DNA from: a virus
Reading direction: 5' to 3' (one strand)
Length of the DNA stretch: 64,000 nucleotides
IMG/VR virus record: IMGVR_UViG_3300021560_000014
Location: 1 to 64,000 of that record
Shown: one piece after another, positions 1 to 64,000 of the stretch
How positions within the stretch are numbered: position 1 is the first letter of the stretch
Layout of the letters: every line of letters begins with the position of its first letter
Program-made: the position numbers and the translations under genes
The notes under the pieces: model-generated
What the model was told of the DNA's origin: nothing
The model's database searches: none
Seen by the model: only the letters and a program-made list of their open reading frames with translations

Positions 1-9339: not shown

Positions 9340-9477
9340 TGACGGTGGGTGGCGGAGCGGGCGCTGGGTCGCTATGCGACCATATTTAGCTCCGCTCTCG
9401 CCACTTGAAGCCATCCGTTTCCTGCCCACGAGAGGCACCTTACTCGCGCGTACCCATGAAAGTCAACTAAACGGATC

Positions 9478-11154
9478 ATGCCAGCTGTATTTCAAGGATT
9501 GACCGATTATACTGCCAACGGCGCGGGCCTCTTTGTCCCGAGCTGGATGAAGCAGGGCGATCAGCCGCTCATGCGCGCCATCTCCCAGCTAGCCCAGGGC
9601 GTGGACACGAACGCTATCAGCCCCTCGGAGAAGCGTACCCTCGACAAGCAGCTGGAAAAGAAAATCGGCACTCTCTTCCGCATCTATTATAACCTTTGGA
9701 ACAGCTCGGTCGCGTGGGGCGCGGCGGAGAAGCCGGTGAGTACGCCGACGACCGAGCTGTTGCGTGAGACCATGCGGCAGTCGCTGATCGACCGCCTGCT
9801 GGTCAATGCCCGCGTCTTCCAGGTGCGCCATGTCTGCCGCCGCGTGGCCCATGACAGCCACGAGAAGGGCTGGAGCGTCAAGCACAAGCGGTGGGAGGAG
9901 TATGACTATAAGCCAACTCCCGACATCGACCGCCGCTGCCAGGAGATGGAGGAGCTGATCCTGCATCCCAACCCGGAGATTCACGGCGGCGTCAATCCGC
10001 TGCGCGATGCGCTGGCGAAGATGGTCCGGGGCGAGCTGGTGCTCGACCGCAAGGTCATGATCGTCATCAAGAACAAGTTCGGCATCCCGCAGTCCTGGCA
10101 CCTGCTGCCACCCGACCACATCAAGCCGCGCCTCCAGGTGCTGCTGAAGCATATGCAGGTGTTCAAGTTCTACTCGCAGGACCAGGCGATTCAGGACATC
10201 TGGAACAAATTCCAGGTGGACCTGACCAACGCCGCCTACGTGCAGGAAATCGACAACAAAATCTTTGGTGCGTGGACCGCCGACGAGTGCATCGTTGACT
10301 ACGTTAATCCGTCGGACGAGATGGACCGCTGGGGCTGGGGCGTCAGCCCGCTCGAAGAATCGCTCGAAGCCACCACCCTGCTGATGCTGGGCCTCTACTA
10401 TAACAAGCAGAATTTTCTCTCCAACTACCCGGAGGCGTTTCTCTTTATCAATGGCGATGTGGACCAGGAGGGGCTCGAAGTCTTCAAGAAGCAGATTTAT
10501 GCCCAGATTGGCACGCAGGGCAATCAGCGTCTGCCGGTCTTTGCTACTGGTGACAGCAACTTCCGCACTGAGCTGCACCGGCTTCGCGATTCTCTTACGG
10601 ACATGCAATTCATCCAGCTGCTCCGCTTTGCAATCGCGCTTAAATGTGCTGCTTACCGTGCTCATCCCAGCCTCATCAATTTCTCTCCTGATATGGGCGA
10701 CTCCAAGGCGCTCATTAATGAGGAGGACCAGGAGTCGGTGATCGCCAACTCCCAGGAGGAGGGCTATCACAGCCTGCTCGCCAACCTCGGCGACTTCATC
10801 ACCGCTGGCCTCATCGAGCCGGTCTATGACGACCTCCGCGTGGTCTGGTCGATTGAGGACCGCCCAACCAAGTCCGAATTGATCGACCTCTGGACCAAGC
10901 GTGTGGCGCTCGGCGACACCATCGACGAGTACCGCCGCGACATGCACGAGCCGCCGCTGGAGGAAGTCACCGACGGCCAGTTCTCGGGCAAAATGGTCAA
11001 TTCCCCTTTTGCACTTCAATACGCCCAGATGAAGGAGCAGTCGGCTATGCAACAGCAGCAGCTCCAGATGGAGCAGCAGCGCAACAGTGGCGAGGGGTTC
11101 TCCGGCATGGAAGCACAGGAGGGGCAAGCTCCGTCCCGGCTCCAGGGTAGATGA
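9478..11154 (+). CDS. Portal protein
   Basis: 558 aa downstream of terL; WGVSPLE and DMQFIQLL motifs resemble portals of large myoviruses. Confidence 0.88.
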   Translation: MPAVFQGLTDYTANGAGLFVPSWMKQGDQPLMRAISQLAQGVDTNAISPSEKRTLDKQLEKKIGTLFRIYYNLWNSSVAWGAAEKPVSTPTTELLRETMRQSLIDRLLVNARVFQVRHVCRRVAHDSHEKGWSVKHKRWEEYDYKPTPDIDRRCQEMEELILHPNPEIHGGVNPLRDALAKMVRGELVLDRKVMIVIKNKFGIPQSWHLLPPDHIKPRLQVLLKHMQVFKFYSQDQAIQDIWNKFQVDLTNAAYVQEIDNKIFGAWTADECIVDYVNPSDEMDRWGWGVSPLEESLEATTLLMLGLYYNKQNFLSNYPEAFLFINGDVDQEGLEVFKKQIYAQIGTQGNQRLPVFATGDSNFRTELHRLRDSLTDMQFIQLLRFAIALKCAAYRAHPSLINFSPDMGDSKALINEEDQESVIANSQEEGYHSLLANLGDFITAGLIEPVYDDLRVVWSIEDRPTKSELIDLWTKRVALGDTIDEYRRDMHEPPLEEVTDGQFSGKMVNSPFALQYAQMKEQSAMQQQQLQMEQQRNSGEGFSGMEAQEGQAPSRLQGR

Positions 11155-11315
11155 GGAAGGGTGCGGTCCCGCACTGGGTGCTGGTCGTGATGATCGTGAT
11201 CCTGTTCGTTGGCTATTTGATTAGCTGCTGTGTCACCTTGCAGCACGCGCCGGACACCACCCACGTCCTGCCCGCGCCGCAGGCGACCCCGGTGGGTTCC
11301 ACCAATGCCACGTAA
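11151..11315 (+). CDS. Small membrane or lipoprotein-like peptide
   Basis: ATGA overlap with the portal stop; MRKGAVPHWVLVVMIVILFVGYLISCC. Confidence 0.5.
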   Translation: MRKGAVPHWVLVVMIVILFVGYLISCCVTLQHAPDTTHVLPAPQATPVGSTNAT

Positions 11316-11913
11316 ACCGGGCCAGCGTACGGGCCGCGATGAGGGGCTCGTCATCAACGTGGTGCGCAAGCACACCGGCCCGAAGTCCCGCGCCTACTCG
11401 CGCGGCGCAACCCAGAAGTTCGGCTTTGCCGGGGGCATCGGCGCGCCCAGCCCGGTAAGAGTCTCCGGTCAGCCCACCTGGAGCGGCAGCACACAGACAA
11501 CAAATCCCAAGCCTGCGGCCCCGTTTCCTGCCCACCCCGAGCACTGGCACCGCGATGAGGACGGCACCATCACCAAGGGCGAGGCCCCGGTCGAGGAGGA
11601 GGTTGAGCATATTCACCGGCTCTCCCATGAGCACGTAAAGCGTGGCCACATTGTGGCCTTTGAAATTCCGCACTTTGGCGTCAAGGGTGAGGGGGAGGTG
11701 ACAGCCTATGGCCCGCGCGGCGTCACCATCCGCGATGGTGAGGGCGGCATGCGGCGGCTCTTCTATCACGAGCTGAACGAGGTCCGGCCTCCGGAGCCGC
11801 CCGAGAAGAAAAAGCCCAAAAAGAAGGAGCCGGTCGTTACTGGCACCAATATCCGCTCGGTGCTGCACGGCATCCGCAAGTGGTGGCAAAAGGAACGCGA
11901 GAAGAAGAAATAA
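11305..11913 (+). CDS. Hypothetical protein
   Basis: ORF from ATG 11305; contains an in-frame 21-bp motif (AAPFPAH). Confidence 0.6.
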   Translation: MPRKPGQRTGRDEGLVINVVRKHTGPKSRAYSRGATQKFGFAGGIGAPSPVRVSGQPTWSGSTQTTNPKPAAPFPAHPEHWHRDEDGTITKGEAPVEEEVEHIHRLSHEHVKRGHIVAFEIPHFGVKGEGEVTAYGPRGVTIRDGEGGMRRLFYHELNEVRPPEPPEKKKPKKKEPVVTGTNIRSVLHGIRKWWQKEREKKK

Positions 11914-12007
11914 TCGGTGTGGGCTGCCTGTTTGAAGGACTGGGCATGAGAGACCCCCACCCTCCTCGCCTGGTGCCGGAGACTGGTGGCCCACCAAACG
12001 GAGGCAC

Positions 12008-12268
12008 ATGAAATACGCTCTGCTGAGTTTGCCCTTCCTGCTGCTGGTGGCGGCCTCGCCTTCACCGCCGCCCTCCCCTACCCTGCCGCCGAGCGCCGTG
12101 GCCACGCCGTCCTCCCCTACCCCACCGGCCAAAATGCAGGCCACGCCACCCGCGCCGCCGATGACGGTCACCCCCTCGCCCAAGGCCACGCCGACGCCGA
12201 AACCCAAGGCCAGCAGGCATTCCAAGCGCCACAAGGCCGAAACCCTCAAGATGCATTATTGGGAGTGA
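12008..12268 (+). CDS. Small Pro-rich secreted protein
   Basis: GGAGG RBS; hydrophobic N-terminus MKYALLSLPFLLLVAA. Confidence 0.65.
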   Translation: MKYALLSLPFLLLVAASPSPPPSPTLPPSAVATPSSPTPPAKMQATPPAPPMTVTPSPKATPTPKPKASRHSKRHKAETLKMHYWE

Positions 12269-12270
12269 AT

Positions 12271-12630
12271 ATGAAACGCTGTCTTTTTCTACTCGGCTTT
12301 CTGCTCTGCCTTGGCGGCAGGGCGTGGGCGCTGGGCGGTTGCACCTATCATGCGACGGTGACAAGCGCCAGCACGGCGCTGGCCAATACCTTCACCGACC
12401 GCGTCACCGGTCAGGCCAAGAGCCGTCACTATCTGTTCGTGCAGAACACTGGCACTGCCAATCCGATGAACATCGCCGTCGCCTCGGGCAACAATGCTCA
12501 GGCGGGTGACACTTACCTGGCTCCTGGCGCGGCCTTCGTGCTGGGACCGAGTGAGCAGGGCATCGTCCCTGGCGGCGACGTGGCGGCGATCAGCGCCTCA
12601 GGTACTACGGCTGCGTTCTGTGAGTATTGA
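12271..12630 (+). CDS. Secreted beta-rich protein
   Basis: Signal peptide MKRCLFLLGFLLCLGGRAWA. Confidence 0.65.
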   Translation: MKRCLFLLGFLLCLGGRAWALGGCTYHATVTSASTALANTFTDRVTGQAKSRHYLFVQNTGTANPMNIAVASGNNAQAGDTYLAPGAAFVLGPSEQGIVPGGDVAAISASGTTAAFCEY

Positions 12631-13055
12631 GCATGAGACGCATAGTAATGGGAATCCTTATCGTGCTGCTCGGGGCCTCGGTGGCCTGTGGGCAGACCAT
12701 AGGCGGTCACAACCCTGGGGTCACCGCCGCGCCGGGCGCTGTTCTTCCGACCTTTGCGCCGACTTATGGTCCGACGACGACGCCGGACCTGAGCAAGTCG
12801 CTGGTGCAGGCCGTTACCATCACTAACTCGTCGGCGTGGATTTTGGGCAACCCGCTCAATGCGGTCTCGGGCCAGACGTGGACGCTGGAATTGATCAGTG
12901 GTGTGGGGATCACGCCGGGCACGCTTACGCTGGGAGGCCAATACCGGAGCGATGGCAGCGTGACTCCGCCAGCGGCGACCAAACGCACGCAGTGCCGCGC
13001 GGTAAACGAGAGCGCGACCTTCACGCTTATCGGCGGCTGTACGCCAGGTGCATAG
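12627..13055 (+). CDS. Secreted protein
   Basis: Signal peptide followed by GQTIGGHNPGVTA. Confidence 0.65.
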   Translation: MSMRRIVMGILIVLLGASVACGQTIGGHNPGVTAAPGAVLPTFAPTYGPTTTPDLSKSLVQAVTITNSSAWILGNPLNAVSGQTWTLELISGVGITPGTLTLGGQYRSDGSVTPPAATKRTQCRAVNESATFTLIGGCTPGA

Positions 13056-13063
13056 GTGGTGCT

Positions 13064-13570
13064 ATGAAGCGTTTGATCTCGACAATCCTGGCTGTTCTGC
13101 TGCTTGCGGGGACAGCTCTGGGACAGACCCTCGGCGGCCACAACTCCGGCGTCACTGCCGTGCAGGGCGCTTCCGGTCCTCCTCCGGCTCAGTTCACACA
13201 GGGCAGCGATCAGCCCGCTCCAGCTGGTAATAACACGACCGCCCTGCAAATGCCGACCACGGTGTTGACGGGTAAGTATTACTCGCAGGTGTGGGGCGCA
13301 GTTGGGCTTTTATTGGGGGCGACGCCGCCGACCTCCATCACCCTCGGGTTCGCTTATTACGGCCAAAGTTCGTTTCAGACCCTGACCGTGCCGGTCGGAA
13401 TGCTGGTGGCCAACGCCAATCTGATAATTCCGTTTGCGGTACAAACTCCGGATTGGAACACCGCCAATCAGTACAGCATCATGACAGTCAACGTGCTGGC
13501 AGCTGGGCAGGCTGTGACGATAAAAGCCGGTACATCCTCGGCGATAGAGACCTGGAGTCCGCACTCCTGA
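13064..13570 (+). CDS. Secreted protein sharing its N-terminus with the upstream gene
   Basis: Signal peptide followed by GQTLGGHNSGVTA. Confidence 0.65.
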   Translation: MKRLISTILAVLLLAGTALGQTLGGHNSGVTAVQGASGPPPAQFTQGSDQPAPAGNNTTALQMPTTVLTGKYYSQVWGAVGLLLGATPPTSITLGFAYYGQSSFQTLTVPVGMLVANANLIIPFAVQTPDWNTANQYSIMTVNVLAAGQAVTIKAGTSSAIETWSPHS

Positions 13571-13583
13571 TGGGGAGGCCGCG

Positions 13584-14891
13584 ATGCCCGTTAATGTTGT
13601 CCACTCGAAACGTCAGGAGAAGATGTGGGAGCACGCCAAGACGCTCGCGGGCCAGAGCGGCGCGAAGAACAAGTGGGCGCTGGTGATGCACATCTTCCAG
13701 AACCAGAAGAAAGCTGGAAAGGTCGCCCACCTCGATAAGTCCATGTCCTCCGACCTGGTCGGCGAGGAGCTGGTCATTGCCCGTGGCCACGTCCTGCGCC
13801 GCTCGGTCTTCGAGAGCCTCCTTCAGGTTGACCATGACCCGCTGGCCTTCCTCTTCAAGAGCGAGGCCGACACCCCTGAGGAGTGGCATTCCAACCACCC
13901 CGACGGGGTCCATGAGTTGCACGCCATCGCCAACGACTACATGAAGCCGCGCCGCCTCGGCCAGTTGCGCACGGCCCACCTCTCGGGCGGCTGGCGCACT
14001 GGCAACGGCCTCGACCCCAAGGTCGGCACCCGTATCGCCCGTGCCTACGAGGGGGCACAGCACAATCCAGCTGATCCTGCGGTGCAGAATTCCTACAAGG
14101 CTTTCCGGCGCGAGGTGAAGGCGCAGGCCGACCACCTGACCGCGCATGGCTACAAGGCCGAGCCCTGGACCGGGGCGGGCCAGCCGTACAAGAACGCCCA
14201 GGAGATGTCGCACGACGTGCGGCACAACAAGCACATCTATTATTTCAAGTCCGAGCAGGGCTCGCCGACGCACAAGCTGCTGCCCAATGAGGACAACGAC
14301 CGCTTCCGCTGGGTGCATGACGTGTTCGGCCACGCCATGGGCGGCAACAAATTCGGTCCCCGACCCTCGCATGGTGAGACTCATGCTTTCCTCGATCATT
14401 ACCAGATGTTTTCGCCAGCTGCGCGCCATGCGCTGGCGACTGAGACGCTGGGGCAGAACTCGTGGTTCAATTTCTCCAAGCACAATGAGGGCAGGCCAAT
14501 TCATGAGAAGGAATTTGCTCAGCAGAAGGCGACGCTCCTCCATCCGTCGCTCTACGAGGGCCTGCTGAAGCACACCGGGCTGCTGAAAGCATTTGCTCAG
14601 GATGATGAGTACCCCGAGGACTATGGCTATTGCCCGGCCCATCCCCGTGCGCGGCATAATCCCGAGCTGTCCAAGGCCGGGGGTCCCCGAGGCATGCACG
14701 TGCGTCCGCTCGGCGATTCACTGCGCCAGCAGCGCGATCTTGAGGAGAAGCGCTATTCGACCGCGCTCAGGCCGCGTGCGCCTAAGTTGGCCTCGACGGA
14801 GACTGTGGGCAAGGGCAAGAAACCGAAGCTGCCAGCGTTGCCGCAGACACTGGCCCGCTCTATCGTTGGATTCATTCGGAGGGTGTCATGA
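13584..14891 (+). CDS. Putative head-associated protein with HDxxGH (zincin-like) domain
   Basis: FRWVHDVFGH...GE...ETLGQNSW...FAQQK; several K-S/K-A motifs. Confidence 0.65.
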   Translation: MPVNVVHSKRQEKMWEHAKTLAGQSGAKNKWALVMHIFQNQKKAGKVAHLDKSMSSDLVGEELVIARGHVLRRSVFESLLQVDHDPLAFLFKSEADTPEEWHSNHPDGVHELHAIANDYMKPRRLGQLRTAHLSGGWRTGNGLDPKVGTRIARAYEGAQHNPADPAVQNSYKAFRREVKAQADHLTAHGYKAEPWTGAGQPYKNAQEMSHDVRHNKHIYYFKSEQGSPTHKLLPNEDNDRFRWVHDVFGHAMGGNKFGPRPSHGETHAFLDHYQMFSPAARHALATETLGQNSWFNFSKHNEGRPIHEKEFAQQKATLLHPSLYEGLLKHTGLLKAFAQDDEYPEDYGYCPAHPRARHNPELSKAGGPRGMHVRPLGDSLRQQRDLEEKRYSTALRPRAPKLASTETVGKGKKPKLPALPQTLARSIVGFIRRVS

Positions 14892-15847
14892 GCTGTAAAG
14901 TCTGCCACGACCGTGGCTATATCCAGGTGGCATGGGGCAAGAGCGGTGAGCTTCAGATGACTAACCGCCGCTGCCCGGCATGTTCGACCACCGAGGACGA
15001 GATGTGGATGGCCAAGGCCGAGCGCCTGGACATCAACAAGCTCTCCCCGGAGTGGCAGACGTACATCCGCAACATGCCCGAGCCTGAGCCCTTGCCGGTC
15101 GATAAGAGGCCGCGCCTGCTCAAGCCATCCGAGGAGGTGGGAGGCGCGCCTGCTAAAAGGAGCCCGGCCAGGGATTGGGCGCGCAAGCTGAACCCCAAGA
15201 TACTGGAGCGCTATGGCAAGAGCGAGAAGGAGTCCGAGGCCCCCAAGGTCTCCGGGCACGGCAAGCTCTCCGAGCACACCCGCTCACGTATCGGTGCGGC
15301 TGGCTCCTCCAAGCGTGAGGAGATGCCCTCACACGTCTTCCTGCTCGGTGCTCAGCGCAAGTACCCAGTAAAACTCAAGTCCGGCGACAAGTGGGCCTAT
15401 TCGCCCCGGCTGCTCCTGGCAGCTGCACGGCGGGCGCGGATGCAGGGCCGCAGTGACCTCGCCTCGCGTGCTGACGCCATCCGGGCGCGGCTGGACAAGG
15501 GCTTCGCGCCTCATGTCAGCGGCATTCGCGAGCACCTCCTGCTGAAATCCCAGGGCTTCTACAAATCCTCCCGGCTGGGCCGGGCCTGGCGCTGGAACTG
15601 CAGCTGTGGCCACGCGGACACCGCGCCGACCGAACAGGAGGCCATCGATCAGTACGTCATGCACCGCGAGGAGGCGGGCATCCCGACCGGCGCATGGGGT
15701 CCGAACATGGGCCACCATCAGCTGCGCGAGGTGCAGGACACCCGCGACAGCGTAAAACACGCGCTCCCGGCGATGCAGGGCGTGCCGCCGCTGGCGGCCT
15801 ACATGCCGCCCTCGGGCATCATGGGTTTTCTGGAGCACCATGGTTAA
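14888..15847 (+). CDS. Putative head-associated multi-segment protein with Zn-ribbon motifs
   Basis: CxxC...CxxC start, KYPV segment, MAKA/LDKG/LLKS motifs. Confidence 0.6.
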   Translation: MSCKVCHDRGYIQVAWGKSGELQMTNRRCPACSTTEDEMWMAKAERLDINKLSPEWQTYIRNMPEPEPLPVDKRPRLLKPSEEVGGAPAKRSPARDWARKLNPKILERYGKSEKESEAPKVSGHGKLSEHTRSRIGAAGSSKREEMPSHVFLLGAQRKYPVKLKSGDKWAYSPRLLLAAARRARMQGRSDLASRADAIRARLDKGFAPHVSGIREHLLLKSQGFYKSSRLGRAWRWNCSCGHADTAPTEQEAIDQYVMHREEAGIPTGAWGPNMGHHQLREVQDTRDSVKHALPAMQGVPPLAAYMPPSGIMGFLEHHG

Positions 15848-18800
15848 TCCGATCATCGTTCTTGAGGTCTTCGATCTGTTCCAGAAGAGCCTCAGGCCAA
15901 CTACAAGTTGGAAACCCCTTGGTGATGGTTGGCACCAGGAGCCTCCCACGCCTCAGGCTGTAGCTAGAGCCAAGGTCAAAGGAGAGAAAGCCCAAGGTAA
16001 GCAGTGGCAGATTCACGAGTTTGCCAATGACGATTCCGCCCGTGTTGCACATATCATCAACCAGCTGATGCCCAAGGCCCCCGAAGGCAAGCTGGTCATC
16101 CACAACGACAAGATTGCCCTTGCCCGTGAGGCTGTACCGCAAGGCTACAAGAAGCTGGAGGGCCAGCCTGCTGAGCGCCATCGTGAGCGCATGGCCGGTC
16201 TTCATGCTCTGCTCAATACCAGTCCCGAGCACTTTGAACATTTCGCGCCGAAGGGCGATGACAGTGCTGGGGAGGTCCGCTCCCGCAGTACCGGCAAGGG
16301 GCTTTTCAATCATCTCAATGAGCAAAAGGACTGGGTCCCGGCCCGACATCTGGTAAGTCATCTTGCCGGTCAGATTCCCTCTGAGGGCCTGACCCGAGGC
16401 GTGAAGGATGCTGTCCAGCTCAGTGATGACCGGCTCGAAGACGCCATCGGTGATGCCGGGCTCGTTCCTGAGCACGCTGATTCCTTGTTGGAGCGGCTCA
16501 AGTCCCGGCGTGAGGATTTGCGCAAGCTGCTGGCCAGTGGTGAACTGCCGGGCGATTCCAACGAGAATAAGGCTTTCGCCGACAAGTATGACCCTGAGAG
16601 CTATGAGCGCGGGCCGCTGGTCGGGGCACCGCCGAACATCAAGACGCCGAAGGATCGTGAGGCGCTCAAGAAGCAGCTGGGACAGCTGGCTGACAAGGGC
16701 GCATTCGGCGCTGGCTGGTATCGCGACAGCGCGCAGGCGGTACATGATCGTTTCGGCGGCAACCTGCCCAAGATTCAGAAATACCTGGCGCTGCTGGCTG
16801 CGTATTCGCCGCAGTCAACTCCCAACCCCAACACTGAAGCAGCTGAGCGTGCGTGGCAGCATCATGAAGCGGGCCTGCCCAAGGAGACCCTGCGCGGCGG
16901 CGGTACCAACGAGCAGGACGATCAGGCTCGCGCGCTGCTCTACCACAATCACTGGCACTCGGGGCTGAAGACCAACGCCTTTTACCGCAACCTGATGCAC
17001 TACATCAAGGGAGGCACTGACCGGCCTCCCACCGCTGACGAGATGGCCAGGGGCGAGCTGCAGCCGGTTACCGTGGACCGCTGGGCCGCCCGCTCCATCG
17101 GCTATCCGATTCAGCTTGGCGAAAGCGCTCAAGAGGGTGAGGCCAAAGAGCGGACGGTAAGTCCCAGCAACTATCGCTTCTCGCGGCAGATTCTGAATGA
17201 GGTGGCCCACGAGAAGAAGCTCTCCGCGCATGAGCTGCAGGAGCGGATGTGGGTCGCCGAGAAGGGTGGCGCACTCGCGCGCAAGAACCTGATTGCCAAC
17301 TACGCCAAGGCCAAGGGCGAAAGCGTCAAGGACCTTACCAAGCAGGTCAACGCGGGCAACATCCCGGCTGGACTGGCGCGCCCGCTGAAGAACATCAAGA
17401 TTGACCCCAAGGCGATGACGGCCTCGAAGGAGAGCTTCGCGACCGGCCTGCATGAGCTGGGAGGCCATGTGGTCTCCGATCTGACTCCTGACCCGAGCAT
17501 GCTCGATACCAGCCAGCACTCCCATGAGCACAGGCAGGAGCTTCACAATCGGCTGCTGGAAGCACTCCACCAGGACAAGCGGCTGCGGGCCGCTGAGTTG
17601 CTCGGTGTCGGCGGCGCTCCGGCCAAGGTCGGGGCTTCCGGTCACCTCTACGCGGGTGCCGTGATGCCTCGGTCGTTGATTTCCGTGGCCGCGCAGGAAG
17701 GCGTCCCGTCTGGTGATCTGGCTTTGATGCGCGGTCAGATCACCCCGAACTCGCTGCGGCGCATTCGTGGCATGGCCCATGGGCTGGCTCATCTTCTTGG
17801 CCAGAAGTCAGTCGAGTTCCATCGCCCGATTAATGTCCAGGGTTTTCGCAAGGAAGACCTGAACGGGACCAACCTCAAGACCGGCGAGCTGGCCCCGCAT
17901 GAGCTGCACGCCCTGCAGCAAGCCATCTCGCAGAAGCTGGGAACTCCCACGGTCCCGGTCCCTTACGGGGACGGCGTTTACGTCGTCAACCATTCAGGTC
18001 GTCCGAACGACGATTTTCATGAAGCAGTTAAAGCCACCGCCAATGAGGTCCTGAACCAGCCGCAAGTCAGCACCATCGGCGGCGCTGCTGGCCGTCAGCG
18101 GCGGCGGCCCGACATTGACGCCGGACGGTTCTATGCTTCCGGCGAACGTCTGGAGGATACCAGTGAAGGTCATCGACAAAGGGCCGTTGCCTCCCTCGGA
18201 CCCGCTCTTTCGGGAAGGTTTTTCGCTGAACACGCTCCACTCCTTAGACCCGTCTATGAGCAGTACGCCCGCGAGCACGGGGTCCCGCTCAACCTCCCGT
18301 CCGCGTATAGTGCTGGCGAGGAAGAACCAAAAAAGAAAGCCAGAAAGAAAGTAGCGGCCCTGGCACGGGCCTGGGGCTGGCTGACGCGAGGACGCGTCGA
18401 GGGGGAGGAGCCCTTCGCTACGCGAGACCCCAACGAAGCGCGCGAGCCATCCAATGTGCGAGACCCAGACGATGAGCGCGAGCCCCTCAGCACGCGAAAC
18501 CCGAATCTGCCGCGCGAGCCGATGTGGGGGCGAAGCCCAGACGAGACGCGTGACACCCTAAACTTGCGGCCCCGTTTCCTGCCCACCCTGGTGCTGAAGT
18601 CATGGTTACTGCCGGACGCGGAGGAAGAGGTTGAAGGCGAGGTCCAAAAATCGGGTGGACGCGCCGCCGACTTCTTTTCCTCCGCTCCTTTAACGGTGCT
18701 GAGCAAATCCATTGCCCCTCGGCCCAAGGCCCGTAAACCCCCTGGCGGCCTGAGCCGGATGATGTACAGCGATCCGGCGCTTAGCCAGTTCGACATGACC

Positions 18801-21158
18801 CGCGAGCAGGGCTACTCCAACCCGTGGTACAAGCTCAAGGCTGTGCGCCACAAGGGTGTCACCTACCTTGGCGCGAACCATCCTTCTGATCATCACGAGT
18901 TCATCGCCGACCGCATCAAGCGCAAAGTCCCCCGGCAGATGGATATGTCAGTGCCAGCTGTTGGCCATGAGAAGGCCAACATGCAGTACGGCTTCATCGG
19001 CCACGACCACCGCTTCTATACCATGAGCGAGATGGAGGACAAGGTTAAGGCCGGGGAGACCACGCTCGGCAAGTCGCTGCTGATTGTGCTCGAAAAGTCC
19101 GAGGTCGCCCACGTCCTGCACTACCAGCAGCCGGGCATCAGGCTGCCGGGGGCGACAACCAAAGAGCACCACGGCATGATGATCGGGACTGACAAGGACC
19201 ACAACATCATCGCCTCGCTGCACTATGATCACTACAAGACCCCTGGGGAGAAGGAGGGCAGCGGCATTCACGTCGCCTCGCTGCAATCGTCCTCGCCCTT
19301 CGCCGGGGCCGATCTGATGAAGCACATTGTGCATCACGCGGCCCGCAACCGTGCGGAGCTGCACGGTACGCCGGTTGCCAGCGGCAGCACGGGCCGGGTG
19401 CAGAACTATTACCATCACCTGGTCCGGCGCTATGGCGGCGCATCGCGGGCCGAGCTGATCAAGCCTGAGGGCAAGGAAGACATCCGTCATATCGGGGCCG
19501 ATGCAGTCAAGGACCTGAGCTTAGCGCCGGGCATGAAGCCGCCGCAGAAGCGCAAGCAGGTCAAGGTCAGCATGTCCGATTATCAGTACATCGCCGACCG
19601 CACCGATCCGGGCAAGGGCGTCAAGATTCACCCCGATAAGCCGCTGGAGCTGTACAAGGGCCACGGCAACGTGAACACGTCCGGGGTCAATACCCGCTCG
19701 CGCACTGAGGAAGAGAAACGCCGTCGGGCGCGCGATCCGATGATCGACCCCGACGAACTCGAAAACACGCCCTGGTACAACGACTCGGTGAAGAAATCAC
19801 TCAACGACCCGTACATCGCGGCGCGGGCGCTCAAGCACACACCGAGTGGGCGGGTATGGCAGCTGCCGGAGCATGAGACCCACCTCGACGGCGTCGCCCG
19901 GCTCTCAAAGCAGCACGGTCTCGATCATGAGGATTGGGAGGGCGGCTACGTCGGTCACGACGGGCTCTATTACAACTACGAGCAGCTGGGCGACCGGATG
20001 GAGGCGCACAGCAAGTGGAACCGAATCCGGCGTGGGCAGCGGATTAAGTTCAATGACGGGCAGGCGGTCAAGTTTGAGAAGTCACTCGCGGTCGTCCTGG
20101 CCAAGGCCGCCAAGATCATCCCCTTCCCGACAAAGCATCCCTTCGAGGCCGAGGCCAAGAAATACGGGGCGAAGCCTGAGGAGTACGCCCGTGTCCACAA
20201 GTTCTACGTCGGCGATCCTGAGAAGATCGACAACTATTACAAGAACATCAAGCCGGTGTGGAATAAGTCTGCCCGCCGCAAGCTGCACTACCGCAAGACC
20301 TTCCAGGGCTTCGACATCTCGATTGAGAACCGGCCTGGCAGCTACCGGCATTGGACCCATCCTGACGGCAGGCCGGGCAAGACCCTGATGCGCCGACCAT
20401 ATGGTTATATCAAGAATTCCGAGGGCCTCGACGGCGATCACGTCGATGTCTTCCTCGGGCCGAATGAGCAGTCGCCGACGGCCTATATCATCCACCAGCT
20501 GAAGGCCCCCGACTTCACGACATTCGATGAGGACAAGGTTATACTGGGAGCTGATTCAGCTGCTGAGGCTCAGCGCATCTACCTCGATCACTACGACGAC
20601 CCGCGCTTCTTCGGCGGTATGACCGCGATGCCCCTCGGTGAGTTCCGCCAGAAGGTCTTCGCGACTGAGGATCAGCCGCAGATGATTAAGAGTTTCCTGT
20701 ATCACGCGACCCTCTCGCCCAACTTGGGCGGCATTGTGAAGCATGGCCTTTTGGGCGAGGAGGAGCGGCCTCGTGAGGACGGCCTCGGCGCTCCGAGATC
20801 GAATTGGCATTTCTCAGATAATCCTGAGAACAAGGTGTGGCTGGCCGATAAGCGCTCGGGGGCCAGCTACTACGGCAAGATTGCTGCAAGGAACCATGCA
20901 AACAACTACGGGTACAAGCCCTATGTGCCGATGCTGCGGGTAAACAAGAAGCACGTCGAGGGCCTGGAAGACCGGGGTAGGGGAGAGTTCGTAGGCGCGC
21001 GTGTTCACCCTCAGCACCTGGAAATCCACATTCATGGCCAGTGGCACCCGCTGACTGGAGGTCACCCGGCGATTGAGTCGATAGCTGGTCATGAATGGGA
21101 CGAGGAAACCGAGAAGTCCTTCAGGAAGGGCGGCAAGAAAGAAGTCGCAAGGCGCTAG
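15840..21158 (+). CDS. Large polyvalent protein (HhH-like, GNAT-like, InPase-like and ADP-ribosyltransferase-like segments)
   Basis: 1772 aa. GWY...SPQ...KTNAF...VTVDRWAAR; ISIEN..GSYR...YGYI...DGDHVDVFLG...DEDKV; LYHAT...IVKHGL...VWLA. Confidence 0.75.
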   Translation: MVNPIIVLEVFDLFQKSLRPTTSWKPLGDGWHQEPPTPQAVARAKVKGEKAQGKQWQIHEFANDDSARVAHIINQLMPKAPEGKLVIHNDKIALAREAVPQGYKKLEGQPAERHRERMAGLHALLNTSPEHFEHFAPKGDDSAGEVRSRSTGKGLFNHLNEQKDWVPARHLVSHLAGQIPSEGLTRGVKDAVQLSDDRLEDAIGDAGLVPEHADSLLERLKSRREDLRKLLASGELPGDSNENKAFADKYDPESYERGPLVGAPPNIKTPKDREALKKQLGQLADKGAFGAGWYRDSAQAVHDRFGGNLPKIQKYLALLAAYSPQSTPNPNTEAAERAWQHHEAGLPKETLRGGGTNEQDDQARALLYHNHWHSGLKTNAFYRNLMHYIKGGTDRPPTADEMARGELQPVTVDRWAARSIGYPIQLGESAQEGEAKERTVSPSNYRFSRQILNEVAHEKKLSAHELQERMWVAEKGGALARKNLIANYAKAKGESVKDLTKQVNAGNIPAGLARPLKNIKIDPKAMTASKESFATGLHELGGHVVSDLTPDPSMLDTSQHSHEHRQELHNRLLEALHQDKRLRAAELLGVGGAPAKVGASGHLYAGAVMPRSLISVAAQEGVPSGDLALMRGQITPNSLRRIRGMAHGLAHLLGQKSVEFHRPINVQGFRKEDLNGTNLKTGELAPHELHALQQAISQKLGTPTVPVPYGDGVYVVNHSGRPNDDFHEAVKATANEVLNQPQVSTIGGAAGRQRRRPDIDAGRFYASGERLEDTSEGHRQRAVASLGPALSGRFFAEHAPLLRPVYEQYAREHGVPLNLPSAYSAGEEEPKKKARKKVAALARAWGWLTRGRVEGEEPFATRDPNEAREPSNVRDPDDEREPLSTRNPNLPREPMWGRSPDETRDTLNLRPRFLPTLVLKSWLLPDAEEEVEGEVQKSGGRAADFFSSAPLTVLSKSIAPRPKARKPPGGLSRMMYSDPALSQFDMTREQGYSNPWYKLKAVRHKGVTYLGANHPSDHHEFIADRIKRKVPRQMDMSVPAVGHEKANMQYGFIGHDHRFYTMSEMEDKVKAGETTLGKSLLIVLEKSEVAHVLHYQQPGIRLPGATTKEHHGMMIGTDKDHNIIASLHYDHYKTPGEKEGSGIHVASLQSSSPFAGADLMKHIVHHAARNRAELHGTPVASGSTGRVQNYYHHLVRRYGGASRAELIKPEGKEDIRHIGADAVKDLSLAPGMKPPQKRKQVKVSMSDYQYIADRTDPGKGVKIHPDKPLELYKGHGNVNTSGVNTRSRTEEEKRRRARDPMIDPDELENTPWYNDSVKKSLNDPYIAARALKHTPSGRVWQLPEHETHLDGVARLSKQHGLDHEDWEGGYVGHDGLYYNYEQLGDRMEAHSKWNRIRRGQRIKFNDGQAVKFEKSLAVVLAKAAKIIPFPTKHPFEAEAKKYGAKPEEYARVHKFYVGDPEKIDNYYKNIKPVWNKSARRKLHYRKTFQGFDISIENRPGSYRHWTHPDGRPGKTLMRRPYGYIKNSEGLDGDHVDVFLGPNEQSPTAYIIHQLKAPDFTTFDEDKVILGADSAAEAQRIYLDHYDDPRFFGGMTAMPLGEFRQKVFATEDQPQMIKSFLYHATLSPNLGGIVKHGLLGEEERPREDGLGAPRSNWHFSDNPENKVWLADKRSGASYYGKIAARNHANNYGYKPYVPMLRVNKKHVEGLEDRGRGEFVGARVHPQHLEIHIHGQWHPLTGGHPAIESIAGHEWDEETEKSFRKGGKKEVARR
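18404..18552 (+). ncRNA. TIGR-like array 4 (4 units) embedded in frame in the 1772-aa ORF
   Basis: GAGCC cttcgctac GCGAGACCC caacgaagc GCGCGAGCC atccaatgt GCGAGACCC agacgatga GCGCGAGCC cctcagcac GCGAAACCC gaatctgcc GCGCGAGCC gatgtgggg GCGAAGCCC agacgagac GCGTG. Confidence 0.85.
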
Positions 21159-21230
21159 ACCGAGAAGAGCTTCACTAGCGCAGAAAAGGCAGTTCTGCAA
21201 ATATAAGCCCTAATCCGGGGCAGAGGTGGT

Positions 21231-21695
21231 GTGATGGCGCTTGAGGCAATTCCGGGTGTTTTGTTCAATCCCGTCTACGATTCCCCAACCGACCGCTGGG
21301 CACAGCATGTCCAGGACTTGAACAACCTGCTGTCCACGGTGCTCCAGCAGGCGGCGCGGCCTAGCGCGACGATCAATACTGCCGGTGCGGCGCTGACGCT
21401 CAGTCCGAGCGGCCAGCATTACGCCATCCGGCCCTTCAGCATCCACGGCACGATGTCTGGCATGGCCCCCGGCGAGGTCATTACCTTCAATCTGACTGGT
21501 CAAGGGGAGAGCGCCAACAAGGCCACCACTCAGACCGTCAGTGGCAACGGGCCGTTCACTATCACCAACGCCAGCCTGAAGAACATGCAGGCGGCGACCG
21601 CTGGGCGGCTGACCGGGCTTCAGCTCACGATTCAGAGCAGCATCGCCAATTCGACGGCGGTTGCGAATGTCACCATGATCGGTTTGCACTGCTAG
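21231..21695 (+). CDS. Putative virion structural protein, paralogue A
   Basis: 154 aa, beta-rich, similar along its length to the next ORF. Confidence 0.65.
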   Translation: MMALEAIPGVLFNPVYDSPTDRWAQHVQDLNNLLSTVLQQAARPSATINTAGAALTLSPSGQHYAIRPFSIHGTMSGMAPGEVITFNLTGQGESANKATTQTVSGNGPFTITNASLKNMQAATAGRLTGLQLTIQSSIANSTAVANVTMIGLHC

Positions 21696-21706
21696 GAGGA
21701 GACCCA

Positions 21707-22171
21707 ATGGTATTGGAAGGAGTTCCAGGGGTCGTGTTCGACCCTACCCTAAACAGTCTGAGCGACAACTGGGCCGTGCGCAGCGTGGACATGAACAACC
21801 TGCTGAGCTGCGTGGCCACAGGGACCATCCTGCCGTCGGCGACCATCACCACCTATGGCACCGCGCTGACCCTGGCCCCAGCTGCGCCTCATCTCACGGT
21901 GCGGCCCTTCAGCGTCCACGGTGCAGTTGCGGGCATCGCGGCGGGCGAGACCGTCACCTTCCGCATCACCGCGACCAACGAGGACGCGACCACCAAGACC
22001 GCGACCCTGGCGATCACGGCCAATGGCGCGTGGGCCTTTACGGCGGCCAGCCTCGCGACCCTGTTTACGGCGGCCAAGAAGCTGACCTCGATAGCGGTCG
22101 CGGTGCAAAGCAGCATCGCCAGCTCGGCGGCGCGGGCCACGGCCATCGTGGTCGGGCTCAACGGCGGCTGA
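21707..22171 (+). CDS. Putative virion structural protein, paralogue B
   Basis: AGGAG RBS; shares PGV.F.P, D.NNLLS and RPFS.HG with paralogue A. Confidence 0.65.
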   Translation: MVLEGVPGVVFDPTLNSLSDNWAVRSVDMNNLLSCVATGTILPSATITTYGTALTLAPAAPHLTVRPFSVHGAVAGIAAGETVTFRITATNEDATTKTATLAITANGAWAFTAASLATLFTAAKKLTSIAVAVQSSIASSAARATAIVVGLNGG

Positions 22172-22217
22172 TTTCGTGGTGGGCAGGAAACGGCACCGCA
22201 GGCTTGGTTAAGCGCGC

Positions 22218-22442
22218 GTGAAATGTCCGGGATGCCATCATCGCCTCTACAAGGCGACGGCGGAGGGGATTACGATCTTCTCCAGGCGCATCCTTATGCG
22301 CAGCGCTGACAATCAGCTTGTGCTCGTGTGCAATGACTGCGGCAGGTCGGTGGTGGTCGATGAGGGGATGCGCAAGTCCCTGCGCTCGGCCCTCCTCCTG
22401 GCAGCCGCCCCTGTGCTGCGCCCGGCTGTGGCCACGGGCTAG
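22218..22442 (+). CDS. Small zinc-ribbon protein
   Basis: CPGC...CNDC. Confidence 0.6.
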   Translation: MKCPGCHHRLYKATAEGITIFSRRILMRSADNQLVLVCNDCGRSVVVDEGMRKSLRSALLLAAAPVLRPAVATG

Positions 22443-22451
22443 GAGAGAACC

Positions 22452-22850
22452 GTGAATATGTTCGACGCCATCAAGAGCGCCATCTTCGGCCATGCCTCCG
22501 CGCGCCAGCCCCATTCCTCCGATCCGCCGCCGCATGAGAGTGCTGCGGCCTCGGCGGACACGCCGCACAAGGCCCTGACTGATGTGAACGTGGCGGCCAT
22601 CCTCGACAAGCTCGCGGCTGATTCGGGCGAGAAGCTGGTCTGGCGCGAATCCATCGTCGATCTGCTGAAGGCGCTCGGCCTCGACAGCAGTCAGGCGGCG
22701 CGTTTCCAGCTGGCCAAGGAGTTCGGCTACACCAACGACTACAATGACACTTATGTGCTCAACACCTGGCTGCACGCCGAGGTCATGAAGCGGCTGGAGC
22801 AGAGCGGGGGCCAGGTGCCCGAGGAGCTGAAGCAGCTGCCGCACGCATGA
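22452..22850 (+). CDS. DUF3597-like protein
   Basis: VAAILDKLA...KLVWRESIVDLLKALGLDSS.AAR.QLAKE.GY...N.WLH..VMK.L...GG.VP. Confidence 0.8.
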   Translation: MNMFDAIKSAIFGHASARQPHSSDPPPHESAAASADTPHKALTDVNVAAILDKLAADSGEKLVWRESIVDLLKALGLDSSQAARFQLAKEFGYTNDYNDTYVLNTWLHAEVMKRLEQSGGQVPEELKQLPHA

Positions 22851-23314
22851 AGCTGAAGCTGGTCTTCAAGACTCCGCTGCAGGTGCAGATGGTGCCCGTG
22901 CCGCCGCCGCTGCGGGCGCGGGTGACCTCGAAGGTTGACGGATTGTCCCTAACAGGAGTTGGCGATATGGCCTACCAGTTACCCAATGACAAGCAGATCG
23001 AGGTCGGCATCTCGTATGTGGATGCCAAGGGCAATCCCGCCGTGGTTGACGGCGCGGTGACCTGGACCTCCTCCGATGAGACCATCATGACGATTCAGCC
23101 GGTGGCCTCACCGCCCGCTGGCTACCCGCAAGGCGGTGTGGTCATGCTGGTGCCGGTTGGCCCGGTGGGACAGGCGCAAGCCTCTGCTGTCGCTGACGCT
23201 GACATGGGCAGCGGCACGACCAACATCACCACGCTGTTCGATGTCCAGGTGCTGGCGGGCTCGGCGGTGGCGGGTACGATTCAGCCGATTGGAGACCCGG
23301 TGCCTAATCCGTGA
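22847..23314 (+). CDS. Ig-like hypothetical protein (true start may be ATG 22967)
   Basis: YVDAKGNPA.VDG.VTWTSSD; AGGAG upstream of the internal ATG. Confidence 0.6.
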   Translation: MKLKLVFKTPLQVQMVPVPPPLRARVTSKVDGLSLTGVGDMAYQLPNDKQIEVGISYVDAKGNPAVVDGAVTWTSSDETIMTIQPVASPPAGYPQGGVVMLVPVGPVGQAQASAVADADMGSGTTNITTLFDVQVLAGSAVAGTIQPIGDPVPNP

Positions 23315-23317
23315 GTT

Positions 23318-23911
23318 ATGGCAGCCGTTCTTGCAAAAGAGATCGTGCTGAGCGAGAAGGACGTTAAGCGCTTCCTCGCCATCTTCGACACGATCAAGAA
23401 GGGTAGCGGCTGCTGGCTGTGGCCAAAGTCGGCTCCTAATAGCTACGGGCGTTTTCATGTAGAGGGTAAGGGAAGCTACAAAGCTAGCCGCATTGCTTAT
23501 TACCTCTTTGTCGAAAAATCCCTTTTGCCGTCTGATCTGGTTCTCCATTCCTGTGACAATCCGCCCTGCGTCAGACCGTTCCACTTGAGAAAAGGAACTC
23601 ACAAGCAAAATCAGCAGGACTGTGTCGTGAAAGGGCGCAAGCGCGTAGCTGTAGGAGATCGCCACTGGTCTCGAAGACACCCTGAGCTTGTGGCAAGCGG
23701 TGCGCGGCATGGAACAAGGACGCGGCCCGACCGTATCGCACGAGGAGAGCAGCGTGGGATGAACGGTTTGAAGGCAGCGCAGGTTCTAGAGATACGTCAG
23801 CTGTATGGGCAGGAGAACCATTTGTCGCAGCATCAGCTGGCTCGGAAGTTTGGGGTTACGGCGATGACGATCAACCGGGCTCTCCGTCGTCAGACGTGGA
23901 GTCATATATGA
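23318..23911 (+). CDS. HNH homing endonuclease
   Basis: [34 protein letters not shown]-terminal HTH; visibly more AT-rich than neighbours. Confidence 0.9.
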   Translation: MAAVLAKEIVLSEKDVKRFLAIFDTIKKGSGCWLWPKSAPNSYGRFHVEGKGSYKASRIAYYLFVEKSLLPSDLVLHSCDNPPCVRPFHLRKGTHKQNQQDCVVKGRKRVAVGDRHWSRRHPELVASGARHGTRTRPDRIARGEQRGMNGLKAAQVLEIRQLYGQENHLSQHQLARKFGVTAMTINRALRRQTWSHI

Positions 23912-25335
23912 TCACGGGGATAACTGTCTCGGTTGATAGAACATCATACAGCCGCTACGGTGACGACTTCCCCATAGTCACAATCACCGGCAAGGCGGCG
24001 GGCGCGGTCGGCGGTGAGCAGGTCGTGATCACGCTCTCGCGCACGGTGCTCTCTGGGCAGTACCAGCTGTTTATCACAACAGTGATAGTCCCAGCTGGGG
24101 GCGCGTTCACCGACACCATCGATCTCCGCACGGTCAAGGACACCAACGGCTTCAGCTCGGCTAGTATCTCGAAGGAATTTAACGACTACACCGTCACCGC
24201 CTCGGACGCGACTGACCCGCTGACCTTTGCCACCACCAACTTCAGCGTGCTGCCGTTCACGGTCGATCAGGTCAAAGCCCGCTGGTGCGCTGGGCTGCCG
24301 CTCATCACCTATGAGAAGCTCCAGGCCGTCAATCAGCCGGTCCAGGTGACCGGCGTCACCCTGGGGCAGCCTTCCTTCGGTTCCATCGTCGGCCCGTACC
24401 AGCTGCAATTCTCGGCCTCTCCCACGCCCTCGATCTCGTGGACCAGCGGCGCATTGCTCGGCGGCCTCGCGATGCCCGGCACCCAGGTGCCGATTCCGGC
24501 CAGCGGGACCTACATCCTGCCCGACGTGATCGGACGGGGCGCGATCCCGGCGACGGTCAATTTCGCCCAGCTGCCAACGACTGCGGCCAGCGACACCATC
24601 TATGTCGGCTTCGGCACCATCACCGATGAGGCCATCATCCGCGAGATCATCTCGATGACGGCGCAGATCCAGGAGTTCATGAACATCCTGTTCGAGCCGA
24701 CCTACATCACGACCCAGAACATGCTGGAGCTGGAGCCACTCATCCCGACCGTGGTCGAGAAGATCGGGATGGCGATCAACTTCTACAAGCCTGACAACTG
24801 GCTCAAGTGGCTGGAGTTCAAGTGCCCCTACATGCCGCTGCTGAAGTTCTTCCAGCTCTCGGGCTACTTCAACAAGACCAAGGCCATCGACATCGACGAG
24901 GAGCATCTTATCTCCTTCGACGAGCGCAGCGCTGAGGTTCAATTTGTCCCGTCCAACCTCGCGGTGGTGAACTCGTTCTTCATCGGGCCGGGCGTCTATA
25001 TCATGTTTTTCAACCAGATATACGTGCCCCAGTTCTGGAACTATTACGTGGTGTGCGGCTACCGCAACCTGCCAGCTGCCATCGCTGACTATATAGCCAA
25101 ACGTGTCGCCATCGACCTGCTCAACATTGCCGGGCAGGCTCGCTACCCGGCAGGCATGGCCGGTCAATCGACCTCGCGCGACGGTATCAGTGAGTCAACC
25201 TCGATCCTTGCCGGAGTTTACAAGACCTACATCGATCAGTACGAGCAGGACTTGGGCAGGACGCCGGATGGCCAGGACCAGATGATGAAGAGCCTCAGGA
25301 ACCGTTTTCGCGGGCTCGCTTTCACCACCCTGTGA
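23908..25335 (+). CDS. Putative head-tail connector or neck protein
   Basis: C-terminal LPAAIADYIAK...AG...S.S.DG.S.S resembles myovirus neck proteins. Confidence 0.6.
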   Translation: MITGITVSVDRTSYSRYGDDFPIVTITGKAAGAVGGEQVVITLSRTVLSGQYQLFITTVIVPAGGAFTDTIDLRTVKDTNGFSSASISKEFNDYTVTASDATDPLTFATTNFSVLPFTVDQVKARWCAGLPLITYEKLQAVNQPVQVTGVTLGQPSFGSIVGPYQLQFSASPTPSISWTSGALLGGLAMPGTQVPIPASGTYILPDVIGRGAIPATVNFAQLPTTAASDTIYVGFGTITDEAIIREIISMTAQIQEFMNILFEPTYITTQNMLELEPLIPTVVEKIGMAINFYKPDNWLKWLEFKCPYMPLLKFFQLSGYFNKTKAIDIDEEHLISFDERSAEVQFVPSNLAVVNSFFIGPGVYIMFFNQIYVPQFWNYYVVCGYRNLPAAIADYIAKRVAIDLLNIAGQARYPAGMAGQSTSRDGISESTSILAGVYKTYIDQYEQDLGRTPDGQDQMMKSLRNRFRGLAFTTL

Positions 25336-25371
25336 CACGCTCGACCTTTGGGGCTCGCGTAAATCATGGCT
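25336..25371 (-). ncRNA. Solitary TIGR-like 36-nt unit
   Basis: Reverse complement reads AGCC atgatttac GCGAGCCCC aaaggtcga GCGTG. Confidence 0.7.
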
Positions 25372-25487
25372 GTAGATACCGGGAGTCCAGCTCGGGATTC
25401 CGGACCCCCGGCTCGTGTTGGAAGGGAGTTCTGCCGAACGGGTTGATCTTAGCAGGCCGGACACCCGAAAGTACATAAAATGGAACG

Positions 25488-25760
25488 GTGGGGAGAATGA
25501 AGGTAGTTAACATCCAAAACGATGGCTATGACGGCAATGAGAGTGCGATGGAAGTGCAAATCAGGTTCCAGGCCGAGGAGTCCAGCGGCTGGATGGGGCC
25601 GGAGGCCGAGAAGTGGTTCCTGGCCCTGGCCAATACCTGGTTCACCATCGCGGCCAGCCAGACCCCGCCCCTGGCCGCCGACGTGGTGATAGACTTCCTG
25701 GAGAAGCTGGCGGTCCTGATGGGCATTCCGATTGAGGACATCACCACCCTGCCCCGGTAG
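25488..25760 (+). CDS. Hypothetical protein
   Basis: 90-aa ORF; GGAG before ATG 25497. Confidence 0.55.
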   Translation: MGRMKVVNIQNDGYDGNESAMEVQIRFQAEESSGWMGPEAEKWFLALANTWFTIAASQTPPLAADVVIDFLEKLAVLMGIPIEDITTLPR

Positions 25761-25762
25761 GT

Positions 25763-25796
25763 CGTACAGAGTAGTGGCCCGTACAGAGTAGTGGCC
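25763..25796 (+). repeat. 17-bp tandem direct repeat
   Basis: CGTACAGAGTAGTGGCC x2, immediately before the AGGAGG RBS of the 25814 gene. Confidence 0.85.
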
Positions 25797-25813
25797 GGTA
25801 GGAGGCCCCACCC

Positions 25814-26569
25814 ATGGTGCTGATTGACCCTGCCCGCGAAGCTGATTTCGTCCGCCGCCGAGGCGACCTCGTCCTTTATCGCCGTGCCTTCAAATGCTCC
25901 TGCACCATGAACCCCGGCGACGACCCCGACGCCAACCGGGCCTCGGTCAACTGCACGGTCTGCGACGGCCTCGGCTTCACCTATGGGCCGCCGACCCCAA
26001 TCATCGTCACCATCGTCAACATCACCTATCAGAAGCAGCTGCTGGACTCGGGCGTGGCCGCTCCCGGCGACCTGCTGATGAGCCTCTCGCCATTCGAGTC
26101 CAACCTGGTCTCGTCTTACGATGTCATTAATTTTACTTATATCCTGGGCGAGCCATATGAGGGCGACACGGTCAAGCGGACCAACCCCGGCCCGGACCTG
26201 CTGAGCTACCCTCCGGTGCTGGTGTTCTCCTGCTTCTTCATCGACCAGAGCAACAACTACACGATGGTGAATTATCAGCAGGGCGTGGATTTCGTCATCT
26301 CCAGCCGCAACCTGACGTGGCTGCCGGGCAAGGGTCCGCTCGTCGGCGCGCCCTACCAGATCAAGTACAACTGCCGCTACGACTGGGAGGTGTACGTGGA
26401 TGCGAGCGTGCGCTTCGAGGTCGGCCACTCGCTCGGCCAGAAGGCCATCCTGCGCAAGCGCGAGGTGCCGGTGCCGATCTTCACCGGCCAAATCGGCAGC
26501 GGCATATCGCGGACGCAGGCGACCTCCCGCTCGGCGGCGACGGTCGCGCTCACGGTTAACCGGGCATAA
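25814..26569 (+). CDS. Putative head completion or neck protein
   Basis: RG..V.Y..A.KCSC...CTVCDG.G pattern of large-myovirus neck proteins. Confidence 0.65.
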   Translation: MVLIDPAREADFVRRRGDLVLYRRAFKCSCTMNPGDDPDANRASVNCTVCDGLGFTYGPPTPIIVTIVNITYQKQLLDSGVAAPGDLLMSLSPFESNLVSSYDVINFTYILGEPYEGDTVKRTNPGPDLLSYPPVLVFSCFFIDQSNNYTMVNYQQGVDFVISSRNLTWLPGKGPLVGAPYQIKYNCRYDWEVYVDASVRFEVGHSLGQKAILRKREVPVPIFTGQIGSGISRTQATSRSAATVALTVNRA

Positions 26570-27312
26570 TGGCCAGCGAGCTTGAAGTCAGCGGCATCGA
26601 CGAGCTGATCGCCCAGCTGAACCAGCTCGACCGCGCCGCGCAGCTGCCGTCCTTCACGGTGCCCGGTCCCATCGGCCAGCCGCAGGCCCAGCGTCCCCAT
26701 GGCGAGAGCCGCAGCGAGCTGGGGGCCGAGTCCTTCGCGGACGGCTTCCCGGCCTTCGACATGAAGCCCGGCCTGCTGCGCTCGCCCAAGGCCAAGATCG
26801 GCAAGCAGGGCCAGCGCTACATCGACGTGCCGATGATGAACCGGCAGTCGGTCACCGGCAAGCCCGACATCCGCCGCCTGTCCGCGCAGTGGAAGGACGA
26901 CAAGGGCCGTCAGCACGGCACGGCCTCCTACAAGTGGATTCACCCCGGCGTCAAACCCGAGGGCGAGGCCGGGCCGATTGCGCTGCCCTCCAGGCAGGCT
27001 ATCCCGCCAATCACGCTCAGGCGCAGGCAGGCCATCCCGCCAATCACCCTGGAGCAGCAGCCAATTGACCTGAGCCCCGAGCAGGCCGAGCCAGGGACCG
27101 GACCATATGAGCTGAGCGCTGAGCAGGCAGTGCCCCCGATCATGCTGACCAGCCAGATAACGGAGCTGGTCGATGAGGTGGCCTATGGCTCAATCGAGAT
27201 CGCGCCGGAGCAGGCCGGAGGGCTGGTGACGCTGCTCGGCATGATGATGGATGAGCCGAGCCTGCGGAGGTTCAAACGGGCGCTGGCAAGCCCGCCCAAG
27301 CGCAAACGCTAA
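26569..27312 (+). CDS. Putative neck or tail-completion protein
   Basis: G..AFDMKPGLLRSPKAK...YIDVP...WIHPG. Confidence 0.6.
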   Translation: MASELEVSGIDELIAQLNQLDRAAQLPSFTVPGPIGQPQAQRPHGESRSELGAESFADGFPAFDMKPGLLRSPKAKIGKQGQRYIDVPMMNRQSVTGKPDIRRLSAQWKDDKGRQHGTASYKWIHPGVKPEGEAGPIALPSRQAIPPITLRRRQAIPPITLEQQPIDLSPEQAEPGTGPYELSAEQAVPPIMLTSQITELVDEVAYGSIEIAPEQAGGLVTLLGMMMDEPSLRRFKRALASPPKRKR

Positions 27313-27316
27313 GCCT

Positions 27317-27421
27317 GCGGCCCCGTTTCCTGCCCACCCAAGACCACCCAAGCCTGCGGCCCCGTTTCCTGCCCACCCACGCCGTGGCCACACCTTCGTT
27401 GCGGCCCCGTTTCCTGCCCAC
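27317..27421 (+). repeat. Three copies of the 21-bp motif GCGGCCCCGTTTCCTGCCCAC
   Basis: Exact copies at 27317, 27356 and 27401. Confidence 0.95.
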
Positions 27422-27424
27422 CCC

Positions 27425-27454
27425 TTGACATTGTTGTTTGCTTTCCTATAGACC
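27425..27454 (+). promoter_or_regulatory. Candidate sigma70-type promoter for the protease/scaffold/capsid operon
   Basis: TTGACA at 27425-27430 and TATAGA at 27447-27452, in an AT-rich patch. Confidence 0.55.
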
Positions 27455-27495
27455 TGTCGCAATTACCCACCTCGGGCTGTTGCGCAAGCAGGGAG

Positions 27496-28323
27496 TTGAG
27501 GCGGTCGTGGCCCCTTGTGCAACGCATAGGCGAATCCTTCCGTTTTCAGATGGACGTGCTCGCGAAAAGCGAGGGCACGGGCTCGTCTGAAGTTCGCCGC
27601 CTCTCCGGTGTAGCCTCAGCCAACTGTCAGGACGCCGTCGGCGAGACCGTGCTGCAGAAGGGCATGGACCCCCGGCCTGCGGTCGAGCGCGGTTTTATCA
27701 ACTGGGACCACATGGAGGGGCCGCGTTTCATCATCGGCTACCCGACCCGCTGCGAGTTTGTGTACTCGCAGGACCATCCCGAGTTGCGCGATCACCCCGA
27801 GCTGGGCAAGTCCGGCCTCGTGCTCTGGGCTGAAGGCAATCTCTGGGAGCCGGGTCGCCACCATGGGGCCGACGAGGCGTGGGAGTTAGCGAAGGCCCTT
27901 CAGGGAACCCCGCGACATCTCTCCTGGTCCGTGCAGGGCCGGGTAGTCGAACGCGATCCAACCGGGACTAAGATTCTTAAATCCATTGTGACGCAGCTGG
28001 CGCTGACCCATCAACCCATCCTCCAGGTCAGCTTCGCCGACATCGCAAAGTCCTTCGGCGCGGCCTCGACCCCGATGGGAGTGATGACAACAGGCAGTGC
28101 CAGCCCTCTCCTCCTCGAAAATCTCGACGGCAAGTTAACCAAGACTCTCTACGGCTACTGCAAGTCGGGGCAGTGCTTCGACAACAAGGGCCGCTTTTAC
28201 AAAGGCGTTAGGGGTGCCCTGGCGCACCTTCATTACTGTCACGACGAGTCGATACCTGACTCGAAGGACTATCTTCAAGCGCTCATCCGCTCAGGAATCA
28301 TGGGCGCGGGTGCAGGAGCTTAG
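27496..28323 (+). CDS. Prohead protease
   Basis: GVAS...D..GE.V.QKG, GFINWDH, IGYP, WSVQG, ALTHQP; lies before scaffold and capsid. Confidence 0.85.
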   Translation: MRRSWPLVQRIGESFRFQMDVLAKSEGTGSSEVRRLSGVASANCQDAVGETVLQKGMDPRPAVERGFINWDHMEGPRFIIGYPTRCEFVYSQDHPELRDHPELGKSGLVLWAEGNLWEPGRHHGADEAWELAKALQGTPRHLSWSVQGRVVERDPTGTKILKSIVTQLALTHQPILQVSFADIAKSFGAASTPMGVMTTGSASPLLLENLDGKLTKTLYGYCKSGQCFDNKGRFYKGVRGALAHLHYCHDESIPDSKDYLQALIRSGIMGAGAGA

Positions 28324-28325
28324 CG

Positions 28326-29414
28326 ATGGCCGACAAGGACAAGAAAAAGAAGCACGGCAAGCCCCCCTGGATGGATGACGATGATGAGAAGGACGAAGAG
28401 GACGACGAGAAGAAGTCCTTTCGAGGTGGTGGCATGAACGAGCTTGAAAAAGCTGGCCGTGAGTTGCAGCAGACGCTGCATGGAGAGCAGACCGGCGAGC
28501 GCCGCCCGAGCCTGCGCGACGCGATTGAGGGCTTCACCTCGAACCTCGCGCGCAGCGCCAAGGAGTTGACCGATTTCCTGGGCAAGGCCGAGGGCTATGG
28601 TGCGGGTTCCTCCGGGGACAGTGAAGACTCCGGCAACGACCCCGAGTACCGGATGACCCATGAGTACAAGAAGCTCGCGAAGCGCAAGCGCGGTGCGTCT
28701 CAGAACAGCTCTGACAATGAGTCCTACGAGGAGCAGGAGCGTGAGCAGGAAGAGACCATCGAGGAGGCCGAAAACGAGATGGACGGGTCCACGCTGGTCA
28801 GCGGTGCAGGAAAGCGCAATGCCGACTTCCATGACCAGGGCGGTGGCCGTCGTATCGCCCTCCCTGACCATGAGGGTGGCGTTGACAAAAGCTCCCGACG
28901 GGAGTCAGTCGATCAGTTTTATCGCTCCCTGGCCGATAATGACGAATTCGTACAGGTTCTCGAAGCCTCCCCGGCCCTAGCCCATCTCTCGGATGTGGTG
29001 GCCGAGCGGCTGGCAGACCTGGAGGAGCGCATCACTTCCAAGCTGAACATGCTCGGCAAGTCGATGGCGATCCTGATGCGCTCGCAGGCGCAGTTCAACA
29101 AGTCCTTTGTCTCGGCTCCCGATGGCAGCAGCCGTACCTCGCCGGGCATCATTGGCCGCACGACTGACGGCAAAGGCCCCGAGGGCGTGTTCACGGTCAA
29201 TGGCAATGACCCAAGCGGCCTCGGCAAGTCCAATGGCACCTCGGTGGGGGCGCTGCGCAAGTCCGAGATCGCGTCCAAGATCGAGGCCGCCATCAGTGAC
29301 GGCAAGGCCGACCCGATGGAGCTGGCGCGCTTCGACGCAGCTGGCTTGAACGGGCTCGGCATGGACGACGACACACGCAAGCAGTACGGGATTCCCCTGA
29401 ATCCTCGTCAGTAG
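28326..29414 (+). CDS. Scaffolding-like protein
   Basis: Acidic and coiled, between protease and capsid, with many K-S/K-A motifs. Confidence 0.65.
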   Translation: MADKDKKKKHGKPPWMDDDDEKDEEDDEKKSFRGGGMNELEKAGRELQQTLHGEQTGERRPSLRDAIEGFTSNLARSAKELTDFLGKAEGYGAGSSGDSEDSGNDPEYRMTHEYKKLAKRKRGASQNSSDNESYEEQEREQEETIEEAENEMDGSTLVSGAGKRNADFHDQGGGRRIALPDHEGGVDKSSRRESVDQFYRSLADNDEFVQVLEASPALAHLSDVVAERLADLEERITSKLNMLGKSMAILMRSQAQFNKSFVSAPDGSSRTSPGIIGRTTDGKGPEGVFTVNGNDPSGLGKSNGTSVGALRKSEIASKIEAAISDGKADPMELARFDAAGLNGLGMDDDTRKQYGIPLNPRQ

Positions 29415-29453
29415 TTCTTACCCGGCATACCGGGACTTTGTGGAGGGAAACGG

Positions 29454-30962
29454 ATGGAACCTCAGACTCAGCAGGGTAACGGTCGAAGGCTGGTAAAGTC
29501 CTTCGAGACGTTGTCTCGTGAGTATGCCGGGGGCCGCAACTATATCAGCGGCGACATGATCGTCGATCAGCTGACCGAGTTGCGCAAAGCCCTGGCAACT
29601 CAGGGCGGCGCGGGCTTCGGTGATCAGACACCGCTGCGGCTTGAGAACCTGGACGCGACCATGACCAGCGTCCTCTTTCAAGCCTCGCACCTGAAGCTCT
29701 TCAACTCAATTCCTCGGGTGCCCAGCGCTCAGATCCTGTACCAGTGGATCAGGGCGCTCGGCTATGGCACCCAGCGCGGAAACCTCGGTTTCCGCGAGGG
29801 CGGCGTAGCCCAGACTGGCCTCTCCAGCTGGATACGTGGCAACGCGACCGTGCGTTACCTCGGCGTAAAGCGCGGGTTTACGCATCAGGTCATGCAGGTC
29901 GGCCTGATGGGCGGTGCATTCGTCGATCCGGTCGCCCGTGAGCACCGCGACGGCACGCTTCAGCTGCTCGCTGGCCTTGAGCGTAATATCCTCTTCGGCG
30001 ATTCGCTCATTACCGACGCCAGCGGCACGACCGTCAACTATGACGGCCTGCTCAAGCAGACGCAGGCGTCCTATCCGTCGTCGATCTTCGATATGCACGG
30101 GCAGCCGCTCGACTTCGAGGCGCTGGAGAACTACACCGAGCGTCTGGTGCGGGTCGGCAAGCTGGTCAATTTCGACAGCCTGCGGATGTTCACCAAGCCG
30201 CGCGTGCTGAGCGACCTCGCCAAGCTGAAGATTCACGCTGAACGTAAGATGCTCGGCACCGGGGCCAATACTCCGGGCTATCGTCCGGGCACGCCGCTGC
30301 GCGGGTACGACTCGCAGCAGGGCTACATCCCGTTCGAGCAGTCGATCTTCCTCGACCCGGTGGACGACGGCAAAGTGGCGGTCGATCAGAACGGCAACAA
30401 CGTGGCGGAGGGCGCTTCGCCTCCTGCCGCTCCGGCCAGCGCGACCGTGACGGTCAATGCCTCTGACCCGGCCTCGCTGTTCGATGCCTCCTTTGCCGGG
30501 ACTTACTATTACTGGGTGACAGCTGCCGGTGACGGCGGCGAGTCGCTCGCCACAGCTGGCAATGCCGGGGCAGCCATCGCGACTGGTGGCTCGGCCTCCG
30601 TTGCGATTCCGGCCACGCAGTACGCTACGGTTTACCGGGTCTATCGCGGCACGGTGAATAGTGCGACTGACCCGAACACCGGCTGGATCGCGAACGTGGT
30701 TCCGTCGGTAGTCGGCGGCGCTGCGACCTATACTGACGAGAACACCTGGATTCCGCAGACCGGCATCATGCTGCTGCTCAACATGGAGGAGCCGGACCTC
30801 GCGATTGCGCAGATGGCCCCTCTCATCAAGTTCCCGCTGGCAGTAGTCAGCACCACCATCGAGTTCATGTTGATGCTTTATCACACGCTGGCGGTCAAAG
30901 CCCCCGAGCGCGTCATCATCGTGAAGAACATCGGCTACCGAACCGCTGAGGTGCTCCAGTAA
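29454..30962 (+). CDS. Major capsid protein
   Basis: LRKAL, LRLENLD.T, F.EGG, LE..I.FGDS, YDGL, L...PL, KAP...IVKNI resemble SPO1/Twort-type capsids. Confidence 0.9.
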   Translation: MEPQTQQGNGRRLVKSFETLSREYAGGRNYISGDMIVDQLTELRKALATQGGAGFGDQTPLRLENLDATMTSVLFQASHLKLFNSIPRVPSAQILYQWIRALGYGTQRGNLGFREGGVAQTGLSSWIRGNATVRYLGVKRGFTHQVMQVGLMGGAFVDPVAREHRDGTLQLLAGLERNILFGDSLITDASGTTVNYDGLLKQTQASYPSSIFDMHGQPLDFEALENYTERLVRVGKLVNFDSLRMFTKPRVLSDLAKLKIHAERKMLGTGANTPGYRPGTPLRGYDSQQGYIPFEQSIFLDPVDDGKVAVDQNGNNVAEGASPPAAPASATVTVNASDPASLFDASFAGTYYYWVTAAGDGGESLATAGNAGAAIATGGSASVAIPATQYATVYRVYRGTVNSATDPNTGWIANVVPSVVGGAATYTDENTWIPQTGIMLLLNMEEPDLAIAQMAPLIKFPLAVVSTTIEFMLMLYHTLAVKAPERVIIVKNIGYRTAEVLQ

Positions 30963-31249
30963 TGGTCCGCGTCAACGCCGCTAGCCGCGCCATCGCGGTG
31001 CCCAAGGAGCTGGTCTCCTCCGGCGTGGTTGAGCTGGAGCCGGTCCCTGGCGGGCGCTTCGAGGGCGAACTACCCGACCACGTCGGGAAATATCTGCAAA
31101 GTATTGCCCGCAACCCTATGGAGTACATGGTGACTGCAATGGAAGAGCCTGAAAAAGAACCCGCGAAGCCTGAGCCCGCTCCCGAGCCCGCAAAGCCGGA
31201 GCCCGAGCAGAAGGCCGCGCCTTCGCACCACACTGGGGGAAAGCGCTAA
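30962..31249 (+). CDS. Small hypothetical protein
   Basis: Overlaps the capsid stop; EP-rich tail. Confidence 0.6.
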   Translation: MVRVNAASRAIAVPKELVSSGVVELEPVPGGRFEGELPDHVGKYLQSIARNPMEYMVTAMEEPEKEPAKPEPAPEPAKPEPEQKAAPSHHTGGKR

Positions 31250-31648
31250 TTGGCGACCCCGACTCCACATCCGCGCACGTCGCTCGACATCCTGATGCGG
31301 GACGACAAGCTGCGGCGCAACCCGGCGCTGTTCGAGCCTCAGGCGGCGAACAACATGCTGGCCGCGCGCCAGCTGTACAACGCGGGCGGCGCGGGCGCGA
31401 CTGGGCCGCAGACTCCGCTCAATGTGACCGGGCGGTATTACCATGCGGTGCAGGTGACGGGGATTGCGGGGTCGGATTCATTCAACATTGAGGGCTCGCT
31501 CGACGGAGTGAACTGGAACACGGTGGGCTCGGCGATTGCCGCCAACGGCATTACGCAGTTCACTGGCATGTTCACCTATCTGCGGGCCAACAAGACAGCT
31601 GGCACCGGCACGGCCAGCATCGTAACCGTGCTGTCGATGGCACCATGA
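31250..31648 (+). CDS. Hypothetical virion protein
   Basis: IEGSLDGVNW motif, beta-rich. Confidence 0.6.
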   Translation: MATPTPHPRTSLDILMRDDKLRRNPALFEPQAANNMLAARQLYNAGGAGATGPQTPLNVTGRYYHAVQVTGIAGSDSFNIEGSLDGVNWNTVGSAIAANGITQFTGMFTYLRANKTAGTGTASIVTVLSMAP

Positions 31649-32349
31649 TCGTGCAACCGGATGACCTGGTCAAACAGGTACTGAGCAATTCGCTGGCGGC
31701 CCTGCAGGCCGATCCGACGCCGTTGCAGTTCATCTTTCAGCAGAAGTCGGCGGCGGAGCTGGCCGAGATTATCAAGTTCTTCGGCAATAACTCCATCAAC
31801 TGCCGTTTTGCTTTCCCACGGCAGGTGTCCGAGCTGCCGGGGCTGTACATCAACATTGCGGCGGGTGCCGAGGACGATCAGGTCATAGGCAGCGATTTCC
31901 CGCTGCCGGACGACCAGCCGTCAGGCACTGAGCTGGAGGTGACCAGCCTGGTTGGTACCTGGCTTTCGATCACCGTGAGCATCAGCTGCCTGTCAACCAA
32001 TGCGGCGCTCTCGACGTGGCTGAGTTCGGTGGTGCTGTGGGCGCTGATTGGCGCGCGTTACAACCTTAATCAGCTGGGCTTCGTCAAGCAGCGGCTCTCG
32101 CTGCGCGACCTTTCGCCCGAGTCGCGGTACACCCCGGACTTCGTCTTCCGGCGTGACGTGGCAGTCTCAGGGACGGTTCCGGCCACGGCTGAGGACTTCA
32201 CCGAGTACGCCATCCTTAATGAGATCATCGTCGTTCCGACGATTGAGGTCCCAGTGCTGGGGACGGTGAACGAGGCACCGCAGCTGACTCGCGTCGGACC
32301 CTACTACGTGCGACCGCCGTCACATTACAGCGGAATTGGAGACGGTTAG
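31645..32349 (+). CDS. Putative tail terminator or completion protein
   Basis: Position immediately before the sheath gene. Confidence 0.55.
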   Translation: MIVQPDDLVKQVLSNSLAALQADPTPLQFIFQQKSAAELAEIIKFFGNNSINCRFAFPRQVSELPGLYINIAAGAEDDQVIGSDFPLPDDQPSGTELEVTSLVGTWLSITVSISCLSTNAALSTWLSSVVLWALIGARYNLNQLGFVKQRLSLRDLSPESRYTPDFVFRRDVAVSGTVPATAEDFTEYAILNEIIVVPTIEVPVLGTVNEAPQLTRVGPYYVRPPSHYSGIGDG

Positions 32350-34161
32350 ATGGCTGACGGAAATACTTTCAACGGCTCCTTCACGCTGAACCCCTCAGTC
32401 CGAGTGGCGGTCCAGGCGGCGGGCCTGGGCACCTTCGGTGATGCGCCGCGTATCGTGGCGCTCGTCGGACAGTCCACCAATGGCCAGCCCGGCACGGTGC
32501 TGAAGTTCTCCGCGCCGAGTCAGGCGGTTCCGGTGCTGGGCAGTGGTGAGCTGTTACAGGCGATCTTCCGGGCCTTCAATCCGGGCAAGACTGGCAACGG
32601 CCCCTCGACCATCTACGCCATCCGCTGCAATCCGGCCTCGCAGGCCAAGCTGACTATAAACGACGCTGCCTCACCGACGCCGCAGCCGTCCATCGACTTG
32701 ACCTCGGCTGACTGGGGGTCGAATCAGAACCTGATCAACGTCACGGTGCTGCCGGGTACGGTCAGTGGCACCAAGGTGATCGTCGCCAATCCCACCTCGT
32801 CCTTCACGCTCGACAACATCGCGCGCAATGCCTTCTCCATTCAGTACAAGGGGGCGGGCACCACCTGCACGATGACGATCACCGGCACTCAGCTGACGAC
32901 TACCTGCGCCGGGGCGACAGCGGACAACCTGAGCCTGCCGTTTGCCAGCTATACGACCATCGCCCAGCTGGTGAGCTTCATCAACAACACCGGGAAATAT
33001 ACCGTCACGGTGTTGTCGCCCAATCCAAATGACGCGACCGCCAACAATCTCGACTTCGTGACCACGCAGGACATCAAGACCGCCGTGTACACGGCCTCCA
33101 TGAATCTGGCGGCGGTGGTCATGGCGCTCAATGCCAATGTGCAGCCGCTGGTAACTGCCGTGCGGCACAGTGGCGCGGGCCAGCCGCCCAGCACGAACGG
33201 CTCTATTACCCAGCTGTTCCTGACAGGCGGCTCGGACAATGGCGCGACGAACCATCTTGACGGCACGACCAACAGCACCCAGACGCTCACCACGGCGGAC
33301 TGGACCTTCTGCATCGGCCTGCTCGACACCCAGGACGTGCGCTATGTCGTCCCGCTGAGCAGTGATCCGGGCGTGCAGTCAATTGCGCTCAGCCATGCGG
33401 TGACAACTTCGTCCTCGGGCTATCTGCCGCGACGCTGCATCTTTGGCGCGGCCCTTGGCCTCTTCACTGCCTCGCTCGGCAATTATCTGCCGTTGGCAGC
33501 TGCCTTCAATTCCAACCGCGCGGTCTTTGTGCCCCAAGGGATACAGGATTACGACGATCAGAGCGGCGCGCTGACCATGTATCCGCCCTATATCTATGCG
33601 GCTCAGATCGCGGGCCTGATCTCAGGGCAGAACGTGGGCAACGCGGTCACCCAGGAGTTCGTCCGGGGCGTAGCGCTCGAATGGAATCCCAATGGGGCGC
33701 AAATCAATACCGCCATCGCGGGCGGCCTGCTGATCTCGTACTACAATGTGCGGGCGCTGGCGGCGCAGATTTCCCGAGGCGTGACCACGTGGCTGATCGA
33801 TAACAGCTTCAATAACGTGGAAATCTCGGTGGCCGACGAGATCGACCACATTGTCCTGACGGTGCTGACCTATCTGCAGCCCTTCCTCGGCAAGAAAGCC
33901 TCGCAGGTGCTGCTGGTCTCGCTGGCATCACAGACGCAGTCGGCGCTTCAGGCCGAGTTCGTCGCGGGCATCCTGGTCGGAGACGCCGCGCCCGAGGCCA
34001 ACGGCACCTTCAATCCGCCCTACGCCAACATCACGGTCACCATCAACGGCGACGTGGCCACGGTCACCTTCGTCTGTCAGCCGGGCATCCCGCTGAACTT
34101 CATCAACGTAACTATGACCCTGAACGTGTTCTCCGGCACCGTTCAGGTCGCGACAACTTAG
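32350..34161 (+). CDS. Tail sheath protein
   Basis: ALVGQS..G.P, GELL.A...AFNP, DWG...N.I, LTGG.D, GVTT, EISV..E.D. Confidence 0.9.
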   Translation: MADGNTFNGSFTLNPSVRVAVQAAGLGTFGDAPRIVALVGQSTNGQPGTVLKFSAPSQAVPVLGSGELLQAIFRAFNPGKTGNGPSTIYAIRCNPASQAKLTINDAASPTPQPSIDLTSADWGSNQNLINVTVLPGTVSGTKVIVANPTSSFTLDNIARNAFSIQYKGAGTTCTMTITGTQLTTTCAGATADNLSLPFASYTTIAQLVSFINNTGKYTVTVLSPNPNDATANNLDFVTTQDIKTAVYTASMNLAAVVMALNANVQPLVTAVRHSGAGQPPSTNGSITQLFLTGGSDNGATNHLDGTTNSTQTLTTADWTFCIGLLDTQDVRYVVPLSSDPGVQSIALSHAVTTSSSGYLPRRCIFGAALGLFTASLGNYLPLAAAFNSNRAVFVPQGIQDYDDQSGALTMYPPYIYAAQIAGLISGQNVGNAVTQEFVRGVALEWNPNGAQINTAIAGGLLISYYNVRALAAQISRGVTTWLIDNSFNNVEISVADEIDHIVLTVLTYLQPFLGKKASQVLLVSLASQTQSALQAEFVAGILVGDAAPEANGTFNPPYANITVTINGDVATVTFVCQPGIPLNFINVTMTLNVFSGTVQVATT

Positions 34162-34185
34162 CATACAAAAGTAGCAGGTTGATAT

Positions 34186-34650
34186 ATGAGGAAACGACCC
34201 AAGATGGCGGCCTCAGAAATTCTCGAAAAGCTGGAAGCCAACACCATCAAGCTGCGTAACGGCTGCTGGGTGTGGCAGGGGGCCAAGCACAGTAACGACA
34301 AGTGGCCCTATGGCTTGATCAATATAAAAGTTGAGGAAGGTTGGCGCACGGTACGTGTACACGTCGAGTCCTTCAAGATTTTCAAAGGACCAATTCCACC
34401 TGGAAAGTTCGTCTGTCACTCCTGTGATAACCCTCCTTGTTGGAATCCTGATCACCTATTCGCTGGTACACAGCAACAGAATCTGGATGACGCCGCTCGG
34501 AAAGGTAGGATGCTTTCGGGACTGGCTCGGTCAGCTGTTCAGCCTTGCGGTGATGATCACTGGGTCCGTAGGAATCCTGAACTCTTCAGGAGTCAACGGC
34601 CTCGGGGCGAAAACCACTGGACTCATAGGAGGCAGCAGGCTGCCTGCTGA
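34186..34650 (+). CDS. HNH homing endonuclease
   Basis: [31 protein letters not shown]; inserted between sheath and tube. Confidence 0.9.
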
Positions 34651-34658
34651 TTAAACGC

Positions 34659-35108
34659 ATGGCGAAATTTGTGGTGACCGGGAATGAATGCACCATCGTC
34701 ATCAATAACGTCAAGGTCCCCCTGATGCAGACGCTCAGGGCGACCGACGACTATGGCCATGAGCCCGCCAGCGGCATCGGCGACATTCATGTCACTGAAT
34801 ACACCCCGACCCTGGCCCGGCATTCGATTGCCATCAGCCGTTTCGTGATGACGCTCGATCAGGCGATCAACGCCGGAATCATCCTGGCCAATGGCGACGA
34901 CGCCATGCGTAACCTCGAATTCGACATCGAAGTCATGAGCAAGGACGGCTCGACTTTGATGAAGAAATACTTGCGCTGCAAGAACAACAGTTCGGACATC
35001 TCGGTCACCGCCCATCGGGTGCTGGTGAGCGACGCCAATTTTGTCGGCATCGACACGACTGCTCTGAAGTCCGCGCCTGGACAGGGTCCAGCGGCGATTA
35101 ACTACTGA
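34659..35108 (+). CDS. Tail tube protein
   Basis: TGN...I, DYG.EP.SGIGD...EY.P; follows the sheath. Confidence 0.85.
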   Translation: MAKFVVTGNECTIVINNVKVPLMQTLRATDDYGHEPASGIGDIHVTEYTPTLARHSIAISRFVMTLDQAINAGIILANGDDAMRNLEFDIEVMSKDGSTLMKKYLRCKNNSSDISVTAHRVLVSDANFVGIDTTALKSAPGQGPAAINY

Positions 35109-35362
35109 TGGGCAGCTGTGACGAGTTGGTCGAGAAGCTCGCCCTCCAGCGTTACTTCGGCGAGCTGAAGATCAGTTTCCGCGACGGCAAGATCGTCATG
35201 GTCGAACTGCACGAGACGCACAAGACACTCCAAGGTGCTTTGGAGGCGAGGAGCCAAGATGCCCACACCTCAAACGGAACTCCCCTCGAACCGTTATTTC
35301 ACCAAAACGGTCACGGTCCCCAAGCGGGACCCCGATACCCAAACAGAGATCAAAGGCCCTGA
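35108..35362 (+). CDS. Small hypothetical protein (YFGELKISFRDGKIV)
   Basis: TGATG overlap with the tube gene. Confidence 0.5.
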   Translation: MGSCDELVEKLALQRYFGELKISFRDGKIVMVELHETHKTLQGALEARSQDAHTSNGTPLEPLFHQNGHGPQAGPRYPNRDQRP

Positions 35363-35696
35363 CGGCGAGACCCTGGTCGATCACACGCTCGGCAATTTCA
35401 CCTTCAAGCGCCCGAGCGTGCTCGACCTCCGGGACATCGGCCTCCGTCGGGCGCAGGCTATAGCAGGTACGCCGGGGCTCGACGTGCAGACCCAGGTGCT
35501 GGTCGAGGTCTGCGCTGTGCTGCCCTATCAGGTTCATGCTGCTCCACCCGGCTGGGACTGGGAGGAGCAGTTCGAGCCCTGGGATCTGGTGGCCATCTAT
35601 CAGGCATACACGGAAGGCGTTCAGGAATACGGCAAGCCCAAGCCCAACGGTGTGGACCGGGACCCTCACTGGGAAAAGAGCCCGGCGACGGGCTAG
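35259..35696 (+). CDS. Tail assembly chaperone
   Basis: AGGAG RBS; G.FTFKRPS..D...IG, APPGW; between tube and tape measure. Confidence 0.75.
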   Translation: MPTPQTELPSNRYFTKTVTVPKRDPDTQTEIKGPDGETLVDHTLGNFTFKRPSVLDLRDIGLRRAQAIAGTPGLDVQTQVLVEVCAVLPYQVHAAPPGWDWEEQFEPWDLVAIYQAYTEGVQEYGKPKPNGVDRDPHWEKSPATG

Positions 35697-36046
35697 AGGT
35701 CTTCCGCGAGGAAGCGTGGGCAACGCTCTTCGGCATTGATTTCTGGTTCCGGCGACAGTATCACCTCGCGCCGACCGACCCGCGCTACCTGAACGCCACC
35801 CACGGCGAGATGCTCGCCGAGTTTTTCCGGTATGAGCTGCTGGAGAAGTATCAGGAAGCGAAGAAGGAGGGGCGCGAGGTCAATACCCTGGCCGACCTGA
35901 TGGTATCGGAGGACTTCGACAAGCAGTTGGCTGAACTTGACAAGCGGCTGGCAGCTGAGGCGGCCAGGAAAACGCCCAGCATCGGCGATGATTTCGGGGA
36001 CATACTGATCGACGTAAAGGCACCACCGTTAAATGGCAAACGCTAG
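35669..36046 (+). CDS. Tail chaperone C-terminal extension (-1 frame)
   Basis: Open -1 frame encoding FWFRRQYHLAPTDPRYL upstream of its first ATG at 35810. Confidence 0.6.
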   Translation: MGKEPGDGLEVFREEAWATLFGIDFWFRRQYHLAPTDPRYLNATHGEMLAEFFRYELLEKYQEAKKEGREVNTLADLMVSEDFDKQLAELDKRLAAEAARKTPSIGDDFGDILIDVKAPPLNGKR

Positions 36047-38660
36047 ACAGATCGTAATCCCGCTGGTCACGACGGGTAGCACGCAGCAGATCAGGCAATG
36101 GGTCAAGGCGCTGGAGGACCTGCGCCGATCTGCCGAGGCGGCCACGAGATCGCTCAGCCGGGTCAGACCTCCTGGTGGCGGCGGAGGTGGTGGCGGTGGC
36201 GGCGGTGGTGGGGGCCGTGGCGGTCACCGGAACATCGTCAGCACTATTGTCGGCTCGGTTCTCGGCGAGGAAATCGGCGGGCTCGCTGGTGGTTTAGCGG
36301 GCGGCGTCCTGGGCCACATGGGCCTGGGAGGAGGGCTGCTCGCCGGGACTGCCATTGGCCTCGGCAAGGCGGTCGTTGACTTTGCCCAGAAGGCCATGGC
36401 CATGGCCCTCCCGCAGCAGCTGGCAATGGGCGACATCGCCATGCGCCTGGGCAACCTGAACCAGCTGCAAGGCGTCGCCTATGGGGCGACGGCGCGGCGC
36501 TTCGGCTATACCCCCATGGAAGCCACCCAGATGATGGGGGCTTATGGGGCGGTTGCAGGCCGCCGAGGCATGGGCCGCAACTTTGCGGGCTTCGATGAGG
36601 CGATGGCCAATGCCCGGCTGTTCGGCTTCCAGCCGGAGCAGGGAGGGCAGCTCTTTGGCCGCGCCGCCCGCGAGGTGGGCGGCAGCAGGCAGGAGCAACA
36701 GCAGTTCGCCGAGCTGCTCGCTGGAGCCATCGCCAAGGGCCGCATGCAGGGCATGGAGGGCGAGGCCCTCCAGGGGATTCTCACTGCCACGCAGCAGACC
36801 AGCGCGCGGCTCGGCCAGACTCAGGCCCAGGCGATGGGTACAGCTGGCAGGCTCGCCTTCCTGATGGGTGGCCTCAACGCCACCGGGATTCCCTCGTTGC
36901 AGGGTGCCGGAGCCACGCAGCTACTCCAGAATATGTCGGACATCGCGGGGGCCGGGCAGCCGTTCCAGCTGCCACCGCAGTTCGCTGCGGCGCTGTATCA
37001 GAGGTCGATGCTGCAGGCGGTGGCTGCGGGAAAGATGACCCTCCCGCAGGGTCAGGAAGCCATGCAGACCCGTGATTGGAACGATGACAGATGGATTCAG
37101 ATCGCTGTAGGGGCTGTAAAAGGGGCTTTGGCGCTGCCGACCCCGATGCTCCAGCGGGCGGCCCTGGTCACTATGGGACTCGCCCCAAATCAGGAGGAGG
37201 CCAAGAAGGTCATCTCGACGTTCGAGGCATCCACTGACAAGCAGCGCGAACAGATGTTCAGGGACAGAGCCGCGAAGGAGAAGGCCGCGCGGGACGCGGC
37301 TGACGCGGATAACGAGAAGCTGAGAACGATCAGGGCCAACTTCATTACGGCTATCAGTGACATCGGGACGGCACTGAACAACCTGCTCGCGCCGCTGGAA
37401 AAGTTCGGGGCCGAGCTGTTGAGCGCGGGCGGGCCGGGCAGCAAGAGCAAGAACGCGGGCGAAGTGCTGGGCCAGGCTGCTGAGGCACTGCTGGCAGGCG
37501 CTTGGGCGATGACCAAAGCCGCCGCCATGTGGATTCTCGGCGGTGGTGCGAAGCATTGGCTCGGGCGTGAGACCGAAGGCTTCATCGAGGGCTTCCTGGA
37601 GAAGCTCATGCCCAAGAAGGACGCCGAGAAGCTCGCCACCCTTGCCACCTCGGATTTCGCCAAAGCGGTGAAAGCCTTCGAGCTGCTGTTCACGCCCGCA
37701 AATGCAGCAGCCCCAGGTCCAGGGCTGTCACCTCCGCCTCCGGGAGGAGTCCTGTACACGCCGGGGACACCGCGCCCACTGCCGCCAGCTCCTACAGCTA
37801 CCTCGACGCCAGCAGGAGGCGGGGGCGTGGGAGCAGGAGGCCCTCCATCAACGCTGGGGCCAACGACAATCAGGTCAGGAGGCCCTCCATCAACGCTGGG
37901 GCCAACGACAATCAGGTCAGGAGATGGTGGAACCGCGCCCGACGACATTGATCCTTTCTCGCGCTGGGAGGGGCTGCGTTACACCCCGTACCTAGATCGG
38001 TCTGGCAAGGCCATGGACATCGGCTTCGGCCACACGATGACCCCTGAGGAGAAGAAGCTCTATGCCAAGGGTGCCTCCTACGAAACGATAATGTGGTGGC
38101 GCAAAAAGGACCAGCAAAAGGCGCGGGAAGAGGCGATCCGGCGCGTCGGGCGGCCCGCCTGGGACAAGCTGACGGTCGCGGAGCAGCTGGCCTTGACGGA
38201 TTACGTTTACCAGGGAGGTCATCTTACCGGCAAACTTGGCGGCGCGATAACAGCTGCCATCAAGGCGGGGGACATGGCGAAGGCCGGGGAGGGGATGGCT
38301 CACTTCAACGACACCTGGTCGAAGGTGAATCCCCAGATCCTTTCGCGGCGGTCGGGCCAGGGAGCCGAGTTCATGCTTCAGGCGTTCATCGACTCCCGGC
38401 GCGGTGCGGACGTAGCGCCGGGGTTCCGGGACAGGTCAGTAGAGCGGCAGACTAACCTCGCGGCTGCAATCCAGCACGAGCTGCAGTCAATGCCAGGGAG
38501 TCAGGTCGAGGGCTTCTCCGTAGGAGCAGCTGGCCCTACAGGGCGTGATATTAATGTGACCTTCAGGCAGAAGGGCGGCAAGGAGATCATGATACCGCTG
38601 TCAGCTGATGAGGAGGCCACCTTCCACTGGGGCACGGGACACCGGTTGGGGGCGCATTGA
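36033..38660 (+). CDS. Tape measure protein with C-terminal lysozyme-like domain
   Basis: Ala/Gly-rich helical 875 aa; WEGLRYTPYLD.SG...IGFGH resembles GH24 lysozymes. Confidence 0.85.
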   Translation: MANARQIVIPLVTTGSTQQIRQWVKALEDLRRSAEAATRSLSRVRPPGGGGGGGGGGGGGGRGGHRNIVSTIVGSVLGEEIGGLAGGLAGGVLGHMGLGGGLLAGTAIGLGKAVVDFAQKAMAMALPQQLAMGDIAMRLGNLNQLQGVAYGATARRFGYTPMEATQMMGAYGAVAGRRGMGRNFAGFDEAMANARLFGFQPEQGGQLFGRAAREVGGSRQEQQQFAELLAGAIAKGRMQGMEGEALQGILTATQQTSARLGQTQAQAMGTAGRLAFLMGGLNATGIPSLQGAGATQLLQNMSDIAGAGQPFQLPPQFAAALYQRSMLQAVAAGKMTLPQGQEAMQTRDWNDDRWIQIAVGAVKGALALPTPMLQRAALVTMGLAPNQEEAKKVISTFEASTDKQREQMFRDRAAKEKAARDAADADNEKLRTIRANFITAISDIGTALNNLLAPLEKFGAELLSAGGPGSKSKNAGEVLGQAAEALLAGAWAMTKAAAMWILGGGAKHWLGRETEGFIEGFLEKLMPKKDAEKLATLATSDFAKAVKAFELLFTPANAAAPGPGLSPPPPGGVLYTPGTPRPLPPAPTATSTPAGGGGVGAGGPPSTLGPTTIRSGGPPSTLGPTTIRSGDGGTAPDDIDPFSRWEGLRYTPYLDRSGKAMDIGFGHTMTPEEKKLYAKGASYETIMWWRKKDQQKAREEAIRRVGRPAWDKLTVAEQLALTDYVYQGGHLTGKLGGAITAAIKAGDMAKAGEGMAHFNDTWSKVNPQILSRRSGQGAEFMLQAFIDSRRGADVAPGFRDRSVERQTNLAAAIQHELQSMPGSQVEGFSVGAAGPTGRDINVTFRQKGGKEIMIPLSADEEATFHWGTGHRLGAH
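37834..37917 (+). repeat. Perfect 42-bp in-frame tandem duplication
   Basis: CAGGAGGCCCTCCATCAACGCTGGGGCCAACGACAATCAGGT x2 (GGPPSTLGPTTIRS). Confidence 0.95.
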
Positions 38661-40261
38661 TGGCGGTCTCTGTACTTCTGCGCAAGCCCAGGGTCGATGT
38701 GACCATCATCCAGCACGTGCGGCTGACCAATAACCCCGTGAGTTCTCCGATCTCCTCGGCTGTCCTCGCGCCCGCCATTATCAGCGTGACCACGAACCGG
38801 CAGATGGGTGATGCTGGGGGCTTCCAGATTGTGCTCAACCTCTCTCCGCCGCCGACCGGCTACCTTACACCCAACGGCGATAAGGCCCGCACCTGGAAGG
38901 ACGTGCTGCTGCCGATGGACGCGGTGCAGATCGTGGCCGAGGTCGATACTCCTAATGGCTTAGTGGGCGAGGTCATCATGCGGGGTTTCATCGACTACGT
39001 CGGCATGATGGCCAATTACAGTGGAGGCGGCCCCCAGCGGACCATCATCATCGCGGGCAGGGACTATCACAGAATCCTGCTGTCCCAGGTCTATTTCGCC
39101 TCAGGCGGACAACCCAATGGGATGGCGATTATGGACCGCTGGGACAAGGACTTCCTCCAGCTCCAGGCCCAGTTCGACAAAATTAATACCGAGCGCGGCC
39201 AGGGGGATGTGCAGGACAGGGACGGCATCACTGCCAAGAAGGTGATGACGATCCTTTACGACTTCTACGCGGCAATCTTCGATGAGCTGCCAAATTACTT
39301 CATCAATACCGACACTGATGGCTTCAACGTGGAGACCCCCAATCTCTACCTCGCCGCCATCGACGGCGACCCGCGCGATTCGGACCTCGAAACCTTCGAC
39401 CCGGCTATCAATCTGACAAACTCGGAGCCGTTCATCGGGCTTAAAGACATCTTCGAGGCGTATGGCCATGCGCCCTGGCGCGAGATGTTCTTCGACGACT
39501 ACATCGAGGGCGGCGACATCAACAGCTACTTCATCTGGCGTCCGACGCCGTGGCTCAATATAGACGGCGGCATTATCCAGTTCGACAGCGTGGACTCGCT
39601 GACCGGGCTGAAGACCTACAATGGCGGGCAAGCCTGGAGGATCACATCTGACCAGCTGATCGAGATGAGCGTCGGGGTTGATGATTCTCAGGTCATCAAC
39701 TTCATCGCCACCTATCCGGGCATCTTCACGAACCTCACCGATGCGGCCAAGGTCTTCGGACACCCGCTGGAGTCGCTGGCCTTCGGCGACAACACCAATC
39801 CGGCTGTGCGAGGGCTCAAGAACGCCTTCGAGACCAGCAGTTACAAGCTGTACACATGGAAGCCCTATGATTTCAGGACCGCGTACTTCGATCTGAACGG
39901 CGGCAATGATAACACCAAGCAGCCCGACGCGGTGAAGAAGATCGGGCTCAAGACGCAGGTGTGGAACCAGCGGCTGGTCGATGCCCTCGGCCATCAGGAG
40001 ATGCTGGACAGCGGCAGCTGCGTGATCCGGGGCAACCCGCTGATCCACATGGGACATTATGTCGGCATTCAGGAGCCCGGCACGCCGTGGCCCAGCGGGG
40101 TTCCGCTCTTCGTGCTCTACTACGTCGCGGGGGTCCAGCACGCCTTCAACTATCCCAGGGAAATATCCGGCTCCCAGGGCTCGTACACCACAACTCTCAG
40201 TCTGACACGCGGGCGCAGCCGTCTGCTGACCCGCATGCCGATAACTCTTACAGGACCATGA
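38657..40261 (+). CDS. Baseplate hub protein
   Basis: AG.F.I.L, PMD.V.I, MRGFID, I.GRD, PW.EMF.D, YYV.GV.H, TT..LTRG. Confidence 0.75.
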   Translation: MMAVSVLLRKPRVDVTIIQHVRLTNNPVSSPISSAVLAPAIISVTTNRQMGDAGGFQIVLNLSPPPTGYLTPNGDKARTWKDVLLPMDAVQIVAEVDTPNGLVGEVIMRGFIDYVGMMANYSGGGPQRTIIIAGRDYHRILLSQVYFASGGQPNGMAIMDRWDKDFLQLQAQFDKINTERGQGDVQDRDGITAKKVMTILYDFYAAIFDELPNYFINTDTDGFNVETPNLYLAAIDGDPRDSDLETFDPAINLTNSEPFIGLKDIFEAYGHAPWREMFFDDYIEGGDINSYFIWRPTPWLNIDGGIIQFDSVDSLTGLKTYNGGQAWRITSDQLIEMSVGVDDSQVINFIATYPGIFTNLTDAAKVFGHPLESLAFGDNTNPAVRGLKNAFETSSYKLYTWKPYDFRTAYFDLNGGNDNTKQPDAVKKIGLKTQVWNQRLVDALGHQEMLDSGSCVIRGNPLIHMGHYVGIQEPGTPWPSGVPLFVLYYVAGVQHAFNYPREISGSQGSYTTTLSLTRGRSRLLTRMPITLTGP

Positions 40262-41733
40262 ACCCACTATCGACGCGACAGATCGGCTACAAGCATAAGT
40301 ACCACCTGAGGACGGGCGGGACGATCAGGGTCGGCAAAGTAGTCGGCATGACGCCAGCTGCCCGGCTGATCGACGTGATCTTCCTTGAAGGCGGCCAGAT
40401 TCAGAACGTGGTGGTGCTGGGCCACTACCTCACGACCGATGCGGGCCTCACGATGATGCCGCCAGCTGCTTCGGTTGATAAAAAAGCACTGCCGCGCAAG
40501 ACCTTCGGGTCCCCGTGGGACAGCTCCCAGAACCCTGACGACCAGCAGAACGTCTATGACCCGCCCGTACTGGCGCAGGCCCGCGCGGATGCCCTCGCCA
40601 ACGGCACGGACATACCGCCGCACCGCGATGTCTACGCCGTCTGCGCGCCAATCGAAGGCGGCCAGAACCTCAGTGCGGGCTGGGTCTGCCTGGGCTTCAT
40701 CCATCCCAACTCCGAGGTCAACTTCGATGTAGGCAAGCCGCTGGCGAGCACATCACCTGGCGGTGGCGGCAGCGGCGGTCCACTCTCTCAGTTCGAGTTG
40801 GACATAACTGGGCGTGGAACTATGACACCGATCCAGTTTCAGACCCCCCAGGGGACTCTTCCAACGGCTGCTGCCACAGCAGCCCCGGCTGGGGCCACGC
40901 CCACTACTACTGGTGGGGCGGGTGAGGGAGGGTTCATCCTCTCGTTCGAGCAATGGGTGAAGGCGAATTCCATACTCTGGGCCTTGACTAATGGACTGCC
41001 AGCTTCCGATTGGCCGGAATTTACGTACCTTTTCCCTCGCAGTGACTTCGACAAGGCTTTTCCTGCTCAGCCAACAGGCGCTGGAGGGGGTGGCACCCCG
41101 GCCTTCAGCGGCTTCATCATCCTGCGCACGACCGGCGACGTGCAGTCCACCATCGACTACCTCGGCACGACCTCGATCCAGCACCCCAGTGGGGCGCGTA
41201 TCACCATGGGGGAGAACTATGCCACGCCCGGCTCCGGCCAGGACAGCGATGTCCGCCCAGTCGGTAATAGCCTGGACCTGACTGGCCAGGACCGCAATGG
41301 CAATTACAAACTCCGTTATAATACACAGCAGAAGCCGTCGATAGTGATCGAGGATTGCAACGGCAACCAGGTGCTGCTCGACGGGCCGAAGAACCAGATC
41401 GTCATCTCAACCGTGGCCGGAGCGACCATCACGCTCAACGGCGGCGGCACCATCGACATGACATCAGCTGGCGGCGCAGAGGTGCTCCTCAATGGCGGCG
41501 GCACGGTTGACGCGACCTCGGACGGCGGCGCGGAAATGCTCCTTGACGATAGCGCAACCCTGAGCGCAGGGAATTCAGACGGCTCGTCAATCGAGGTGAC
41601 CTCGGATGACATCCTCTTTAACACGCCGCAGTTCTCGACTTCGCTGAACCAGATCATCTCGATCTTTAACACGCATCAACACCCCGATCCGCAGGGAGGC
41701 GTAACCGGGCCGCCGACTACGCCGATCCCCTGA
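40258..41733 (+). CDS. Baseplate central spike (gpV/gp5-like)
   Basis: N-terminal OB-like region, HPSG, beta repeats, C-terminal HQH...TGPP apex motif. Confidence 0.75.
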   Translation: MNPLSTRQIGYKHKYHLRTGGTIRVGKVVGMTPAARLIDVIFLEGGQIQNVVVLGHYLTTDAGLTMMPPAASVDKKALPRKTFGSPWDSSQNPDDQQNVYDPPVLAQARADALANGTDIPPHRDVYAVCAPIEGGQNLSAGWVCLGFIHPNSEVNFDVGKPLASTSPGGGGSGGPLSQFELDITGRGTMTPIQFQTPQGTLPTAAATAAPAGATPTTTGGAGEGGFILSFEQWVKANSILWALTNGLPASDWPEFTYLFPRSDFDKAFPAQPTGAGGGGTPAFSGFIILRTTGDVQSTIDYLGTTSIQHPSGARITMGENYATPGSGQDSDVRPVGNSLDLTGQDRNGNYKLRYNTQQKPSIVIEDCNGNQVLLDGPKNQIVISTVAGATITLNGGGTIDMTSAGGAEVLLNGGGTVDATSDGGAEMLLDDSATLSAGNSDGSSIEVTSDDILFNTPQFSTSLNQIISIFNTHQHPDPQGGVTGPPTTPIP

Positions 41734-41780
41734 GGGTGGGCAGGAAACGGCACCGCAACGAAGGTGTGAGGAGGAGGTAG

Positions 41781-42476
41781 GTGGGAGCCTTAGCAACAAC
41801 GCTGGCCGGGATAGTACCGGACACCACGGCTGAGCAGCGGCCCATTATCTTTCTGCTGTTCAGCACTGCTTTGCCTGACTTTACCTTGCAGGGCGTGCTG
41901 GGCGCGCTCGCTACCTTTGCGCCCATGCTGGTGGTGTTCGAGTCGCAGGGCCGAGGCGTCATCCGGCCTCAGGAAATTTCATTCACCCGGCCTGCCAAGG
42001 GCACCGTCATCAACACCGCTGAGGGGGCTTTCCTCGACGACTTCGGCGAGGGCGTGGCCACGATTACGATGTCCGGGCACACCGGCTATGGCCAGGGCGG
42101 CGGCCTCCCGGCGCTCAAGCTCATCGAGCTGCTGATTATCGAGTATCACTCCCGCCGTCAGACGCTGCGCAACAGTGGAGCCGACCCCAATGCGATCCGG
42201 CTTTGGTTCCTGGACGCGCTCAACTATGAGGCGTTCAGCGTCTACCCCATGTCATTCACGGTCCAGCGCAGCAAGGAGCATCCGCTGTGGGTCTACTACC
42301 AACTGCAAATGGTTGGCCTGGACGACCTGTTGTCCGAGCTTGAGGGCTGGCTCGCCACCAAGATTGACGCGGGCCTTGGCGGTCTAATCGGTGGGGGAAA
42401 CAAGCTGCTGCCCGCTCTGGGCGGATTGGCCAAGACGCTGGGCTCGCTGGAGGTCTCCTTCGGCAACCTGCTTTGA
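41781..42476 (+). CDS. Putative tail tube initiator or baseplate protein
   Basis: RPQE......P, DDFGEG...I..SGHTG, P.SF..QRSK..P. Confidence 0.6.
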   Translation: MGALATTLAGIVPDTTAEQRPIIFLLFSTALPDFTLQGVLGALATFAPMLVVFESQGRGVIRPQEISFTRPAKGTVINTAEGAFLDDFGEGVATITMSGHTGYGQGGGLPALKLIELLIIEYHSRRQTLRNSGADPNAIRLWFLDALNYEAFSVYPMSFTVQRSKEHPLWVYYQLQMVGLDDLLSELEGWLATKIDAGLGGLIGGGNKLLPALGGLAKTLGSLEVSFGNLL

Positions 42477-42486
42477 GGAACAAGAG

Positions 42487-43164
42487 ATGAAACACTTTGC
42501 CTGCGGTGCCGTTTCCTGCCCACCCAGATGTTCAGTGAGCGCGGTGATTGTGCGCGCTAATGGCTACCGGGAGGACCTGGGCGAGATCGCCTTTTGGGAC
42601 CCCAGCCTGCTGAAGCGGCTGCAATGGCGCTGGCGTAAAGCCCGCTCGGGCGCGTTCTTCCTGGCGGCTGACCCGGTCGGCGGCCTCATTACCACGCTGG
42701 GTCCGCTCTTCCTGGCCGCGTTTCAGGTTACTGGGGGCCGCGCGGTCGTCACGGGCCGTCTGCTCGGCACGACGCAGCCGTCACCACAGTACATGAGCTG
42801 GGGGACTGGGCCAGGTACAACCGGGCAGGGTGATACCACGCTCTTTGCCGAGACCTACTCGACCTTCAACAACGGCACCGGCAACCAGCGCATCATTGGG
42901 GTCATGACGCAGCAGAACATCTCCACGCCCAATGACACTGAGCAGGTGGTGGCGACGATTGCAGCGGCACAGGCGCAAAACGGCGTGGCCGGGCAGCTCA
43001 ATGGCGCGATTGCCGAGGTCGGCCTGTTCGACAACATCGGCACCTCGACCGCGCTCAGCGCCGCGCCCTCGGGCGGCAATATGTACTTCAAGGCTGACTT
43101 CGCGGCGGAGGTCCTGGCGCTTAACGATTCGATCACCTTCACCTGCCAGGTGCAGTACACCTGA
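42487..43164 (+). CDS. Baseplate or tail-associated protein
   Basis: WGTG......DTTL..E, I.EVGLFD, DSITFT. Confidence 0.6.
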   Translation: MKHFACGAVSCPPRCSVSAVIVRANGYREDLGEIAFWDPSLLKRLQWRWRKARSGAFFLAADPVGGLITTLGPLFLAAFQVTGGRAVVTGRLLGTTQPSPQYMSWGTGPGTTGQGDTTLFAETYSTFNNGTGNQRIIGVMTQQNISTPNDTEQVVATIAAAQAQNGVAGQLNGAIAEVGLFDNIGTSTALSAAPSGGNMYFKADFAAEVLALNDSITFTCQVQYT

Positions 43165-45014
43165 TGGCCAACTTCAACGTAACCGTTACCGCGCAAAGCG
43201 GGTCCAGCGCCAGTGTCAGCACCCAGGTGCAGCAGGTGCTTGGGCTTGTCGTCCAGGCCACGTCCGGCTCGCTGGCTGCGCTGCAAATGTACGTCACGCG
43301 CGCCCCGGCGTACAAAATCACGCCGCCGCTGGTCGAAGCCTATCTGCGCGGCTCGAAGGTGCGAGGGCCGCAAATTGTCGCCCAGCTGCAAGCCATCCTC
43401 CAGCTGGTGGCCTCCTCGCCGGTCAATCTCGCGCCGGTCGTGGGGCCGGTCGTGCTGCTTGAGCAGGCGGTCTGCAAGGTCATGAAGACCGTGGCGGCCT
43501 ACATGATGAACGACCCCAATTATCCGCACCTGCCGCTCGCCATGCAGGACTCGATTGCGCAGGCGGCGGTCTCCTGGGCCGAGCTGTACGCGGTGACCGG
43601 CAATGTGGCCTTCTACGACAAGTTCCCCAACGTCAGCTCGCTGCTCACTACCTCGCCCTCGGCCCAGCTCTTCAGCGCCCAGGCGCGGGCCGTGGCCACG
43701 GCGGTCGATGTCAGGCTGGAGAGTTTCCTCAATGTCCCCATCCTGGCCGGGCTCACGGTGCAGACCTTCTGGTCAACCACGCAGGAGGCGGTGGAATCGC
43801 TCAGCCGCCTGCTGGTGATCGACTATGTCATCGGCAGTGACCCGACCATCTATTACGGTCCCAACGCCACGGTGCAGAACATCGTCGAGGACGCGCGGCG
43901 GGTGTTCCTGGGCATCGGGCCGCTGGTGCCGGACGTGCAGGCGGTGCTGACCCAGATCAGAGCGGCGGTGGCCTCTGGCTACGTCGATACTTCGGCCCTG
44001 ACCATCACCTCGCTGCGGATGCCGTCCAATGCCAGTCTGCAACAGCTGGCCGCGCAAATCTACGGCAACCCCGATCTCTTCAAGCAGCTGGCGGATTTCA
44101 ACGGGCTGGTCTATCCCTACGTCTCCGACGACCCGATTGCCAAGCTCGGGCCGCCCAAGCAGCTTGGCGTGCGGCTGGCGGCTGACGTGGTGCAGGGCAG
44201 CAGCAGGTTCGCCATCACCAACGTCTCCAACTTCGCCCAGGACGACCGCCTGCTGTTTCAGTACGATGGCCACATACAGGTGGTCACCATCACGGGCATA
44301 TGGGCGGTCGCGAGCCTGCCCTCGTGGGACGCCATCGGCGGCATCGACGAGCTGCCCGACATCGACACCGGGGCCGGGATTATCAACATCGGCAGCTTCG
44401 ACTGGAACACGGTGCCGCCGCAATACTACGACCGCGAGGCGCTGAACTTCACCATCCAGGTCTCGCCGCCGACCGACATCGCCTACGCTGCGGCTAACAC
44501 CGTGGTCACGCTCTATCCGTCCACTTATGACGGCGGCGTGGTGCTCGGGACCGGTGACACGCTGCTGGTGCCCAATGTGCTCGGGCAATCGACCGCGCTC
44601 ATCATCGACAACAATTACACCGATGCCCAGCGGCTGGGGACCGACGCGGCGACCGATCAGGACGGCAATCTGAACATCGCCAACGGCGACCTCGCCACCG
44701 TGACCGGCGTGCCGAACCTCAAGCAGGCGCTCATCAACCGCTTCAAGGTCGAGCGCGGCATGCTCATCCATCACCCGACCTATGGCACCGGCCTCAGGGG
44801 CTACCTCGGCAGGGTGATCGGGCCGGGGTCGGCCTTCCTGGTCACGGTCGATGCCACCCAGACTGCGCTGGCGGACCCGCGCGTTACCGGGCTCGCCCAA
44901 ATTCAATCGCTGCTGATCGCCGATGCGGTCAACATTGAATTCAACGTCGCCTTGGCCAATGGAGTGCTGGCCTTTCCGACCAACCTGGAGCTGACCGTGC
45001 CGACGGGCGGGTGA
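43164..45014 (+). CDS. Baseplate wedge protein (LysM-like plus gp25-like domains)
   Basis: LQQLA...YG......LA.FN.L.YP; GDLA.V.G..NL.QAL..R...E.G.L..HP.YG; DPRV. Confidence 0.75.
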   Translation: MANFNVTVTAQSGSSASVSTQVQQVLGLVVQATSGSLAALQMYVTRAPAYKITPPLVEAYLRGSKVRGPQIVAQLQAILQLVASSPVNLAPVVGPVVLLEQAVCKVMKTVAAYMMNDPNYPHLPLAMQDSIAQAAVSWAELYAVTGNVAFYDKFPNVSSLLTTSPSAQLFSAQARAVATAVDVRLESFLNVPILAGLTVQTFWSTTQEAVESLSRLLVIDYVIGSDPTIYYGPNATVQNIVEDARRVFLGIGPLVPDVQAVLTQIRAAVASGYVDTSALTITSLRMPSNASLQQLAAQIYGNPDLFKQLADFNGLVYPYVSDDPIAKLGPPKQLGVRLAADVVQGSSRFAITNVSNFAQDDRLLFQYDGHIQVVTITGIWAVASLPSWDAIGGIDELPDIDTGAGIINIGSFDWNTVPPQYYDREALNFTIQVSPPTDIAYAAANTVVTLYPSTYDGGVVLGTGDTLLVPNVLGQSTALIIDNNYTDAQRLGTDAATDQDGNLNIANGDLATVTGVPNLKQALINRFKVERGMLIHHPTYGTGLRGYLGRVIGPGSAFLVTVDATQTALADPRVTGLAQIQSLLIADAVNIEFNVALANGVLAFPTNLELTVPTGG

Positions 45015-45059
45015 TCACCTTCGTTGCGGCCCCGTTTCCTGCCCACACCAGAGAGGAAG

Positions 45060-46214
45060 ATGGCTTTTCAATTCAGGAGTTCGGCGACGATTACGGCGGA
45101 GATGATCGCGCGCATCACGGCGATGGCCCCGCAGATTACGGACTATACCGAGGGTGGTATTGTCCGCTCGCTGGCCGAGACCGTGGCCGATGAGTTGCAA
45201 CAGCTCGACGAGGCGGTTTATGCGGGCCTGCGCGAGGCGATCAACACGGCGGTCTACAAAGCCTTCAGCTTCAATCGCAAGCCTGCCTCCTATGCACTGG
45301 GGATCGAGCGCTTCGTGGCTATACCTGGCATCATCGTCCCGGTCACCATCCCGGTCGGTACTCCGGTGATGGTGCCTGGTTCGGCGATTCAGTACACGGT
45401 GACGCAGCAGGGCGTGATCAATCCCGCTCCGGCCCCGAATTTCATCGACCTGCCGATTATGGCCTCGGTGCCAGGGTCGATAGGCAACACTCCGGCCAAC
45501 ACCATCACGCTCCAGGGTGGAGTTTTCAATATCCAGCTGGTCAGCAATCTTCAACCAGTCGTCAGTGGCCAGGATCAGGAGTCCGATCAGCAGCGCTTCA
45601 ACCGTTTTCAGAATTATATTGCAGGATTGACTCAAGCCACGCTGCCCGCGATCCGGGCGCTGGCGCTGTCCACCTCACTGACTGACGCCAACGGCAACAT
45701 CTACGAGGGGGTGCAGAATGCGCTGGTGGAAGAGCCCTTCCTGGAGGGGCAAGCCTTCCTCGGCCATGTCCTGGTCTACATAGATAATGGGACTGGGAGT
45801 GCTTCACCGGCCCTGGTGGCGGCGGTGACTAACAACCTGGCGGGTTATACTGACTCGCAGGGCGTTGAACACCTGGGGTCGATTGGCGCGGGGGTTGATT
45901 TTCAGGTGCTGCCGGTGACGCCGATGCTGCTGTCCCTCACGGTCGGCATTATCCTGCTGCCTGGAGCCGACCCGGTCGGCACTCCGCAGCTGGTGCAGAC
46001 TGCGGTCATCAACTACCTCATGAGCCTGCGGGTGAACGACGAGGCTGTGCTGAACCAGATCGACGCGGTGGTGATCGGTGTCGGCGGGATTCTCGATGAT
46101 CAGCTGGCAACTCCGGATGGCATCGTGATGACCACGAACGTGATTCCGCCCAACGGTTACCGGATCACGCCGGGAGTCATCACTGTGGTCGTGGTGGGGA
46201 GCTTCGGGTCCTGA
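45060..46214 (+). CDS. Baseplate J-like protein
   Basis: ITDY.EG...RSL.E, G..GN, GQDQESD, V.VYIDNG.G. Confidence 0.88.
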   Translation: MAFQFRSSATITAEMIARITAMAPQITDYTEGGIVRSLAETVADELQQLDEAVYAGLREAINTAVYKAFSFNRKPASYALGIERFVAIPGIIVPVTIPVGTPVMVPGSAIQYTVTQQGVINPAPAPNFIDLPIMASVPGSIGNTPANTITLQGGVFNIQLVSNLQPVVSGQDQESDQQRFNRFQNYIAGLTQATLPAIRALALSTSLTDANGNIYEGVQNALVEEPFLEGQAFLGHVLVYIDNGTGSASPALVAAVTNNLAGYTDSQGVEHLGSIGAGVDFQVLPVTPMLLSLTVGIILLPGADPVGTPQLVQTAVINYLMSLRVNDEAVLNQIDAVVIGVGGILDDQLATPDGIVMTTNVIPPNGYRITPGVITVVVVGSFGS

Positions 46215-48178
46215 TGGCTTCGACACTGATCGGTAACCAGCGCATGGTTGATGCCCTGATGGCAGCCAGGGTCAGGCCGGTCTCTGCCGCTCCGATGCTG
46301 GCCGCTCCGGTGGCAGCTGGCGGTTATGTGCCTCCTGCGGTGCTGCTGCGGCTGCTCGACCCGCGCCACCTGACTGACGCGCTCAACAAGGAGCCCTCCG
46401 GCGACGGCATGATGCTGCCGGTCAACGCCCTGCTCTCGATGCAGGGCTATGATCCGCTCACCAACATCGCAGCGGGGATTCAGCTCGTGTACACGGGCGA
46501 CACTCTGGCAACAGTGACCGTGCGGCACTATCACCTCATTACCTCAACGGCGGCGGGATTCAACCTCTCACTCGACCTCTCGGTCATCCCTACCCTCTCA
46601 GCCCTGGTGGCGCAGATAAATGCCACCACTGGCTATTCAGCTCAACTGGATGCCGGGGCCGACCCCAATGCCTCGCCGCTGCGCCTGATCGAGATGGACC
46701 GGCAGAACATCGGGACGCAGGCGCTCAGGATGTTCGTCTCGACCTCGGTGCTGTGGTCGATTATGAAGGCCGTCGCCTGGGCGATTGAGGATTCCTACGT
46801 CAACCTGGTCAACGGCCTGCTCGAACTCGAACCGGCCACGGCGGATGGCCGCTGGGTCGATGTCTGGGGCAGCACCTACGGCAACGTCATCAGGAACGCG
46901 GGCGAGTCCGACAATGTCTATTCGACCCGCATCATCAAGGAGGTCGTGCGCCAGCGGCTGACGGTCGCCGCGCTGGAGCTAATCCTGCCGCAGGACCTCG
47001 GCTTCCCTGCCGGGTCCGTGACCGTCTCCGGCAATCTTTACCCGCTAGTCTTCGTCGTTGGCCAGACCAAGGTCGGCAGCAAGATCCTGTGCGACCGGAT
47101 TCACTGCCGGACGGTGTTCTTCGTCAATATCGACCAGGCAGTCACTGAGGCCATGACGCCTGCGCAGTGTCAGGCGTTCCCTGCGATACTCAATCGCAAC
47201 CGCATGGCGGGCACACTGCCGGTCACTCCCTGGCTGCCATATGTGGTGTGGCCAGCGGGCTCCTATGTGGTCTATGGGGGTTACATTTTCCATGCCGCAG
47301 CTGATGCGCCAGCTGGCTTGAGTCCGATCTTCGACTCGGTCGGCGAGGCCAATAAGTGGGGCGTCTCCATCAACTTTGGCGATCTGACCAATATCGCGCC
47401 GCTGGTGCCTTATCCATGGTTCATCCTGACCCCGCTGCCAGTCGGGCCGATTACACCTCCGGGGCCTCCGGGGTTGCAGTTCACCGCCCCGGTAATCAGT
47501 ACGGCCAGCGTGAGCATGACCGTCACGACGGCCCCGATACCTTACAACACAGTCGTGCTCAATGACGGTCCTGCCGCCTTCTGGCCTTTGGATGATGGAG
47601 CTGGTTCGAGTTCGACGCGGGAACTCGTCGGCAATGTAACCGGGACACCGACCAACATCACCTTCGGCGCAGCTGGCGCGACCAGCGACGGCGCTACAGC
47701 TGCATCATTCGATGGGGCGACGAGTCAGATCACGATCCCCAACCTGTGGGGAGGCAATCAATTTCCTCTGCTGCCGATCACTGTCGAGTTCTTCGTCAAA
47801 GGCTCGACGACGAGTCCAATCGGCATTTTTGACACCTTCCCCTCTAGCGCTGGTATGCGCAACTACCCGGCAGGTCAGTACGGCTATGTCAGCTATGCCA
47901 CCTATAACCTCGGCCTGCCGGACACCAACTGGCATCACGTCGCTTTCGTCATGTACTACACGACGCAGCGGATGCTTGATTATTACCTCGACGGTGTGCT
48001 CGTCCGCTCGACTTCCGACACTTCAGGCAACAACTACACGGGCTTCGGCACGCCGGGCATGCTCGGCAACATCAACACTGGCGGCGCGGGCTGGTTTGCG
48101 GGCTCGCTGGCAAAGGTGGCGATTTACAACAAGCAGCTGACTGCGACGCAGATCGCGAATCACTACGCGCGCAGATGA
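46214..48178 (+). CDS. Baseplate wedge (gpI-like) protein with C-terminal LamG domain
   Basis: TADG.W.D.WG..YG...R..GESD..Y..RI; FWPLDD...WHHV......YLDG...VAIYNK.L....I..HY. Confidence 0.75.
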   Translation: MASTLIGNQRMVDALMAARVRPVSAAPMLAAPVAAGGYVPPAVLLRLLDPRHLTDALNKEPSGDGMMLPVNALLSMQGYDPLTNIAAGIQLVYTGDTLATVTVRHYHLITSTAAGFNLSLDLSVIPTLSALVAQINATTGYSAQLDAGADPNASPLRLIEMDRQNIGTQALRMFVSTSVLWSIMKAVAWAIEDSYVNLVNGLLELEPATADGRWVDVWGSTYGNVIRNAGESDNVYSTRIIKEVVRQRLTVAALELILPQDLGFPAGSVTVSGNLYPLVFVVGQTKVGSKILCDRIHCRTVFFVNIDQAVTEAMTPAQCQAFPAILNRNRMAGTLPVTPWLPYVVWPAGSYVVYGGYIFHAAADAPAGLSPIFDSVGEANKWGVSINFGDLTNIAPLVPYPWFILTPLPVGPITPPGPPGLQFTAPVISTASVSMTVTTAPIPYNTVVLNDGPAAFWPLDDGAGSSSTRELVGNVTGTPTNITFGAAGATSDGATAASFDGATSQITIPNLWGGNQFPLLPITVEFFVKGSTTSPIGIFDTFPSSAGMRNYPAGQYGYVSYATYNLGLPDTNWHHVAFVMYYTTQRMLDYYLDGVLVRSTSDTSGNNYTGFGTPGMLGNINTGGAGWFAGSLAKVAIYNKQLTATQIANHYARR

Positions 48179-48203
48179 GATTGGGTTGGGTTGAGGGTCC
48201 TCT

Positions 48204-51200
48204 ATGAAGAAACTAATCGCGCTCCTTTTCATGCTCGTGGCCACGCTCGCGTGGGCGCAGACTGAGACTCCTCAGCCGTACAAACCCATCCCGAATTACA
48301 CCGGAGTGGGGGCCGGGCAGAAGCTGCTCGATGATATAAACGGCAAGCTCGCAGGCCCGGATGTCGTCCAGCCCGCGCTGGTCAAGCTCTATTTCGCCCA
48401 TCTGCCAGCTGAGAAAAACGGCCAGATGTACTATGTGATCGACGGCATGCCGGGCAGCAGCCCGTGCACTGGGGGAGGGGGTGGTGCAATCGCGACTGGC
48501 ATAAGTGGCCAGTGGTCCTGCAGTGGGGGAGGGGGAGGTGGTGGTGCGATGCCGGTCCCCTGCATTGGGAACATCCCGCTCGTCAGTGGGGTCGGGGCTT
48601 ATACTGCCAGCTGTGTGGGCACTGCCAGCTATTGCTCTTGCCGCGATACGACCAATCCCGCATTCACCTGCTATACTGGCAACCCTGTCACGGGCAGCGT
48701 CGCGGTCACTGGCAACGGCAATGACAACGCCCAGGTCATGTGTTCGACCACCTCGCCGACGTACCCGAGCGTCACCAACTACGTCGGCCCGGTGAACATA
48801 GCTGGCAACTCGGCCAATGGTACGGATGTTATCTCGGGCGTCAACGGCGTCTTACCCAACGCGCTGAACATGCAGGCGTTTGGCTATAAGACCGATGCGC
48901 GCAGTGACATTACGTGTGCTATCAATAACCTCGGCGGCAGTCCGGGGACCGTTACTGGCTGCACCGTGCTGGCCCTTACCTCCGCTGACGTTGGCCATCC
49001 GTTTCGGGCAGTCTGGCCAGGCTCGCCTTATGGCGCGAACGTCTCTGGTAGCGGTACTGGTAACCTCACGCCGTGTATTGCCTCAGTCACCGACGTGGCA
49101 AGTTTTGTCTATGGTGTGATCACTCACTGGACGCCTTCCTCCGTGATCGCGACTGGCAAGACCATCGAGGACTCCAATGGGAACACTGAGACAGCCACTA
49201 CAGGAGGCACTACGGGAACCTCCAAGTGGGGACCAACCTGGCCTGTCACGCAGGGGACGACTACCACTGACGGGTCAGTGTTGTGGACGTTGACCTCCCT
49301 GGGCTCGACTGGGGCTTGTCAGCAGGCGCCCTACCCCGGTACGTCGCAGACTGGCGTTTACGTGCAGACTGGCACTGACGACTTGTGGCCCATAATGCGC
49401 GCCGTGTTGTCGGTCGGGCCTGTGGGCAGTAACGCAGTCTATCCCATAAAGCTCTTTTTCAGCAGTGGTGTAGGCATGATAACTGACACCATTGAGCTGC
49501 GAGGGCGCAGTGGCGAGATCGGTGGCATCGGGTCGTTCCAGAGTTCGGCGCTGGCGACGCTGGTGTGGGATGGCCCGCGTGGGCATCCGGCCATGCGGGT
49601 GCATGGTGATACTGGGCTGTGGGTCCATGACTTTTACTTCATTCCCAACAGCAGCTCCAACAACCGATGGTCAGCCTGCGTTGACACGTTGCAGGACACA
49701 CAGCTGAACGCGTTCGACCGAATCGAGCGCATCAACTGCAATCCCGACTATGGCCCTCAGCCGGACTGGGGGTATGTCAACAACCTGCCGACACTCAAGT
49801 ATGGCACCTATGGCCTGGAGTTCGACCCTGACAGTACAGGGCAGAACGACCGCCTGCAGATCAACCAGCTGAGCACTGGGCGCGATGAGACCTGCTTCTT
49901 CGTTGGACAGCAGCAGATCGATACCGACGTAATCATGGATAGCACCTGCACGGCGGGGAGCAATACCTGCTTCGTGGACGATGCCGGAGGCCAAATCACC
50001 TTCCGCGATAATTCCTGTCTAGGCAATGGGTTGAGCTACTCCTTCGGTGGCGGTGTCAGGGTGTTCATTGACATGCCGACTTATCAGGCCGGTCCCGCGT
50101 GGCAAGGCGAGCAGATACCGTTCAGCCTGCAGCTGCTCCGTTTTGACAGTGGAGCTACGGTCGGTATGAATGGTCAGGCACCCGTGTCCGGCTCGCACAC
50201 GCCGGATAATGGCGTCACAATCGACACCGCAGGCAGAGGCATTCTCCCGGTTTATCCTGGCAACAGCGCTACGGTGGTGGCCAATCAGGTTGTTCAGCTG
50301 GCACCTAACTGGCCTGACTGGGAGCCTTCCCTGGGCGCTGCCCTGCCGAGCTTCGAGGCGTGGTGGCCGTCGAGTCCGTTCGGCAGCCGGACCATCATCC
50401 TGCCAGTGAACAATAACCCCAACTTGGATTACTTCATCGTCAATCCGATCCCTTCCTCCGCCAGCCCCATCGGCATCACCGGCCTGACTGAGCCGAATTG
50501 GAACAGCATCTGTCCGACCATCGGCATGAATTGTACTGACTCACAGACTGGCCATGCGGGTATCACATGGACCAACTACGGGCCGATTCCACCGCAGTAC
50601 GTTGTAGTCCCCAGCGTCGGCAACCCTGGACGCTTCGCCTTTCTGCTTACTGGCAGTGGGACGACTGGAACTGCTCCGCCCATATGGCCGCAGGCGGTGG
50701 GGTCACCAATCGTCGATGGGACAGCCAATTGGCTCAACATCGGCGTGCTGCCGACCAATCCCGGCCTGTTCGCCTTCCGTGCCTCGGCGGCCTGTACTAC
50801 TGGCTCGACTCCGCCCACAGCGTTCTCTCAGGCGCTCAATGGCACTACGTCTGATGGCGGCTGCTCTTGGGTCACTACTTACGGCGGAGTGTTTACCAAT
50901 GGTATCTGGCAAGGCACGAACGCCACGACCACGAACGTGCTGGATATGGCAAATGCCGGTATCGCTCAGGGTAGTGGAGGGACTGGCGACGCGGCCTCGG
51001 TGGCCGAGACCTATATCGACATGACACCGATCAACGGCAACTCCAGCCTGCCTCACACTGCCCTTTATGCTGGGTCGCAGTACGGCTTTGGCAAGCCCGG
51101 CGTCCTGCGCATCCGTACTGGTCTGGACAACAGCGGCACGAGCAACCGGCAGAACCAGATCATCTACCGGCGCGGCACTTATGGCGCATCGGCGGCAGGA

Positions 51201-52280
51201 GAGGTCACGGAGGAGACGATACCAGGGAATAGTCAGGTCTTTCAGACTTACCGCAGAGACTTGAATGGTAAGGTCAACGTAAACGGCGGCCCGCTCGCGC
51301 TCAATCAGTTGCCTGCTCCTACTACTCCGGCATCGGGCACCTGCATGGTCCCGGCCTGGGTTGCCAGCACTCCAGTCTTCAACCGCTGGGTGATAAAGCC
51401 GACAGCTGGCAACGCTGGTGCCTACTTCTTTCAGAACCAGACCGGGGCGACGTTCACTACTGGCACGACTCAACCGGCCACCTGGAATCAGACCGTTGGC
51501 GGCACGACATCGGACAATGGCAATCTCTGGACGAACGTGGGCAGCGGTGCGTCTGGAAGTCCCGGCGTTGGGGCTGCGGGGCTATATCGTGTCAAGACTA
51601 CCTGGCGCGCTGGGACTGGCGCGCTGCCGGGGGAGACGACTGCGAGCCCTGAGGCGACTGTCGCCTGTGGCCCGACTGACTCCCAGGTTCCGTCTGCCAC
51701 GACTGGTGTCCCGACCACCTATGGGGTCGCGATCACCTTCACCAATTATGTCGTGCAGGGGCCTGACTCAATTGGAGTCTACGCCACCACTGGTGCCGCG
51801 AACGCGGAAGCACTCAGCGTGATCACGCCGCTCGATACCTTCGGGGGCAATGGCAATACCGGGGGCTCGTTCAACCTGCCGGTCGCCCGTATAGTGCCGC
51901 CGCCGTGGGTGGTCAGTACGGTCCATGCAATCAACGATGTCATGAAGCCTGTAAACAACAATGCGGGCGGTTTCACTTATGTAGAGGTCAATCCGTACTG
52001 CCGTTCGAGCACCACCACGGAGCCGACCTGGTCGCAGGTTATTGCCGCTGCCACTACAGATGGCGAATGCTCGTGGGTCAATATCGGGCTGGGTACGCCG
52101 CCGACAGTCAACTCGACTACACCGCTGCAATGGGGCATCCCGGACGTTGCGCTCGGGGGCGGCGCGGCTCCGACGTTGGGCACGATTGGCGGCAGCGGCC
52201 CGGCTACGGCTGCACAGAATTCATGGCTTCAGCTGAAGGACTCAACTGGCGCGAACGTCTGGGTACCGATCTGGAAGTGA
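48204..52280 (+). CDS. Fibre or adhesin-like protein with signal peptide
   Basis: MKKLIALLFMLVATLAWA; Gly/Thr/Cys-rich; repeated W....G....DG...W...G modules. Confidence 0.7.
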   Translation: MKKLIALLFMLVATLAWAQTETPQPYKPIPNYTGVGAGQKLLDDINGKLAGPDVVQPALVKLYFAHLPAEKNGQMYYVIDGMPGSSPCTGGGGGAIATGISGQWSCSGGGGGGGAMPVPCIGNIPLVSGVGAYTASCVGTASYCSCRDTTNPAFTCYTGNPVTGSVAVTGNGNDNAQVMCSTTSPTYPSVTNYVGPVNIAGNSANGTDVISGVNGVLPNALNMQAFGYKTDARSDITCAINNLGGSPGTVTGCTVLALTSADVGHPFRAVWPGSPYGANVSGSGTGNLTPCIASVTDVASFVYGVITHWTPSSVIATGKTIEDSNGNTETATTGGTTGTSKWGPTWPVTQGTTTTDGSVLWTLTSLGSTGACQQAPYPGTSQTGVYVQTGTDDLWPIMRAVLSVGPVGSNAVYPIKLFFSSGVGMITDTIELRGRSGEIGGIGSFQSSALATLVWDGPRGHPAMRVHGDTGLWVHDFYFIPNSSSNNRWSACVDTLQDTQLNAFDRIERINCNPDYGPQPDWGYVNNLPTLKYGTYGLEFDPDSTGQNDRLQINQLSTGRDETCFFVGQQQIDTDVIMDSTCTAGSNTCFVDDAGGQITFRDNSCLGNGLSYSFGGGVRVFIDMPTYQAGPAWQGEQIPFSLQLLRFDSGATVGMNGQAPVSGSHTPDNGVTIDTAGRGILPVYPGNSATVVANQVVQLAPNWPDWEPSLGAALPSFEAWWPSSPFGSRTIILPVNNNPNLDYFIVNPIPSSASPIGITGLTEPNWNSICPTIGMNCTDSQTGHAGITWTNYGPIPPQYVVVPSVGNPGRFAFLLTGSGTTGTAPPIWPQAVGSPIVDGTANWLNIGVLPTNPGLFAFRASAACTTGSTPPTAFSQALNGTTSDGGCSWVTTYGGVFTNGIWQGTNATTTNVLDMANAGIAQGSGGTGDAASVAETYIDMTPINGNSSLPHTALYAGSQYGFGKPGVLRIRTGLDNSGTSNRQNQIIYRRGTYGASAAGEVTEETIPGNSQVFQTYRRDLNGKVNVNGGPLALNQLPAPTTPASGTCMVPAWVASTPVFNRWVIKPTAGNAGAYFFQNQTGATFTTGTTQPATWNQTVGGTTSDNGNLWTNVGSGASGSPGVGAAGLYRVKTTWRAGTGALPGETTASPEATVACGPTDSQVPSATTGVPTTYGVAITFTNYVVQGPDSIGVYATTGAANAEALSVITPLDTFGGNGNTGGSFNLPVARIVPPPWVVSTVHAINDVMKPVNNNAGGFTYVEVNPYCRSSTTTEPTWSQVIAAATTDGECSWVNIGLGTPPTVNSTTPLQWGIPDVALGGGAAPTLGTIGGSGPATAAQNSWLQLKDSTGANVWVPIWK

Positions 52281-52296
52281 GCGGGAGGGGAAGGTC

Positions 52297-54117
52297 ATGA
52301 GATACCTTGCGGCGATACTAGTCACGATCTGCGTTCTGCTAAACCCTCACCCAGTCAGGGCTGAGATCGGCGGTGGTGCGGGCATCGGCAATTTCACCGG
52401 AGCGGTCGGAGTCACTGGCAACTCGGGCAATGGCAGCGATCACATCAACAAGGTCTGCCGCGATGGCGTTTGTCCGGTGACCGCGTTTGGGGCAGTCGGC
52501 AATGGCACTGCGGATGACACCGCAGCGGTGCAGGCAACCTACAATGCGTGCGCCTCGGGCCAGCGGGTCTACTTCCCGCGTGGGAATTACAAGATCACTT
52601 CCCAGGTGACGATCCCAACTGCTGCGGGCACTGGCGTCTGTCCGACGGTCGGCGATGACTGGACCGGCCTGGTGACTGGCTATGGCCAGACCCCCAATGT
52701 GCAAGGCTCGGTGATCAACTGTGCCATGACCTCGGGGACCTGCCTCGATTATGAGCCCCCTGGCGGCTACGGAGCGCCGCTGGTCTTTCGCGGCATCGTG
52801 TTCACGGGGCCTGGTACTGGCACGGCGACCTGCTTCCAGGACGGTAACTCCACTGGCGCGGCGTCGGATAATTTCGGGAAGAAGGAACACGTCGGCTTCG
52901 TCAACTGCGCGGTCGGCTACGCCTTCAATGGCGAGGACAACGAGCTTGACCATCTGGTGTTCTGGGGCAACAACGTCGGCATGCTGTGGGCGCAGACCAC
53001 CGCGAATGAGAATACGCTGCCCGCGCTGGAGCTGAACGGCAATAACACCGGGATGTCAGTCACCGCGACCAACTACGGCAACCGGATTTTAGGCGGCCTG
53101 ATACAGTCCAATGGCACTGGCATCTCCATGACCATGGCCTCCTTCGCGGTGTCGTGGGACATCCGCATCAATGACATGGAGTCCAATACCAACCACGGGA
53201 TGCAGCTGAAGCTGAAGGACAGCATCGTCAACGTGGTCCATGGAGGCGTATCGAACTGCAGCACGAACCCCTGCACTGGGGACACGGTCGAGTTCACGGG
53301 GACCTTCTCCACGGTGCTGGAGGAGTCGCTGCTGTCTCAGGGTGCGCTGCAATGCACCGGCTCCCAGCTCCTGATGATCGCGAACTACACCCAGGGGATA
53401 GTCAACTCCGGCTGTAACCTCCAGAACTGGGGTGACTTTGGCATTCCGGGGCTGAACTTCAGGAACGGTACCGGGAACGTGGTCCCGCCCTGGTACGCGA
53501 GCGGCCTCGAACTCTCAAACCTGAGTGCTTCAGCTACCAATGCGGTTCGGGCGTTTGGCTCCACTACCGTCTCCGGCGAGTTGGACACGGTGAACGCAGG
53601 CGGCGGTCCTGTCGGGGTCTCATACAACGGCAGCTGTGGCCACGTAGTGATTCAACCGGGCACCTTTACCGCGACCTTTACCGTCCCCACCCCTCAGGCG
53701 GCCTGCAATAACACGACCAGCTGTACCCTCAAGGACGACGGCGCTACCAACCTGGTGAACACTGGTGCTGGTCAGTCCTGGCTCTCCACTGGCTATGTCG
53801 CTTATGGCCAAATCTCGGGGGCCTGTTCCTGGTACGTGGCGACTGGGCTGCCGATCAATACTGGGTCGAACGCCGCAACCATTGGTTACAGCTGGGGCTC
53901 AGCCGGGAACATCATTGGGCAGAGTGGATCGAATGTGCAGCTGGGCAATTCGACCACCTTCCTCCAGCCGATGAATCCGCTGACCGCCCTGGGCGGCGGC
54001 GCTGCGCCGACCCTCGGCACAATCGGTGGCACTGGTCCGGCGACCGCCGCGCAGAATACGTGGCTGAAGATGACGGATTCCACTGGGGCGAGCTTCTTTC
54101 TGCCCGCGTGGAAGTGA
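52297..54117 (+). CDS. Pectate lyase 3-like tailspike or beta-helix protein with signal peptide
   Basis: FGAVGNGTADDTAAVQA...VYFPRGNYKIT; hydrophobic N-terminus. Confidence 0.8.
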   Translation: MRYLAAILVTICVLLNPHPVRAEIGGGAGIGNFTGAVGVTGNSGNGSDHINKVCRDGVCPVTAFGAVGNGTADDTAAVQATYNACASGQRVYFPRGNYKITSQVTIPTAAGTGVCPTVGDDWTGLVTGYGQTPNVQGSVINCAMTSGTCLDYEPPGGYGAPLVFRGIVFTGPGTGTATCFQDGNSTGAASDNFGKKEHVGFVNCAVGYAFNGEDNELDHLVFWGNNVGMLWAQTTANENTLPALELNGNNTGMSVTATNYGNRILGGLIQSNGTGISMTMASFAVSWDIRINDMESNTNHGMQLKLKDSIVNVVHGGVSNCSTNPCTGDTVEFTGTFSTVLEESLLSQGALQCTGSQLLMIANYTQGIVNSGCNLQNWGDFGIPGLNFRNGTGNVVPPWYASGLELSNLSASATNAVRAFGSTTVSGELDTVNAGGGPVGVSYNGSCGHVVIQPGTFTATFTVPTPQAACNNTTSCTLKDDGATNLVNTGAGQSWLSTGYVAYGQISGACSWYVATGLPINTGSNAATIGYSWGSAGNIIGQSGSNVQLGNSTTFLQPMNPLTALGGGAAPTLGTIGGTGPATAAQNTWLKMTDSTGASFFLPAWK

Positions 54118-54128
54118 GGAGGGGTCTA

Positions 54129-57100
54129 ATGATTAAGCGGCTGATAATCGCGGCGGTGCTCCTGCTGTCATTCCATGTGCCAGCTCATGCGCAGTACCAG
54201 AACATCCCGAATTACGGCAACAACTGCACCATCCTGCCCGACCAGCCGGGCAATGCAGGCTATTGTTTTCGCTCCGACGTGAACGGCAACGGCTCGGGCG
54301 CGCGGGCGACCTCGCCGCAGCTGGTGCATCTGTATGCCAATCAGCTGCCAGCGACGGTGGTCAACGGCCAGATGTACTACATCAATGACGGCACGGTCGG
54401 CTCGCCCTGCACAGGTGGCGGCACTGGTGCAATCGCGCAGGGCATCAATGGCGTATGGGTCTGCACCGGATCTGCAGCACCTCCTGTACCGCCGAGCCTG
54501 GTCTCGACCACGGTCTGGAATCCCTGGCAAACCTCGAAGGCGGAGCGGATCGGGACGGGCACCGGCTCGGCTGGACCGTACAACCTTACGCTCGCGCATA
54601 CTGCGGTGATTGGGGGCCTGGGGGCCGCACAGCCTGTCACCTTGTATGTCAACGGCGTGGCGCAGGGCACGGACTATTGGGGAGCTGGCCAGATCACGGG
54701 CTCGGGCATCTCCGGTACCTCCTGTGGCATTGACTACGAGCTGGGGACGCTGAACAACTGCACGTTCACAGCCGTAGTCGGCTCCGGCGTGGCCATAACC
54801 ATAAGCTATACCTACGCGATGCCGCCCTCGACGCAGATCGCCGGGTATGTCGGACAGATGCAGGGCCTTTCCAACGTCACCGCGTGGGGTGCAGTGGGTA
54901 GCGGCAACGGCATCGGATGCACCGCGACAGCTGGCAGCGCGGTGCTGCCGTGTAGCGGAGCGATACCCGCCAACCTCGTGACCAACCGCTACGTCGAGGT
55001 CGTCGGGGGCGGCTCGAATGCCGCCTGGAACCCCTGGGGCACTTACACACCGCCTGCGCCGAACACGGCGGCAATCGTTGCGGGTAGCCAGACCATCACG
55101 CTGACAACGTCGGAAGTCGTGCCGAAGGGCGAGCCCATCACGATTGCTGGCAATGGCATTGTGGGCGGACCTCTTACCACCTTCACTACAGGCAACTGCA
55201 ACCCCTGTACTTCGCTCACGATTAACGCACCGCCGCAGGGCGCGAATGGCACCTATGCCGTGACCTTTGGCCCGACTGTCTCGCCCAAGACGTGGACACG
55301 CGTCCCCATTACCTTCCCGCAGTTCTTTGCCCCGATCAACACTGCCCAGGGCGCGGGCAACGACTACGGCTCCTATGAGGGATGCACTATCGACGCGGCG
55401 GCGAGTCTGCCTGCATTTCAGAATAATCATGCCTATGCCGCTGGTGATGTGGTCGGCGCGGCGATCTCGATCACTGACCGTGCAGGACAAAGCAACCCAG
55501 CAACGGGTATTTATTATGTGCCAGCCAATGGAGCTGGTACCTCGGCGACGAGCGGCGCACCGACCTGGCCCACCGTATGGGGCAACGCTGTCCTGACTGG
55601 TACAGCGCACCTTTCCCTGGTGGGCCTGGCCGCACCTTCAACCAATAACACGGCGAACACCGGCTGTGCTCAGGTCTACGGCTATCGCTTCTACCCGGTC
55701 GATCATCTCGGGCGTATCGGCACGCCGAGCCCGATCTACTACACCACCCATCAGCCGGTCATGAATTCGGACGGGCCAGCGGTATTCGGCACTGACAACC
55801 GTATCCTCCTCCAGTGGACCGACCCGCCTGACCCCATGCTCTACGCCAACATCATCACGCGCTGCAAAGGCTCCGGCTGTACGCCGACGACGACCATCCA
55901 CGCAATTGTGCCCACGCGCTTCGATAACCTGACCAACTGGCTGTGGGACATGACCAACTACGACACGGGCACGAGGGTCGATCCATCGGGGACGCGTCAG
56001 ATAACCGTCCCGGCGACGCTGCCATCGCCGCAAAACGTCAATGGCGTCTATATCGTCACGCAGTCGGGCACCTCGCTGACGCTCTCCGCGCCAATGACGA
56101 CCTCCGGCCCGGTCTATGTCATGTCGGATGACTGGCCCGCCGCGCAGGCAGCAGTCCGTTATGGCTGCGCGGTCGAGCGGATCAAGAGCGCGGGCAATCC
56201 CTCGGTTTACTTTCCGGCCAGTGCTGGCTGGCTCCTGGGGCAGCCGCTGCAAATGATTGGCTGCAATGGCCCCCACGTCTATGGCGCGGGCGGCGCGATG
56301 GGGACCGGCTCGGGCGCGACGACCATCAACTATATCGGGCCTCCGGGTGGCGTGGCACTGGATGTCGATATGGCGCGCGACGGTGAATATGACCACATGA
56401 ACCTGTCGAACAACAGCGGCAACAATGCTGATGTGTCGCTGCCCGGTTTCTGGATCGATGACGACCGCTATGGCTATTCGGGTGTCACGAACACCGCCAA
56501 CAATTATCACGACATGAGCTTTGGCGCGGCAGGCGATCACGTCATCGACATTTCGCGGGCCAACCCTACGGGTAACGTCGAGAACCACCTGTTCACCAAC
56601 CTGGAGATGCACTGCCGCTTCGGCCTGACCACCCAGGGCATGGGCTGGAGCGAGAGCGCCATCAGCATCAACAGCTACCTCTCAGCAGCTGGACAGACCA
56701 ATCTGGAGAAATTCAAGAATGTGTTCCCGACCTGCTCCTCAATTGGCTGGGCGTCGTACTTTTCCGGTGAAATCGAAATCGACAACCTGAACGGCTGGGG
56801 GAACTCATCGAGCCTCACTCCGCCCAATGGCGTCCCGTTCATCTTCCTGCTCGGCTCGGCCAAGCAGTTCCTGATAAAGGGCGCATATGACGAGAATGGC
56901 GGCAAGCTCGCGGAGATCTACGGGGTCGTGAACATGCTGTTCCGTATTCAGGACTCCGACTGGATCGGCAACGCGGTGACGCAGCCTGACAGCTCCTTTC
57001 CCATCATGATTACCGGCACTGGTAGGGGAGATGGCGGCTTCCTCGACCTTGACCACATTGAACTGAACCACACACTGGGCACGCCGATTTATCCGAATTT

Positions 57101-57614
57101 CGTCTGGGCGAATCTGGTAGGCAGCGCCACCCTCGGCCAGCCAGTCGGTGCCAGCTACCACAGCTTTTACGCCAACTCGGACCCGTTCGCCTCAGCCCTC
57201 ATGCCCGCCGTTGGGCAAAACACGGTGCAGGAGCTGGCCGATGTCGGCAACCTGAGCGTCGCCAATGGCGGCTGGGCATTCGTCTTCGCCAACGCGATGG
57301 CAGGCCATTACAACTGCATCGGGCTCGGGCCTCCGGCGCTTTCAACCGGGGCGCTCAGCATCACGCCGACCTCGACCGACGCCTGCGGCAAGTTCACCGT
57401 GGTGAGCACCAATCCGACCACCTCGGCGACCATCACGTTTGCCCTACCCTACGGCACGCAGCCGCATTGTTCCTGTTCGGAGGACATCGGCGACGCGACC
57501 CAGCAGTTCATCGCCTGCGGCGGGAATGCCGCTGGCACCCAGCTGATCGCCAAGGTGCCGACCGACTTCCACAGCGCCAACATCCACTATAGCTGCCAGA
57601 GCAATGGCAACTGA
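54129..57614 (+). CDS. Fibre or tailspike-like beta-helix protein with signal peptide
   Basis: MIKRLIIAAVLLLSFHVPAHA; NVTAWGAVG...DDWPAAQAA...VYFP. Confidence 0.7.
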   Translation: MIKRLIIAAVLLLSFHVPAHAQYQNIPNYGNNCTILPDQPGNAGYCFRSDVNGNGSGARATSPQLVHLYANQLPATVVNGQMYYINDGTVGSPCTGGGTGAIAQGINGVWVCTGSAAPPVPPSLVSTTVWNPWQTSKAERIGTGTGSAGPYNLTLAHTAVIGGLGAAQPVTLYVNGVAQGTDYWGAGQITGSGISGTSCGIDYELGTLNNCTFTAVVGSGVAITISYTYAMPPSTQIAGYVGQMQGLSNVTAWGAVGSGNGIGCTATAGSAVLPCSGAIPANLVTNRYVEVVGGGSNAAWNPWGTYTPPAPNTAAIVAGSQTITLTTSEVVPKGEPITIAGNGIVGGPLTTFTTGNCNPCTSLTINAPPQGANGTYAVTFGPTVSPKTWTRVPITFPQFFAPINTAQGAGNDYGSYEGCTIDAAASLPAFQNNHAYAAGDVVGAAISITDRAGQSNPATGIYYVPANGAGTSATSGAPTWPTVWGNAVLTGTAHLSLVGLAAPSTNNTANTGCAQVYGYRFYPVDHLGRIGTPSPIYYTTHQPVMNSDGPAVFGTDNRILLQWTDPPDPMLYANIITRCKGSGCTPTTTIHAIVPTRFDNLTNWLWDMTNYDTGTRVDPSGTRQITVPATLPSPQNVNGVYIVTQSGTSLTLSAPMTTSGPVYVMSDDWPAAQAAVRYGCAVERIKSAGNPSVYFPASAGWLLGQPLQMIGCNGPHVYGAGGAMGTGSGATTINYIGPPGGVALDVDMARDGEYDHMNLSNNSGNNADVSLPGFWIDDDRYGYSGVTNTANNYHDMSFGAAGDHVIDISRANPTGNVENHLFTNLEMHCRFGLTTQGMGWSESAISINSYLSAAGQTNLEKFKNVFPTCSSIGWASYFSGEIEIDNLNGWGNSSSLTPPNGVPFIFLLGSAKQFLIKGAYDENGGKLAEIYGVVNMLFRIQDSDWIGNAVTQPDSSFPIMITGTGRGDGGFLDLDHIELNHTLGTPIYPNFVWANLVGSATLGQPVGASYHSFYANSDPFASALMPAVGQNTVQELADVGNLSVANGGWAFVFANAMAGHYNCIGLGPPALSTGALSITPTSTDACGKFTVVSTNPTTSATITFALPYGTQPHCSCSEDIGDATQQFIACGGNAAGTQLIAKVPTDFHSANIHYSCQSNGN

Positions 57615-57626
57615 GGAGGAGAGCCC

Positions 57627-57836
57627 ATGATTGCCTGCCTTATCTCGATCCTGATCGTCCTGCTGTTCCTGCTGGTCTTCGAGCAGATCGTCGAGTGGGG
57701 CCTGGTCTGGGTCGGCCTTGCCACGCAGCCGCCGATAATCAACATCCTGCGGCTGATATTCGTGCTCGTCTTCCTGCTCTACGCTTTCTCCTGCCTGCTG
57801 GGCTGGGGAGGATGGACGCCCATTAGACTAAGATAA
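57627..57836 (+). CDS. Small two-TM membrane protein (holin-like)
   Basis: 69 aa, two hydrophobic segments, GAGGAG RBS. Confidence 0.55.
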   Translation: MIACLISILIVLLFLLVFEQIVEWGLVWVGLATQPPIINILRLIFVLVFLLYAFSCLLGWGGWTPIRLR

Positions 57837-57931
57837 GGGTGGGCAGGAAACGGCACCGCAACCAAGATGTGTACACGGCCTTACCTTTTGGGCGGACCCC
57901 CGTTTCCTGCCCACCACGTAGAGGTTAATCA

Positions 57932-59950
57932 ATGCTGACTCCGCAACGTGGCAGTTATTACAATCGTAAATATGGCAGGGTGGTCTGGGCGGCGGGCTAC
58001 ACTGACATGGACTACGCGCGCAACCAGGAGCAGGCGCTCCTCGCGCTCGAAGGCCAGAATCTGGGCTCGTCGATCTGGAACAACGGCGTGGTCGGCGGCG
58101 GGTTGCAGCGGACCATCTCCGGCAACACCGTCACCTTCACCGATGGCACGATTGTCACCGGGGGCAGGGTATATCAGGTCGGTGGCCAGTCGGTGACATT
58201 CAGTCCGCTGGACGATCAGTGCGTCGTCATCGCCCGGATCACGGTCTCGCAGATTGACAGTACGCTCGACCCGACGCTGGTGGACCCCAATACCGGCGAC
58301 CCGGTACAGGACCGGCTGGAGGCTGACGTGCAGCTGATCGGTGCCAGGCTCGTTGCTGGCAACTGGCCGGGCATCATCGGCGGCGATGTCATCAACGAGG
58401 GCTGGGGCGCGTGGCTGGATGCCCGCGACATGCACACCACCTGCGGAGTCAATCTGCCCGGTCGCCCGATGGTGCCGGTCAGCTCCTCCGGATTCGGCCC
58501 CTACACGATAGTAAGCGGCGACCCGCTGGCGTTCCGCATGGCTGAGGAGGCGACGCGGGACACCTACGGCATGGGCCGGGGCAACGGAATGCAGCTGCTT
58601 CATACCCATGGGGTCGAGACCGCGCTCAGCGTCACCCCCTCGCTGCAACCCAACACGCTTTATTATGTCTATCTCGACCTGCGTACCAAGTACGGCCAAC
58701 CCGACCTGACTCCCGACGCCAACGGGTTCTTCGTCTCGATCAACCGCGCGGCGACCGGTGGGCCGGTGTCAGGAGGGATGACGAATTACTGCGGGACGCT
58801 CGGCGGCGATACCCTGCTGGGCGGCTTTAACCGCACCACGTTCACCTTCACTTCGGACGGCTCCGCCAGTCCGGTCACGATTACCCTGGGCATTCCAGCC
58901 AATGCCCCGACCACGCAGATTTACGTCTCCTATTTCCTTGTCACCGCCCTGCCGCTGGCCCCCAATGCGCAGACCCGCCGTGATCTCTTCATGTTCGGCA
59001 CTTCCCAGATGACGCTCTGGCAGCAGCCGCGCACCACCCTGCCGGAGATGACGGTTGACACCATCTACACGCAGAAGCGCTACCTGATAGGCGACAAGTT
59101 CGGGATCACCTACCCCTACTATTACTGGTATCAGATCACCTCCACCCTGGTGATCACCGGCAATCCGATTGACGACTCGGTCATGCGGATTCCGGCCTAC
59201 ACCGGGCAGGGACCGCAGACCTGGCTGCTCGACATTTCAAAGGCAGGGCCGGTGATCAATGGCCGCGACCAGGCGCTGCCGTTTACGCCCTGGGACGGCC
59301 ACGGCAACGGGCTGATCGATGTCTTCATGGTGTCGGCCTCCAACCAGATAGGCTATCCCGCTGCGCCGGGCCTGATGGCGTCCACTAGAGGCAAGATCAA
59401 AGGGCCGATCATGCCCTTCCCGTACAATCACTATGCCTATCTATGCACGCTGATCGTCGATCAGAACGGCCACCTGTATCAGACCACAGTCAGAAACAAT
59501 CATGCCTGGCTGCAGGGACCGGACAATCCCTACCGCATCCTGCTGGCCAGCTCGTACTCGAATACCCCGGCCCCAGTGGTCGGCGGCGTCTATGTGCTGC
59601 CGCAGCAGTGCATGGAGTTCACCGCCCAGGGTGAGATCAACATCAATAACGATACCGGGGCGGTGCAGTCGGGCTTCATCGACATCATGACGAGTCCCTA
59701 TGCCACACCCAACGGTGAGTTCGGCTACGTCAAGAGCTTCGCCTTCTGGGTGCCCAGCACCGCGACCACGGCCAATGGCGGCTTCATGGTGCTGTTCGAC
59801 GCGCGCATCCCGAACGTGCCGACACCAGCTGCGGCGTACAATTCATTCTATTATCAGTTCAGGTGGAACGGGGCGGGAATAACAGCCCCCGGAGCGGCAA
59901 CCATCAGATTCCGGCTGCTCGACTTCACCATGGACAACGGCGCAATCTAG
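57932..59950 (+). CDS. Tail fibre or baseplate-associated protein
   Basis: N-terminal Y.RVVW..G....D...N..Q anchor-like motif; no signal peptide. Confidence 0.6.
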   Translation: MLTPQRGSYYNRKYGRVVWAAGYTDMDYARNQEQALLALEGQNLGSSIWNNGVVGGGLQRTISGNTVTFTDGTIVTGGRVYQVGGQSVTFSPLDDQCVVIARITVSQIDSTLDPTLVDPNTGDPVQDRLEADVQLIGARLVAGNWPGIIGGDVINEGWGAWLDARDMHTTCGVNLPGRPMVPVSSSGFGPYTIVSGDPLAFRMAEEATRDTYGMGRGNGMQLLHTHGVETALSVTPSLQPNTLYYVYLDLRTKYGQPDLTPDANGFFVSINRAATGGPVSGGMTNYCGTLGGDTLLGGFNRTTFTFTSDGSASPVTITLGIPANAPTTQIYVSYFLVTALPLAPNAQTRRDLFMFGTSQMTLWQQPRTTLPEMTVDTIYTQKRYLIGDKFGITYPYYYWYQITSTLVITGNPIDDSVMRIPAYTGQGPQTWLLDISKAGPVINGRDQALPFTPWDGHGNGLIDVFMVSASNQIGYPAAPGLMASTRGKIKGPIMPFPYNHYAYLCTLIVDQNGHLYQTTVRNNHAWLQGPDNPYRILLASSYSNTPAPVVGGVYVLPQQCMEFTAQGEININNDTGAVQSGFIDIMTSPYATPNGEFGYVKSFAFWVPSTATTANGGFMVLFDARIPNVPTPAAAYNSFYYQFRWNGAGITAPGAATIRFRLLDFTMDNGAI

Positions 59951-60135
59951 CTCTGTGGTGGGCAGGAAACGGCACCATAGTAACGGGTGCGCTGCTTTGC
60001 TGCCAGCTCTTTCCGGTGGGCGCTGCGGTACTTGGCTTTTTGCAAGCGCAGGCACGTGCGGCACTGGTGGCTGCCGTTGGGGTTGACGTAGACATTGTCC
60101 GCCGTCAACGGGTGCTTGCGCTTGCAGACTGCCAT
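59947..60135 (-). CDS. Small Zn-finger protein (CKRKH...N.Y......CRTC, HNH-associated type)
   Basis: Start codon overlaps the upstream gene's stop. Confidence 0.6.
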   Translation of the reverse strand: MAVCKRKHPLTADNVYVNPNGSHQCRTCLRLQKAKYRSAHRKELAAKQRTRYYGAVSCPPQS

Positions 60136-60407
60136 CAGCGGTACGCCTTGACCTTGTCGAGCACGGCCCTGGGCAGGTCCTTCTCGGGGAAGAACCGCGC
60201 CCGCTTTATGCCGTCCACCCAGTCCACCGACTCGTTGCACTCGAACTCGGGCCGCACCCGGATGGTCGTGATGGGCAGCCCGTCGTTGTGCATTGGGTAG
60301 TATAGTGCCATAGGCAGGCCGTTGAACTCGCCATTGCCGGTGAAGGTGGCCTGCCCGATGAATAGATATCTATTGAGTTTGTAGTGGATATATACTCCAG
60401 GTTGCAT
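60135..60407 (-). CDS. DUF1653-like protein
   Basis: PG.Y.HYK...Y.....A...Y.......VRP...RF. Confidence 0.65.
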   Translation of the reverse strand: MQPGVYIHYKLNRYLFIGQATFTGNGEFNGLPMALYYPMHNDGLPITTIRVRPEFECNESVDWVDGIKRARFFPEKDLPRAVLDKVKAYR

Positions 60408-60559
60408 TATTCGACTCTTCCTTTGGTATTTAGTCCGTTCTTCTTGGCCAGCTCGATGAAGTCGCGAAGGATCTGATAAGCCTGTTTGCTGCTTGGCACA
60501 TCAGCCGCGACGTATTCGTCGGTCGGGTCCTCGGCAGGATAAAGAATTACTTTGGGCAT
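60407..60559 (-). CDS. Small hypothetical protein
   Basis: MPKVILYPAEDP; overlaps both neighbours. Confidence 0.5.
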   Translation of the reverse strand: MPKVILYPAEDPTDEYVAADVPSSKQAYQILRDFIELAKKNGLNTKGRVE

Positions 60560-61077
60560 CACTCTTTCACCTGTCCCAATTTCCCCAGCTGCTGCTTCCA
60601 GGCGTTGCGGCCCGCCCACTTATGCACGACGCACAGCATGGAAGGGAAGCCCGGCGACCGCTGGCTCCGCTCGGGGTCAGGGTGGACGTACCTGATGCGC
60701 TTGTCGAAGAACAGCACCATGCGCGAGTGTGCCAGGATGAACTGCCCCCAATTCGTCTCCGTCCTGACCGGCAGCAGCACCGTGACCACGGGCCGCGACT
60801 CGTGCTGGGCCTCGATCACCACCTTGATCATCCAGTCATAGAGGCCATCGCCGAACGGCGGGTTGAGCCAGATTGCGCGGGCGGGCTGCCAGGGCACCAT
60901 TAGCGCATTGGTTTCCTCGTCGATATAGCGCTCGCAGAGGGCGTCCTCGCTGTCGGCGGCGGCGTCGAGGTCATAATGGAAGATGCCGTCGAGCCGGATG
61001 AACAGCTCACGCGGCGTCCGCCACTTGCCGTCGCCGGTCGAAAACAGCCCCTTCAGTTCAGCCTTCGACAAGCTCAT
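60559..61077 (-). CDS. dam: Phage DNA N6-adenine methyltransferase (Dam-like)
   Basis: WRTP, LDAAA, WLNPPF, LLPVRT.T.W, RI.Y, FPS. Confidence 0.88.
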   Translation of the reverse strand: MSLSKAELKGLFSTGDGKWRTPRELFIRLDGIFHYDLDAAADSEDALCERYIDEETNALMVPWQPARAIWLNPPFGDGLYDWMIKVVIEAQHESRPVVTVLLPVRTETNWGQFILAHSRMVLFFDKRIRYVHPDPERSQRSPGFPSMLCVVHKWAGRNAWKQQLGKLGQVKE

Positions 61078-61300
61078 GCCACCACCTCGTGAAGCTGCCA
61101 TCGAGCGTGTAATCCACGATCAGTTTCATGCCGCCCAGGGGCGTGGCCTTGACGATGTGGTGCAGGCAGAGGTCCTGCTCGCGGTCGTCGGGATAGCAGA
61201 AGCAGCCCTTGTCCAGCGCAAAGCGGGCGACCGCCTCGCCATCCGTAAACCTGCATTGCGGCCCCGTTTCCTGCCCACCATTACTTTTTGTGCCATCCAT
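61058..61300 (-). CDS. Hypothetical protein
   Basis: ORF spans a 21-bp motif copy (GGQETGPQ); start uncertain. Confidence 0.5.
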   Translation of the reverse strand: MDGTKSNGGQETGPQCRFTDGEAVARFALDKGCFCYPDDREQDLCLHHIVKATPLGGMKLIVDYTLDGSFTRWWHELVEG

Positions 61301-62573
61301 AGGGGTCTTCCTCATCGACTTCGGGCGACTCGATTGACAGCTCATCCTTGCTCAGCGTGATCGCGCGGGCGTCTTCCTTCCAGATGAAGACCGGGTTGAT
61401 CACGGTGCCGCCGTCGCTGCCGACACGGACTTCGACCTGTCCGGCCTTCTCCAGGGTGGCGCGGACTTCGTCCATGCGCTCGGCGGTGATGTCGAGGTGC
61501 TTGATCAGGTGGTCCGTCCGCATCTTCTTCACCCGTCGCAGGATGGCCCGCGCCCGGTGAACGGCCTCGGTCTCAGGCGTCGCTCCGGCGAATACTACCA
61601 GCTCGGACAGCCGGTTCATCAGGCCCCGGCTGAGCCGGGCGGCATGCGCGAAGTCGTCGCTGGTGATGACCTTGCGCTGGTCGGCCAGCGCCAAGTCAGT
61701 GCCCAGCTTCAGGATGAAGTCGTGTTCACGCTTCCAGCTGGGCGTTAGCGGGTCGTCGGGGTCCGGCGCTTCACGGCTGTAATACCAGTGTTCCATTGCA
61801 TCCCGCGCCTGATTGGAGAGCTTCATCTCCACGTCGCGGAGCTGGGTCAGTTCGAGCAGCCGCTGGCGTAGATGATTCAGCACCTCGTCATGGTCGGGCG
61901 GCCTGGTCGGCTCGAAGTTGCGCTTGTTGAGGTTGTAGTCGCCCATCACGCAAACGCACCTTGCCAGGAAGCCGCCGTACAGGCTGGCCCTCGATATGGA
62001 GTCGAGCATCCACTCCTTGGTGCTGCCGCAGAGCCAGTTGACGCAGGGCATCGGCATCGAATGCTCGCCGCTCATGCGGGTGCCCTCGTCGATGATCTCC
62101 TCGGGACTACCGGAGTAGAGCCCGGTCATCAGCTTGACGAAGTCGTCGGCCCTTGGCCCGGTGCCTATCGCCATGCTTAGTTCGGGCATGATGACGAACA
62201 GCTTCGACCAGCTGTAGGTCTTCGGCGCATCCCGGCTGGTGCTCTTGTCGGGCCGGGTCATCAGGTCGAGCAGCGACTTCGAGGATCGCATGGTGTGAAT
62301 CCAGTGCAGCGGCTTCACCCGTCGGCCAATCTTGCCGACCGAGTTGATGGCCTCGCCCTTGCCCAGGCCCGAGGGTCCGATCAGGAAGACATACAGGTTC
62401 GGGAACAGCTGGTTGCCCATCTTCCTGACCCATACGTTGTTCTGCACGCTCGCGGAAATCAGCGAGATGCAGCTCCAGAACAGGAACTCCTCGGGCACCT
62501 CGATCTCGCCGGACATGCTGATGTGCCGGTACAGCTCGATGAAGTTACGTGTGGAATCCAGTTTGCTGCTCAT
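61281..62573 (-). CDS. DUF3987-like P-loop helicase (primase-associated)
   Basis: PNLYVFLIGPSGLGKG, L..LY, GGFLAR. Confidence 0.8.
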   Translation of the reverse strand: MSSKLDSTRNFIELYRHISMSGEIEVPEEFLFWSCISLISASVQNNVWVRKMGNQLFPNLYVFLIGPSGLGKGEAINSVGKIGRRVKPLHWIHTMRSSKSLLDLMTRPDKSTSRDAPKTYSWSKLFVIMPELSMAIGTGPRADDFVKLMTGLYSGSPEEIIDEGTRMSGEHSMPMPCVNWLCGSTKEWMLDSISRASLYGGFLARCVCVMGDYNLNKRNFEPTRPPDHDEVLNHLRQRLLELTQLRDVEMKLSNQARDAMEHWYYSREAPDPDDPLTPSWKREHDFILKLGTDLALADQRKVITSDDFAHAARLSRGLMNRLSELVVFAGATPETEAVHRARAILRRVKKMRTDHLIKHLDITAERMDEVRATLEKAGQVEVRVGSDGGTVINPVFIWKEDARAITLSKDELSIESPEVDEEDPYGWHKK

Positions 62574-62778
62574 CGTACTGCCTCTTGATGAAGATCCTGA
62601 GTGCCCGTTCCCGCAAGTGCATATTCTTGGGCAGGCCCATCTGCCACAGCTTGCGTAGCGCGTGGCGTTCGAGCTGATCGACTCCCTGCCTGCTGATTCC
62701 CCATTGGTCGGCGGCCTCCCTCATTGTGACGTTGTGGCGTTGATAGTTGCGTAGCTTGGAACCCCCTTCCCTCTTCAT
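62545..62778 (-). CDS. Small sigma70 region 4-like HTH protein
   Basis: TMREAADQWGISRQGVDQLERHALRKL. Confidence 0.75.
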   Translation of the reverse strand: MKREGGSKLRNYQRHNVTMREAADQWGISRQGVDQLERHALRKLWQMGLPKNMHLRERALRIFIKRQYDEQQTGFHT

Positions 62779-64000
62779 GCTGCCTCCTTATACAGCTTCC
62801 CATGAAGTCCATAGGCGACTTCTTCGTACTCGCGCTTAGTCGGGAACTTCTTGAACTCGACATCTCCGGCCCAGCTGATGCCGAGTTTGGGTGTGGCTGG
62901 CACACTCAGTGGCTCGCCCTCGTACTCCCGCACCCTTTCCAGCGACTCGCAGATGAATTTGCACAGCTCATAGCTGTCCGGCCTGACGCTGAGCAGCAGG
63001 CTGTCGTGGACCTGGGCGTTCAGGTGGGCGTCCACCCGGTTGCGTTTGATGTAGTGATAGGCCGGGATGAGCCCGTACTGATTGAGCAGCCCGGCGTTCT
63101 CGCTCTGCGGGCCAAATGCGTACGCACGCCGGTAGAGGTCGTCGCCCAGCTTGTCCCACTTGAAATTGATGGTGCGCCCCCAGGAGTTGGTTAGGGTGCG
63201 AGTCTCGCGGACCTTGGCCGCCACCCGATCCTGCCAGGTGCGGATGGCCGGGAAGCGGCCCACGTAGGTGTCGAGCATGGCCTGACATTCGACCGGGTCG
63301 CGGATGATGCCGTCGAGCAGCAGCAGCTCGGACAGCTTGATGCCGGTCATCCCATAGGACGTACCGTGAACCGTGCGCTTGGCCAGATAGCGCTGGCTCT
63401 TGCTGACCTTGTCGTCATCGACACTGAAGATGATACCGCCGTTGTAGTTGTGGATGTCGAACTCCCACGGCTTGGAGCGGCCCAGCTCCATCAACCCCTC
63501 GTCGTGGGTGAACATGGTCATGATGCGCCATTCCACCTGGGAGAGGTCGATCTCCAGGAAAATGTAGCCGGGGTCGGGCATGAAGATGTGGCGAATCTCA
63601 CGGTCCTGGTTCTGCAGATTACCGCCCGTCCGCATCGGGCTCTTGGAGCTGGTCAGCCGTCCGGTCTCAGTCGAGTAGCCAAACTGCGTACGCATTTTGG
63701 AATCGTCGTCGAGCCGGGTCTCGGGCAGGAATAAGGAGAGCTGGTAGGTGCGGCGGTGGTCAAGAATTAGATTTAATGCCTTGACCCCCTGCTGGCCCTT
63801 GGCGATGTCCTCTATCGTGCGCAGCCGGGTGCTCTCGCGCATCAGCGGGCGGTCGAGCCCGTCGGAGTGCAGCTGGAATTGCTGCTGCTTGATGCGGTTG
63901 GTCAGCCGGATCAGCAGCCTGCGCAACGCGACCTCCTTGGTCGTGGGCTCGCCGGTCGCCCGGTTGATCATCTTGGGCAGGCCCAGGGTGGTATATAAGT
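62775..64000 (-). CDS. polA: Family A DNA polymerase, C-terminal part (truncated by window edge)
   Basis: TETGRLTS, NLQN, DLSQVEWR (motif A), R..AK...HG..YGM (motif B), QVHDS (motif C). Confidence 0.95.
   Translation of the reverse strand, partial: LYTTLGLPKMINRATGEPTTKEVALRRLLIRLTNRIKQQQFQLHSDGLDRPLMRESTRLRTIEDIAKGQQGVKALNLILDHRRTYQLSLFLPETRLDDDSKMRTQFGYSTETGRLTSSKSPMRTGGNLQNQDREIRHIFMPDPGYIFLEIDLSQVEWRIMTMFTHDEGLMELGRSKPWEFDIHNYNGGIIFSVDDDKVSKSQRYLAKRTVHGTSYGMTGIKLSELLLLDGIIRDPVECQAMLDTYVGRFPAIRTWQDRVAAKVRETRTLTNSWGRTINFKWDKLGDDLYRRAYAFGPQSENAGLLNQYGLIPAYHYIKRNRVDAHLNAQVHDSLLLSVRPDSYELCKFICESLERVREYEGEPLSVPATPKLGISWAGDVEFKKFPTKREYEEVAYGLHGKLYKEAA

Follow-up and report, generated by a model that had tools for sequence, protein, structure and literature searches.

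The TIGR-Tas systems were described in 2025 and include dual-repeat TIGR-TasA systems, for example, FpTIGR of Flavonifractor plautii (Faure et al. 2025, PMC12045711). Arrays of the dual-repeat type alternate two distinct repeats of 8–12 nt with spacers of ~9 nt, in units of 36 nt. In the published arrays, the first edge repeat is truncated at its 5′ end and the last edge repeat at its 3′ end (PMC12045711), and a rho-independent terminator following a dual-repeat array is typical but not obligatory. Published work has shown that TIGR arrays are processed to 36-nt RNAs by mid-edge cleavage, that TasH self-processes its arrays via Y289 and H296, and that TasA is an RNA-guided repressor. Intragenic tigRNAs were recently reported inside tas genes only, where they are expressed, as in BlTasA of Bifidobacterium longum; dual-repeat units are the less frequent case among them, and the same preprint proposed that guide maturation is linked to Tas translation (Xu et al. 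2026, bioRxiv 10.64898/2026.09.09.750476).

Here, we describe a TIGR array lying in frame within a virion-type gene of a 106-kb soil phage. The window that we analyzed comprises 64,000 nucleotides (positions 1 to 64,000 of IMG/VR virus record IMGVR_UViG_3300021560_000014), and the array occupies positions 18404–18547 on the plus strand, inside a 1772-aa ORF (15840–21158, plus strand). Its repeat pair consists of the edge GCGYGAGCC and the loop GCGRRRCCC, and the same pair, with 9-nt spacers, is found in ~95 other units of the phage. Unit parsing placed the four units at 18404, 18440, 18476 and 18512, with a period of exactly 36 nt and both spacers of each unit 9 nt long. The original prediction of four exact 36-nt units is thus correct with respect to the period and to the uniform 9-nt spacers, which were also read directly from the sequence; the copies are not identical, because the repeats alone are conserved and the first edge is degenerate.

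All units lie on the plus strand. In unit 1 (18404–18439), the edge is 5′-truncated and degenerate (GGAGGAGCC, with GAGCC alone retained), the loop sequence is GCGAGACCC and CCC occupies both box C positions. The edges of units 2–4 are perfect copies of GCGCGAGCC, and the loops of the four units are GCGAGACCC (twice), GCGAAACCC and GCGAAGCCC. Unit 2 (18440–18475) is fully canonical; unit 3 (18476–18511) has canonical repeats with CCC as the box C before spacer A; and unit 4 (18512–18547) is canonical. A 3′-truncated terminal edge (GCGTGA.., 18548–18556, plus strand) then passes into a degenerate box similar to GTGTACAC. The 5′-truncated first edge matches the starts of the other arrays of this phage, and the truncated GCGYR terminus is common to the ends of all other arrays in the genome. 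According to the TIGRFinder scheme, box D (CG) is present at 8/8 positions, and box C reads CCR at 5/8 and CCC at 3/8. The gaps of the edges are YGAG, so that the ends would be able to pair.

To score these units, we used a position matrix trained on 70 intergenic units, the training scores of which ranged from 18 to 38. Units 2, 3 and 4 scored 35.5 (rank 66 of 70), 21.8 (rank 2 of 70, within the training range) and 30.4 (approximately the median), respectively, and unit 1, computed over positions 5–36, scored 19.7 (rank 12 of 70; median 24.3). Only ~83 scoring windows in the 106-kb genome, both strands included, reached a score of at least 20, and every cluster of windows scoring at least 15 in the whole genome was a recognized array. 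A chance origin of the in-ORF array is therefore excluded. The RNA of this region is less folded than shuffled sequences (z +2.0). In a site scan, no promoter-like site was found near the array, and no terminator-like site was found within or directly after it, the nearest downstream candidate being a weak match starting at 18654. By repeat type and boundaries, we identify the in-ORF array as a dual-repeat TIGR array of the phage's own type with normal array ends.

A copy of a gene-junction motif with the core CCGTTTCCTGCCCAC, rather than a terminator hairpin, follows the array at 18562–18588 (plus strand), and the other arrays of the phage likewise run directly into the next gene. This copy, which had been predicted to follow the array, shares 23–27 identical nucleotides with many other copies and reads in frame as LRPRFLPT. 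The core occurs 38 times in the genome, 31 times on the plus strand, and the motif also follows the arrays at 6925 and 7107. Four more in-frame copies occupy linkers between domains of the ribonucleotide reductase, and the motif is also in frame within two other ORFs, so that carrying junction elements in frame is a habit of this genome.

About a dozen (about 13) arrays are dispersed over the phage genome, only one of which is intragenic. Intergenic arrays of the same repeat pair lie around terL, identified by a Pfam match to TerL, at 2743–3030, ~4174–4566 and 6083–7086 (overall span 2743–7086, plus strand). In several arrays, the stop codon of the upstream gene is part of the first edge repeat. 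No other array was found in frame within a long coding ORF in this genome and 26 other loci; one apparent in-frame array among the 26 loci, on a contig of 72% GC, is probably a chance match.

The 1772-aa product encoded by the host gene, of roughly 195 kDa, was assigned to the polyvalent head-associated type from the ORF list, Pfam and PHROG. It contains DUF7178 at residues 288–475 (Pfam E 1.5e-7), repeated NPxY..KAV.H.G modules from approximately residue 977 and an InPase domain (PF18823) at residues 1485–1605 (Pfam E 3.7e-33), but no Nop domain. Its PHROG matches are minor head, virion structural and DarB-like polyvalent proteins, and the portal and terL genes lie upstream. The protein is thus of the phage polyvalent type, being very large, combining InPase with other modules and lying among head genes, and it is probably packaged in the virion.

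The array and the motif together encode a 60-codon insert (18408–18587, plus strand; residues 857–916), consisting of a 12-aa periodic peptide encoded by the array and a peptide encoded by the motif, with Arg recurring at six-residue intervals. The frame contains no stop codon, and the translation agrees with the peptide given in the original prediction. A full HMMER search among 1.84 billion representatives recovered two relatives, P0002 and P0003; none was found in INPHARED or IMG/VR, and a word-based protein search returned the query alone. P0003 (1746 aa), the sole full-length homologue, is encoded on a 9.7-kb Logan contig of an independent assembly and aligns to residues 13–836 and 1324–1634; it lacks the 60-codon insert altogether, rather than conserving the peptide with altered nucleotide repeats. 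The module from approximately residue 977 is also present in both relatives, the short P0002 matching residues 977–1078 only. The array therefore lies where the homology to P0003 ends (residue 836) and before the next recognizable module, and its placement in an inter-domain linker of one ORF, with the anatomy of an intergenic array in a non-conserved segment between conserved modules, was borne out. Judging from this one full-length homologue, the insert is probably specific to this phage's lineage. A metagenome scan found no DNA for P0003. When the insert was removed, the flanks aligned slightly better with P0003, but the local score of 28 was reached by 12% of shuffles and was not significant. 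A single-sequence AlphaFold2 prediction of residues 700–1100 showed no secondary structure at residues 851–998, with a mean pLDDT of only 38, so that it proves little.

We compared the stop-free frame and the uniform spacers with those of the intergenic units. In the reading frame of the array, 79% of the intergenic units are free of stop codons, so that four consecutive stop-free units have P ~0.38; similarly, 77% are at the 36-nt period, which gives P ~0.35 for four in a row. Because of these probabilities, neither property is special. The contrast drawn in the original prediction between intergenic arrays, which tolerate spacers of 8–11 nt, and the in-ORF array, which has none deviating from 9 nt, is factually true, but it has no statistical meaning for only four units.

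At synonymous sites, the Arg codon of the loop is CGA in 4/4 units, compared with a usage of 4% (P ~3e-6); the fourfold wobble sites before box D carry G at 7/7 positions (P ~4e-4); and CCA, a rare Pro codon with a usage of 9%, persists at 3/8 box C positions (P 0.03). The synonymous sites of the array track the RNA repeat and not the codon usage. This pattern points to nucleotide-level constraint or to a recent origin, and a recent neutral insertion would yield the same pattern. On the other hand, CCC is found at 3/8 box C triplets of the ORF array compared with 6/140 intergenic positions (P 0.004); because CCC is a preferred Pro codon, units 1 and 3 are possibly eroding.

A candidate effector is encoded by the same phage. 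A phmmer match to TaTasR (9mty) identified a nuclease-free 344-aa Tas gene at genome positions 87586–88620 (minus strand), 69 kb from the in-ORF array. In 13 independent contigs, homologues of this protein adjoin arrays built from the same two repeats, and a profile of nine such array-adjacent homologues matched TaTasR (E 1.8e-52) and TasH (E 4e-26). The Pfam Nop model had no match in the six frames of the genome, because the Tas proteins are too distant from this model. Neither relatives of the phage Tas protein nor the repeat pattern were found in IMG/VR. At the position of the catalytic Y289 of SpTasH, the phage TasA has W, as does TaTasR, and autonomous cutting by the phage TasA is therefore uncertain.

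The explanation that we consider reasonably probable is that an intergenic-type cassette, consisting of the four-unit array and the junction motif, sits in frame in a variable linker of one virion-type gene and yields guides from the sense mRNA. By analogy with the published dual-repeat systems, the array would be transcribed and processed, and the mRNA would hence be cut. In this model, the array would be transcribed in the sense orientation within the long structural-gene mRNA, phage TasA would bind the array RNA, and TasA or a host RNase would cut in the middle of the edges, releasing two to four 36-nt guides, with full edges on both sides at units 2 and 3. Every processed transcript would be lost for protein, because its 5′ half would have no stop codon and its 3′ half no start signal. 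Guide production would accordingly come at the expense of a protein of which probably few copies are required, and uncut transcripts would give a protein with a 60-residue linker in which Pro, Arg, Asp and Glu abound. The process that distributed arrays and junction motifs over the boundaries of genes and domains across the genome probably also brought the cassette here, and the cassette would have persisted owing to a length divisible by three and a reading frame in which no stop is fixed.

A possible alternative, to which we give appreciably less than even credence, is that the cassette is a tolerated passenger or relic in a permissive linker, harmless and without useful guides, which is slowly being recoded to good codons. 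The stop-free frame and the uniform spacers, both likely by chance as computed above, agree with this, as do the CCC enrichment at the box C of units 1 and 3 and the truncated outer edges of units 1 and 4. One intragenic array among ~13 fits random placement filtered by viability, and the absence of the insert from P0003 indicates that the protein has no need of it. In addition, targets of the four guides were not found in the phage: in a search with both tandem geometries and gaps of 0–2, the best self-matches had 3–4 mismatches of 18, which is chance-like, judged without a shuffle control. However, every full edge and every loop is intact, and the spacers are no more alike than unrelated spacers, their nearest-neighbor distances to the other 159 spacers being equal to the shuffled expectation. 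The wobble G and the rare CGA codons are retained at every site, and CCA is retained at box C above its usage. Moreover, the array is in the sense orientation and would thus be transcribed with the gene, and TasA should bind transcripts with intact units.

We also considered that the array is a guide-yielding, intron-like segment or a switch in the structural gene, which we regard as improbable. In the intron-like version, units would be excised and the cyclic-phosphate and 5′-OH ends then sealed, for example, by an RtcB-type ligase of the host. Since the cuts would fall at the same position of each edge and a period spans 12 codons, the rejoined mRNA would be in frame however many units were removed. 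No phage-encoded RtcB or RNA ligase was found in the 76%-complete record. In the switch version, TasA levels would set the amount of full-length polyvalent protein, and thereby couple guide supply to virion assembly.

It is very unlikely that the ORF represents two genes, or that faulty assembly or sequencing has made a truly intergenic array look continuous with its flanks, through an error or a chimeric join at the repeated junction motif. The order of array and motif is exactly that of the phage's gene junctions, the 38 near-identical motif copies could confuse an assembler of metagenome data, and the coding signal is weaker at residues 700–950. Nevertheless, there is no in-frame stop codon from 15840 to 21158; the coding signal (GC3 high, GC2 low) keeps to one frame on either side of the array; and no ribosome-binding site with a start codon was found downstream of the motif. 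Independently, P0003 joins the same N-terminal module and the C-terminal InPase module in one chain, and no shorter protein matching residues 560–976 was found among the 1.84 billion representatives. This evidence, which bears directly on the two-gene possibility raised with the original prediction, indicates that the 1772-aa ORF is a single continuous gene.

Equally implausible is that selection acts on the 12-residue REP...RDP period at the peptide level, for example, to provide a flexible or protease-sensitive linker, and that the period only resembles an array: richness in Pro, Arg, Asp and Glu is typical of linkers, and 3/4 second spacers encode acidic runs and share ACGA at positions 3–6 (AGACGA in two of them), but the nucleotide repeats are identical to those of the phage's non-coding arrays, including the synonymous sites and the rare codon, the boundaries are those of an array, and P0003 has no such peptide. 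Origin-type iterons in the style of lambda gene O, partition sites and operator sites were rejected, given that the repeats match TIGR arrays as published and that the phage carries a Tas gene.

The TIGR system itself is already known, and what is unusual here is the location of the array alone, where one stretch of DNA appears to specify guides as well as a linker of the protein. A dual-repeat array can sit in frame in a gene that is unrelated to the effector and far from tas; array finders limited to the vicinity of tas or to intergenic DNA will miss such guides, and gene callers will take such arrays for odd peptide repeats. The locus offers a natural test case of guide processing versus translation of the host mRNA; if the array is unprocessed, the finding is a tolerated insertion. 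Taken together, the stop codons in first edges, the in-frame motifs in linkers and the in-ORF array point to a boundary-seeking spread of arrays and motifs.

Compared with the dual-repeat TIGR-TasA systems (FpTIGR; structures TaTasR 9MTY and SpTasH), the phage array is alike in its two alternating 9-nt repeats, 9-nt spacers and 36-nt units, its truncated end edges, its sense-strand, weakly folded RNA and the Nop-domain, nuclease-free Tas protein that the phage itself encodes. It differs in lying within a protein-coding gene 69 kb from tas and in ending in a junction motif without a terminator hairpin, and the phage has about a dozen dispersed arrays instead of one beside the gene. The proposed link between maturation and Tas translation (Xu et al. 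2026) is inapplicable to an array in a virion-type gene. With the intragenic tigRNAs of BlTasA, the array shares in-frame units, an unbroken ORF and possibly an unstructured segment, and for both the same question arises, namely whether an internal promoter or the mRNA itself is the source of the guides. The phage host gene, however, is not tas but a polyvalent virion-type gene far from it, and its units are dual-repeat, whereas those of BlTasA are of the stem-loop type.

Two further precedents concern short elements carried in frame. Rickettsia palindromic elements occupy in-frame sites within genes where they leave protein folds intact. As an analogy for the junction motif only, they are alike in being short genomic repeats tolerated in frame; the motif differs in being 25–45 nt long and non-palindromic, located mostly at gene junctions and strongly biased to one strand. 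In phage lambda, the ori iterons are short tandem signals written into the reading frame of gene O, where the protein has a linker joining two domains. Both lambda gene O and the 1772-aa ORF thus carry an in-frame tandem array of nucleic-acid signals in an inter-domain linker; the iterons, however, are DNA sites bound by the protein that they themselves help to encode, whereas the repeats described here are RNA scaffolds for a protein encoded elsewhere.

Within the 1772-aa ORF at 15840–21158 of the plus strand, positions 18404–18547 hold four tandem units in the same orientation, each exactly 36 nt long, in which an edge repeat and then a loop repeat are each followed by 9 variable bases. The first edge, at 18404, retains its 3′ part only (GGAGGAGCC), edges 2–4 read GCGCGAGCC, and the loops read GCGAGACCC (twice), GCGAAACCC and GCGAAGCCC. 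Unit 4 is directly followed by a 3′-truncated edge (GCGTGA), and a copy of the junction motif, a short element repeated mostly at gene junctions of this phage, is located at 18562–18588 (core CCGTTTCCTGCCCAC). On re-reading the sequence, we found the coordinates, period, spacer lengths, peptide and trailing motif of the original prediction to be correct, whereas its wording of four exact units was overstated: the repeats are conserved and the rest of the units is not.

In the virus record (105,936 bp, 61.5% G+C; the window is its first 64 kb), the edge repeat GCGYGAGCC occurs 91 times, nearly all within ~13 phased arrays on both strands; the window contains 40 occurrences, compared with 4.2 expected. 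When scored with a position matrix trained on 70 intergenic units (training range 18–38, median 30), units 2, 3 and 4 reached 35.5, 21.8 and 30.4, respectively, and unit 1 reached 19.7, counted over the portion required of a first unit. Scores of at least 20 were obtained in only ~83 scanned windows of the genome (two strands), and all clusters of windows scoring at least 15 were recognised arrays. The array is therefore real and not a product of chance. The stop-free frame and uniform spacing that had been stressed are both true but not special, as 79% of intergenic units are stop-free in the frame used here (four consecutively, P ~0.38) and the 36-nt period is found in 77% of all units (four consecutively, P ~0.35). 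Inside array 2, at window positions 4298–4369, four 18-nt blocks, each an edge repeat with a single spacer (GAACAAAGG or AAACAAAGG), follow one another in tandem without an intervening loop repeat, a local duplication that may bear on array growth.

TIGR-Tas is an already known system, and the effector gene of this phage is located at genome positions 87586–88620 of the minus strand, outside the window and 69 kb from the in-gene array. Its protein matches the TaTasR structure 9mty. A DNA pattern search using the repeat pair alone yielded 26 unrelated contigs, and an effector homologue adjoined the array in 13 of these. The profile of nine array-adjacent homologues matched TaTasR (E = 1.8e-52) and TasH (E = 4e-26), and also IS110-type transposases (~1e-6). 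No nuclease domain was detected in the effector protein, and we therefore identified it as TasA. It retains the equivalent of SpTasH H296 and, like TaTasR, has W in place of Y289. The longest tasA ORF begins within the final array unit (MIERNPNMKREERK...), the extension covering genome positions 88579–88620 (minus strand, outside the window). Because a strong ribosome-binding site precedes the next ATG (MRKKP...), the sequence suggests that the real TasA has 330 residues and that the N-terminal extension is array-coded by accident. The closest TasA relative (L015:3715–5688 on metagenome contig Ga0126371_10012173, ~70% identity) contains an in-frame insert of ~300 residues, which is probably an intein within the tasA gene because it starts with Cys, ends with CN followed by Ser, and shows weak Hint and intein-splicing matches at its two ends.

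No sigma-70-like promoter was found within 800 nt of the in-gene array, and its RNA folds less than shuffled controls do, so the array is most likely carried on the long structural mRNA. In published work, dual-repeat arrays undergo Tas-dependent mid-edge cutting into 36-nt guides, TasH itself cuts arrays in a metal-independent manner via Y289 and H296, and TasA–guide complexes act as transcription repressors at matching DNA. By analogy with these systems, TasA would remove two to four guides per transcript, thereby severing that transcript, and full-length protein would be produced from unprocessed transcripts only. No targets of the four guides were found in the phage itself, and the resemblance between the spacers of the in-gene array and other spacers does not exceed that expected by chance. 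The main alternative, that the array is a tolerated, unused passenger, is a serious possibility, although we consider it the less probable one.

The protein encoded by ORF 15840–21158 contains DUF7178 and InPase domains and matches large polyvalent head/virion proteins of other phages, and terL and a portal gene lie upstream; its structure model was of low confidence. The frame is open throughout, and a high-GC3/low-GC2 signature is present in the same frame upstream (to approximately residue 700) and downstream (from approximately residue 950), being weaker between. A start codon with a ribosome-binding site, which true junctions of this phage have, was sought 3′ of the motif at 18562–18588 and none was found. 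A full HMMER search with residues 560–1250 as the query returned two relatives among 1.84 billion representatives. One of these, P0003 (1746 aa, another assembly), aligns to ORF residues 13–836 (34% identity) and 1324–1634, including the InPase domain, and therefore the N-terminal and C-terminal modules share one chain in an independent relative. The other, P0002 (342 aa), consists of two copies of a module present in the ORF from approximately residue 977. Two genes flanking the array, a case that the original prediction itself named as refuting it, or an assembly artefact would have to account for this single-chain homologue, the shared coding frame and the absence of stop and start signals, and are very improbable; as far as the sequence can tell, the ORF is a single gene. 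The linker of P0003 is different and unrelated and is without the 12-residue REP/RDP period, so that the insert (residues 857–916, nt 18408–18587), absent from the one full-length homologue compared, is specific to this lineage.

Under the TIGRFinder scheme, a half unit has box C (CCR) and box D (CG) on either side of a 9-nt spacer, followed by a 4-nt gap, which is YGAG for edges and RRRC for loops; the frame through the array runs xxG CGY GAG CCN ... xxG CGA RRC CCN. We compared codon usage with that of 35 confident coding segments of the phage (33 genes and two halves of ORF 15840–21158). The loop Arg codon was CGA in 4/4 cases, compared with 4% of Arg codons in the 35 segments (P ~3e-6), and the wobble base preceding box D was G at 7/7 fourfold sites, compared with 33% expected (P ~4e-4). 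Accordingly, the array consensus, and not translation, dictates the silent-site bases, and a repeat selected purely at the peptide level, which this pattern contradicts, is highly unlikely. However, the third base of box C, which falls at the wobble position of a Pro codon, showed the opposite sign: it was C in 3/8 in-gene boxes compared with 6/140 in intergenic arrays (P = 0.004), CCC being a preferred Pro codon. The rare Pro codon CCA was retained at 3/8 box C sites, compared with 9% usage (P = 0.03). The silent-site pattern looks like a compromise between two codes, or incipient erosion of units 1 and 3, and, judged from four units of this one phage, it fits recent insertion or selection on the RNA alike.

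At least five other arrays overlap the end of the upstream gene, whose stop codon is contained in their 5′-truncated first edge (TGAGCC, TAAGCC or TAGCC; window positions 2734–2742, 4158–4164 and 6086–6091; genome positions 97236, 87590 and 72880, minus strand), and the final truncated edge abuts or runs into the ribosome-binding site of the following gene, for example tasA; arrays therefore fill entire intergenic gaps within operons. The junction motif also lies 3′ of the arrays at 6925 and 7107. Because the array ends and trailing motif match those of other junctions, 18404–18588 looks like a complete gene-junction cassette set inside a gene. Read in the phase of ORF 15840–21158, the repeats are incapable of producing a stop; terL and other genes run into their arrays in another phase, in which the TGA of the edge terminates them. 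The peptide VEGE is coded just 5′ of the array (18396–18407) and again 14 codons 3′ of the junction motif (18629–18640), with 9/12 bases shared; the pair may be a chance match or what is left of a target duplication.

The motif has 38 genome copies, of which 31 are on the plus strand regardless of local gene direction, a bias that speaks for polarity at the DNA level and against a promoter or terminator. Its core is often extended to ~30–45 nt with a GTGTACAC box upstream, and window copies are found at 1309–1448, 1885, 6925, 7107, 9092, 9415, 11515, 18566, 27317–27423, 42503, 45026, 57837/57900 and 61258. For some copies, the opposite strand serves as the next gene's ribosome-binding site, and at 27317–27460 three tandem motifs immediately precede a promoter close to consensus (TTGACA, 17 nt, TATAGA), which faces the genes from 27496. 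In-frame copies are not unique to ORF 15840–21158, and those elsewhere are read as PFPAH: ORF 91–2010 contains three between its ribonucleotide reductase barrel and TSCPD domain (1309–1448) and one in the stretch linking TSCPD to the C-terminal zinc ribbon (1885–1907), and single copies are found in ORF 11221–11913 (11515–11537) and in a ParB-like (ParB/DUF4417) ORF (genome positions 79195–79217).

Dual-repeat TIGR arrays are built of 36-nt units, in which two short repeats alternate and are separated by 9-nt spacers, and have a truncated edge at each end (PMC12045711). The in-gene array of this phage has the same anatomy, by which it can be assigned to the dual-repeat TIGR type. Intragenic tigRNAs, most of them stem-loop, have been reported within tas genes only (Xu et al. 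2026); in contrast, the host gene here is of the polyvalent virion type. The distinctive feature is thus the pairing, inside such a gene and remote from the effector, of a dual-repeat array with an in-frame junction motif.

Follow-up and report, generated by a model that had tools for sequence, protein, structure and literature searches.

The locus and its flanking gene

The DNA analysed here (the window) comprises the initial 64 kb of one virus record of 105,936 bp (GC content 62%), obtained from a soil metagenome; the same phage occurs at low depth in a second soil metagenome. Directly behind the stop codon of a plus-strand structural gene in the window, a single 36-nt module of the dual-repeat TIGR type is found on the minus strand, with a hairpin close to its 5' end. 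The features of the locus are as follows.

23896-25335, plus strand: structural gene of 479 aa, the TGA of which (25333-25335) abuts the unit at 25336-25371 with no gap
25336-25371, minus strand: lone dual-repeat TIGR unit, 36 nt, the length expected of one mature tigRNA
25368-25371, minus strand: 5' half of the edge repeat, AGCC; the preceding bases TCTAC are non-repeat, not GCGYG
25359-25367, minus strand: spacer A, ATGATTTAC, 9 nt, with no second copy in the genome
25350-25358, minus strand: loop repeat, GCGAGCCCC; the same variant is present in one array unit, at genome positions 77316-77351
25341-25349, minus strand: spacer B, AAAGGTCGA, 9 nt, with no second copy in the genome
25336-25340, minus strand: 3' half of the edge repeat, GCGTG; the next bases are the complement of the stop codon, not AGCC
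25378-25412: hairpin with 13-bp arms, 6 nt from the 5' end of the unit

[quoted passage not shown] Its name for the adjoining gene, a neck gene, is not: the sole match of the 479-aa protein was a weak PHROG hit to 'tail fiber', and no Pfam family was matched. Homologues of this protein (P0002-P0005) are 45-48% identical, and the position of its stop codon is ancestral, because the C-terminus (...AFTTL) is conserved and the relatives also end in ...FTTL. The start of the gene is overlapped by a plus-strand HNH endonuclease gene at 23318-23911.

TIGR arrays of the genome and their boundaries

The TIGR-Tas system, published in 2025, binds DNA under the guidance of RNA (Faure et al. 2025, Science, PMC12045711). 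TIGR arrays have truncated outer edges and are cleaved in the middle of the edge repeat, and the 36-nt tigRNAs span from mid-edge to mid-edge (Faure et al. 2025, PMC12045711). In the present genome about 110 units are distributed over 12 arrays (2, 4, 4, 6, 6, 7, 8, 9, 11, 11, 18 and 28 units) and 2 lone units, giving 14 loci. The window holds four plus-strand arrays with a 36-nt period, in which GCGYGAGCC alternates with a GCGrrrCCC-like repeat and variable stretches of about 9 nt lie between them; one plus-strand and seven minus-strand arrays follow beyond the window. The arrays of the window are listed below.

2712-3035, plus strand: TIGR array 1, 9 units, AGCC start, GCGTG end
4161-4571, plus strand: TIGR array 2, about 11 units, start in the TGA of the upstream gene, GCGTA end
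6088-7091, plus strand: TIGR array 3, about 28 units, start in the TGA of the terminase gene, GCGTG end
18409-18552, plus strand: TIGR array 4, 4 units, inside a 1772-aa ORF, GCGTG end

At the starts of arrays 2 and 3 the sequence TGAGCC (4159-4161 and 6086-6088) makes the upstream stop codon double as part of the truncated edge repeat. Array 2 also contains four tandem 18-nt half units at 4296-4364, and in the array at 96914-97202 two units carry identical spacer pairs (L002 12988-13023 and 13059-13094).

Inspection of both flanks of the 14 loci showed AGCC at each start, preceded by non-repeat sequence; the one exception is the array at 96914-97202, where a full edge lies upstream. At the 3' ends GCGTG (7 loci), GCGTA (2) or GCGCG (5) is followed by a non-repeat flank. 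The earlier statement that every array starts with the AGCC half and ends with the GCGT(G) half therefore holds for the four arrays of the window and for all others of the genome, and the deduction drawn from it, a unit boundary inside the edge repeat, fits all 14 TIGR loci, being a published property rather than a new one. Both repeats have the form GCG-N4-CC and are alike at start and end, that is, pseudo-symmetric; from this symmetry (GCG-AAAC-CC versus GCG-YGAG-CC) the boundary between YG and AG falls in the exact middle of the edge repeat. The pairs G2-Y35, C3-G34 and G16-C21, expected from the TasR structure, are possible in 65/65 array units and in the unit at 25336-25371; no covariation is seen at these pairs, since the columns hardly vary. 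The boxes are CG/CC(A) here as against UG/CCA in TasR arrays.

Targets in the phage's own genome were sought for 85 spacer pairs in both half-site arrangements. None was found at two or fewer mismatches, and matches with three mismatches did not exceed the control level.

The lone unit compared with array units and with chance

In the unit at 25336-25371 none of the 16 constrained positions is altered and the two spacers measure exactly 9 nt each; like most units, it has an A behind both CC boxes. Its spacer pair matches that of any other unit at 10/18 positions at best, which is background, and hence is no copy; its flanks are likewise unique within the genome. Neither flank holds decayed units or half repeats in a matrix scan, where the next best score was 6 bits. 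The tandem repetition that characterizes a TIGR array is accordingly missing at this site, which is a single unit without even a degenerate neighbour. The unit lies on the same strand as tas, 62 kb away, and is antisense to the surrounding late operon. The initial annotation had described it as opposite in orientation to the other arrays; this stands within the window and fails genome-wide, as seven arrays beyond 64 kb and tas itself are also on the minus strand.

Within the window, 34 sites match the pattern AGCC-N9-GCG-N4-CC-N9-GCGYG, and 25336-25371 is the sole minus-strand site among them. The chance expectation for 64 kb, proposed earlier as a check, was computed: 100 dinucleotide shuffles of the window gave 0.00 matches against the 34 observed, so that the pattern does not occur at chance frequency, and the product of base frequencies predicts about 0.01 matches per window. 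A position weight matrix was built from 61 in-array units (about 28 bits). Outside the arrays of the whole genome, it scored 32.9 bits at 1333-1368, 30.2 bits at 25336-25371 and 6.0 bits at the third-best site. Genomes simulated 600 times with Markov models of orders 1, 3 and 5 gave best matrix scores of 10 +/- 3, none above 23. A sequence-only Infernal model from 65 in-array units, with both lone units excluded, matched 25336-25371 over its full length (model positions 1-36) at 18.2 bits with E=4e-4, and 1333-1368 with E=2.4e-4; all 109 other matches up to E=10 fall within arrays.

A chance match in GC-rich sequence is thus an extremely improbable account of the unit: the pattern was indeed defined post hoc, after the arrays had been seen, and GCG and CC are frequent in a genome of this composition, but about a hundredth of a match is expected per window, none of the 100 shuffles or 600 simulations came near the score, no site outside the arrays lies between 6 and 30 bits, and the Infernal E-value is low. 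The element at 25336-25371 is almost certainly a true TIGR unit, and very probably forms a real TIGR locus of a single unit (an 'array' with N=1) within the phage's dual-repeat TIGR-TasA system.

Lone units elsewhere

The other high-scoring site of this genome and the lone units of other phages are listed here.

1333-1368, plus strand: second solitary TIGR unit of this genome, 32.9-bit matrix score, Infernal E=2.4e-4
20169-20204 of record G011, plus strand, all G011 arrays being on the minus strand: lone unit, 34.0 bits
5234-5269 of record G013: lone unit, 32.5 bits
783-818 of record G014: lone unit, 23.6 bits

The second unit, which the initial annotation of 25336-25371 did not mention, lies in frame in a linker of a ribonucleotide-reductase-like ORF (1-2010), where it is read as SPESREVHMQGV. 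In the region 1315-1446 it sits between antisense copies of a 23-nt motif, each translated as APFPAH, and a fourth copy is located at 1891-1905.

Eighteen other viral records contain the same edge repeat, and the 16 of them that were searched for a homologue of the 479-aa protein had none. Record-specific matrices were used for the other phages, model R1 being too specific for their loops. Lone units apart from arrays were detected in 3/5 of the other viral records scanned, each scoring above all 100 simulations. The units of these other phages occupy intergenic spacers in sense orientation, a setting that makes co-transcription likely.

Of the 23-nt motif GGTGGGCAGGAAACGGGGCCGCA the genome contains 40 copies, and 30 are on the minus strand irrespective of the direction of nearby genes; copies in the window include those at 6931-6945, 7113-7127, 18572-18586 and 27323-27421. 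It is fused to the first AGCC of arrays at genome positions 76758, 76860 and 89001, lies 9 nt ahead of the first AGCC at 73454 and 6270, and stands antisense, 12-20 nt past the last unit, at 7113, 18572 and 1387. A stretch of 31 identical nt, consisting of spacer-like bases and an antisense motif, is shared by 1372-1402 and 6916-6946, which follow the lone unit 1333-1368 and the array 3 unit 6878-6913, respectively. A search of viral contigs with the 22-nt motif gave no match. The 23-nt motif is not simply a promoter or simply a terminator, given that convergent as well as divergent gene junctions carry it. The shared 31-nt stretch suggests that units can be moved or copied along with a copy of the motif; the proximity of motifs to array ends was not used as evidence of joint mobility, since both are confined to the small intergenic fraction.

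The Tas protein

The sole Tas-like gene of the genome is a single copy at 87586-88620 on the minus strand, located between arrays. One Tas gene therefore stands for 14 dispersed loci with about 110 units. The Tas protein itself has no Pfam match, and its best solved relative is 9MTY (phmmer E=6e-4), the TasR complex of Faure et al. 2025 (PMC12045711). With a profile of 27 Tas homologues, 9MTY was found at E=2e-28, the TasH structures at 7e-15 and IS110-family transposases at about 1e-5; PF02371 is present in several of the homologues. As the N-terminus has no RuvC or HNH part, the protein is assigned to the TasA type, a nuclease-less protein with a Nop domain.

Cleavage of the edge repeat has been attributed to a Tyr/His pair of the Nop domain, and Tas proteins without a nuclease repress transcription under RNA guidance (Xu et al. 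2026, bioRxiv 10.64898/2026.09.09.750476). Most relatives of the present Tas carry the C-terminal motif PY...GHxH...PP, in which the Tyr-to-His spacing equals that of the SpTasH catalytic pair Y289/H296. In the C-terminal 40 residues, the Tas of this phage (L002 3586-4620, minus strand) and its two nearest relatives have instead PW...HHY with a 6-residue insert and Trp for Tyr, and TaTasR (9MTY) likewise has Trp at that position. Self-processing by this Tas is uncertain because its clade has Trp in place of Tyr.

Relation to known guide systems

The locus most closely resembles the dual-repeat TIGR/TasA systems (Faure 2025, Xu 2026), with which it shares the 36-nt succession of edge, spacer A, loop and spacer B, the 9+9-nt spacers, the GCG...CC pseudo-symmetry, the outer edges truncated mid-repeat, a nuclease-less Nop-domain Tas and the phage setting. 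Published TIGR units are recognized by spacers of 8-12 nt and box-like repeat ends, and the unit at 25336-25371 has both, with spacers of 9+9 nt. It differs in that dual-repeat TIGR/TasA loci comprise 5-15 tandem units with tas adjacent, whereas here one unit stands 62 kb from tas, antisense to an operon and without a terminator behind it, and one Tas serves all 14 loci.

Three other types of guide locus share some of these properties. Stem-loop tigRNAs (Xu 2026) also need not adjoin tas and may lie inside coding sequence, but they are of a hairpin type processed at a CUU motif, with a Tas that lacks the Tyr/His loop, whereas the present unit is of the dual-repeat type. VIPR solo or orphan vrRNAs (bioRxiv 10.64898/2026.10.15.759431) are likewise single phage silencing guides apart from the effector locus; their GGYNN repeat and protein are unrelated, and the orphans reside on effector-less elements as decoys or weapons, in contrast to the effector encoded in the same genome here. 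CRISPR mini-arrays and solitary phage repeat units are also minimal guide loci away from effector genes, but CRISPR repeats and spacers are each longer than 20 nt, with one spacer per unit and full end repeats, as against 9-nt repeats, two 9-nt spacers and half outer repeats here. A CRISPR array (23-50-nt repeats, single spacers of similar length, full terminal repeats, cas genes) was ruled out for the arrays by the 9-nt repeats of two kinds, the 9-nt spacers and the terminal half repeats.

The boundary rule is thus already published, and the unit at 25336-25371 adds no new mechanism by itself. What is new for a TIGR system is the layout, a lone, distant and antisense single unit, which is a modest clue to how arrays arise.

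Expression and possible function

By analogy with the published systems, transcription of the minus strand would be predicted to yield an RNA whose two GCG...CC repeat elements are bound by a TasA dimer and which might then be cut or trimmed between YG and AG. An 18-bp target would be recognized by the two 9-nt spacers, one pairing with each strand, and the bound TasA complex would block transcription.

Signals for such expression were searched around the unit. No sigma-70-like promoter was recognised near it, no terminator-like hairpin was found behind it on its own strand, the 3' side being antisense to the end of a coding region, the nearest copy of the 23-nt motif is more than 1.8 kb away, and no Rfam family matches at 25336-25371. 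The hairpin at 25378-25412 folds as minus-strand RNA with -25.3 kcal/mol and z -3.4, including three G-U pairs, compared with z -0.2 on the plus strand. Its stability solely as minus-strand RNA hints at a minus-strand transcript and speaks against a silent unit.

An active stand-alone guide gene is the strongest of the alternatives and can be proposed tentatively: a minus-strand transcript comprising the hairpin and the unit would be matured to supply an extra TasA guide in trans, perhaps timed apart from the guides of the late operon. The perfect unit and the strand-specific hairpin are consistent with it, as are three tandem minus-strand copies of the 23-nt motif at 27323-27421, 1.9 kb upstream on that strand, and the sense orientation and likely co-transcription of the intergenic lone units elsewhere. 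It is opposed by the missing promoter and terminator, by the ambiguous role of a motif that occurs at both kinds of junction, and by the truncation of both edges. Minimal arrays were processed solely with full edge repeats (Faure et al. 2025, PMC12045711); since the unit has no full edge on either side, its maturation is doubtful even if it is transcribed. This requirement of minimal arrays, together with the lack of visible expression signals, makes active use as a guide the lesser possibility. The unit is therefore somewhat more readily regarded as silent or weakly expressed, and its expression and loading as a putative guide can be entertained with reservation.

A quite different proposal, that the site is a plus-strand element (a 3' UTR or terminator of the upstream gene, or an antisense to a tigRNA) with a TIGR likeness and no guide role, is very unlikely. 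The plus strand is surely transcribed late in infection, and the unit is flanked by a stop codon and a hairpin, at a place occupied in a distant relative by a terminator hairpin alone. The spacers, however, are absent from other units, so that no tigRNA exists to which the element could be antisense; as plus-strand RNA the hairpin is weak, and it lacks a U tract; no Rfam family matches, and the unit model is matched over its whole length and in a strand-specific manner.

Origin of the lone unit

The one-unit locus was probably placed as a single 36-nt module by the array-building process rather than left as the last survivor of a larger array. Single placement is favoured by the absence of degenerate flanking units, the conserved stop codon that the unit abuts, the unique flanks, the spacer pair that is not copied from elsewhere, and the recurrence of lone units in other phages.

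The opposite course, in which a larger minus-strand array was lost by deletion down to its last unit, is unlikely. The array sizes of the genome do form a continuum from 2 to 28 units, and internal duplications and breaks occur in arrays. Yet no half repeat or degenerate unit remains in either flank, a conserved coding end forms one of the two flanks, and recombination between full edge repeats presumably cannot shrink an array below two units.

Comparison with relatives bears on the single placement of the module. In the distant relative L005 (36% identity), a strong terminator hairpin lies 6 nt past the homologous stop codon with no unit between. Judged from the sequences, this arrangement fits an insertion between stop codon and hairpin, L005 being too distant to count as an empty site. 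Neither a joint nor a deletion at 25335/25372 was found in contigs of the two soil metagenomes, those listed for the second run lying away from the site. No relatives were recovered by blastn of 24000-27000 in public phage genomes, or in viral contigs by the 479-aa protein alone and a 7-sequence profile. In the metagenome relatives L004-L013 (26-37% identity), which are too distant for site comparison, no TIGR units were found.

A transposon-like miniature mobile repeat was rejected, as the unit has no inverted ends and no consistent target-site duplication was found flanking any of the five lone units. A reverse transcriptase (PF00078) is absent from this record, which is about 76% complete. 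The arrays of this genome also grow by local duplication.

A further proposal extends single placement to the arrays as a whole. Lone 36-nt modules with mature-tigRNA ends would be the seeds by which TIGR arrays are born and extended, full edges would be mere junctions, and the units at 25336-25371 and 1333-1368 would be recent seedings in one or the other orientation, perhaps from a processed tigRNA that had been copied. This proposal is speculative and has a low probability.

Significance

Because published array catalogues were built around tas loci, lone units far from tas would be missed, and the lone units found here and in three other phage records imply that searches near tas under-count guide content. 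The emergence and growth of TIGR arrays and their gain of spacers are a named open question (Faure 2025, Xu 2026, and the 2026 NAR paper on TasH), and, given close relatives or population data, the sites of lone units would be concrete places to look for array gain or loss. If lone modules seed arrays, they would provide a first handle on spacer acquisition, which those three papers call unknown.
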